From assembly GCA_951406725.2 (NCBI GenBank), contig OX597819.1, positions 100,068,001-100,132,000 of the forward strand: a stretch of 64,000 bases of DNA, in the 5' to 3' direction. This document shows, piece by piece, positions 1-64,000 of the stretch. How positions within the stretch are numbered: position 1 is the first letter of the stretch; each line of letters starts with the position of its first letter. Origin of the DNA: Octopus vulgaris (lineage: Eukaryota). The notes beneath the pieces were generated by a model. It was given only the letters and a program-made list of their open reading frames with translations, searched no databases and was not told the DNA's origin. The position numbers and the translations under genes are program-made.

Positions 1-336
1 TTCGACGACAGTACGCAACTGGTACTTAATTTATCGACCCCGAAAGGATGAAAGGCAAAGTCGACATCGGTCGAATTTGAACTCAGAACGTAAAGACAGA
101 CGAAATACCTATTTCTTTACTACCCACAAGGGTTTAAACACAGAAGGGACAAACAAGGACAGACAAACGGATTAAGTCGATTATATCGACCCCAGTGCGT
201 AACTGGTACTTATTTAATCGAACCCGAAAGGATGAAAGGCAAAGTCGACCTCGGCGGAATTTGAACTCAGAACGTAGTGACAGACGAAATACTGCTGGGC
301 ATTTCGCCCGGCGTGCTAACGTTTTTGCCAGCTCGC
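1..336 (-). mobile_element. tRNA-derived SINE family 1, dimeric copy running off the window start
   Basis: The minus strand has A-box-like TGGCAAAAACGTTAG and B-box GAGTTCAAATTCC, then a GCCTTTCATCCTTTCGGG...AAGTACCAG central domain twice. It is the reverse complement of the copy at 39713-40107. Confidence 0.85.
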
Positions 337-1374
337 TGCAAAATATTGCCGACAGATTCTCTCTTCTCTCTTCAAATGATTGGCCAATGAAAAATGAATT
401 TGCATTGAAGTAAGTAAATAAAGAATAAACATAGCCGAACTAAGAAACGTTGTTGCAATTCAATGTTTCTAATTTCTGCATAACAATGATCGTGAACGAA
501 AGAAATCTGTCGGGGACTCTACTAATGTTTCTGTAACGTTCACAATTGTTAAATTACAGAGACAGTTATGAATGTTACAGAAGCCTTAGAAGAATGCCAA
601 CATGTACAAGTGGGTGAGATTAATATATTCTCAAAATTCCAAGTCTTCTATATGATTACTACGAGGGTCTGTCTTTGAACTGGACAACTTGGTAGAGACT
701 ATTTATTTAAAGGTTAAATTTGTACCATTTAGCAGTGCGGCAATATATTCTACTTACTCCATATTGCAATACATCTTGATACTTCGAATATGTACCAGAA
801 ATTCTAACAAAACAACATCATTCTAATATGGTAAAATGGTAAGTAGCCTTATGATCCCGTTAGGGTATATTATAAGGCATTGAATTTTACTGGTGCTTTA
901 TTCAACGGCACACATTTTTAAGAAGGTAATATAAGTGTAGATATACATAGCAGATGGATTGTCGTGGTGTTAATGATATATGTGTACATGAAATGATATA
1001 GACCGTCATGAAAACAAGATGGGATATACTAGATAATGCATCCTACCCTGTTTTTCTTACAAAAAGAATGGGCATGCGTAGATCTATTTTTATCACTCGT
1101 TAAGTGTAGGGTAACAGAAACAGTTGTTTTTAAAATTAGTATAAAACAAATTTCGAAGCAAAAACATAAGTCGTACTTCAATTTATTAAAGAATAGATCG
1201 CAGAGAGTAAGAAGCAATGTCGCACTACACTCAAGCCGAAATTCAAGAGATTCCGGTAATCTACACCATAAATAATTGCTTCAACAAAGGCTAAATGCCT
1301 GGTAACTCGTGGGAAGTCGACTAAATCGACCCCTTTGCTTAACTGGTACTTTATTTTATCGACTATCTCCTAAA

Positions 1375-1778
1375 TTGGATTCATTCTCTCATCGTCGTCG
1401 TGTGGCTACCTTGCCTCTTTTCCATAAGTATTTTCATGGACATTGTTCAGTTGAGCTCTCTTCTATGAATCCTCCTTTAAGAACTTATCAGTGATCAACT
1501 AGACTTGCAACCAGTTCTCATTAGTATACTGTGCAACTTCCTTAGTGTCGTAAAGCACTTTACAGTACCAGTTTCTTCCCTCGCACCTGTGAAGTTTGGA
1601 ATTCCTTCTAAGGGCTTGTTTTGTTCTTCAATATAACCTCCAGTCTTTTAAGTCTAATGTACATCGTTACGTATTGACTTCTGTCTAACGTCTATTTCAT
1701 TCTAGTAGCTATTACGTTTTCAGTGCTCTAAGGACCCTGTAACGAGCGAATGCTTTAAAAATATGAAAAAAAAAAAAA
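1375..1778 (+). mobile_element. 5'-truncated non-LTR retrotransposon 3' end (CR1/Zenon-like RT C-terminus) with poly(A)
   Basis: Translates as LDSFSHRRRVATLPLFHKYFHGHCS...SFFPRTCEVWNSF...YNLQSFKSNVHRY with stops. An A-run lies at ~1766-1778. It interrupts a family-1 SINE whose halves are at ~1310-1365 and ~1780-1880. Confidence 0.7.
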
Positions 1779-1779
1779 T

Positions 1780-2300
1780 GGAGAGGATGAAACGCAAAGA
1801 CGATCTCGGCAGAATTTGAACCCTGAACAAAAAGATCTTCAAGAAAAGCTACAAGTATTTTATTTTGCCAGTTGGCTGCCTTAATAATAATCCTTTCTGC
1901 TTATAGGAAAAAGGCTTCAAAATTTTTAAAGGAGAAGCCAAGTCGATTGCATCGAAATGATTCTAAGCATTTTACTCGACATGTTAACGATTCTGCTAGC
2001 TCACCGCCTTAATATTAATCATAATAGCGGTTTTATAATGCGGCACAAAGCCAGTAATTTCAAGGGAGGAACTAACTCCATTACGTCGACACCAGTACTC
2101 AGCTTGCTACAAGGCCATCAATTTAAGGGAAAGGAGTAAGTCGACTACATCGATCCCAGTGCTCAGTTGGTATTTGTTTTATCGACCCGAAAAGATGAAA
2201 GGCAAAGTCGACCTTTGCAGGATTCGAACTCACAACGTAAAAACGGACGAAATGCCACTAAGCATTTTGTTTGGTGCTGCAACAATTCTGCCAGCTTGTC
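1780..2300 (-). mobile_element. cluster of degenerate family-1 SINE fragments
   Basis: Repeated diverged GGATGAAAGGCAAAGTCGAC / GAATTTGAAC / GCCAGCT motifs match the 1-336 copy. Confidence 0.7.
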
Positions 2301-2834
2301 GTATTAATATCTATAATAATGTCGCCAACGAGGAGAAACTAGAATCAATTAATCGTAGCTATAAATATTCGGTGAAGGAAACACTTCGTGGTATTGAACC
2401 CACAGTAGTCTACACCATACTGCACAGAATTCTCTTCCTAAAATTCTTTCGCTCATCTTTCAAATAATCAAATATTATTATATGAGTCATTTAGCAACTG
2501 ACACGAACAGGACTTAATTGGTCAATTCTGACACCAACTTGTTCACCTTTCCTTCCTTTCTTCCTTCCTGCCATCCTTACCTCCATCCTCACTTTCTTTC
2601 TCTTTTTCTGTGCTTCTTATTGAGCAGAAGATTCAAAATTTATCTATTTTGATTGTCTCTCGGAAGAAGCTACTCTCCCTGGATATATATCTACCTACTG
2701 ACAGATCTAGTCACTCTGTCGAACATCTTAGAATGACTTTTGTAGCGCAATATCGTCATTTATTGAACTAATCTGTTAAACTGATATATTGTTTGTGACA
2801 CGGAGCCTTCTACAGCGGACGTGTACAACATACG

Positions 2835-3131
2835 TGCTTAGATACACACACATACACACACAAACACACACATAGGTTTCATAAATAAGTGTATACTACA
2901 TACACGCATACATTTATATGTATGCATATATATAAATATATGCAGAAAAACGCGTGCGTGCACAAACGCATTTATGTATGTGTGTATGTATGTATGCATG
3001 CGTATATGTATGCATCTATATATGTGAGTGTATTTGATATGTGTACATGTGTGTGTACATATGTATTTAGGTTTTGATGCATTGCTAGAGACATACATAC
3101 ATACATACATACATACTTACATAATGCGTAC

Positions 3132-3167
<36 letters not shown>

Positions 3168-3179
3168 GAAAATCTCTAC

Positions 3180-3232
<53 letters not shown>

Positions 3233-3439
3233 CATATATATATAACAGTATGCACGCAATAAATAATGAGAAAATACGTCTAAACATAATGATTTATGAA
3301 CATAAGTGTATTAATCAGGAAACTCAAAAGCGTAGATGCATAAGTCTTTACGTATGTGTATCTACACTCATTCATACACACACACACATATATATGTATG
3401 TATGTATATGTATATGTATATATATTTATTTATCTAAGT

Positions 3440-3489
<50 letters not shown>

Positions 3490-3779
3490 AGAGAGAGGTT
3501 ATGTATATACCTATGTATGTATAGATCAGTGAATCTATCAAAGCCAACACACGAACCAAAACACACACACACATACACACACCAACACACATACAGAGAG
3601 AGAGAGAAATACGCAAACAGACACGTACACAGTGCGACATACCATAGAAATACATATTAACATGGCTTTGTTGTAATCACCAACACAATGATGAATGCTC
3701 AGCGAAGTAGAAATGATTTCGCATAAAACTATATACACATTGCAAAGCAGTCACATAACCACATACGTATAGTCACAGT

Positions 3780-3821
<42 letters not shown>

Positions 3822-3956
3822 TGTCGTTTTATACTCGAGTGTACACAAATGCACACACCCCGACACACACACATACACACACACTCGTATACATAAATAT
3901 ATACATGCATACAAACATATATATAAAGTGGAAGGAAGAGAGGGAGTGAGAGAGAT

Positions 3957-4041
<85 letters not shown>

Positions 4042-4236
4042 CACATATGTATGTGCGAGCGATTGTCTAAATGTACATACGGTCATATGGGTTTAATTAC
4101 AAATACACTCTTGTTAATGATCTTCCTTCCTTCCTTCCTTCCTTCCTTCCTTCCTTCCTTCCTTCCTTCCTTCCTTCATTCATTCATTCATTTCTCGCTC
4201 TCTCTGTCTTTATTGTATATGTGTGTATGTGTATGG

Positions 4237-4289
<53 letters not shown>

Positions 4290-4290
4290 C
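2835..4290. repeat. compound dinucleotide/tetranucleotide microsatellite field: (TA)n, (CA)n, (GA)n, (GATA)n, (TTCC)n
   Basis: Directly visible. It accounts for the HT/YI/CV/SL-rich ORFs here. Confidence 0.95.
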
Positions 4291-5803
4291 ACAATTATTT
4301 CTATGCAGATCTATGAAGAGAGGCTACAAATGCATAAACTGCGGTGTCACTGTATTGAACGAAGTTCAGCTGGAATTGATATGTTAATATTAGCGTCCTA
4401 TGTTCATTACAAACTATAATATCAGTCTCGTAAGCATTGATATCATAGTCAGCTAAATCCGCCATGATATTTATACTATGTTTCACTAAAAAAAACATTT
4501 AGATCGAAACACATTCCCTCTTCCACTTCCATTTTTTCATTAATCTTTAAGAAATAAAAAAAATATCACAGTTGTTTCCCCTGTATTTTCTAATTTATTT
4601 AGCCAATGATTTTCTCGTTAAATTTGTAAATATGATAGATCAAAATTTACTTTGCTTGATTCCGACTACTAATTTTTCATGCAGAAAACCACCTTATGTA
4701 TTTTCTCCAAATATAATGCCATTCTGTGTTTATTCAGAAAATTCCTATATATGTCTTAAGCCATCTAATATATACAAAAACATTTAAACCATTTTTTCGC
4801 TCACATGGTCTATTAAAGCTGAAACATATATGGAGTTATCACCTTCTCTCTGTCTTCAGAACACTTGTTTGCCGCGCACGAGGGAGATTAGTAGCTTATA
4901 GTTATTTATATTGGCTACAAATTCGGACACAGCTAAACTGGTCCGCCGAATATATATTTATTTATACTTGTTGAGGAGGGGGTAGGGTTCATGACCTATC
5001 AATGAAACTAGCAATGTTCCTCTTGAATGTTTGTCAGCCAATAACTGCGAAAAAATTAAACAGAAAGCCGACATTCCAGAAAGAAAGAAAAAAAACTGTG
5101 TGTAGGGATTACTGCTTGGCCTGGTTGTGTTGTATAATGCAAAAATAATGAAGGAAGTAGTAACGAGTGTGCCAAAAATGATTAGGAGATGGTATCGACT
5201 TAGACATATCCGAGGAACAGAGAGCTTTGTTGTAGCCGTAGAACAGTCTCAAGGAGGAGGGTATGTATCGAACATAGGCTTCATTATCAATCAGTATTAA
5301 CTTAATGATGTTTCGTGATTATTTGTAATGTAAAATACAGAAAAATTGAAACACCTGAAAAATAAACATGAACTTTTCATCATTCCGTGGACGAGCAAAA
5401 TAAGTTGAAGTCTTCTGAGGTCTCCAGCTGAGGAAGAATGTACAACTTCGGCCCATTGAGATCTCAGTAAAAATACTCCGTTAAGATTTCCTCATATTTT
5501 CTAGCAGTGCAAGTGAACACGCAGAGAATTAAAAATTTAGCTCATATTTACTACTTCGAGATAGTATTTACTACTTCGGGGTATTTAAAATGTTGATCTT
5601 CATTTCCTGAACTTTCACTATAAACTATCTCACGTAGTTTGGACGACCAATTGCCAATCCATGCGACATCTTTAGCAATTAACCACCATAGTGGTGTATA
5701 CTCGTTTGCTAGAGATAGCAGTAGTTCATTCCACCTCGCAATATTTAGAGAACAAGTGACATCGATCTTGCGACCAGTGAATTAGCTGGTTAGAAAATTT
5801 CTA

Positions 5804-6038
5804 GGATCTTTTCCTTTTGATGGACGGAATTTTCTAGTTAACTAAACAATTTGAAACTTCGTATACTGGTAGAATGTGTCAAAAGAAAACATTATTGCAA
5901 ACAAAATTGAAAACAAAATTGTAATTTGTAAGTTTAACGTAGTTTAATTCTTCGAATTTTAACCAATGAAATGCCAGCATTTGAGCTGAAGTCATTTGCT
6001 GCGTCTAAAAACTCAGACAATATCCTCTTGCAACGTAA

Positions 6039-6126
<88 letters not shown>

Positions 6127-7118
6127 CACACACACACGTGTTATTCATCCTTCTTTCTTCTGTCTGTTTGTTAAGCAAAGGCCGAAGGAGGAGGCATGTG
6201 CTAGAAATAACAGCTATATCTTTTAAATCGATGAATTTCGTCGCCCAATAACAATATTAACGATATGTTTTGAATAGTTTCTTTATTTTTTTTTTACCGA
6301 AAAGGCTTCTCCTATGGCTTTGAAGGGCCAGAAACAACAAAAACAAAACAATAATAAGCCTAAATCATTCTAGAGGGTATGCGTGGAGTGTGGGTCGTAT
6401 TGTAAAAATTTGCGAAATATTTATTCATAAAAGGATGCCCCAGCTTGTCGGAGGCTGTGATATAAATTGGGAAAAAAATCCTCGATACCAGTGCGTAATT
6501 GGTACTTAATTTATCGACCCCGAAACGATGAAACATTGACCCTCCCCCCTTCTGGTTTATTTACCTTTTGTGTAAATTTGTTGCGGCAAGGGGCAAAACA
6601 CAGAGGGGACAAAGCATGAGATACAAAAGTATTAAGTCGATTCTATCGACACCAGTGCGAACTCACGAACGTGTATGTATGCTTGTGTGCGTGTATGTGT
6701 ATGTATGTCTCCGTTTGTATGTGTGTGTATGCTTATACATTAATTACTATGTGCTTGTGCAAATGTATATGCATGTGTTTGAGAGAGAGAGAGAGAGAGA
6801 GAGAGAGTGACAGAGAGTGTGTGTGTGTGTGCAAGTGTACGTGTGTATGTATCTGAATATATGTGTGTGTGTGTGTATGCGGCGTGCGTCTGCTATGTTT
6901 TTTATCAATATCGATAACGCAGCAAATGATTTGAGCTCAAATGCTGGCATTTCATTGGTTAAGATTCGAAGAATTAAACTACGTTAAACTTACGAATTAC
7001 AATTTTGTTTTCAATTTTGCTTACAATATTTGTTTTCTTTTAACACATTCTACCTGTATACGAAGTTTCAAATTGTTTAGTTAACTAGAAAACTCCGTCC
7101 ATCAAAAGGAAAAGATCC
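5804..7118. mobile_element. non-autonomous DNA transposon with ~200-bp TIRs and 8-bp TSD (Merlin- or Mutator-like)
   Basis: 5804-6004 is the near reverse complement of 6917-7118 (GGATCTTTTCCTTTTGATGGACGGA... / ...TCCGTCCATCAAAAGGAAAAGATCC). AATTTCTA is duplicated at 5796-5803 and 7119-7126. Confidence 0.85.
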
Positions 7119-7392
7119 AATTTCTATAAGAGATGAAAGCAGTAACTACACTGAGAAGTAATGCTTATCGCCACCTAAACATGGCAATATAATCCCAGGA
7201 GAATGACCACAAAGAGGTCAAAACCGTACGTTCTGGAGGTCGTGTGACTAAAAGTTGGTTAGATTTCACTGCACTGCTTGCAATATATGGCATCGAATAA
7301 CCAGCTGGAGGAGCGCCCTTCTGGGGTTAAAAATAGCAGTACATCGGTTCCTACAGAACAGCCATGTTTAATTTGTAATAAACATTACCTAC

Positions 7393-7448
<56 letters not shown>

Positions 7449-8439
7449 AAAACCAAGAGGAGAGTGGAGAGTTTTTCACATCTAAAACGTTTTATTAAGA
7501 AGTTTTCTACAGCGTATATAACAATGACCAGCATACGACTCTACTCTAGCAACTACACATTGTTCTGTATGAAATTATGCACCCTAGTCGCTACAATTTT
7601 ATCAACGCTCCATCACTTACGACGTTTTCTAAGTGAACTAATTCAAAAAAGCTCCCTGCGTTAGTATTCAGTTGAAGATGATGGCGCTACTTTTTAAATC
7701 GAATTGAATTTTGGTCTTATAATCACCTTTACTGGTATTACATTTCAATCGTAGTTTTAAAACGTTTATTTATATTACAATTAATTGTAGTAGTTCTGTT
7801 TTCCTTTCATACACACACACACACACACACACACATACACAAAGAAACATGCATACATACATCTCACCCTTTTTCCTCCCACCCTAGTACGTATATGTGA
7901 ACGGCACCGTTTCCTATTTTCTACCATATTCCGTAACTCTATCTTCCTCACTTAAATTCTTCTCTCTCCACCAGTCAAACAACTCGTTTCTCTTCCTCTC
8001 ACTCATTCTGTACCCCCCACCGACTCTCATCTCTCAATTACACAGTTTATAAGCCCTTCACTTTCGTAGCATTAACTCTTTTTTATATTCCTATTTTATC
8101 CCTCTCCCTCTCTTTTGCTCTCTTTTCCTACGTCTCCCAAGTCCAACAATCCCATTCTTAAATTCTTGAATTTTTCTCCAATTTAATTGTCTGTCCCTTA
8201 TTCTCTTTCTCTCTTACACTTTTACTCACTCGATTCATTTACATCCTTCAACTCTCTTTCGCTCTCTTTCTCTGCCCGTCTGTCTGTCTGTTTGTCTCTC
8301 TCTCTCTTTTTTTCTCTCTCTCCCTCTCTCAAATATCCACGCTTATGTAAATTCAACACATCTTCCATATCCCTTCTCCCTTTCAGTCCCTTCTCCCTTT
8401 CAGTAATCTCACCTTACCTGCATCACTATTTCCTTACCT

Positions 8440-8755
8440 CTCTTCACTCCACCGTCACCACTACCACCATTACAATACCTCTCTCATCACTCTCCCACCA
8501 TACCAACACTCTCGCCACTACTACTACTACTACGACTACCACCACCACCACCACAACCGCCACTACTACTACTACTACCACCACCACCACCACCACTACT
8601 AGTACTACTAACACCACCACCACCACCACCACCACCGCCACTACTACTACTACTACCACCACCACCACCACCACCACTACTACTACTACCAGCACCACCA
8701 GCACCACCAGCACCACCAGCACCACCACCAGCACCAGCACCATACCACCATCACC

Positions 8756-8789
<34 letters not shown>

Positions 8790-8810
8790 GCACCACCACC
8801 ACCGCTGCTG

Positions 8811-8852
<42 letters not shown>

Positions 8853-9830
8853 ATCCTTTTCTCTTCCAGAGCCTTCCACAGCTATTCTATCCTGATAATA
8901 CCATACTGATATCTAACATTTAGCCTTAACTATCAACCCACCCCACAATTATCCACAATTATCCGTTCCAAAGATCTTTCTCTTTATTTCACACAGTTCC
9001 TCAATACAAACCTGCCGTAAGAAGCTGTTCTACAACTCTTCCGCCTCGTTGGTTACAGGCTACTCCCTTACTGCCACTGCTATTACTATCCCTCTTCGAC
9101 ACCGCCACCATTATTATCACCGCAAACTTCATAAGCAAAGCCACCACCGCCACCACAATCACCACGATCACCACCACCACCACCACCACCACCGCCGCCA
9201 CCACCACCACGATCACCACGATCACCACCACAACCACCACCACCACCACCACCACCGCCGCCGCCACCACCACCACCACCAGCACCGCCGCCGCCAACAC
9301 TACTGCCACCGCCGCCGCCGCCACCACCACCACCACAATGTATCCTCCCCAACGCGACCATAACACCTCTCATCCCCACCATCGCTATTACCACAACAAC
9401 CAATGCAACCACCACCATTACTACCACTTGTACAACAATTAGTCAAACTACAGGGGTAACTACATCCACCTTCGCAACGTTAAACAACTACCGCTGTTAC
9501 CATTACCAGTACTATCTCAACCACTGTACCACCACAGTACCATCACTATACTAGCATCAGCACCTTAGCCACAACTACCATTACAACCGCATCCATTACA
9601 CTCCACCACCACTACTACTTTCACTACCACTAGCATCAATACCATCAATGCACAGTCACAACTACAACCGACACCGTCACCACTATCACTTAGGACAATA
9701 CCACTACCATTATTTCTGGCAGCATCATCATCATACCACCACAATACTAGCAAAACTATGACCACTACCGTAACTTCAGCCAATACCACCAATTCCTTCA
9801 CTACTATCGATGCTACTACATCTACCATCA
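8440..9830. repeat. degenerate (ACC)/(ACT)/(ATC) trinucleotide low-complexity block
   Basis: Directly visible. It gives poly-T/H/V/G pseudo-ORFs in several frames. Confidence 0.9.
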
Positions 9831-9834
9831 CTAC

Positions 9835-10218
9835 TGGAAGCACTCCGTCGGTTACGACGATGAGGGTTCCTGCTGGTCCGAATCAACGGAACAGCCTGCT
9901 CGTGAAATTAACGTGTAAGTGGCTGAGCACTCCACAGACACGTGCACCCTTAACGTAGTTCTCGGGGATATTCAGCGTGACACAGAGAGTGACAAGGCCG
10001 GCCCCTTGAAATACAGGTACAACAGAAACAGGAAGTAAGAGTGAGAGAAAGTTGTGGTGAAAGAGTACAGCAGGGATCACCACCATCCCCTGCCGGAGCG
10101 TCGTGGAGCTTTTAGGTGTTTTCGCTCAATAAACACTCACAACGCCCGGTCTGGGAATCGAAACCGCGATCCTATGACCGCGAGTCCGCTTCCCTAACCA
10201 CTGGGCCATTTCGCCTCC
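9835..10218 (-). mobile_element. tRNA(Arg)-like SINE family 3, full length
   Basis: The minus strand begins GGAGGCGAAATGGCCCAGTGGTTAGGG..GGACTCGCGG..GGTTTCGATTCCC (A box, TCG anticodon-like loop, B box). ACCATCACTAC flanks both sides (9824-9834, 10219-10229), though in low-complexity context. Confidence 0.85.
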
Positions 10219-10529
10219 ACCATCACTACCATCACTACTACTGCTACGACGTCTATATGCCTCCATCAGAATCACAACCACCTCCACCGACGCCGCCATC
10301 AGTACTACTATTAAGCTCCTTCTCACTATCAGCCCTACCTTACACACAACCTCCACCACCGACTACATAAGCGCTATCTTCTACCAACACGCCAACTACA
10401 ACACCCACCATCACCACCAACTCTACCGCAGTGACTATCACCACCACCACCACCACTATTCTTCTCCTTGCCTTCGCCACCACCGCCACCATCATCACTT
10501 CTCTCGATAACAACAACAGCAGCAATAAG

Positions 10530-10725
10530 TGGCGGCGCAATGGTCCAGTGGATAGGGCAGCGGACTCGCGGTCGTAAGAACGCGGTTTTGATTCCCAGAC
10601 CGGGCATTGCGATTGTTTATTGAGCAAAAAACACCTAAGCTCCACGAGGCTGCGGCGGGGAGAGGTGGGGAACCCCGCTCTACTCTTTCACCACAACTTT
10701 CTCTCATTCTTTCTTCCTACTTCTG
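10530..10725 (+). mobile_element. SINE family 3, 3'-truncated copy
   Basis: GGCGGCGCAATGGTCCAGTGGATAGGGCAGCGGACTCGCGG...CTCTTTCACCACAACTTTCTCTCA aligns to the head of the 9835-10218 copy. Confidence 0.85.
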
Positions 10726-11459
10726 CCACAAATCAGAGGAACCATGGTGTAACACATTATGGTGTGGTAAACTTCCAGACCCTAGTCTAGATTGCGAATC
10801 CTCCTCTCCAGCAGTTAAAAGCCACTGTTTACGGAATGAGGATAACAACGTAGCTTTCGCGCCCGTGCAACCGCCAGTCTATCGCGTGTGGTGGGTGGAT
10901 CTTCAAGTTGCCACACACATTCTTAGTAGCTTAGAGTAGGCTCGAATTAGAGATTATTCTTTGTGGCTAATGGCGTGAGTACTGACTGAAAGAAGAAGAA
11001 AACAACATGAGCAGCAGCAACAACAGCAGCAACAACAGAAGCAACAGCAACAACAACAGCAACAATTGCTTAAACACAGAATAAAGCAACAACCAACAAT
11101 GCAATTAAGAAACCGAGGTGCAACCTCAACATGGTCACTCAATCTGCTAGAAATCCGGCCATATTTCCCACAGATTACAACCTCCTAGGAAGAATATGTT
11201 GGACAATGTTTTCCTTGGCATACCAGACGTGATGATCGCGGTTCGAATAGGGTTGACAACAAAACAACGACAAAACACTATCAGCAGCTACTGTTTGAAC
11301 AACGATTTTGTGGTTGCTCGGCCTGCTAAAAATAGCAGTCAGATTGTTTCAAACTGCTATATTATTCTGAAACCACATGTCAACATGGAATATGTTTAGA
11401 TATGTTCAAAACTATTAAACATAACAGTCAAATCTCCCTCAAATACAAACTTCGTTTTA

Positions 11460-11493
<34 letters not shown>

Positions 11494-12094
11494 ATAGCCT
11501 CATCATCATTATGATGGTCGATGTCCTCCCCCTCCTCCACTTCATCATCATCATCAACACCACCACCACCACCAACATGTGACCTACCTTTGGCAGATCC
11601 TTGATGACTACATTCTTCGACTACAATGAAATGGGAGTGGTTGATTTGTAGGAATGTCATCAGTGAATGCAATAGAGTGGAGATAACCAAGGAAGACATC
11701 GTTTCCAAACCCTACGCTTCAAGGATGGAGGCACTTATATGGACTTACCCTAACCCTACCAGCACTAAATTACCATCAACACAAAGAGTAACAAAGAAAG
11801 TGAAGTAGTCTCTAGAGTCTAGGTGATAACTGGGCGGCTAAAAATAATAGCTAATTTTTCTTCTAAATCACACCTTGCCATCCTAACAAGGTGGAGTGCT
11901 TATTCGAGTACTCAGTTTTAGATAGAAATAAAATCAAATAAAAATAAAGCGAAAGGTTTAGGCAGGGTGTGAACCAACTTTGATCATAGGTCAAGTGTAT
12001 CTCAGAACTGACAGAGGGCTAATCATCTTCATTATCTTTCCCGCCGCCGCCGCCGCTTTTGTTTTCTTCACCTGTCCCATCAATAGCAGTAGGA

Positions 12095-12265
<171 letters not shown>

Positions 12266-12672
12266 AGCAGCATCACTAATACTCCAGCACCAGCTGTCTC
12301 ATCGCAACCACCTCTAACAAGACCAACTCCATCACATTTATTAACACAAACGCCTACCAACGTCAGTCCCGACTCCATCAACACCACCATCACCTCCACC
12401 GCCACCAGGTCGACTCCCAGCTCCATCAACACTACCATTACCTCAACAAAACCAACTCACTTCGGCCAGCATCACCATCATATCTATCAACATCAACGTT
12501 GCTCCCATCTCCATTAGCATCAACACCACCACCACCACCACCACAATCACCTCTGCCACATATGAAGCTAAGCAAGAGCAACCACTTGCTAACCGCCACC
12601 AAATAGTACAATTATACCTACAACTACAAACACTATGTGCTCGTGTATGTATTTATATATATACACATACAT

Positions 12673-12715
<43 letters not shown>

Positions 12716-12767
12716 GAACAAGCATACATACACTACATATACACATACACACATATACATATACATG

Positions 12768-12859
<92 letters not shown>

Positions 12860-13244
12860 TATAGATATCGAAATAGCAATGATTTCCGGTAAACAACTGA
12901 TAAGGGCAGTTTCGATTTCTAAATGTCTGCTTTGTGCTGTTTCCACTGTTCCTGTAATTTTCTTTTGTGTCCGTCATTGTATGTATGTTTGTACATAGGT
13001 TTTGCAAAAGCAAAATCCTTAACATGGCTATACTTAACGCTAGAAGTTACTTTATCTGCCAACAATTATTGATACATTATAGGAGTTCTCAGCTGTTTTT
13101 TTTTTTTATCTATGAACCCTTTTGATTCGTATTTCAATCTGCTGCACCACCTATAGCCATTCGATGTTTAAAAACTAGTTTTGTAGAAATTGCTTTAAAA
13201 ACTACGTTTTGCTTTTCACTCATTAACTTGTGTAAGTTGAACTA

Positions 13245-14270
13245 TTAGGTTCTCAAGAAAGTTCTTGCGGAATTTTTAATTTTGGTTTTAAATGGTGTAT
13301 TTTCAAATTAATTTTCGTTAAATTGCTTTGACTTTATGTATAATTTTAAAGCCCGTTTTTCGCTCTATCTAATCGTGTTACCCTTTTTCTTTTCGAATTA
13401 TTAGGTCATTCTTTCCAGAAAGTCGAATACAACATAGACAAAAAGCAAATTGGCGCAATTTTCTTATTCCAGTTCAATCAAGGTCGAAAAGCTGCTGAAA
13501 TAGCTCGCTATATAAACGATGCGTTTGGCCCAGGAACCACTAATGAACTTACAGCACAATCGTGGTTCAACAAATTTCGTAGCGGTTACGAGAGTCTTGA
13601 AGATGATAAGCGTAGTGATCGGCCATCGGATGTTGACAACGATCAACTAAGAACCTTAGTGGAAGCCATTCCACGCACAACTGTTCGAGAGCTTGCTACT
13701 GAATTAGATGTAACGTATACGTCAATTCCCAACAACTTCAAAAATACTTGATAAATTGGTGCCGTACGAATCGAACGACAACCAAAACGAAAAAAAATGT
13801 CATTTTGAAGTGTCGTCTTCCCTTCTTTTACGCAACAAGAACGGCTCGTTTCTCGACCGGATCGTGACCTGCTATGCAAAGTGGATTCTTTACGATAACC
13901 GGCGATGCTCAGCTCAGTGGTTGGACGCCGACTAAGCTCCACGGCACTTCCCGAAGCCAAAGTTGCAAAAAAAGAAGGTCATGGTGACTGTTTGGTGGTC
14001 TGCCGCCGGTCTCATCCAGTACAGCTCTTTGGATCTAGGCGAAACCATTACAGCGGCGAAGTACTGTCAGCAAATGGAGGAAATGCATAAGAAACTCCGA
14101 CAACAACAGCCAACATTGGTCAATAGAAAAGGACCAATTGTTCTCCACGACAACGCTCGGCCGCACGTCGCATAACTGATCCTACAGAAGTTGAACGAAT
14201 TGGGCTACGAAACTCTGCATCATCCGCTATACTCACCAGAACACTCGCCTACCTTCATCGCTTCAACGAC
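13245..14270 (+). pseudogene. degenerate mariner (DD34D-type) transposon, left TIR plus broken transposase
   Basis: TA followed by TTAGGTTCTCAAGAAAGTTCTTGCGG is TIR-like. Peptides seen: AAEIARYINDAFG..WFNKFRSG..LEDDKRSDRPS, FLDRIVTCYAKWILYDN, KKVMVTVWW, VLHDNARPHVA, HPLYSP. Stops and frameshifts are present. Confidence 0.9.
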
Positions 14271-14919
14271 TTCATCACCACCAGAACGCAGATTCACTTT
14301 TGACCACAGGCTGAAACAGCTGTAAGAAGGAATTTCTGGATTTCAATAATTTATAATAAGACTTTTAAATTCTGTATTTGTATTATTATCTTATCTATTG
14401 ATTTATATACTATTGTGTACGCTTTTGATATTCTCATTTGTAAAATGAATAAATAATCTAACATTATAATATCCGTAAGTTGATGAACAAACGACATTTG
14501 TTTCTCCATTTTCTTATTTGTATTATATATATATATATATACATCGGGGTGTCGATTGTGGATATGAGTTATATCAAATAGTCTTCATCGACCAACATTT
14601 TGTACTATCATCCTTAATATCATCATCATTATCACCGCAGCCATCCAAAACAGTACCACAATCCATCAAATTGGCTGTCTTCAACACGATGCACCATGCA
14701 GTTCACATCAACAGCAACGATGGCGGTATAGCTAACAGAAAAATTGTGTGATTATTTCTTAAAAAGACATTTTCACACAAAACACCAGAGAAGTTTCACA
14801 TGAAAGGACAATAAACAGAATAGTATGAGCTTTGTTTATGTTTTGTTGTCATAGCTTTTCTTTCATATTCTCTTCAGAAGTTGTTTATACCGTCATTGCA
14901 CTGCCAGCACCATCAACAC

Positions 14920-15211
14920 CCCCCAAACCCCGCCACCACTACCATCAACTCCACCGCTGCCACCGCGACCACCGCCATCATATCTCCCCAGCACCAGATG
15001 TTGCTGACGGTTCCTTCCCAATAACACTGATACATCCGACATCACCAGCAGCCTCTTCTATTATATTATTTGTCATCGTCACCATCATCACCATCATCAT
15101 AATCCTCCTCCTCATCATCATCATCCTCATCATCACCATCATCACCATCACCACCATCATCATCACCATCATCATCATCACCATCACCACCATCATCATC
15201 CTCATCATCAT

Positions 15212-15276
<65 letters not shown>

Positions 15277-15560
15277 CCGTCGCCGTCGTCATCACTGTCA
15301 TCATTCTTAATATCCATTTCCAGTACGTCGGTTGTTATATATCATCATCGTCAGCAACAGTGGCATCATCATATCATAATGATCACGATGAACCACATCA
15401 TAATCATCATCGTCGTCATCACCACCACCGCCACCGCCAGCACCAGCACCACCAGCACCACCAGCACCACCACCATTGTAAACATCACCACTACCACCGC
15501 TACCATAACCATCTCTGTCGTCGCCATCGTTATTGCCTCTGTAGTTGCTGTCGTTCACTT
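14920..15560. repeat. (ATC)/(ACC) trinucleotide block
   Basis: Directly visible. Confidence 0.9.
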
Positions 15561-15872
15561 CATTGTGTATATTTGTGGTTGCTTTTTAACGGTCCATTCT
15601 CCGGCTCGTGATGTTCATTTCAAATGTATGGGATAGGCACATGCAAGCACACACACACACACATGCACAAACGCACACACCACATCACATACACACACAT
15701 ACACACACACATAAACAAGGGTGCAGATATACATATATGTGTGTATGGGTGTATGTTTATATATGTATATGTGTATATGTATATATATATACATGTGTGT
15801 ATATCTATATATATATATATATATGCGTGTATGTGTATGTACACTCACTCATACACGCGTGCGCGCACGCAT

Positions 15873-15948
<76 letters not shown>

Positions 15949-16436
15949 CTTATATACATATACACAACAATACCCACTTATATATATGTATGTGTTTGTG
16001 TGTGTTTGTGTGTGTTTATGTAATCACGTACGCATATATTTTATGTTTTATCTTTTTCAATTATTAGACTTCGGCCCTGCTGTCGCACCGTAAATGTCCA
16101 TCAGGAACACATCTTAATTCGTAGAAAACTGACAAAATATTTTTGCAGATACTGCAAGAAGTATCTTACACTTTCAGAACTATGACAATTTTCTATGTGA
16201 GTAATTGAGACAGATTTGTAAATCAAGTGTGATTCCACAAAAATCTGATATAATACATACCATACCATACCATATGAATGGCTTCGACAAACCTCTAAAA
16301 CACTCGTAGGTACCTGCTTCCAAACTCATTACATTATATCTAATTTGGATGCATACGAGATCACTGTTATTTCGTTCCTACAAATGATGCGAACGGTTGG
16401 TCGATGAATAGGGAAAGCTTGGTCACAGAAACGCTA

Positions 16437-16869
16437 TACGAGGGTGTGCTGTATAGTTAAGTTAAGTTAATTTTTTGGTTCAAAAAGCGAAAAGCAAGGT
16501 CATGTAGGGGGACATGGAGTTATGTACAGGGTGGTGTTCATGCAAAGAGTTCAGGCCATTTCTGGTCAAGAGAGACTTTGAACCGAGCGGTCGTCGGCAT
16601 CTTCACTATCTAGTCCGGCAGCTTATTCCACGGATCCGCAACCCGGACGGAGAATGCCCCTCTCCTTCGATTGAGATGAAATCGAAAAGAAGATACAGAT
16701 GATCAGTTAATTATGATTTTATGCAACATATTCCCCTCTCAAATTCACACAGTTATTGCAGCAGTCCTTCAGATTTTCTAAAGCCTGTAAAAGAACTCGG
16801 AAATTTAGGCCTCCAATCAGGCATTTCGTGATACCCTCAAAGTCAGGAGCTTTTCAGCACCTCCTCGTA
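16437..16869 (-). mobile_element. mariner-derived MITE interrupted by a LINE fragment
   Basis: Termini TACGAGGGTGTGCTG and CAGCACCTCCTCGTA are inverted and TA-bounded. The internal minus strand reads ..LENLKDCCNNCVNLRGEYV, a mariner transposase C-terminus. Confidence 0.75.
16453..16684 (-). mobile_element. 5'-truncated copy of the CR1-type LINE 3' end with (TTAAC)n tail
   Basis: The reverse complement aligns to ~34281-34500 (RFHLNRRRGAFS..WNKLP..WPELF stop, 3'UTR CCATGTCCCCCTACATG). Confidence 0.92.
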
Positions 16870-16997
16870 CTGTGTCCTGGCGGTATTTATAATTATTTTG
16901 ACTCTAGTGCTATCCAACGTATGATGAATAATTCTGGAAGTATAATTTTGCCACCACACGTAATAATCAGGGAATTTGTCATACACACAATAATTAT

Positions 16998-17390
16998 ACT
17001 CTTTTACTCTTTTACTTGTTTCAGTCATTTGACTGCGGCCATGCTGGAGCACCGCCTTTAGTCGAGCAACTCGACCCCAGGACTTATTCTTTGTAAGCCC
17101 AGTACTTATTCTATCGGTCTCTTTTGCCGAACCGCTAAGTGACGCGGACGTAAACACACCAGCATCGGTTGTCAAGTAATGCTAGGGGAACAAACACAGA
17201 CACACACATATATATATATATATATATACGACAGGCTTCTTTCAGTTTCCGTCTACCAGATCCACTCACAAGGCATTGGTCGGCCCGGGGCTATAGCAGA
17301 AGACACTTGCCCAAGATGCCACGCAGTGGGACTGAACCCGGAACCATGTGGTTGGTAAGCAAGCTACTTACCACACAGCCACTCCTGCGC
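16998..17390 (-). mobile_element. tRNA-derived SINE family 2, full length with internal microsatellite
   Basis: The minus strand head is GCGCAGGAGTGGCTGTGTGGTAAG..GGTTCAGTCCC and the tail is GGCGGTGCTCCAGCATGGCCGCAGTCAAATGACTGAAACAAGTAAAAG. TSD AATAATTAT lies at 16989-16997 and 17391-17399. Confidence 0.9.
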
Positions 17391-17686
17391 AATAATTATG
17401 TTTTAACTTTTATCAACTTTTTTTCCTGTTTATTCGAATGTTAATTATAAACAGAAAATATTTATCTTAAAATAAAATTAAATAAACATAACCTCTCACG
17501 TGTATATTTCCTTCCGTAACTACTCTCTCATTAACTCGCTATCCTCCTCCGCCTTTCTCTCTATGATTCTTTCTCTCTCACTTTGTATATATAGCATTCG
17601 TTTACTCATTGCCTGCCACCAGTCCTAGCTTGTGTCTCATCATGTATCACCTGTATTACTTGTTTCTACCACCACCACCACTACTA

Positions 17687-17722
<36 letters not shown>

Positions 17723-17859
17723 GTTCTCTCCCTTTCTCTATACGAAGTAACGAGATGGGGAAATCAATCACCATCCAAGATCTATATGTTATAATTATTA
17801 CTATTGATTTGACTCAATAATTCTGGCAGAATTTATGTGGGTAGAGAGTTACTACACGT

Positions 17860-18185
17860 AACTTTAGGTACCCACTAGCTTTCAATAGTCTTTCAAGTAC
17901 TTACAACCCTCCTGATAAACTTTCCTGTCCCTAAGACGTGAACTTTCTGTAAAAGCTCTACAAGACATTCGATTCCAATCTTCTTCAATCATTTGTCTAT
18001 ATCTTTGCCTACAGTTCCCAATGCACTAATTATCATAGACACAAACTTTACATATTTACAATTTCATATTCCAAATTTCTGTAACTTCAAATTTTAAGGG
18101 ATTGTACTTTTTTTTTTGTCTTCTCTGCGATACTGGAATGAAACGGACATGATGGATCAATTAGAATTTGCATACATTGCATTGA
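17860..18185 (-). pseudogene. R4/Dong-like LINE C-terminal restriction-like endonuclease remnant
   Basis: Minus-strand IDPSCPFHSSIAEKTKKK followed by frameshifted ALGTVGK-like and LLQK-like segments. It resembles 29007-29255. Confidence 0.6.
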
Positions 18186-18239
18186 AAGGTGTGTACAGAT
18201 ATATAGGCAGAATAGTTGGTGGAGGGTTATATATATATA

Positions 18240-18530
18240 TAGGGAGAGTTTACGAAAAAAACAAAAGACGAAGACAGGTGGTGTACAAAACAAACAGATG
18301 TATTAGTATAACGCTCAGGAATAGAAAACGTATTTTACGTTTCGAGCCTACGCTCTTCTACAGAAAGGGACACAGAAAAACCAAGGAGAGAAACAAGGAG
18401 AGAAAAATAATGTGTATAGTGGCTAACGATCTATCATGGCGACTGCCAGACAGAAGGGTCACACACGAGAGGGAAAGTAGGGGAGATAACAAAGTAAAGA
18501 TGACCCCCAACACAAAGGTGCGTGTGTGTA
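18240..18530 (-). mobile_element. Penelope-like element 3' end/pLTR fragment with degenerate minimal hammerhead motif
   Basis: Minus strand CTGTAGAAGAGCGTAGGCTCGAAACGTA at 18336-18363. Its downstream sequence is homologous to 22475-22590. Confidence 0.55.
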
Positions 18531-18726
18531 TAAGATAGTATGTATGTGCGTGTGAAAGAGGGCTGGTGATCTGGACGTGTGCGTGTATGTATGTGTAGGT
18601 GTGAAAATGTGGGGATGGATGTGTGGGTGGTGTGTTGTGATGTGTAAAGTTGTATGGTGTGATGTTGTTGGGATGTGGGGGAGGCGAGAGTGGGGAAAGC
18701 ACGGGTGGTGTGTGTGTGTGTGTGGT

Positions 18727-18768
<42 letters not shown>

Positions 18769-18774
18769 TGATGT

Positions 18775-19150
18775 GTAACTTTATGTTCTGAGCTCAAATT
18801 CCGTCTCTGAGGTCGAGTTTGCCTTTCATCCGTCGGGGTAGATAAAATAATTGGGGTTGATGTAAACGATTTTCGCCCTCCCTCGATAATTGCTGTCCTT
18901 GTGCCAAAATTTGAAATCACTATTATATATAGATATAAGATAGAGAAATGGCAGAAATGTTAACTGAAGTATATGCTGAGCGGCATTTCGTCCGTCTTTA
19001 CGTTCGGAGTTCAAATTTCGCCGAAGTTTATTTTGGTTTTTATCGTTCCGGGGCCGATAAAATAAGTACCATTTTAGTTTTGGGATCGATGTAATCGACC
19101 AGCTCCTATCTTCAAATTTATACCTTGTGCCTATAGTAGAAAGGATTATT
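18775..19150 (+). mobile_element. two degenerate family-1 SINE copies
   Basis: GTTCTGAGCTCAAATTCC..GCCTTTCATCC and TGGCAGAAATGTTAA..GGAGTTCAAATTTC..CCTTGTGCCTATAGTAGAAAGG. Confidence 0.75.
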
Positions 19151-19455
19151 ATATATAGATAGTCATTCTGCGAACTATTATTTTGGTCAGTTAGACAATA
19201 CCAAATCACTCTAAAACATAAGTTTCGTCGAGTACTCACATAACTAATCTACCTTAGAATTCATTTTCTTAACAAATAACTACATAAGCTGGAGCGCGCG
19301 CGCCCGTGTGTGTGTACATGTATTTATATCAGTATGTATATGTTATTGTGTTTCTATATGGATGCATGTGTTTCTATATGCTTTGCTTATATTTCAGTCT
19401 ATTCTTTTCATTCTTCCTCTGATCTCAAACAAATCCTACCGCGACTAACCCCACC

Positions 19456-19514
<59 letters not shown>

Positions 19515-19816
19515 TCATTTATATTTTCATTCTCTACCCCTCCTTTTTTCTCTCACTCTCTTGTTTTTTTTTTTATCTTTCCCTTACACTCTATCATTAT
19601 AAGGCTTCTAAATTCCTTCCCGCCCCTCCTATTTTTTCTCTTTCATCATCGCTTTATCTCGGAGTTTTTCGCATTTATATTTCTGTTGATTCCACAAAAT
19701 GTGAGACATTTTCAATGACAACGTCACCATCATCACAACCGTCGTCATATTCATCATCATCATCATCATCGTCAACCCACCACCACCACCACCACCACCA
19801 TCATCATCGTCACCAC

Positions 19817-19876
<60 letters not shown>

Positions 19877-21794
19877 TGCCATCACCATCACCACCGTCAC
19901 TATATTCATTCATCGTCGTAATCGTTATCATCGTCGTCGGCGGCGGCGACGGCATCATCATTGCCATCATCATCCTCATCATCATCATCATCATCACAAT
20001 CCCAAGCCTTACCTTCAATGGCAAGCAAAATAACAATCATGTTTAGGAACATGAGAAAAGACAACAAAAACGAAACCAAAAAAAAAAAAAGAACAACAAC
20101 AATAACAATACAACACAATCCGACAAGGAATATCATTAATGATAATCATCAAAACATTCTATTTTTTTAATTTCATCGCGACATTTAATGCATTATTTCT
20201 TCACTGTCGTTCTCTTCTCCATACTGGCCTTTTGGTTCGCCATTTTCAATATTTAAAATTACACACGCATTGATTTTTAACAGAGGACTGGTGGTTTTTC
20301 TTTTTATTTAAAGACATCCTGAAAATGGCAGGCTTCTTTTGTTGTTAGTGATTTAGTTGTTGTTACTACAGTAGTAGTAGTAGTAGTAGTCGTTGTTGTT
20401 GTTGTTGTTGCTGCTGCGTTGTAAATTTTTCAGCATTCGAAAACCAGAAATATAAGGAGAAAATGCAGAAATAAGAGAATACATATTCATTTGGCTATTC
20501 CTGAATGTTCACGCACATATGCACACACACACACACGCGCATGCACAGGCAGGCACATACATACATGCATGCATACACACACACAAACATACATACATAC
20601 ATACATACATACATACATACATACATACATACATAAACACACATAGACACACACTCACACACGTACACTAATATTGTATGTGTATCTGTGGATTGGGGAA
20701 CATTCGACTTTAAAAACGAAGATAAAAGTACCCAAATCACAGAGTGAATATGTTTTTATTATAAACTGAATGTTCTTTTTTCCGTAACATGTAACGTAGC
20801 TCGTATCAAGTTTCACGCTACCGAATGCGCCAACGACTGAGATTTAAAATTGGTGTGAAAATGCAAATTACCAGAGACTGAGAGGAATTTGTCCATGGAT
20901 TTGTATCTGCTGAAACATTCAGATCTAGAATTAAGTATTGTGGGGGAAATTTGAAATCTAACAAGAATGTGCGATCAGTCAGCCACGCATAAATGGCTCT
21001 TTTTTTATCCTTTTATATGTACTTGATTATATGTGGCGTGGAATTGGTCTTCAGAATACACAGACACATTTCTTTTGTGGAATTGAAGGAACCACCCTCT
21101 CTGTATTGAGTAGCTGTTACACGGATGTAGCTTCCTCTCTGTTATATTATTCTTAGCCACCTATATTAAATATGATTTCTACAGACAACAAGGACGAAGA
21201 TCTTGATTTTCTTATTTTTCCTTTTTTTTGGTTCCACATTTTGCATCAATCTTCCTTGCATTCCTCTTTAAGTTTTATCTCAAGTTTTATCATAGATCAG
21301 TGTTCTTGCTTTCAAATACGTCTAACGGTGTGCACTGAGCCTGAAAAATTGCTTGGAGAGACATGAAATCTTACATAATTCTGCCTAATTATCGTATCTC
21401 GACAGCCTGAAACTAATAGTAGCTTTTTTTTCTATGCATTTTAAATAATACACCGGCTGGAATACTTTGTTGATTCTACCCACCACGGAAGAGTAATATA
21501 TATATATATATATATATATGACAGTCCGTAACTTGTCATGATAGAAGTCTGAGATTCAAATGCCGTAGCTAAGAGCTTCGAGGCATTATCATCGGCTATT
21601 TTGACGATGGACGCCATGAAAAAAACTGTTACAAAAAAAGTTACTCTAATAGGCATGAAAAATAGCTCCGGTATTTGAAACTTTCAGTTATATCATGACA
21701 GCTTACTGATTGTCCTATATCATATATATATATATAAATTCCTCTATTTACATAATATCGAGGTCTCATTCTTTTGTTGTCATTTTATTATTAA

Positions 21795-21861
<67 letters not shown>

Positions 21862-21914
21862 ATTACTATTATATAATGTATATATCTCGAACAATGCCTA
21901 GATTTAAAACTCTT

Positions 21915-21945
<31 letters not shown>

Positions 21946-22027
21946 GTACAAACACTCACGCACACACACACGCACACACACACATATGTACGTAGGTATT
22001 TATGTGCATTTAGTTCCAGCTCAATAG

Positions 22028-22238
22028 TTTTCATACTCTAGGCACAAGGCCCGAATTTTGGGGGGAATTGGCGAGTCGATTAGATCGAACCCAGTACGCA
22101 ACAGGTACTTAATTTATCGACCCGAAAGGGTGAGAGGCAAAGTCGAACTCGGCGGAATTTGAATTCAGAACGTAAAGACACACGAAATACCGCTAAGCAT
22201 TTTTCCCGGCGTGCTAACGTTTCTGCCAGCTCGCCACC
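22028..22238 (-). mobile_element. family-1 SINE, monomeric copy
   Basis: Minus strand GGTGGCGAGCTGGCAGAAACGTTAGCACGCCGGG..GAATTCAAATTCCGCCGAG..GGCCTTGTGCCTAGAGTA. Confidence 0.88.
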
Positions 22239-22469
22239 TTTGTGTCAGCGCAATATTGCAGAATATGTAAATAGATTGTAGCCAAGATAGATATACAGGA
22301 TCACTTGGGATTGATAAATTTCAATTAGAAAATTACAACGTCACTTAAGGGTAAAAGAATCAATTATTTATGCTGCCTCTCAGACGTATGAATTTGACCG
22401 GCCGGGTCGCCGTTATTATCTCCCTTTCACTCAGCCTCTTTCTTCAGGTTATTTCATCATGTTGAACCG

Positions 22470-22590
22470 TTATGCTGGAAGAGCGTAGGCTCGAAACGGT
22501 AAAGACTTTTCCATTCTTCCCGAACGTTAAACTAATACACTTGTTCCTTCACCTGTTTTCCTCTTTCGTTTTCTGTAAATTTGAACTTCA
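22470..22590 (+). mobile_element. Penelope-like pLTR fragment with degenerate minimal hammerhead motif
   Basis: CTGGAAGAGCGTAGGCTCGAAACGGTA has a GAGC/GCTC stem followed by GAAA. Same family as 18240-18530. Confidence 0.55.
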
Positions 22591-22930
22591 CACACACACA
22601 CACACACACCTCCAACCCCCCCCACACATGTATATATATATATATATATATATCACATATGTATGTATATGCCATAAAATGCATGCAAGTGTAGTTACTT
22701 TTATGATTGAAAATCGAGTAAAGTAGAATAAAAGATAATTAACGGTAATTTATTGCAATTGATACGCTAACAACCTTGAAAATATGAACATCACATATTT
22801 CCAAATCTGCTCTCGATTTTTTTCTTTTCTATTTTTTTTTCATTAGCCTATAGATTATCTCCTTTGGAATGAACGGTTAGAAGGAATAAAATCAAAAACC
22901 AAATAATAAAAATACAATACCGGTACTATT

Positions 22931-24440
22931 TGTAGTAGTGTAGCAATTCTTAATTTCGTTAATACAGGAGGCTGAAAAGATTGACAGTATGTAGGATTTA
23001 CTCATGTAAGAACGAGAGTAAAGTATCCGTCAAAAGTAGCTTTATACATGAACCTGGCTGGTCAGCAGATATCCATGATTAAATACCATTTCTATACCTC
23101 GTTTTCATTCTAAAGCCTCGATTTCAACTGGCTGTAGTAATACAAACAGTAGTGAATTTAACATGTATAATTATAGCAATAATAACAGTAATTATTGCCA
23201 CTTTCTTCCCCGTTGAAAAATCTGAATACGACCCGGTGAGTTCGTAAAGTTCTTAAGCATCAAAATATAAGATGGGGCATTACGAAATTCTGGATATTTT
23301 ACGTCTTTCGACTTTACAAGTTGTATGAGTTTAGATGCTGTTGACCAGCCTTTCGGTTTCTCAAGTTGTGTGAGTGTAGACGCTGTTGACCAGCTTTCAA
23401 TTGCTCAAGAATATTAAGTATAGAGCTGTTAGTTTTTTGTTGAGGATCGATACCACTCGTTCCGGTTTCAACTGCCGGTGTTTGCCCGCGGTATCAAGCT
23501 CGGTCGGTGGACCGGGAAATTGCGTATCTCACCCGGAGCCAGATGTTTCAACGAAACATTTTCCTCCTTGCCGCTCGATAAGCGTACATGAGCGTACTGT
23601 GGATTGCATTCAAGTAATTCAACCTTTTCTACTACTAGATCGTATTGTGAGAACTGCTGTTGTTTCTTCAGGAACACAAGTTCACTCTTCAGTAAACATT
23701 CTCGTAGTGAGGTTACAAAAGTTGAGCGGCGGGGAAAATTGAACTGCTTCTCGTGAGGTTTGGTGTTAGTGACCGTACTGAGGAGGAGTGCAGAGCATCA
23801 ATGAATACGCGCTGCTAGTAACTCGCATTCAATCCCTCAGTCTTCATTGCCAAAGTAATGGTTTTCCATAAGGTTGAATAGAAGCTTTCAACTTGGCCAT
23901 TTCCCGCTGGATTGTACGGTGTCATCCTTCTGGTCGCTATGCCTTTATCATGGAGGAATTGTTTCAGTTCAGTTGAGATAACGACAGCGCCACGATCATA
24001 ATGGATGAAAGAAGGGCGTCCATAAATTGAAAATAATTGGCAGGAACATGCGACAGCATATGTAAAGTGAGAAAATTCATCGATAATTTTTTTTGACATT
24101 TTTTGAGAATAGTGGATGCGAGTGGGTCCTGGAAGTCTATACTTAATCTCTCGAACGGCTGAGTGGCCTTCAAAAGATTGGCTGTCGGTGGCACAAAAAA
24201 ATTAGACTTTAGTTCGGCGCATGTGGGACATTGAGGTGTCACAGATTTTATGTTATGGGTGGAAAATTGTAGATTCTTTGACCGCAGGAAATGGAGCAAT
24301 CACGCCATGCCTGGATGGCACAAGGAATTGTAGAGCTGTGTAAAGTCCATGGGGTTAGAAGATGATGTTCTTGAGGTAGGTCTACTTTCTCTTGTTTTTC
24401 TGAGAAACGCACAATTTGCGAGAAAGTGATAGAGCATATT
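22931..24440 (-). mobile_element. Gypsy LTR retrotransposon remnant: integrase plus probable 3' LTR (~22931-23200)
   Basis: Peptides CPTCAELK, PFERLSIDF, IIDEFSHF, IHYDRG, PAGNGQVES and NPQYAHVRL. A purine tract GGGGAAGAAAG precedes TG at 23200. The LTR limits are tentative. Confidence 0.85.
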
Positions 24441-24604
24441 CAACTGAATTCAGGACTTGAATAATACTTAAGATTTGACATTATATAAAAGCTGATACTG
24501 GGTACCATATGAACTTTCACCATTAATAAAATAATACTGCAGCGTTACTTATTTGCAGCTCTACCGACTCACTCTATTACTCTCGACTTTAACCATAATA
24601 ATAA

Positions 24605-24820
24605 TAATCCTTTTTGCTAAAGACAGAAGGCCTGAATTTTGGTGGAATCTACTAGAAGAATACATCAGCCTGTGTTTCAGTTGTTACTTGATTTATTGGC
24701 CCCGAAAGGATGAAAGGCAAAAATCAGCATTGGTGGAATTTGAACTCAGAACGTAAAGACGGACGAAATGCTGCTAAGCATTTTTCCCGGCGTGTAGACA
24801 ATTCAGTCAGCTCTCCGTCT
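24605..24820 (-). mobile_element. family-1 SINE, degenerate
   Basis: CCCCGAAAGGATGAAAGGCAA..GGAATTTGAACTCAGAACGTAAAGACGGACGAAATGC..AAGCATTTTTCCCGGCGTG. Confidence 0.8.
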
Positions 24821-25104
24821 TCATCATAACAATGATAATAGAGAATGTTATAAAGCAATATCCAAGGACATCAATTCCATTTTCAAAGACCACTTTCATA
24901 GTCTTTGCTATTTATTCTTTCAGGTTCGTACAAAAATCATGAAGACTATTAAGATATATGTTTCCTACGAAACCAATTAGTGAGGTTATTTATAAAATAA
25001 ACAAATAAACAACTAAATAACTAAATAAAATATTGATATATTACAGATATGTTGGTGGTCATAAGTCTGATTGATTGGTATTGCTGGGATGATGATGTTG
25101 TGAC

Positions 25105-26035
<931 letters not shown>

Positions 26036-26531
26036 ATAACAGCAGCAACAATAATATAAAGAATAAAATCACCAATGAGACATTTAACGAAATAGTTGTG
26101 TGTATTTAATGAAAACCACATGTTCAACATATCAGGACCTTCTCAGTTTTTCATTTTTCTTTTTCAACCTTCGCTGTTTTCTTTTAGCTTCACATATGGC
26201 CTCGACATACAGAATACACTTCGCATACACATAAGCGCACACAGCTGACGTCGACAATATAAGCATACACATTTAAGACACGTGTGCCTACATATTGAAT
26301 CCAAAAGTAAGCAGAGCAGATATATAATATTCTATATACATAATCACATGTTGAAACGCATACACACTCACAAACACAGACACACACACACATACACCTA
26401 TCTCTCTATATATGTGTGTATCTATGTGTTGGTATATATATATATACATATACACACACTCATATATATATACTTACACATAGATACACACAGACATAGA
26501 TATACATATATATACATACACACACATATAC

Positions 26532-26582
<51 letters not shown>

Positions 26583-26680
26583 CATACGCATATACATACA
26601 TACACATATACATATATAGATAAAACGCAAGAACACTCACAAAGATTACATATATATGTAAATGTTTGTCTATATCTATG

Positions 26681-26773
<93 letters not shown>

Positions 26774-26805
26774 GCATATGCGCACACACACATAGATAGA
26801 TAGGT

Positions 26806-26871
<66 letters not shown>

Positions 26872-27367
26872 TGAGTGAGCAAGAGAGAATAAGAGACGCA
26901 TACATACATACATAAATACGTACATACATACCAGCATTCATACATACATACGTACATACATTCATAAACATGCCACTGATCCGCATCAACATCAGAAATC
27001 CATAACGCTATGTTAGACAAATATTGATATAAACTTTTGCTACGCCTCCATCACTCACTGAAACAACATGTCTACCGAAGAAGTCAGTCATTTAAACTCA
27101 ACTGTTTACTGAATACCAACCACACACGATTTAATAAGCCCATATTTTGTGTCTTCCGCGTTCATTTGTAAGTCGTTATTTAGCCCCAGGGGCGAGCGGT
27201 AAAGCAAGCAATTTTACAAAAACGAGAAAAAGAATACAGGAGGGAGGGAGGGAGGATCAAAAAAAAAATTATCAAAACAAATATATAATATAATAATGTT
27301 AAAAACATGAAAAAACTGTCAGATGCCTCGTTGGCTTTACTGACGCAAACACGATTGATATACATAT

Positions 27368-27408
<41 letters not shown>

Positions 27409-28174
27409 AACACACATTTAGACATATACTCGTATGCACGCATCAATCTCCGAGGACACACGCATACATATATTTCTATTCAATTGTGTATGCACACATT
27501 CATGCCTGCGTACATATGTATGCGATTAAAAGGCAATAGGATATAAAGTATTATAAAAGTAATAAGAATATTAAGAAAACCGTGTGTATATATATGTGTG
27601 TATGTGTGTGTGTGTGTGAGTGTGTGTGTGTGTGTGAGTGTGTGTGTGTGAGTGTATGTGTATGCATGTATGCTTGTGTTGGATATGTCAATGTATACAA
27701 ACGTTCATACATAGATACATACGCACATACAGTCATACAGACATATATGAATACGCAAATATGTAGCTACCTCAAGATACATACATCCTTGTGTGTCTTT
27801 GTGTGTGTGTGTATGTGTGTAAGTGTGTTTGTGTGTGTCAGTGTGTGTGATATGAATTTCACTGAGGGTTTTAAAAGAGGCAAGGACAAAATACTAGTTA
27901 AAATACTGTAACTGAAAAAAATAAAAAAGCAATTGAGTGTGAGAATGGTGTGGTGTTGAATTTGGCAGATATATTCATTGATAAAGTTGTCTGATACGTA
28001 GAGCGGAGAAAAAACATACTAGAAATAGCATAAATATGTATAGCATAAATATATATAACAACAAGGACAACACCAATAATTAAATGTTTTACGAATAAAG
28101 AAGAACTTGAAAATAATATTTTGGGGGAAAAAATGAATGAAGCTATTTTTATGTAAATAAAACAACAAAAATAT

Positions 28175-28382
28175 TAAAGTTTTGGCACAGAGCCAACAAT
28201 TATTGAAGAGAGGAGTAAATCGATTACATGTCTCAGTGCTTGAGTAGTACTTGTATTATCGACCCCGAAAGGATGAGAGGTGAAGTCGACCATTTTTGAA
28301 TTTGAACCCAAACGTAGTTACGTAAGAAGCACCGCTAGGCAGTTTGTCTGTCGCTTTTAATGACTCTGCCAGCTCGCCGCTT
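28175..28382 (-). mobile_element. family-1 SINE, degenerate
   Basis: TTATCGACCCCGAAAGGATGAGAGG..GAATTTGAACCC..CTGCCAGCTCGCCGC. Confidence 0.75.
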
Positions 28383-28439
28383 TGATGACAACTAATGATA
28401 ATTTGTTCTGGTTTAGACACATAGTCAGGCTTATATAGG

Positions 28440-29340
28440 ATGAAAGATTGCAAAGATTAAGCACTGTACAAGCAATTGAAAACCAATGAAACTGAAAATA
28501 GTTGGGTAAAGAAAAGAATACATGGAGAATTTCATAGAAATGTTGAAGATAAGACAGACAGAAAAAAGATGGTTGTGGAGGACTAAAGGTGATTTAAAAC
28601 CCGAAACGGAGGCTCTAATGTGTGCTGTCCTAGAGCAAGCACTAAGAACAAATTACATAAAACACAGAATAAACAATACATTAGAAAGTGATAAGTGCAG
28701 AATCAATGGACAAAATGGTGACACCATATGGCATATTACCAGTCAATGTACGCCTCTAGCGCAGAAGGAATATAAGAGACGCCACGATAATATGGCAAGG
28801 CTTGTCCATTGGACACCTCGTAACAAGTATGGACTTGACAGAGCAAAAACTTGGTACGACCATAAATCCGAACGCATCATCGAAAATGATAAAGCAAAGA
28901 TCCTATAGGATTTGATGATTCAGTGCGAACATGAGATAGAGAGTAGGAAGCCAGACATAGTGTTAATTGAGAAAGAAAGAAAACGATACTGAATCATAGA
29001 TATACTATGCCCAAGGTATGCGATAAGGTGGAAAGAAAAGTCGATATTTATGACAGGTTAACTTGGGATCTTAAGCAGTTTTGGTCGATGAAAAAGGTGG
29101 TAGTAGTATCAATAATTGTCGGAGCCCTTGGAATAGTGAGTAAAAATCTTGAGAAGTACATGGAACAAATATGGGATGCAATAAAGGTGGAGCACTTGCA
29201 GAAAACAGCACTGCTTAGAACTGCTCGAATACTCCGGAAGGTGCTCGAAAAATAATGGGTGTTACCTTAGTTCAGTGGTAATGAACAGCTGACACCGTAA
29301 TACATCTCTAGCGTTAGAAGCTGTGCAAAAGCAACAATAA
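28440..29340 (+). pseudogene. R4/Dong-like LINE 3' part (Zn-knuckle plus restriction-like endonuclease, 3'UTR)
   Basis: Peptides LKPETEALMCA.EQALRTNY, KCRI..DTIWHITSQC, YKRRHDN, RKPDIVLIEK, IIVGALGIVSK and LQKTALLRTARILRKVL. An AAT/GAT-repeat tail follows. Confidence 0.88.
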
Positions 29341-29427
29341 TGATGATGATGATGATAGTAGTGGTGGTGGTGGTTTTGGTGATAATAGTGATGAGGATCA
29401 TGATGGTGATATTGATAATAATATCAT

Positions 29428-30668
29428 AGCCCCGGGCTAAATAACAACATGTACTTACACTAAAAAGCTCTCTCCACAAAAGAAACTTAAACCGAAAACA
29501 TCGGTGCAATGGAATGAAGACTTCTCAATGCAACTATTGGAAAAATTTTGTTAAAGCAAAGGAAAGCAAAAGTCAGAAAAACTTTTGTTATATAATGTGT
29601 AGTTCCTTTCATAAGTACGCGATATCTCAATGCGACATACGCGAGAAGTTGAAACCAGTAGCAGGAACCTTGGGAAAACACTAACGTCACAGTAAGTACG
29701 GAAATTGAATAATTACCTATACATGCAACTTTCCATGCATCCATGTGAACATGTTAGTATTTACAAGCAGCATAAATAATACCTACATGACACACACAGA
29801 AAATAAAAGAAAAACACGTGTCAAGAGCGAAGCTGAACCAAGTAAAAACTAAGCGACTTGCCAATAGCGAATAAAAAAATGAGCAAACTGATTACTCAAT
29901 TTAAAACATAACCAAACAGTTATGCCTGAAAGCATAGCTACAAAAAAAAAAGAGGTAATTTTCGATCTATCAGTCTACGAACTGACAAATGTATCCATTC
30001 GAAGAGCAAGGAATCGATATCATGTCACAAAGTCAACTCTGAAGAAAGAGACCCGTCTCCTATTGTCACCGTCAATACTTTAATGACAAGCCAGAACTCA
30101 TACCGAATTTGCATCGCCCGGGACAACAAATACCGCGTTACCCATTGCGGTAACCAAACTGGGATCTTCAGAAAAATATAAACGATCTAGCAGGTAGCCA
30201 GAACCAGGATAACCCTAAACCTACACAGAGTTGTATTGAAAGCTTTCTATACAGCCCAGCTAAACCCAAACAATAACCTCATTGTATAAACATACATTTC
30301 ATTGAGAAACTTAGCAGGCAACGAAGTACGCAGATAACAGTTTAACTGACACTGAAATTAGCCAAATTAGGATACAAATATCTAATGGTAGACCAAATTA
30401 ACACAGCAACAATGCGGATGAAAGAGGCAACATGTGCAGGGGACCCAGTGTACAAATAGAACATCCCAACGTGGAAGCTGTAGAAAGAATAGCGAGGAAC
30501 AGATATGCAGAAAAAGAGGAGAAAGTAGACCTACCTCAAGAACACCAGAATAGATATGACAGAATTTGAGGTGAATAATAAAGAGAAGATCGTAGAAGCA
30601 AAAGAAAATATGAGAGAACTCAGGAAGACTGACTTTACTGACATGATCAATAGAGAAACGCTACCAAA
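29428..30668 (+). mobile_element. 5' portion of a second degenerate R4/Dong-like LINE (left of the CR1 insertion)
   Basis: Fragments EAFYTAQLNP, LTDTEISQIR and DMINRETLPK are typical of the N-terminal region of RLE-type LINEs. The sequence continues at 34518. The left boundary is uncertain. Confidence 0.55.
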
Positions 30669-30799
30669 GTCCTTCCTCATCTGCCTTTTCGGTCCCGGAG
30701 GTTCCCCAACCTAGTTCGAGGAGCATAGACTCAAACCCACCTGAAGACCGTTGTTCTCCCCAAAAGAAGAAACGTAGTTAAAACTCCAGAGGGGCAGAT

Positions 30800-31552
30800 T
30801 TGGCTATGAAACCTGATCACGATAAAATCTGTTTGGATTCTCCTTCACTTGTCCTTCCCATTAATGCCATTGCTCAACCAATTCTGAACGATCTCGATGT
30901 GGGTTCACCTGGGGAGTGGTGCTCCCCCAAACCGAAGAAGAGGCAGTGCAGTTCCAAACCAGGCGGGAAAATTATGACCACTAAATCCATTCCGATCGAC
31001 CCCACAGGCCGACATAAGTCCGATGGCTATGAAACCACCCTTTCGAAATCCTCCAATGAAGAATCGAATACCGCAGCTCATAGTAGAGAACTTTTTGCCC
31101 ACTCAAGATCGGCAATAATATATGGCAATGCTGAATCCACCTGTGATACAGGCATAAACCGCCTAAAAGATGACATTAATTTTGTTTCCGTTTTGGTTGG
31201 AAAATTGTTCTCTGTGAACGAAAATGTCAGTGTTCTTAAGGTCGCTCGGCTAGGAAGATTCCAAGCGAACCCAACCGCAGATACTAGACCACGCCCAATA
31301 ATGGTAATCTTTTCTTCTGATCGGGAGTCTTCAGTCTTTCTGAACAGAGCTCAGACGCATGCCTGGGAGGACCCCAATATGGGTTTTCGCGAGGAATACT
31401 CACTAAGAGAGAGAATTCGCCGGAGGAACCTGATATCCGAGATAAAGATGAGGAAACAAATGGGAGAGAAGGGTTTACGAATCCAAGATGGACAGATAAT
31501 CAAGTCCTACCTCTGGTCCCATGCTGTAGTGCTCACAGGGAAAGTGATGTGA
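30800..31552 (+). CDS. LINE ORF1 protein, C-terminal part
   Basis: Motifs SAIIYGNAES, VARLGRF, RPRPIMVIF and FREEYSLRERIRRRNL match CR1/L2-type ORF1 C-termini. The frame stays open upstream to ~30671 except for one TAA at 30779. Confidence 0.8.
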   Translation: MAMKPDHDKICLDSPSLVLPINAIAQPILNDLDVGSPGEWCSPKPKKRQCSSKPGGKIMTTKSIPIDPTGRHKSDGYETTLSKSSNEESNTAAHSRELFAHSRSAIIYGNAESTCDTGINRLKDDINFVSVLVGKLFSVNENVSVLKVARLGRFQANPTADTRPRPIMVIFSSDRESSVFLNRAQTHAWEDPNMGFREEYSLRERIRRRNLISEIKMRKQMGEKGLRIQDGQIIKSYLWSHAVVLTGKVM

Positions 31553-32658
31553 GGGCAAATCGAAGTGAAGTTGATACCCCCGTCAACGATGCTATCTCTG
31601 ATGCCCTTTATTCTGCTTGTTCCCCAACTCCCGCCCCTCAGACTTCACAGCTCAGCATCGTCTACACCAACTCGTGCTCCTTATTCCCAAAGTTCAGTGA
31701 ACTATTTACACTGGCCCTACGCGACTCCCCTGATGTGATAGCTATCACCGAGACTTGGCTGACTCCAACAGTAAAGGACTCAGAGATCCACTTGCAGGGC
31801 TACGTCCTTTTCAGATGTGACAGAGGAAAACGGCGAGGTGGAGGTGTTGCTGTGTATGTTAAGTCTGAGCACAAACCGTCCTGCGGTATTCTACCCACAA
31901 ATGCTCAACCTACAACCAAATTCGATGCCGTCTATTGCAAGCTGAGCCTATCTGAGTTTTGCCTGCCCGTGTTGGCTGTCTACAGGCCGCCTCTAGCCGA
32001 CCCCCAGGACGATGCTCATCTACTCGAAGCGATAAGATTCGTTTCAGCTTCGCATGACTGCTTGGTACTAGGCGACTTCAACGCTCCCACGATCGATTGG
32101 CCCGCATCAATTTGTACAACATCTTCCCGGTTCGGCCAGGCCCTTCTTGACGTGGCTGAAGATTGTTTTCTATCGCAACATGTTGAATATCCGACAAGGC
32201 ATCGGTCTGGGCAGCAGCCATCTATGCTAGATCTGGTATTCTCCCGCTATCCAAGATCAGTGTCAGACGTATCTGTGTGCGCCCCTCTTGCCAAGAGTGA
32301 TCATGCGGTCCTGAAGTTCGTCATGCACACAACTTTTTCCACGCCCACGATTACTTCGCTGCCACGTAGAGTCTTCTCTGCAATTAATCTTGAAATTCTA
32401 ATCGAGGCTTCCGCGCTTCTGGACTGGCGTTCCCTGATGACGTTGTCCTCAGTTGACGAACTATGGTCATCCCTCAAAGCATATGTAATCTGTTTGACTG
32501 ACCAGGCAGTTCCCGTTGGACTTCCCAAGAGGAAGAAGGTTAAACGAAGAAGGTTAAACGAGAACGTCGACTCAGAGATATTGCTTGGGCTGAATTCAAA
32601 AATCTGGATTCGACTGCAGCTTTTGAGGTGTACAAAACTCAACGAGACCGAGCCGTGA
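31549..32658 (+). CDS. LINE ORF2 N-terminal apurinic-like endonuclease (frameshifted near 32546)
   Basis: Motifs YTNSCSL, IAITETWL, GGGVAVYV, VYRPP, LGDFNAP, LDLVF and SDH. Confidence 0.92.
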   Translation: MRANRSEVDTPVNDAISDALYSACSPTPAPQTSQLSIVYTNSCSLFPKFSELFTLALRDSPDVIAITETWLTPTVKDSEIHLQGYVLFRCDRGKRRGGGVAVYVKSEHKPSCGILPTNAQPTTKFDAVYCKLSLSEFCLPVLAVYRPPLADPQDDAHLLEAIRFVSASHDCLVLGDFNAPTIDWPASICTTSSRFGQALLDVAEDCFLSQHVEYPTRHRSGQQPSMLDLVFSRYPRSVSDVSVCAPLAKSDHAVLKFVMHTTFSTPTITSLPRRVFSAINLEILIEASALLDWRSLMTLSSVDELWSSLKAYVICLTDQAVPVGLPKRKKVKRRRLNENVDSEILLGLNSKIWIRLQLLRCTKLNETEP

Positions 32659-34427
32659 AAATTGAAAAGAAAGAACGCTTCAGTTATGAATACAAAATCG
32701 CAGCAAATGCCAGTAGCAATCCAAAAACCTTCTTTGCCCATGTCCAGCGGAATTCCCGCTTGAACAACCAGATTGCAACGTTGGTAGGCTCAACAGGCGT
32801 ATCGATTGAGGACCCTTATAAACAGAGTCAATTATTTGCCGAGGCTTTTTCAACTATTTTCAAACAAGATGATGGTCGTGAACCCCCTCCATTTGATAGA
32901 TCGGTACCTCCAATGCTTCGATTGATCATCACGCGGGACCAAGTCAAACGTGTTATTCAAGGCCTCGATGTCAACAAGGGTCACGGCCCTGACGGCATAC
33001 ACCCACGGGTTATCAAAGCGTTGGCTCCGGTCATCTGCGAGCCCTTAACACGACTATTCAATATGTCATTGGCGACGGGTGTTATACCTGCAGACTGGAG
33101 AACAGCGATAATCTGCCCAATTTTCAAGAAAGGGAGCCGCGAAGACCCGCTTAACTACCGACCGGTTTCCCTTACATCAATAATCAGCAAGATGTTCGAA
33201 ACCATCCTTAAGAAAAGTATGATGCTCCACCTCCTAAACACAGCCTCGATCACTGATTCCCAACACGGCTTCGTGCCGAAGAGATCATGCTTGACCAACT
33301 TACTAGTAATGGAAGAATTGGTGACGCGCATCCTCGAGGATAGTGATGCTGTTGACATCGTTTTATTGGACTTTGCCAAAGCTTTTGACTCGGTAAACCA
33401 CCGCCTACTACTTGTCAAGCTTCAAACATATAGTTTCCATCCGGATATTGTACGATGGGTTGGTGCCTTCCTCTCAGATCGCTCCTTCCAAGTTCAAGTT
33501 AATGGTTCGCGGTCCGACGTCTCCAGTGCGAGCAGTGGCGTGCCTCAAGGTTCAGTGCTTGGGCCCTTGTTGTTCTTAGTCTTCATAAATGACTTGCCCG
33601 ACGACCTCACGCAACACACCCTTCTATTTGCCGACGATATCAAACTGGTCGCTCCTCGCGGTAGTATAGAGGATCTTCGTCGATGCCTCCACCAAATTTG
33701 GAAGTGGTCTAACGATTGGGACCTGTGTCTGAACGTGTCAAAGTGCTGTCATCTGACTGTCGGCTCTACTCCTGCAACTCAACTTGATTTCGAGCCGGGT
33801 CGTCTGCTGCTGGAGAGGACCGATCAGGTAAAGGACCTGGGTATCTTGGTGGATTCCTCCTTTTCGCCTTCGGCCCAGTGCGTCCATGCTGCCAACAAAG
33901 CGCGCGGAATTCTGTTTTTGATTCGACGGTCATTCGGAATGCTCACAGCAGCCATATTCCTGCCACTCTATGTCACGCTGGTGAGACCCATATTGGAATA
34001 TGGGATTCAAGCCTCTTCTCCTTATCTCTTCAAAGACATACAGCACCTCGAAAGAGTCCAGAGGCTGGCTACCCGCATGGTTCATGGTCTCAAAAATTTG
34101 TCCTACGAAGAAAGGCTGAGGACGCTCGACCTTTGTTCTCTTGAAAAACGCCGCCGCCGTGGTGATCACATTCTCGCCCACAACATCATAAGCGGGAAGT
34201 GTAGCCTCTCGAAAGAGCTGTTCTTCACTCCTGCTCCGGAGCGTCGGCTGCGGGGTCATTCCGAAAAGCTCTACCTGCGACGATTTCATCTCAATCGAAG
34301 GAGAGGAGCTTTCTCCATCCGGGTTGCGGATCCGTGGAACAAGCTGCCAGACGAGATGGTGAAGATGCCGACGACCGCTTTGTTCAAAGCCTCCTTGGAC
34401 CTCAAGTGGCCTGAACTCTTTACATGA
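32560..34427 (+). CDS. LINE ORF2 reverse transcriptase and C-terminal domain
   Basis: Motifs GPDGI, PIFKKG, NYRPVSLTS, QHGF, DFAKAFDSV, GVPQGSVLGPLLF, LFADD, KDLGI, LERVQR, LRGH and WNKLP. No stops. Confidence 0.95.
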
Positions 34428-34519
34428 ACACCACCCTGTACTTAACTCCATGTCCCCCTACATGGCCTTGCTATTTGCTTTTGAGCCAAATTAACTAACT
34501 AACTAACTAACTAACTAAC

Positions 34520-35025
34520 CAAAAACAGCATTAAAAAAAACAAGATAATCATGACATGTATTGTTGCTCTTAGACAGGTCTTAAGAAATAAGGGAAATTA
34601 CCTAACAACTTTAAGCAACCTCATCTATTCTACTGTTAAAGTGGTAACTGTTCAACTAGGTTTCATGGCGACACGGAAAAGGACAAACCATGTCAATAGG
34701 CCTCCTAATTGGAAAGAACCAATACAAAAAGAGATCGAATTTTTGCGGGCGGATGAACAGACTAGAGGGGTAAGTATTAAAATGAAACAAACTAGAAAAA
34801 TCAAGCAAAAATATATAATCAAAGATTTTATAAACCTCCCTGCATCCAAGGAACTAGTGAAACAGCGAATAAAGCTGAGAGCCCAACTGCTTTGAAGGTA
34901 TGTTAAAAGAATCAAATTTTATCGACAAAACAAGGTAAATTGGCAAAAGTAAGATAGAAGTAAAGGAACCACCTAAGACTGCGGAAATGAAAGAGTTCTG
35001 GAATAAGATATGGAGCAGCAAAACA
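34520..35025 (+). pseudogene. continuation of the R4/Dong-like LINE N-terminal region after the CR1 insertion
   Basis: LSNLIYSTVKVV, RPPNWKEPIQKEIEFLRAD, KQRIKLRAQLL*RYVKRIKFYRQNK and EMKEFWNKIW. Confidence 0.7.
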
Positions 35026-35042
35026 CATGGACACAAATACAC

Positions 35043-35295
35043 GGCGAACTTCTTTCAGTTTCCGTCTAACAAATCCACTCACAAGGAATTGGTCGGCCCG
35101 TGGCTATAGTAGAAAACACTTGCCCAAGATGCCATGCAGTGGGACTGAACCCGGAGCGACGAGGTTGGGAAGCAAGCTTCTTACCACCCAGCCATGAAGT
35201 ATAAATCATAAGTACTGGGGTCGATTCATTCGACTCAAATTTCTCCACGCGGTACTACAGCATGACCGCAGTCTGATGACTGTAATAAGCGATAA
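35043..35295. mobile_element. family-2 SINE pieces (minus-strand head, then plus-strand tail)
   Basis: TTCTTTCAGTTTCCGTCT..GCAGTGGGACTGAACCCGGA followed by CAGCATGACCGCAGTCTGATGACTG. Confidence 0.7.
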
Positions 35296-36572
35296 ACAAC
35301 ACACACACACACACACACATGCACACACATAAATACTTACACACACTCGCATGCATTCATAGATATATGCATACATACATAGTACGTACATACATAGTAC
35401 GTACATACATACATACATACATAAATACATATACATACACTCATACATACATACACACATACATATATACATACACACATACATACATACATACGTACGT
35501 ACTTACGTACATACATACATACACACACACACATACATACATACATACATACATACATACATACATACATACATACATACATACACACACACATACATAC
35601 ATACATATATACATACATGTTTAGGGAGAGTAGAAAGAAAACACGGTGAAGATAGTATTGCTTACGGTGTAAAGCAGGTTGACTATAAAAATAACTTAAT
35701 TTGCATGAGACAAAGAGAGAATGTCAATGAACTATCGTAGCGACAACAACAACAGCAATAACAACGACAACATCGTCAAAATCCTCGATAGCAGTAGCAA
35801 CAGCAGCAGCAGCTACGACAACAACACAAGCATCAAAAACATTATTGATTGTTTTTTAGAGGAGTAAACAGAAAGAGAAAAAATTATTACTATATTAAAT
35901 AATCGTCATGTGATATGGCTGTAGCTGTATTTGACGTGTAAAATGGGTAGGACAAGAAAGGAAGACTTGAAAACATCTTTGAGAAAGATAGAAATTTATC
36001 ATAGAGGAAATGATGGAAATGTTAAGTGTGAACTGCAGGACTAATTGAGACATTGTTTTTTAGAACTTGTTGCTATACACTTTATGGTTGGCGTGATTGC
36101 AGTAGAGATATGAAGAAACGTACCGTCGTTACGGTGAATTACACTGTTGACGAATTCTTGATCAATAGAAGAAAACTCCCGTTATCTGAAGAAGGAAAAT
36201 AAGACCAACAAGAATAATAATTATGAATTCTTTATTTACCTCAAAATGTCAGAAATACAATATCACTGATATACACACCACATACAACTATTTTGCTATG
36301 TTCGCACGCGTACAAGCACGCACGGAAACACACACACACATACATACATACATACATACATTCATACATACATACATACACACAGACATACATACATGCA
36401 TGCATGCATACATACATACATACATACATACATACATACATACATACATACATACATACATACATACATACATACATACATACATAGGCACGGGCGGAAG
36501 GACGTACATAATGGTTTCTAGATGAAACACAACGCCATCAATTCCGAGAAAAAGAATGAGTTGCTTACACTG

Positions 36573-36757
36573 AACCTAGCATTTGATAGGTACTTTATTT
36601 TATCGACCCTATAGAAATGAAAGGTATTGCTGACCTTGGTGTGATACGAATTCAATATTAAAAATGCGGAACAATCACCGCAAGATATTTTGTCCAACGC
36701 TCTAATGATTCTCCTAGTCCACCGCCCTGTGCATACGTACATAATGTGAACATACGA

Positions 36758-36837
<80 letters not shown>

Positions 36838-37024
36838 TGCTCATATGTTCACATTATGTATGTATGCACAGGGCGGCGGACTAGGAGAATCATTAGAGCG
36901 TTGGACAAAAATCTTGCGGTGATTGTTCCGCATTTTTACATATTGAATTCGTATCACACCAAGGTCAGCAATACCTTTCATTTCTATAGGTCGATAAAAT
37001 AAAGTACCTATCAAATGTTAGGTT
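36573..37024. repeat. ~450-bp fold-back palindrome (duplicated degenerate SINE plus flank) centred on (TA)n
   Basis: 36573-36760 is the reverse complement of ~36838-37024, with about 7 differences counted by eye. Confidence 0.95.
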
Positions 37025-37076
37025 TATAATCCAGAAACATGATGTTCACAGATAACCGCCAGACTCCCTTTTTCTT

Positions 37077-37234
<158 letters not shown>

Positions 37235-37263
37235 ATATAAGAAAAAGGGAGTCTGGCGGTTAT

Positions 37264-37374
37264 CTGTGAACATCATGTTTCTGGATTATAAACATATTGA
37301 ATATATATTCCATATATTTTTGATATATATTTCATATATATTGCATATATATTTCACATCCTTCTTCAGCACAG
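37264..37374 (-). ncRNA. type I hammerhead ribozyme-like motif, copy 1
   Basis: Reverse complement of 38076-38186. Confidence 0.55.
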
Positions 37375-38075
37375 CTTTCCATTGAAAAAAATTTATCATA
37401 GATTTATCAAATGCTACGTACCTCAAACCTTCTGACCATGCGACATCAAAATATTTGAAGAAAGTGAGCAAAGGCTAAACCTACATAGACGTTTGAATTC
37501 ATAAATCTTCCCTCCAAAATTTTGCCATGCGCATTACAGTTAGGTTGTCAAAGGGAGTGAAAAATCCAAATAGTAATATAATGATAAGAGTAAATAATTT
37601 CTATAAAGGCTTTTAAAAAAACACCAATTATTTACTGGTAGAATTCGGTATGTAAATATAGCCGATTACCGGCAGGAACTTCTGTAAAGTTCAGTATATA
37701 TATTGTATATAAGAAAAAGGGACAGGCAAAACAGGTTGCTTGACCGCATACCGAAAAAATAGAAATAGCAGTCAAGAATGCTTATTTCTATCAAAGTTGG
37801 ACTCCGGGCATGACAGACCCTGTAATTCACATATGCAAAACAGAAGGAATAGATAACGAATACTATCATTATATTACTATTTGGATTTTTCACTCCCTTT
37901 GACAACCTAACTGTAATGCGCATGGCAAAATTTTGGAGGGAAGATTTATGAATTCAAACGTCTATGTAGGTTTAGCCTTTGCTCACTTTCTTCAAATATT
38001 TTGATGTCGCATGGTCAGAAGGTTTGAGGTACGTAGCATTTGATAAATCTATGATAAATCTTTTTCAATGGAAAG

Positions 38076-38186
38076 CTGTGCTGAAGAAGGATGTGAAATA
38101 TATATGCAATATATATGAAATATATATCAAAAATATATGGAATATATATTCAATATGTTTATAATCCAGAAACATGATGTTCACAG
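38076..38186 (+). ncRNA. type I hammerhead ribozyme-like motif, copy 2
   Basis: Reads CTGTG | CTGAAGA | A GGAT..~70 nt..ATCC A | GAAA C ATGAT GTT | CACAG. Stem I is CTGTG/CACAG, the core is CUGANGA...GAAA, stem III is ACA/TGT and the cleavage triplet is GUU. Confidence 0.55.
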
Positions 38187-38483
38187 ATAACCGCCAGACT
38201 TCGTATTCGTTATCTATTCCTTCTGTTTTGCATATGTGAATTACAGGGTCTGTCATGCCCGGAGTCCAACTTTGATAGAAATAAGCATTCTTGACTGCTA
38301 TTTCTATTTTTTCGGTATGCGGTCAAGCAACCTGTTTTGCCTGTCCCTTTTTCTTATATACAATATATATACTGAACTTTACAGAAGTTCCTGCCGGTAA
38401 TCGGCTATATTTACATACCGAATTCTACCAGTAAATAATTGGTGTTTTTTTAAAAGCCTTTATAGAAATTATTTACTCTTATC

Positions 38484-38534
<51 letters not shown>

Positions 38535-38929
38535 GATAAGAGTAAATAATTTCTATAAAGGCTTTTAAAAAAACCCCAATTATTTACTGGTAGAATTCGG
38601 TATGTAAATATCGGTATTTATTTACATACCGAATTCTACCAGTAAATAACTGGGTTTTTTTTAAAAGCCTTTATAGAAATTATTTACTCTTATTATTATA
38701 TTACTATTTGGATTTTTCACTCCATTATGACAACCCAATAGTTCCCAATCTTATGGAACTATTTTTGTAGTGCGCATGGCAAAATTTTGGAGGGAAGATT
38801 TACGAATTCAAACGTCTATGTAGGTTTAGCTTTTGCTCACTTTCTTCAAATATTTTGATGTCGCATGGTCAGAAGGTTTGAGGTACGTAGCATTTGATAA
38901 ATCTATGATAAATCTTTTTCAATGGAAAG

Positions 38930-39042
38930 CTGTGCTGAAGAAGGATGTGAAATATATATGCAATGTATATGAAATATATATCAAAAATATATATGAAATA
39001 TATATTCAATATGTTTATAATCCAGAAACATGATGTTCACAG
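38930..39042 (+). ncRNA. type I hammerhead ribozyme-like motif, copy 3
   Basis: Core and stems match copy 2. Differences are confined to the AU-rich stem II loop. Confidence 0.55.
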
Positions 39043-39207
39043 ATAACCACCAGACTTCGTTTTCGTTATCTATTCCTTCTGTTTTGCATATGTGAATTAC
39101 AGGGTTTGTCGTGCCTGGAGTCCAACTTTGATAGAAATAAGCATTCTTGACTGCTATTTCTATTTTTTCGGTATGCGGTCAAGCAACCTGTTTGCCTGTC
39201 CCTTTTT

Positions 39208-39292
<85 letters not shown>

Positions 39293-39391
39293 CTATATAC
39301 ACACACAGACGTATACACTCACAGATATGCACCTAAATATCGCATTAAGGAAATGTACAAGACAGGGTGGTCTTCTCACTCCTGTGATATT

Positions 39392-39429
<38 letters not shown>

Positions 39430-39712
39430 AGTGTGTGTGTGGCTATGGTTACATTGCTACACAAAATGTGGAAACAGGAGCTGAGAGTTACTATAAGATT
39501 TCGAATCGGCGGAAACCTTTTTAACATGGATAATCTGACTGTCAGCACTAAATCCGGATATGAAGAGATCATTGAAAAGCCTTAATTCACAATCCTGAAG
39601 CCCTATAAGCAGCCTTCTAAGTAGCTGTTACAATTTTTTTAAAAAATGGACCTAACACGCCAGAGAATTGAAGTGATCTGCCACATTCTCTCATCAATAT
39701 TTTCACGGTACA

Positions 39713-40107
39713 AGGCGGCGAGCTGGCAAAATCGTTAGCACGCCGGGCGAAATGCTTAGCGGTATTTCGTCTGCCGCTAATTTCTGAGCTCAAATTCCAC
39801 CGAGGTCAACTTTGCCTTTCGGGGTCGATTAAATATGTACCAGTTACGCACTAGGGTCGATATAATCAACTTAATCCGTTTGTCTGTCATTGTTTGTCCC
39901 CTCTGTGTTTAGCCCCTTGTGGGTAGTAAAGAAATAGGTATTTCGTCTGTCTTTGTGTTCTGAGTTCAAATTCCGCCGAGGACGACATTGCCTTTCTTCC
40001 TTTCGGGGTCGATAAATTAAGTACTAGTTGCGTACTGGCGTCGATCTAATGGACTGGCCTCCTCCCAACAAAACCTCGGACCTTGTGCCTAGAGTAGAAA
40101 AGGATAG
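39713..40107 (+). mobile_element. family-1 SINE, complete dimeric copy with TSD
   Basis: Head AGGCGGCGAGCTGGCAAAATCGTTAG, two B-box/central-domain units, tail CCTTGTGCCTAGAGTAGAAAAGGA. TSD is TTTCACGGTACA (39701-39712) / TTTCACGGTGCA (40108-40119). Confidence 0.9.
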
Positions 40108-42106
40108 TTTCACGGTGCAGCAAAAAATAATATCGCGTTCTCATTTCACTGATTTAGGCATCATAATTTCAAGTAGCTACATTCTAAACAAGACGATGAA
40201 CCACCCCAGACAAATAGTTCGAAGGATCAAAGGGAGAGATTTATGATCGTTCACTCTGCCCGCTTCCACACCTTGGCTCTCGTCTTCTCAGGTAGCTGTT
40301 TCCATTACACGCCACATACGTTCAACACACTGATGGCCCGCCAGGTCTATGATTTCCGTTACATACAAAAGATCCTGATGATAGAGGATTAGACGATAAA
40401 AAATCACCCATCGAATCATTACTAGTAACATTAAACCCACATTATCTAGAATATCACCAGAGATGGCTCGGGCATGTAGTGCACATATCTGACGCGCTTC
40501 TTTCTCTGAGGCTCCTCCACTGGCAGCTATATCGTGGTTGTTGCGTAGCTGGAGAGCCACTATCATAATTTCAACGACGAGCAGTTTAATATTATTTTAT
40601 ACAGGAATAACATCAACGTTTCAAGAATGGAAAATATCATTGCTAAAAAATTGATTTAGAGAGGCATTGAGAATATATAAGAATCAATACGTAGAATTAA
40701 TACAAGTTCCATTCACAAATGGAGATGTATATTGAAATATGTAGTCATCAATAAACCCACAATTGAAGAAGATAACATTTTAATTAGTTGGAAAGTCATT
40801 AACATTTATAGCTCTATATAGCATACGTAACATAGATTATTTATTCTAGTATATTCTATCTCATTATTATAATTTATTCTAAATTTCCCAAATATTTACG
40901 TTAATTATTTGAATCGGCATTTTCGACTCAATAGACTTTTGAGGAAAAAGGCAGCTTGCAGTTTGTACAATACTAGAAGGAGGGAACAATTGCCTTCTCG
41001 CTTTGAAATCTTTGCGGTTTTGCGGTGATGTTCTTTGCACTTGGTAATGCTTAGGGAATTCTTCCAGGCGGTTAAAGCAGTCGTTCTCACCTATTCAACT
41101 GTAGCACAACTGCAAAGGAAGATATCTGGAGTTCCATGTTTAAAGGCTTTAGATGAGTAGGGGGTGGGTGGAGAAATGATAGGCACCTGCATACGAAGAT
41201 CATAATGGTCAGACACCTGTGTTCGATGACAGGAAGTGAAATGCAGTTTCCAGTAAGGATGATTACCGAGTAATCAATTAATGAGTAGATCTGAAGTTCC
41301 ATGATGCTCATGGACCAAAATTTGTAGTAATGTATAAAGACGGTCAAACGACTTCAGGGAAAAATTATTTGATGCTAAAGGATGGATTTGTTGGGAGGGC
41401 GATAACAACTATGCCGTGAAAATCAATGAGACATTCACAGATACAGTGAAGCAGTCTTATTAAATAGAGTGGTTAGGTCAGAATAGAAAACTATTTAGCT
41501 TTTCTATCATTATTTAGCGGGAAGAGTACACAGAAACGAAAGGATGGGTACACTGAAGAAGCCGGTGATCGTGACTTTATTGAGAACCATGGTGACATGC
41601 ATACATAGTAAAATTTGCTTGAATGAAAACTGACGTTGATTAGAAACAGTTCAAAGTGTATTAGAGACAATAAGATGAGCATAGCGGAATTGAGAAAAGA
41701 TATATGGAGAGCATTTCTGTAAATGTTTCACGATAGCAGAAGCATATGATACTTTTCAGCTATATGGTGGAATATAGTGAATAGCCTGAACAGAAGACAT
41801 TAGTCAATAATCGAAAACGAAGTTCTTCTATTGATGACAGAGATGTGATTTGTGGTTTGCATGTTCGTAGTTGGTTTATGGAGAGATCAGAGCTGGACAG
41901 TACTCTTCGGATTTTGGTAAAGAGGACAGAGAATTAAACAGTGGATTAATTCAAAACCCGTGTGTTTCTCTGCATCACTTTATACATGTGAGTGTATGTT
42001 TCTAGCTGCTCAGAAATGTGAATGTATGAAAGCAAGTATGTTTGCATGTATGTAGGGGTGGTAATGTATGTATGTGAATTTGAATATAACATTAGTAATA
42101 TTAGTA

Positions 42107-42149
<43 letters not shown>

Positions 42150-42356
42150 ACATGTATATTTACATACATACATACAACCACACATACATATATAGAAATG
42201 CCCGTGTATGTATACGTATATATATATATATATATGCATGTATATATGTAGATAACATATATTATATATATTTGTGTGTGTGCATATATACAGGAATATA
42301 TATATATTTATATATATATATATATGAATACACACACATATGTGTATGCATGTATG

Positions 42357-42404
<48 letters not shown>

Positions 42405-43307
42405 CATACGTGAATGTGACATTTTGATCGTATGCATATATGTATGTATACACACACATACACATATATTTTATATATATGTACATTATACATATATATA
42501 CACAAACACACACACAGACGCACATACACGTACATACATGTATGTGCGGCGCTTGCTTGCTCTGTTTATATATGTAAATAAATGCATCTAAATGAGAGAG
42601 TATGTGATAAATATGTCCGTGGTAGAAGATGTCTAGTGGAGACGGAGGCCAGCGTTTGTTAGTAGTCCCTACTAAAGGATTTATGATGAAATAAATGCAT
42701 TTTAACGATGGTTTTATGGCTTCGTACATCTTGAATAGATGAAGCTGACGAATCGTGATTCGTGATTAAACCAACGTATCTGTTTCCAAGCATTAATAGA
42801 ACACTGATATCTAATACTGCAGTTGGTTTGCTCATTCCTCATTAACGCACTCCCCCGCTACCTTTACTTCATGGATTCATTTAAGGAACAATGTTTAAAA
42901 TATAGCTCCACATCGTTGCAGCTCTATCGCTGTAATTACACTCTTGGAAAAATGGCCGTGCCCTAACTATAGCCATTAATTATATTTACCGCTTCCCTCG
43001 CACACACCACTAAATGCATGCTCACAGTCGCTCACACGCGTACGAATACACAACACACATTCACTCACACATGCATATGTGTGTGTGTGCGTATGCGTGC
43101 AAGTGTGTGTCTGTGTCTAGATATGCATATATATGCATATACATGTGTGTGCAAACACAAACGCTGTGTGTTTGTGTAACTGTTGTGTGACTATATTTAT
43201 ATAAATATAAATAGATATAGATATATACATATGTCTGTGTGCGTGTGTGTGTGTGTGTGTGTCTGTATGTCTGTTCATGTGTGTGTGTGTGTGTGTGTGT
43301 ATGTGTG

Positions 43308-43652
43308 TTGACTAAAAAAACATTCTACGTGGTGAATTGTACTGAACCATAAAAAAGAATAATGCACAAAAATTTTATTGGGCAAAAGTTATAAATATAT
43401 TTTTACGTAATGAAATATTTACACAGCCAACCGGTTTCGCCTGTGGAAAACAAGACTAAGACTAAGGGATAATGTTACAATATCATGCTAAAATAAAAAG
43501 TTTTTATTCCGTGTTACTAAGAGGAAGGATATCATTGCTTCTTTTAACAAGGAATGACAGCCATATATGATAACATGAGATTCTAATATTATCACTAGAC
43601 ATTTAGTCATGATCGGTACAAGCGAAACCGGTTGACTATGTAAAATTTATTT
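43308..43652. mobile_element. inverted Penelope-like termini
   Basis: TTTACACAGCCAACCGGTTTCGCCTGT (~43418-43444) is inverted relative to ACAAGCGAAACCGGTTGACTATGTAAA (~43618-43644). GAAA is followed by palindromic ACCGGT. Confidence 0.55.
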
Positions 43653-43668
43653 CACACACACGCACACC

Positions 43669-43799
<131 letters not shown>

Positions 43800-44371
43800 A
43801 ATTATTAAGATGGCTAGTCACAATTTGAAAACCAAAAAGCAGAAGTACAATCCTCAGTAAAGTGTCTGAGGGTGCAAGTCAGAACCAGCATTGCTAGGAA
43901 TATGACTGAAAACAATGTTAGCTGCGGGCAACGCTCTTCTCTATTGACTAACAAGAGATACAATCTCTCCACAGCAAGCGAGAGTGTCAGACCATCGTTG
44001 ATTTCGGATTGAATAGTGACACTTACTCCCTTGTCTAAGGTTAAACTGAATGTGTCTCCTGAGTTTATAGAAAATACGACAGGAATCTAGAATTTTTTTT
44101 ATTCCTGCTTGGTCTTCCGTATTCATCAAGTACTCTCTATTATCGTTTCGTTTCCTTAGTAATCTTGATCTGGCTTTTTAGTATACTGAAATTCCTTTTG
44201 TTGGTTTGTTTGGGTGACTTTCTCTGGCTATAATATATATGTTTACATTTGCTTTCCACCGCACATATGAATTCATTTCATATGAATTATACAAATGAAG
44301 TGACTTCTCTTTAGCTGTTTTGTTGAAGTAACTTCGGCTTCGTATAATATCGATTTCGAATGCCCAAACTG

Positions 44372-44452
44372 AAAAGTAGATGTAACAAATATATAGTCAA
44401 AAGCAGACGTAACAAATACATAGTCAAATGCAGACGTAACAAATATATAATC
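44372..44452. repeat. 27-bp minisatellite, 3 copies
   Basis: AAAAGCAGACGTAACAAATACATAGTC x3 with minor variants. Confidence 0.9.
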
Positions 44453-45105
44453 CAGACGCCTGAACTTACACATTTATACAACATACAGAATAGCAAACTA
44501 CTAAACACTTCATGGTATGCTTAAAATGTAACGGGTAGTAAATTGTAAATGTTCTCAAGCCGTAGGAGCATTGAAAGCATGAAGTAAAAGTAATAATGAT
44601 GAAATTCTAATAATAATACTATTACAATTAAGTATGATTTCTTTATTTGTTTTAGTCTTGTTGCTCATGGTGTCAAGCAAATCGATCCGAATATCTATCT
44701 GGCACTTATTCACCCGCGAAGCCAATACGAATTAAACGATATCGATAATCACTGCCTTTTGTGCATCTGCATATGAATATGATAGCAAACCGCGTCAAGA
44801 ATTGAATTTTACAAAGGGAAGTAGCTAATGACATATAATGAGAAGTAATGAGGAGTAATGGGGAGTAGAGGTGAATGGGTGACGGAAAGGAGAGTACAAG
44901 GGTCAGAGTGTAAACGCTAACTTTTAAGAGTGTAAATGCTAACTTTTAAGATTACGCCCAAGCAAATTGATTACGTAAGGCTGTCTGTATGCGTATATGC
45001 GTATGTACATATGTGTGTGTGTTTGTGCATAAATACATACATGTATATATTCATGTATATATATATATATGTATGTATACTTGTATGTATACTTGTATGT
45101 ATACT

Positions 45106-45156
<51 letters not shown>

Positions 45157-48100
45157 ACTTGTATGTATTTATACACAAACACACACACGTATGAACATAT
45201 GCATATATTACATCAACTCTTTTGCCACGTAGATGTCACGTGACAAATCTCGGTATAATTATCTGTGTAATATGATGCCGTTTATTGATGTGATTTAAGA
45301 CTGAATTAAGGAGGAGACAAGGATGTTGATGAATGTCTTCAGTCAGATGATGAAGAAGACAAATAGATAAGTCAAATATACCATTAATATTAACACCATC
45401 AACAACAATGATGCAATTTTATAGACCCTACATGATCATTCTATTTACTAAAAATAGCAGCAAATGTACCTCAAATCAGACCGTACGATCTAAATATGAT
45501 AGGGAAATTGAATAGTATAGTTGCTGGATATGCAGACTGATGTGAAGGTTAAAGATGGGTTCTTTTGCTTATAGATCACCTCGTTTGGGTTTGATCTAGA
45601 GCTAAAACATCATAATCACAACAACAACAAAAGCGAAAATCCCCAAAATGAAGGCTATAGAGCACAATAGTATTGTCTTCTCATTTATGTACAAGGCCAG
45701 TAATTTTGAACGGTAGGGGTTAGCTGATGGCTTTGACAGCACTGTTCAACCGGTATATTATCGACCTCACATTGATGAAAATCATGGTTGATTATAGTAA
45801 AACTGAACCCAGAAATAATTGATAACAGAAACCGAAAGTATGATTCCGTTTCCCTACCAGCTAGCAAATATAGAAGGTGTGACCATCTGGCGAAATCTCG
45901 AGAGCAACTTGACTTGAATTTTTTTTTTTACTGCATATGCACTCAGTTTATTTTTCAACACATAACGTAAAATGGCTGTAATTGCAATTTTCCCACCACT
46001 CAATATCAAAGCTGTCAAATAAAGTAAAAATTAATGCTTTAATATTATTTTCTGAAAATAAAGAATAAATAATTCACCAACGATTGGACAAGTAGTATCA
46101 TATTAATGATAAAACACGGAGAAAGAATTTGACAAAAATCATCAGCGAAAATCATCAGGAAAACTTTTAACTCAACCTGATAATGCGATGATTTCTTTCC
46201 TCATGTAACTTATTGTTTAGTGAATGTAAAATCACGTGTATCTTTGCAGAAATTTGCTTCCATATGTCTGAAGAGAAGGATGAACTTTCAGTTTGAAGAA
46301 AATTTTAATTAGCATGAGGAACTAAGTCATCATGTTATTCAATAAATACAACTTCATATATGTTTTGTGTATTATTTCCGTTCGTTTGTTCATTTACTGG
46401 CTTGGATATATATTCATACATGCATATACACTTATGTGACTTAACGGTCGATAAAATGCTAGTATAAGCGTGTTGATAGTTACTCACCTAGTAGAGCTCA
46501 GAGAGATGATATTCTAAAAGTCCAACTACTTTATGAGATAGAGGTAGACCAGAAACAGAAAAGTTGACTAGAAGAGCGATCGAAATGAGGGCATATAGAA
46601 CAATAAAAGGTCTAAGGAAAGCATTTATACAAAAAATCGCATATACAATTTAAATGCTGCACTTGCAGCATTTAAATTGGTCTTGCTTTAACAGCTGTTT
46701 CAATGATCCGTGAATATACAATGTATATTATCTAGATAGTGCAATTCTGAAGCTATATTACGCATAAACTTAAAAACGAAGACAGTATCGGCTAGCATCA
46801 TTTTTAATGGCTGAACATCCAAGTTTGGTAGACTCTCAAAGTTTTCATCAAAAGACGAATATCGAGAGTGTTAAAAGAAAGTGTTCAGATAAATATATTG
46901 ATATTGATAAATTAAGAAAATAGATAGAAGTCCTGGAAAGGTTGCCGTAGGGAAAGGATGGCCAAGAAAACGTGACGATGAGAGAAAACGAAGGGAAGTG
47001 TAGCTTAAAGCAGACTGAAGTATACAGGCGTGAGTTCTCCATCAGCAAACAAGACTTATAAAACTAAGTAGTGTGAAAGGTGATGTGGGACATGTTGATC
47101 AAAGGAAATGCAATAATTATACAGAAATCAGGGTTATTAAATACAGACACACACTGCCAGTGTAGTATATAGAGATAAGTAGCGTAGGATGTTGCAATTG
47201 GGTGACGCATAAGCGTCCTGTATAATGAATGATTGATAGGATAAGAATTATATCGGCGAATTATCAAGCAGAGATTATAATAACAATAGGGAAAAGGAAT
47301 ATGAAACTATAGGTGTGTGAGATAAACGAGTAGCTGGTTTTGAAAACAAATCTTAAGCGTAACATATTTCAAGATGCAATTCGGAAGCATGAGTACATAA
47401 AAGTAACGAAGCTATGTATATATGAATATAAGAGAGAAAACAAGTCTTAGAGAAAAAGTTGAAGGAAGGACAAGAGGTGAAAATATAAACAGTAAAATTT
47501 ACTGGGTCAAATGAGCATTACAAATTATAGTAATAGGAAAATGTATGGTGACAAAAGGTAATCACTTCAGAGAATATTTTAAGATCTTCATTCTCAGGTA
47601 ATACTTCTAAGGATTTTCGGCAGCATAAATTACACGCCAGAATACCTTCCCGATACCGTATTCCAGGCCTGATGATCCTTTAGAAATAATGTGGTATATT
47701 TTAGGGTTCGAGATAGTGGATGTAAGTATGCAACAAACTAAATTTTTCGATTAGTTTCCGAAATAGCGATAGTGCGTACAAGATAGATGGGTAAAAGTCC
47801 TTAATTCTATGCGTATTCCGGTGGAGACATAAAATGTAGCAGTATCTATACACTTATACACAGCATTATAGCGTAGACGATGGTTCCTCAAGGGGCAATT
47901 AGTTGGTATCCTACATTTGCAGGTCTTCCCTTATCACCATCACAATTATTAACATTATTTTACAGACAATAACGTAATCAATTATTATCACCGCTTAATT
48001 ATTACTATAAGTACGACAACTCTAATTTACAATATCAGCACGCACTGCTGTAATTATCACTATTATCAATATTATAGTTATTACTAATATTACCCATTAC

Positions 48101-48314
48101 CACTAAATATATTATGACATTCTTATTATCACAATTAACACCATTCCTAATATTCTCACTGTTATTATGTTTAAGTATAGTGCTAATCTTGTTACCGAGT
48201 CAATGGATCATGTCTTATTCTAAGAGAGATGGTTATTATAAACATAATTCTTAATGCAGTTATGATCATTATACTTGTTACACACGCAAGCACACATTCA
48301 TACATACATGCATG

Positions 48315-48358
<44 letters not shown>

Positions 48359-49914
48359 CACATACATACAGATATATATATATATATATATGCATGTGTG
48401 TATGTGTGTATGTGAATGTGAGAGTAAGGGAAGGAGAGAGAGGGTACGTGCACATAGTAATTTAATATGTATATATGTATTTTAAAATATATGGCTTCTG
48501 AAATATTGTTCACGTCAAAGGTGATCAGTGCTGAAAGGCAGAAAAAGAAGCATACCTTCCCCCGTTTTCATGTTTCGTGTATATACATTTATAAGTGTGT
48601 AGGAGGAGCGTGTATGTGTATGTATTGTATGTGTGTGTGAGTGTGTATGTGTGTTACATAGAAAGAAAAATGCCGCCTGTATTACACTTAAAACAATGTT
48701 ATTACACAGAAAATTGGTAATGTTAAGCAGTTTTAATGAAGAAGCGTCATCGTTAATAAGCAGATGGTAGCGTGGCCTTTCTACTTCAAAAATTTTTTTA
48801 ACCTTTTTCTTTTTTTCACTTATTTCAATCATTTTCCCTTTCTTTAACTCATTATTTCTTTATATATCTTCTGTTGTACAGTTTTTTAAAAATTTCTATC
48901 TTTACTTTTCTATCTTTGTATCATCTTTCCATATTAAATTTTCATTTATAAACTTTAATATGGATTTTTGAAATCGCCTTCAAGCCATTACTTGTTCGTG
49001 TAGTTATTTTCATATCTTTAATATGTTGCCTTCAGGGCAGACATGTTTTTAGTAGTTTTTCTTATTATTGTATTTATGTTTTTTCATGTCTTTTTTTTTT
49101 AGTATTTTCCAGTTATTTTTTCTTTGTTTTATATCTACGTAATTTTATACATTTTTTTTTCATTTCCCCCATTCATTTATTAATTTATAACATTTCAACA
49201 CATTGTCACCTCCAATATCAATTAGGAGTCTATGACAGCATTCGATTCATCTTTTCTTTCTTTTTTTTTGTTTATGTTGTTCAACTAATGTGAATTAAAT
49301 CTAAAATAATGATGATAATGATAATGGTGGTGGTAATAATGATGATGATGATGATGATGACGATGATGATGATGATAACGACGTCGACGATGATCTCACT
49401 GTTGATGATGACGACGACGACGATGATGATGATGATTATGATGGTCATGATGATATCTTGATGATTATGTATCTGATATGATGAGGAAAATGATTTATGT
49501 GATAGTGAATCTAATGAGCTTAGATAGGAAAAAGTCGGTAGCGTTGCTGATGTTGTTGTTGTTATCGTTGTATTGATAGTTATCATAATGCTGTTGATGT
49601 TGCTATTGCTACTGGTGGACCAGATGATGATGATGATGATGATGATAATGAGAGAGGTAATGGTGCTTTTGTAATCTTGGGGCATGGGCTTCTGGTTATA
49701 ATGCACAGAATGAAGAAAGGAGATCGATAATGGTGATGGTGATGGTGACGTTGATTTATTATAATTATAATATTCACAATAATTTTCATGGTGAAATTCA
49801 GTGTGGAGTTATTCGAATAAATCTGTTGGTGATTCTGCAACATCTCCGATCTAAGGTTACATCGAGCTGATGGCGTTTCCAGATACATTTCGATCGACCA
49901 TGTACGAATCTTCT

Positions 49915-50390
49915 ATTTTTTATTATTATTATTTTAAATCTTCTTCTGAGGAGGGAGCCGGTTTCCAACAAAGATACAAGGCTCCATCTTTGGGATGTAG
50001 TGAACAGACGCATTCACATTTGGAACTTGAGAAAAATCTTGCATATTTTTACTGTTCCACTCACATATTGGAATTGTAATGTATGAGTCAGCCGGTCAGT
50101 TTCTCTCTTTGAAAATCCCAGTTTATCCAGATTCTCTTTTAATCTTTTACTAAAAAAAACAAAAAACAAAAAAATAAAACCTAGTGCTCCAATTAATATT
50201 AGTATGAATATGAATTCATTGTCTCGATATAGAAGCTGGAGGTTTCGAAGCAGTTGTCCATAGATATCCTCTTTTCCTTTGATTTCCAAAGAGATATTTA
50301 TATCTGCAGGGCAGCTAACCTCTATGATGGTACATACCTTTGCCCCTCTGTTCCAAACAACAATATCCGGCCGGTTATGCTTACACTTGT
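49915..50390 (-). pseudogene. RLE-type (R4/NeSL-like) LINE 3' end with (TAA)n tail
   Basis: CKHNRPDIVVWN..CTIIEVSCPADIN..KEDIYGQL..ILIGALG..GTVKICKIFLKF, then a short UTR and AATAATAAT on the minus strand. Confidence 0.85.
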
Positions 50391-50639
50391 ATACATACAT
50401 ACACACATACATGCATACATACGTACATACATACGTACATACATACGTACTACGTGTGTATGTATGTATACATGCATGTATGTATGTATGTATGCATGCA
50501 TACATTATGCATATATGTATGTATGTATATATGCATACTTGCATGTATGTATGTATTATGATTCTATGTATGCAAGTATGCATGTATGCAAGCATGCATG
50601 AGTGCATGCTTGTATGTATGTAGATATGTTTGTATGTAT

Positions 50640-51400
50640 CTTATTTTATCTTCTTTTACTTGTTTTAGTAATTAGGTTGTGGTCGTGCTGCTGCACTCCA
50701 TTAAAATTTAGTGAAACCGATTGACCCCAAAACTTATAATCTCTTTTTCAGTATGATACTAATTCAATCGGTCTAATTTGCTGAACCATTAAGTTACTGG
50801 GATAGAGGTACGCCTACACCGGTTGTCAAACTGATAGTGGAAAATACTGACACAAACACACGCACGCACGCACACACACACACACACACTCACACACACA
50901 TACACACACACATATGGAGGGTAAGATATGTTTGTGTGGTAAGAGGTTTGCTTCCCAACCACAAATCCCAACCACAAGTGTCTTCTGCTATAGCCTCAGG
51001 CGGACAAAATTATTTTGTGTGGACTTAGTAGACTGAAACTGAGCGAGTCCTGTCGTATGTATATATTTATATGTGTATGTGTGTGTGTGTGTGACTCTTT
51101 GTGTCTATGGTTGTCTCCCACCACCGCTTGATAACCGGGGTTGGTGTGTTTCCTTTCCTGTAATTTAGCGGGTCGACCAAACCGTTCGGTAGAATACTAC
51201 TAGGCTTAAAACGAAAGTAATTACCGGGCCTATTAGTTCACCTCAAATTCCTTAAGGTGACACCCTTGATGATCGCTGTTAAGTAACAAAAAAAGTTAAG
51301 ATTTAGTTAAGCTTCAATGAACCAAATTCACTCGCAAGGTTTTGGTCGGGCCAATGCTATAGTAGAAGAAACTTCTGCAATGTGCCACGCACAATAACAG
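50640..51400. mobile_element. cluster of degenerate family-2 SINEs in both orientations
   Basis: Minus-strand 3' half at ~50650-50900, plus copy at ~50915-51300 (GTGTGGTAAGAGGTTTGCTTCCCAACCAC..), and a minus fragment at ~51310-51400. Confidence 0.7.
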
Positions 51401-51654
51401 ATTCTGGATTCAGTCTCATTGCACCGCACTTTTGACAATAATTTTCTCTATTGATTCGGGATATGCATACATATAAATATTGAACTTCATACTCACTTGG
51501 ACTTGCATCTTAACTAGCTCCCGAACTTTCTGTACCTCCCTACATCCACATATCACCACTAAAATCGGATTACGACTGAATCTCTGTACTCTTTTGGATT
51601 CTACCTTCCAGAAATTTTAAACATCTTTTTAAAATTATTTTGAATATTTATTAT

Positions 51655-52040
51655 TTTATTCTTTTACCTGTTTCAGTCATTTGACTGCGGTCATGCTGGA
51701 GGATCGCCTTAAAAGGGTTTTAGTCGAAGAAATCGAACCGAGGACTTATTCGTTGTAAACCCGGTATTTATTCCATCAGGTATTTTGCCGGACCGCTAAG
51801 TTACGGGGATATAAACATTCCAGCATTGGTTGTCAAGTGATGGTGGGAGGACAAACACTCACGTACGCACACACAGACATATATATGTAAACACGACGGG
51901 CTTCTTTCAGTTTGTGTCTATCAAATTCACTCACAAGGCTATAGTAGAAGACAGTTGGCCAAGGTGCCACGCAGTGGGATTGAATCCAGAACCATTTGGT
52001 TGGGAAGCAAACATCTTACCACACAGCCACGCCTGGGCCT
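51655..52040 (-). mobile_element. family-2 SINE
   Basis: Aligns along its length with 16998-17390. Confidence 0.88.
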
Positions 52041-52929
52041 ATATATTTTCTGTAGTTAGTGAGTCAAACTATGTTAAGCCTAGTAAGCAATCCAATACTA
52101 CACAACAAAGAGGGAAAAAAAGCTGGCAATGTTAAAATTATGTTCTTTTCGATATCAAACATGTGTAAAGTACGATAACTATACAAGTCATTTATATCCT
52201 GAATGTTTCGCTTCTCTGGTAATTAATACACAACACCTTTGACATCTAGCACCTGACACGTTAGAAGCCCAAAAGATTATCCATCACCTTTCCAACAACG
52301 ACTGTGGTCATATTTTTGAAATCAGTGTCTGTATCATTAGTGAACATGCTTATATAACCACACAACATAACTTTTGGAAACCAACATTTTTACGCTCAAA
52401 ACCGTTGAAGCAGTGAATAATGAAACTAAGTTGGTTGTTCGCTATCAGGACACTGCATCCTTAAAACTCTCAATTTTCCTCTTAATAACATAGCTATAAA
52501 AATCATCTTGATTTCTTGAATGTGAGGATTATCCAGCGCCTATTTATATCTTTTAAGTCAAAAAGTTCAATATTAAGAATGCCTCGGAAGAATATACGTT
52601 ACATGAAACTATCATAGTTGTATTAAATACTTATATCTCAGATATTTTTTTTTCCATTTCTGCAACGCATATTCTCTTATTCATGTTTGTACATTCAAAA
52701 TCATAAGAATATATACATAAATATACACACGTCGATGATATCTATATGAAGTACTACATATTTTTCTTCGTGAGGCTAAATTTATTTTAAAAATCTTTAA
52801 TGAAATTATATGTACGAAGTATAATCTATGTTTTGGGTTTGAACATTTGAGTGTGTGTGAATATGTGTACGTGACATATGAATCTGTTTGTATGCTTTGA
52901 TATAGGTATATGTCTTATAAATATTATAC

Positions 52930-55570
<2,641 letters not shown>

Positions 55571-56154
55571 TCGAATATATCCTTTTATCATATGCTCATT
55601 TCGTATAATTTTCTTCTTTAACTATGAGTATAGCTTCTAAAATATTGCTTTATGTTAGAAAGAAACCCAACATTAGCAATGAATGAATTTTGCCGCAGAG
55701 ATCTGAGAATCGACATTAAATCTGCCAAAGAAATAATAAGTTTGGCTTGTTTCGAGTAGATACCATGAATAAATGCTAACGTGTGTTCGATTTGTACTTT
55801 ATAGTATAAGAAATATGCCATTTTACGTTCTTATCCTTCTTGTGTATACTTTTGATGTTAAGTGACATAACGATGTTTTAAATTGTTATTAATTTCAACA
55901 ACGCCTGCTGCCTTTAAGATCTACTGTAATATGAAATATATCCAAAACTTAAGCAAAGGTAATATTTTCAAGGAAACACACTCAGGCGTGAATCCTTGAT
56001 AGCATTATGCTTACATAAGTTTTGAGCATATTTGATATCACAGTTAATCAAATATGGACCGATCTGTATATTTTACGTTTCAGTTATTATATCGAAGCAT
56101 GTTTACGTAATAAAAACATGTTTGGCCTTTGTATGTAATTCTGTATTAGCTACA

Positions 56155-56312
56155 TGTTGTACTTTATTTTAGTGTAACGTATAACCAGTAAATCCTGGTT
56201 CAAAGAAACTAATTTTATTCATAATCCTGTACGTTATTCCGAATGGCCGTTCTTTCTCTTCTTCTTCCTGTCAAATGCGCATGCTCTTTATATCAACGTT
56301 ATTTGCATAACA
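56155..56312 (-). repeat. 3' LTR (~158 bp)
   Basis: On the minus strand a PPT AGGAGGAAGTGAA is followed by TGTTATGC ... AATAAAGTACAACA. Confidence 0.7.
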
Positions 56313-59300
56313 TTCACTTCCTCCTAGAAAAAGAAGGGAAAAAATCATAGACCGAGGCTTTCCGAATCCTTTGTGATCGACACAGCTGAGGGGATTCTTC
56401 TTTTTGTTCCTGACGGTTATCTCTAGGAGGAGGAGAATTTTCAGTTGGCTCTCTGTCTGGCTCGTGAGGGACAAATGTTTGGGTTAGGTTACCAGTTAAG
56501 TTAATCTTCCCTGGTGATGTCAATTGTTTTGTGGATACTGTGGTTTCCCGATCGTCTGGGTAACGGACGTGAGCGTATTGGGTGTTGGCTTTCGGATAAA
56601 TCAACTTGGTCCACGATAGGGTCATAGTTGTTAGTGCAATTGTTCCTTTGAACATGCGCAGGTCCTGGGTTAAGAAGCCATGTTGGCATAGATGTTCCTG
56701 TTGCTGAACGTCTTTGATAGTTAAAAAGACGTTCATGTGGAGTGCCGTTAGTGGACGTACAAAGAAGAGACCTGATTGAATGGAACGTGTCTGGGAGAAC
56801 TGTTTCCCATGAAAATACTGGATGGGCACGGGTTTTCAAAGAGAGTGAGTAGTACTGACTTCCAAATAATGCCATTATATCTTTCTACTTGACTGTTCCT
56901 AGTGGGAGTGTATGATATCGTCCTACTCGTTGCAATGCCCTTACTGAGGAGCAATTTTCTCAATCTTGTAGACATAAAGGCAGTTCCACGAACTGAATGT
57001 ATATAACTGGGCATTCAAAAAACTGAGAACAAGTCTGTAAGACACTTTATTACAGTCTGAGCTGATGTCTCAGATACTGGATAACCAAACGGAAATTGAG
57101 AGTATTCATCAAATATTGTTAGGGGATAAGGATGTTTCATGGAAAGAATCGGAAGATTTCTACTGCGGAAGAAATGATGAAGGCGTACTACACCAGGATG
57201 GCACAGTGCAGCGTGTAACTCATAAAGTGAATATGAACTAATTGCTGAACAGCAGACCCATGTGAATGTATCCGGAGCGGTGTTGCTGAATCCTGGGCGA
57301 TTGTGAATATCATATGAGTTTGGAGATAATGCAGTGCGCAATCTCATAACTTTATCATTTTTAATTTCGCTCTTCGCTTTATAATTACACATGAATGCAA
57401 CAGAATGTTGATGAGTAATTAATGTAAAATGTCTACCTAGAAGAAAGTGTCTCCAATGAGGAATTGATTCAATAATTGCTTGGACTTCATTTTCAACTGA
57501 GGAGTGGTACTGTTCGCTAACTTGCAGCGTGCGAGAATGTAATGCAACTACTCTTCCATCATGATTTAGTGTCGCAGACATGGTAAAATCCGAAGCATCC
57601 ATCTCAATAGTAAATGGAATGTTCTCATCTATTACTTGAATGGCAGCATTGGCTAGTTGGAGCAAGCCTTTCTGGGTCAGGGCTGAAATACGGTATCCAA
57701 GAAAGTCAAGAGTTGTTGTCTTCATTCATGGTAAGCCCTTCACTCTTTGACGCAATTTCAAATTTTTCTAAATTTTTATCGTGGTCATTTTGATCTTTCC
57801 CACATATGGTTAAATAGTCTATGAATGGGAACGTATCTCGCAGCTTGTATTTACGCACGAAGTCGCCGATTCTACGTCGAAAACATGCGCTGCCGTTAGT
57901 TACTCCGAATGGTATTCTAGTATAATGCTATAATTTACCATCAGCTCCAAAGGCTGTGAATTGACGGTCTTTCTCTGATAGAGGAATCTGATGGTATGCC
58001 GAACGTAAGTCTATAGTACTGTAGGCTTTACACTTGGCGATAGTGTTCACTAACTCATCAATTTTAGGAAGGGGGTAGGCATCAAGCTGTGTATATTTGT
58101 TACTCGTCTCTGAGTGGTCAATCACTATTCTTCGCCTTTTTTTTTTCTTGAACAACTAACACTTGCGATCTCCAAGGGGAGTTACTAGCTTCAATAATGT
58201 TCGCATCTGCTAAGCGGCGTACTTCTGTCCTGATGAACTCTCGATCACGTTCCGAGTATTTTCGCGATTTGGCTGCAATAGGTTTACAGTCCTCTCTGAC
58301 ATGAGCGAATAGCTTTGGAGGATCAGTTTTCATAGCTGTTAGCACAGTAAATGTTAACGGTGGTCTCTGTCCGCCGTATTGTATGGTAATACTTTCATGC
58401 CGTTCTTGGAAGTCAGTACCCAGAATTAGGTCAGTGCACAATTTCTGAGCACGTACAGTTTCACATGGTAGTATTTCTGATTATTCAGGGTTATTGAAAC
58501 AGTGCAGTATCCCTTGGATTCCGCAGAAAGAGATGCAGAAGTCATACCAATGACGTTCTTCAATTTGACCGTCTTGATCTTGTGTAGCTTCTCACTGATG
58601 AAGCTCTTGTCAGAGCTACCGCTATCAATTATTGCTTCGGCTTTATAGCCATTGTTCAGTATAACCATGGTGGTTACTCGGAAGGCTGAACCTGCTGATG
58701 CTGATACTGCCAATGGCAAATCATATTTACCATCATCCTGTGTTACAGTTGCTGCGTTGCTCCTACATAGCTTTCCAAAATGTCCTATTTTTTGGCATTT
58801 GTGACAGACTGCTTTTCGCGTAGAGCAGTGAGTTCGCGGATGTCTGGAATAGCCACAAAACCAACATTGAGAGGGGTCTCTTTTTCGGGTCGCGGCAGAG
58901 TATTTTTCTTCCTGCTTTGGGGAATCTATTGGCTTAGCTACAATGGTGCAGTTGGACTGACGTTGGCACCCTCAGAGTTTAGAAAGACACTGGAACTCTG
59001 TTGTGCCACATCTAGTGAACGTGCTTGATCATAAGCTGTACTGAGGTCGTCACTTTTGTTTTCTAATAGTCTTTGTCGTATTTATAAATGCATCTCGGAT
59101 CATTTCGGACCGGTACTGCTCAGCACTCACTGCATCAAAGTCACAGTCTTTCGCTAATATTTTGAGTTCTTTGGTTTCTGTTTTCTTGTGGTTAAAAGAT
59201 GGCGTGCCATTACGATTTTCTTTGGTTTAATGTGCACACTTTTTTGTGTATTCACAGCTTGTTTGTAGTTCTTAGCTTCACTGATGAATTCGTATACGTT

Positions 59301-59403
59301 CGGTTTTACATAATTAATCAAAAGATTGAGTTTATCGGTAATCCTACCTTCCTGCCCTGGTAGTGAGTCTATAAAGTTGGTGAAAGTTGTAAACCAGTGA
59401 TTA
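56155..59403 (-). mobile_element. degenerate Gypsy LTR retrotransposon: gag-PR-RT-RNaseH-IN plus 3' LTR, 5' end missing
   Basis: Gag shows HWFTTFTNFI..ARHLL and two CCHC knuckles (CWFCGYSRHPRTHC, CHKCQKIGHFGKLC). Protease shows IIDSGS. RT shows SPWRSQV, DAYPLP, IDLRSAYHQI and PFGVTNG. RNase H shows MDASD. Integrase shows QVERYNG. There are many frameshifts. Confidence 0.95.
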
Positions 59404-59469
59404 ACAACACTAACTCCATTTGAAAGTAACATGTGAATTATTTGATCTTTGTAGAGAGTGGGCAACTGA

Positions 59470-60160
59470 GAAGAACATTTCCTTAAGTTGTGCACAAAAA
59501 TAGCTATCTTAGAACACAGGGGACATACAGAGGGTCCACCCAGCTCCGAGTAAATAAGTAGATGGTCTGAGAATAACATGATACACGCCACTAGCTCAAG
59601 AACTTGAGACCTTCTGGGTTCCACATCCAATGTAATTTCTGTTCACATTCTGCTCAATAACCTGCTCCTGCTTCAACCAGGCATCCTGCTTCAGCATTAC
59701 CATTGCTCTACTTGCCCGCTCTTCCTCCACTGATAATGGAACCTCTGCATACACCAGCTTCCGCCTATTTTTTCCAGCTAGCTGCAGAATATTAGCTTGC
59801 TGTCGAGCCTCTGAATCTAGCCGTGTCCCGTGCCACAATCTCAAGCATAGATTTGTCTCAACCGTTCTACTGCTCCTCGGACCGCGTTCACTGTCTTCTA
59901 CTAAATCCTTGTTCTCACTAAACTCTGCACCATCAACCGTAGGGTCCCAAGAACTTACGTGTTGCAGCTGTTCACGTAATCTCTCTCACAGAACTCAACG
60001 AGAGCCTGAGAGCGTTGCTGCTTCCTTACAGCGCGATACCTAACTCGGTGGAAAACCTGGCCATCTGCTAAGGTGGCTCTTGGCAATGTGCTCTAAGCGC
60101 TCAACTACTGTTATGGAAGAATTAGTAGACAAGTCAGACTATTCATAAGAAGATCCCATA
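59470..60160 (-). pseudogene. HERO-like RLE-type LINE fragment
   Basis: VERLEHIAKSHLSRWPGFPPS, RRKLVYAEVPLSVEEERASRAMVMLKQDAWLK, EPRRSQVL and PSVCPLCSK resemble the post-RT/Zn-knuckle region of HERO-clade elements (recognised from memory). Confidence 0.65.
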
Positions 60161-60169
60161 CGCTTTTGC

Positions 60170-60822
60170 TCTCTTTACTCTTTTACTTGTCTCAGTCATT
60201 TGACTGCGACCATGCTGGAGCACTGCCTTTAGTCGAGCAAATCGACCCAGGACTTATTCTTTGTAAGCCTGTTTCTTTTGCCGAACCGCTGTTACGTGGA
60301 CGTAGACACATCATCACCGGTTGCCAAGTGATGTTGATGTGACAAACACAGACACGCAAACACACACACACACATACACACACATACACACATACACACA
60401 CACACACACACATATATATATATTTTATTTATCTAGTTCCAGCTCACTAGCTGTGGCCATGCTGGGGCACCGCCATTTGGTGTTGCTACATGATTTTACT
60501 TCACGAATGCTTTTTAGCAATTGCCATTTGGTGCATGAGAGAGTTCGATGCAGCTTCCCTCATCTGCACCTCCTGCCGTGAAGTTGGTTCATCTGGGATA
60601 CCTGACAAGAAGAGATCCAGTTTCGTTTTAAAGACATATATATACATATACATATATACGACGGCTTTCTTTCAGTTTCTGTTTACCAAATCCACTGACA
60701 AGGTTTTGGTCGGCCCGAGGCTATAGTAGAAGACACTTGCCCAAGGTGCCACGCAGTGGGACTGAACCCGGAGCCACGAAGTTGGGAAGCAAGCTTCTTA
60801 CCACACAGTCACTCCTGCGCCC
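60170..60822 (-). mobile_element. family-2 SINE split by a LINE 3' fragment in its internal microsatellite
   Basis: The tail at 60170-60350 and the head at 60655-60822 both match 16998-17390. Confidence 0.88.
60421..60635 (-). mobile_element. 5'-truncated LINE 3' end (CR1/L2-group C-terminus) whose 3'UTR resembles the family-2 SINE tail
   Basis: Minus strand reads VFKTKLDLFLSGIPDEPTSRQEVQMREAASNSLMHQMAIAKKHS*, then GGCGGTGCCCCAGCATGGCCACAGCTAGTGAGCTGGAACTAGATAAA. Confidence 0.75.
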
Positions 60823-61080
60823 ATGTTGGTAAACCCAAGCCATGTATCTTCTTGCTAATCCAGACTTATCTTCATGCTGTATGTTCTCTACTCTCTGCTC
60901 GCCTTGAAGGAGTAGGGGTCTTTTAGAGAACCCAACACTTCACTGCTGACTTGAGCAACATATACATTGCCAAAACAAACGTGAGAAACACTGAGATTGT
61001 GAACCCAGTAATTATTTCTACTTCCAGTAGTTTCGGGTCCTTTGTCTGCTGGACAGAAGAAACATTTAACTTGAACTTGC

Positions 61081-61120
<40 letters not shown>

Positions 61121-61717
61121 GATGAAGCGGAGGGGACGGAGGAGATGGTGTTGGCAGAGAAGGAGATGAGGAGGAGGAAGGAAAATGAGAGAACAGGAGG
61201 AAGAGGTGACAATGTGCTTTTTGACAGAAATTTGATCAAAATGCTCAGATGCATTCGCCACTACCACCTCACAGTTAAGCGAGCCTTCAGATTCAAGATC
61301 TGATGACAGACGCAGAACATAAGACAAAAGCTAACAATCAGCAGCTGACATGTCAACAACTTCACTCAATTATCCTACAAAACTTATGTATAACTGAGCA
61401 ACAGTCATTTTCTTATATATAACCAGCACCGTTGTCACGTGTTACACCAACACTATCTGTACACCTGCTCACAAACCTCTATTGTTCCTACTAATACCTG
61501 CAACAACCGTATCGTTGTAAGTCAAAGCAGAAGAAAAACACTGCTATCAGACATAGGTTCACAGTTACAAGTATTCACTCATTTTTCCTCATCTCTTATT
61601 ATAATATATAATTATTCTCACTTGCTTACCCCATCTGTGTACATACATATTATCAATGTATCTCTCTTTCCCTCTCTCTTTCGCTCTCGCTCTCTCTCTC
61701 TTTACATAATTTTATGT

Positions 61718-62117
61718 TCTTTTACTTGTGTCAGTCATTTCACTACGGCCATGATAAAGCACTGCTATAAAAGACTTCTTAGTCGAAGAAAGCCTAGCAC
61801 TTTGTAAACCAACTACTTTATTCTATCGGGGTGTTTCGTCGAACTGCTAAGTTACGGGGACGTAAACACACCAACATCGGTTGTCAAGTGATGGTGGGGC
61901 GACAAACATAGAAGCAAAGACACAGAGATAAACGCACACAGACACGTACACACACGTGATGGTCTTCGATCAGTTTCTGTCTACCAAATCCACTCATAGG
62001 GCTTTGATCGGTCCGAGGCTAAGCTAGAAGACACCTGCTCAAGATGCCACGCAGTGGGACTGAACCCGGAACCACGTGGTTGGGAAGCAAGCTTCTTACC
62101 ACAGACCCACGCCTGCA

Positions 62118-62120
<3 letters not shown>
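61718..62120 (-). mobile_element. family-2 SINE
   Basis: Aligns with 16998-17390. Confidence 0.88.
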
Positions 62121-62156
<36 letters not shown>

Positions 62157-62157
<1 letters not shown>

Positions 62158-62506
62158 CCTGTAAATAGTAATAATGGCATTTGTATAAGCTTAAAACTTA
62201 TAGCGTTTGCCGTGCAATGACTAAGGAAAATAGTCTAATAATTGGGCATAGAAGCCCTCGACAGACAAAAAAGTAGTCTTTCCCATCAACGTGAGTCTCG
62301 AACCCACATCCTTTTGTTAACGCGTCTAAGTGTGTTAGCATTACATCAGCGAATTAGGCTAATTCGAGTCTCACGCGGATGGGAAAGCCTACTTTTTTCC
62401 GTCGCGGGTTCATATGTCCCATTATTAGGCTATTTTCCTTAGTCATTGCACTGTGATCGCTATAAGCTTTAACCTTGTATAAAAACCATTATTATTATTT
62501 AGAGGA
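62157..62506. mobile_element. ~350-bp fold-back element with ~145-bp inverted arms and tRNA-like centre
   Basis: ..GTGCAATGACTAAGGAAAATAGTCTAATAAT..TTTCCCATC.. is inverted relative to ..GATGGGAAA..ATTATTAGGCTATTTTCCTTAGTCATTGCAC. Confidence 0.8.
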
Positions 62507-62575
62507 CTGTAAAACTCGGTACCATATAACAAAACCATTCCCACCGAAATATATATATATATATATATGTATATA

Positions 62576-63560
62576 TTGGGTCATCCCACAAATAATGCAG
62601 CTTATTTATACTTCTTTTATTTTTCAAAATTGAATTGAACAAAGTTCTTTTTAATCTAAAATATACTCTCCTTCATTTTCTACACTGCTCTTCGATCTAT
62701 CTGGTAGAATCGCAAGGCCCCTTTTCCAAAATTCACTTGTCCGTGAAGAAAAATACTCCTCCAGTACTGTTGTAACCTTGTCTACAGCATTCATATTTTC
62801 TCCATTCAAATGATTTTGAAAACTGCGAAATAAATGATAATCAGATGGGGCAATGTCCGGCGAAGATGGTGAGTGGGGCATTGTTTCCCATTCAAACTGC
62901 TCTAGCCTTTGGAACGTCATGCTCGCTGTATGTGGCCGAGCGTAATCCTGATGGAAGAACACCTTTCGTATTGAAACCAAAGGTAGTCGTTTTTCTTCTA
63001 GCGCTGACTTAAGCCGCTCAAGCTACTCACAGTAGACCTCCTTTGTTATCGTTTGGTTTGAGTTTAAAAGTTCAAAGTGGACTAAACCTTTCATACCCCA
63101 CCAGACAGATAACATCAAGTTACGCAGATGAAGACTTTCTTTAACCCGGGGTGCCTGTGTTTCTCCTTTCCCTACCGACTGCCTTCGGCGCTTGCCATTT
63201 TCATAGAAAATCTATTTCTCGTCACCTGTCTCTATTCGCTCCAAAAATAGTTCATTCGGGCGACCTCCGCGCGATTACACTGGGTAAGTTTGTGATGAAC
63301 CCATTGATACAATTTGGTGACTATTTCGATGGCACGCAGGTGTTATAAAATCGTTGAATGATCGAATCGAAGCTTCACTGTAGGTTCCTTAACAATTATG
63401 ATAAGATTTTTTCCAGTAGAACTTGCGGGACGTCCTCGTCGAGCTCTACAAATCTTCCAGGACGACGCTTGCCTTCTAAACTAGTTTTTGGCTAGGAATT
63501 TCTGAAACCACCGTTGACACTAGTTTACGATTATTGTCCGATCTCCATATACTGCTTTAC
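62576..63560 (-). pseudogene. degenerate mariner transposon
   Basis: FHQDYARPH, HSPSSPDIAPSDYHLF and GEYILD*. TA followed by TTGGGTCATCCC is a TIR-like end at 62574. The far end is unclear. Confidence 0.9.
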
Positions 63561-64000
63561 GTTCACATTTTTAAAAATTTCATTTCTGGTTTTCGTGTTA
63601 TACTATACGTCTTAAACCCGATACAAGTGAAGTCATGAAATTGAATTGATGTTTAAGCAATGTTCTAGAGGAATTCATTTAAATAATATTTATAATTAAT
63701 CTTTTCAAAAATACTGAGTGTATACAGTACCGTCAAAAGTCTTCGGCTATTTTAAACTACAGCAAATTTCTACTAATTGGTAATTTATGAGTGTATGTCG
63801 CGCATTACGTTTTCTACAGATGAAATATTGGCTCTGTTTCCATACCTAATCATTTTACTTTGTAGTAGGGGTTCTGAATGACAGGATAAGATGCAAGTCG
63901 ACCCCCAAACGTTTTCGGTCATCTCACATAAACCAATCAAAATACAGTGTTTTAAAACAAAAAAATGTCTATAATGAAAATATATTAAATAATGTTCATT

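Follow-up and report, generated by a model that had tools for sequence, protein, structure and literature searches.

The locus occupies positions 36573-39299 of the 64-kb window (the whole stretch of Octopus vulgaris DNA that was analysed, 64,000 nucleotides) and consists of copies of a single unit on alternating strands, bounded by (TA)n tracts. Three of these copies are long, each in another circular phase, and two are short pieces. As reference we used the 616-nt unit at 37864-38479 (+; GC content 32.6%), numbered as u = window position - 37863; its first 11 nt are repeated at 38480-38490. On the unit circle the longest stop-free frames have 69 aa (+) and 85 aa (-), and every junction of the 616-nt circle is crossed by at least one copy according to the unit mapping. 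The long unit matches have BLAST E-values ≤ 1e-149, so the repetition is not due to chance, and no further copy was found by BLAST elsewhere in the 64-kb window.

The left half of the locus begins in host DNA with the left arm of a palindrome (host flank, 36575-36759, identified by BLAST), followed by (TA)40 (36760-36838), an inverted copy of the host flank (36838-37021, -, by alignment), a short piece (37022-37075, +) in which u294-337 is joined to u481 onwards and runs into (TA)n, thereby mirroring the end of copy 1 and including just the 3′ half of the predicted hammerhead described below, and an interrupted (TA)82 (37076-37239). In the middle, copy 1 (37234-37863, -) reads u340-616-1-337, jumps internally from u337 to u481 and continues as u481-497 into (TA)n; its main part (37250-37863, -) has 614 nt, i.e., one turn less 2 nt. 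The adjacent copy 2 (37864-38490, +) reads u1-616-11, i.e., one turn plus 11 nt (627 nt), and is followed by (TA)23 (38486-38531). The right half comprises a short inverted piece (38532-38611, -; u544-616-5 at 38534-38611), a 7-nt spacer at the head-to-head junction (38612-38618), copy 3 (38619-39215, +; u545-616-1-497), which ends in (TA)n at the end point of copy 1, and (TA)45 (39210-39299), beyond which host DNA resumes. Copies and short pieces were placed by unit mapping and the (TA)n tracts by tandem-repeat listing; the three inner tracts are also fold-back centres (BLAST), while (TA)45 is the right boundary and not a palindrome centre. Taken together, the locus is made of three blocks, each with two head-to-head arms whose outer ends are both (TA)n. 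This matches the insertion structure of a Penelope-like element (PLE), with two head-to-head pairs, a partial tandem, an inverted 5′-truncated copy and two recurring 3′ ends, and (TA)n adjoins every element 3′ end, as it does in insertion into (TA)n. A head-to-tail unit dimer is absent from the locus, the longest copy having 1.02 units.

Between copies 1 and 2, a single site out of 614 differs. Copy 3 is identical to copy 2 at 551 of 568 aligned sites (97%), the changes being 17 substitutions, 29 inserted bases and one deletion; the inserted bases include a self-contained 27-nt hairpin at u47 (38737-38763, +, from the copy 3 alignment), which sits at an internal loop of the long rod predicted for the unit. 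The short inverted piece shares the variant at u580 with copy 3 and those at u576, u581 and u4 with copy 2, and because of this mixture it probably comes from a third source copy. More than one source is indicated, as copy 3 is 3% diverged and has its own hairpin, yet carries identical frame-less junctions. The original prediction had described a non-coding unit of about 620 bp whose modules are permuted on both strands with all junctions of a circle present, together with a diverged copy 3 that has an extra hairpin and is possibly derived from another source, and all of this agrees with the present mapping, as do the strand switches at 37863/37864, in (TA)23 at 38486-38531 and at 38611/38619. 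Of the extent given there (37250-39280) the array itself stood, but the true start lies further left, at about 36573, with two more fold-backs.

Another reading is that the unit is not a family that propagates itself but stems from an ordinary coding PLE with fixed ends, either by a rare deletion or by the joining of its 3′ end to its 5′ end. Such an origin would account for the recurrence of two TA-joined ends, which resemble the start sites that define a 'tail' (PMC11167929), and most genomic hammerheads of the kind predicted below are truncated element ends (PMC4209133). It nevertheless looks unlikely, as no coding remnant is present at any junction and the sequence variants, which represent two or more source copies and probably three, all have the frame-less u616-to-u1 junction.

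Fold-backs at the (TA)n tracts and surroundings of the locus

The fold-back about 36760-36838 has a host-flank mirror of ~185 nt, and the one about 37076-37239 a mirror of ~58 nt. The arms of the host mirror differ by 4 substitutions and 3 one-base indels in ~190 nt (3 of the 4 substitutions at CpG, by eye), and its join with the element shows microhomology of a few bases. This host-flank mirror must be DNA-templated, and since the strand switch mirrors host DNA, it represents a DNA fold-back and is no evidence of a circle. Fold-backs and inverted duplications were also described at L1 target sites (PMC11702581). As a side observation, 36575-37021 forms a near-perfect host palindrome of ~450 nt centred on (TA)40, which would make a long RNA hairpin if transcribed; the Rfam miRNA look-alikes found at this palindrome were all below threshold.

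The host mirror is more diverged (7/190) than copies 1 and 2 are from each other (1/614; Fisher p = 0.0002, or p = 0.012 for substitutions alone), and despite this higher divergence the piece joined to it has the internal jump of copy 1. A single event does not explain the greater divergence of the mirror, which could stem from several insertions of different ages or from error-prone fill-in.

Mirror arms of at least 70 nt accompany 3 of the 31 (TA)12+ tracts in the window, and all three lie at the locus. Outside it, 25 of the 26 (TA)12+ tracts have no mirror and one has 19 nt; as mirrors of at least 70 nt are limited to the tracts of the locus, they are not a general (TA)n artefact. The lone mirrored tract outside is located at 45108-45151 (19 nt, 95%). 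(TA)n palindromes are error-prone in long reads, and both this and the three one-base indels in the host mirror would fit a fold-back artefact of the assembly or of long reads at these tracts. We find such an artefact barely plausible, given the unmirrored tracts outside the locus, arms that differ by CpG-type transitions, copies with distinct variants, and the 19 public runs described below, which support the unit and not its junctions.

Among the 24 public runs listed, the unit is present whole or in part in 20, and at least half of its 53 sampled words are present in 19. The runs that contain the unit belong to 10 studies and carry three organism labels, apart from one faecal metagenome, which shows that the unit exists in many individuals; copy number is not given by presence in runs. 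The RNA labels of runs rich in unit words are guesses, and the recorded RNA run (X20, share 0.21) was not used as evidence. Scans of sequence collections with a single short motif retrieved one metagenome contig (L001), one bacterial genome contig (L002) and no viral contigs. Both contigs match over 24-25 nt only, and were treated as chance hits and not as relatives of the unit. By eye, L001 has a tandem repeat with a period of about 30 nt at 961-1500.

The window as a whole is microsatellite-rich (142 tandem-repeat rows; GC content of 25-49% per 2 kb) and contains fragments of LINE, LTR and mariner elements. A LINE-type element is located at 30782-34427 (+), with an endonuclease frame at 31321-32658 (PF14529, PF03372), an overlapping 627-aa reverse transcriptase frame in another reading frame at 32544-34427 (PF00078), an upstream 256-aa frame with no Pfam match, and (TAAC)7 after the element at 34492-34519. 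Broken pieces of LTR retrotransposons lie at 56300-59700 and 23815-24201 (-), with an RNase H at 57015-57725 and an integrase fragment at 23815-24201. Mariner-type transposase fragments are present at 13350-13751 (+; PF17906) and 62651-63022 (-; by eye, with no Pfam match). Four fragments that by eye look like non-LTR elements with restriction-like endonuclease (28510-28908, +; 34515-34895, +; 50014-50640, -; 59596-59985, -) have a single Pfam match among them, a weak zf-RVT match below the cut-off at 28510-28908. In addition, a SINE-like dispersed repeat is matched 10 times in the window when the query is counted: it occurs at 39761-40090, as a tandem pair 176-184 nt apart, and in eight other places. 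We take this repeat to resemble a common octopus SINE; three of its motifs were searched in the literature and were not found.

Predicted hammerhead ribozyme and folding of the unit

A type I hammerhead is predicted from sequence pattern and fold in 3/3 long copies, at 37264-37374 (-) in copy 1, 38076-38186 (+) in copy 2 and 38930-39042 (+) in copy 3, where helix II is two bases longer (fold and descriptor). In copy 2, all on the + strand, the predicted helix I pairs 38076-38080 with 38182-38186 (5 bp) and is followed by the CUGANGA core (38081-38087), a helix II of 79 nt closed by G-C (38089-38167) with an unpaired A on each side (38088 and 38168), GAAA (38169-38172), a helix III of 9 nt (38172-38180) and the predicted cut after the U at 38181. 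U at the cut site makes a weak hammerhead triplet. An unconstrained local fold of 38064-38200 yields the three-helix, three-way-junction topology, and in copy 3 the ribozyme is present in the minimum-energy fold of the whole copy. The poor formation of helix I in context counts against hammerhead activity: its probability is 0.28 at 37 °C and 0.04 at 20 °C in the whole circle, and 0.00-0.06 in 4 of 7 linear contexts (37 °C), with 0.83 in the best local window.

An Rfam search of 36000-41000 with E-values up to 5 gave 53 matches, none to a ribozyme, all below the gathering scores and nearly all hairpin or microsatellite look-alikes; Rfam misses the predicted hammerhead because helix II is 79 nt long. 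The first hammerhead descriptor was post hoc and matched 0 of 20,000 shuffles of the unit. A looser descriptor took its rules from the Hydra/Chlamys table in File S2 of Craig et al. (PMC8557442), with a helix II limit of 100 nt, widened after the motif had been seen; it matched 7 of 10,000 unit shuffles and, in the whole window, the three long copies only. At the usual 35-nt loop limit the looser descriptor gave no match and the real motif was missed. The minus strand of the unit has no CUGANGA core, and a by-eye variant with a 7-nt helix II and a long helix III was dropped as its helix I cannot form.

The motif was compared, with counts made by eye, with the 26 rows of the published Hydra-clade table (PMC8557442), in which helix III has 9 nt in 20/26 rows, U stands at the cut site in 10/26, an unpaired base is found on both sides of helix II in 15/26, and helix II with its loop has ≤ 24 nt in all 26. 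The A.A opposition at the base of the unit's helix II is seen in 0/26 of these rows, while its G10.1-C11.1 pair and the extra base after A9 fit the PLE hammerhead consensus (PMC4209133). Judged by sequence, the putative hammerhead of the unit matches a Hydra-type core and helix III, with a far longer helix II. A literature search for hammerheads with a long helix II returned just 6-8-bp examples, from RNA viruses (PMC13725137).

Measured against 20 shuffles per strand, the unit folds far better than expected on the ribozyme strand (z = -5.6), and the opposite strand has z = -3.5. Of the 17 substitutions in copy 3, 9 are unpaired, 5 keep pairs and 3 break them (5.2 expected, P = 0.12), and there are no compensatory pairs among them. 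This set of substitutions beats 149 of 150 random mutant sets in energy, which we did not take to prove selection, since two copies that descend from a structured ancestor will also differ by what look like repairs.

Some features would also suit local DNA repair of a non-mobile sequence, through (TA)n cruciform breakage, fold-back and template switching, with the hammerhead arising by chance: the three inner (TA)n tracts are palindrome centres, host DNA is mirrored, and one locus is known in the 64-kb window. The scarcity of the hammerhead pattern among shuffles (just 7/10,000), the folding z of -5.6, the 3% divergence of copy 3 with its clean hairpin insertion and the mixed variants in the short inverted piece make this highly improbable.

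Template, recurring ends and proposed mechanism

We consider it probable that the locus arose by several insertions of a non-autonomous, retrozyme-like element that would use the reverse transcriptase and endonuclease of a partner, namely a (TA)n-targeting PLE most likely of the Hydra clade. Nearly every Hydra family has (TA)n as its insertion site, and the families listed include one from Octopus bimaculoides (PMC8557442); 31 Penelope-like families were counted as recently active in Octopus vulgaris (PMC13282606). A six-frame scan of the window gave no Penelope-type protein motif, and four 11-12-nt unit motifs were absent from the published Naiad/Hydra consensus file (PMC8557442) by motif search.

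TA-joined ends recur at u~492-497 (copies 1 and 3) and at u~5-11 (copy 2 and the short inverted piece), with ~130 nt between the two, compared with a usual PLE spacing of 30-40 nt. The sense circle has 9 UA runs of at least 5 nt, the longest of which (u500-508) is unused as an end, so that TA microhomology is not sufficient as the sole guide to the ends; the pairing state did not cleanly separate used from unused UA runs either. With AT-rich DNA, the purified Poseidon protein nicks the two strands and extends each of them, and on the RNA it has two internal starts that lie downstream of the hammerhead (PMC11167929), activities that fit the head-to-head arms and the two recurring ends.

In the mechanism that we propose, a tandem source locus elsewhere would be transcribed, the hammerhead would cut the transcript to monomers, and these would be ligated into a circle. 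The GIY-YIG endonuclease of the partner would nick both strands of a (TA)n tract, and each (TA)n end would prime cDNA from one or the other of two preferred starts inside the unit (u~492-497 and u~6-11), with synthesis ending after at most about one turn. Two cDNA arms joined head to head would give the (TA)n-arm-arm-(TA)n blocks, the self-complementary (TA)n end would at times fold back and copy neighbouring DNA, leaving the host-flank mirror, and one (TA)n tract would have been hit more than once.

A circular RNA template is favoured by copies of about one turn in different phases (614 and 627 nt in copies 1 and 2, with no copy longer than 1.02 turns) and by the predicted cut site being read through in all three long copies. 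Cleaved linear monomers would end at u319 and do not fit these read-through copies, and a long tandem transcript gives no reason for a stop after one turn. If stops were uniform, a stop within 3 nt of one turn would have a chance of ~0.011, a post hoc figure for copies 1 and 2, which may not be independent. The circle is nonetheless not established, as self-priming on the cDNA of copy 2 could yield copy 1 as well.

The same element could indeed have been copied from a linear tandem transcript or from new cDNA, with no RNA circle and the hammerhead as a passenger, a serious contender that we rate somewhat below even. Copy 1 could then be the self-primed second strand of copy 2, which would start at u340, jump at the 11-nt redundancy, stop at its own start and be captured at (TA)n. 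The single difference between copies 1 and 2 in 614 sites and the DNA fold-back demonstrable at the locus in the host mirror are in line with this, as are the self-priming proposed for Penelope palindromes (PMC3846280) and the behaviour of Poseidon, whose insertion is unaffected by ribozyme mutants and whose main substrate is uncleaved RNA (PMC11167929). On the other hand, copy 1 would need three template jumps, one of them lacking microhomology, and neither the length of copy 2 (one turn plus 11 nt) nor the fact that the diverged copy 3 ends where copy 1 ends is explained. Returning to the circular template, a fuller reading, which we offer tentatively and with some doubt, is that the unit may be a circular, rod-shaped 616-nt RNA with an active hammerhead that escapes standard searches owing to its 79-nt helix II, and the first SINE-like partner of Hydra-clade PLEs, whose one-turn copies in different phases would directly record reverse transcription of a monomeric circle and whose inverted arms would come from (TA)n fold-back.

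Comparison with known systems

Two other assignments were rejected. An autonomous Hydra-clade PLE would have a frame for a reverse transcriptase with a C-terminal GIY-YIG endonuclease, which is lacking in the unit and was not found in the six-frame scan of the window. For a tRNA-type SINE, there is no Pol III A/B box on either strand and the sense strand has several T5+ runs.

The Penelope insertions of Adineta vaga (Arkhipova et al. 2013, PMC3846280) resemble the locus in their head-to-head inverted ends, palindromic junctions, microhomology deletions, capture of host DNA, circularly permuted copies and trans action on non-coding inserts. They differ in that coding elements or end-flanked cargo are inserted and target-site duplications are frequent, and a flank mirror across a microsatellite was not met in the passages compared (PMC3846280). 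Inverted and partial-tandem copies, which the original prediction had ascribed to PLEs, are standard for these elements (PMC8557442, PMC3846280). For Poseidon PAc of Anolis (Frangieh et al. 2024, PMC11167929), nicking of both strands and two internal starts would likewise give recurring ends; unlike the unit it is coding, its starts bound a tail of 30-40 nt instead of ~130 nt, and neither (TA)n specificity nor a circle is shown in that account (PMC11167929).

The Hydra-clade PLEs, including Hydra-1_Obim (Craig et al. 2021, PMC8557442), share with the unit the (TA)n target and inverted truncated copies, as well as the 9-nt helix III, the frequent U at the cut and an unpaired base flanking helix II. 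In contrast, helix II with its loop has 79 nt in the unit and ≤ 24 nt in this clade, the unit's A.A corresponds to U.U or U.C in Hydra, and the TA-joined end of the unit lies ~170 nt past the ribozyme instead of 30 nt in Hydra-1_Obim (PMC8557442). No sequence in common with the unit was seen by motif search in the consensus file or by eye in the 3′ end of Hydra-1_Obim (PMC8557442). The 'half-core' hammerheads of Naiad, including Naiad_Ovul (PMC8557442), also go with a (TA)n target, have core halves far apart and are missed by standard descriptors; their halves are 35-50 nt apart and were reported as not fitting the hammerhead fold, whereas in the unit 81 nt separate the halves and each of the three helices is able to form. 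In sequence, the unit's motif appears to fit the Hydra rows better than Naiad, which lacks a canonical hammerhead and has an N-terminal endonuclease; the partner may nevertheless be a Naiad.

The unit also resembles the non-LTR retrozymes (PMC7229834; 10.64898/2026.07.22.740005), which are non-coding, have a GC content < 45% (32.6% in the unit), are circularly permuted, contain one type I hammerhead per unit (predicted here), and are presumably mobilised by PLEs, a source that was proposed and partly shown (10.64898/2026.07.22.740005). Their families range from 51 to 972 bp (10.64898/2026.07.22.740005), which includes the 616 nt of the unit. According to the original prediction, a large retrozyme-like element had entered (TA)n sites as a copy of a circular or multimeric template, and no hammerhead of the unit was named; the type I hammerhead predicted in each long copy supplies the missing piece, and one of the kind known from (TA)n-targeting Hydra-clade PLEs, while 'large' has to be withdrawn. 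The unit differs from these retrozymes in the inverted, (TA)n-anchored copies at the locus, the lack of a head-to-tail dimer and the 79-nt helix II, and it is known here from sequence alone. Li et al. (10.64898/2026.07.22.740005) require of a non-LTR retrozyme that two or more units, each with a complete hammerhead, follow one another head to tail; we do not file the unit under this name because its copies are not consecutive in this way, its cleavage is a prediction and its circle a proposal. Among Xenopus retrozyme dimers, 8 of 9 were without cleavage in vitro (10.64898/2026.07.22.740005). A search of listings of the open literature found no octopus or cephalopod retrozyme and no non-autonomous Hydra-clade partner, and the unit family may already be catalogued without its ribozyme, e.g., in Repbase or the O. 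vulgaris repeat library.

How PLEs make tandem and inverted insertions, and whether their template is an RNA circle, are open questions (PMC8557442, PMC4209133). A short non-coding substrate with one-turn copies in different phases and two defined starts would allow tests of the circle model in vitro and through a census of genomes. Without a circle, the unit is one more non-autonomous Penelope derivative; if a hammerhead with a 79-nt helix II works, descriptors and Rfam miss a class of motifs that possibly includes the 'half-core' motifs of Naiad. The kind of element is known; what is new is the length of helix II, the presence of a Hydra-type core in a unit that is non-coding, and copies of one turn.
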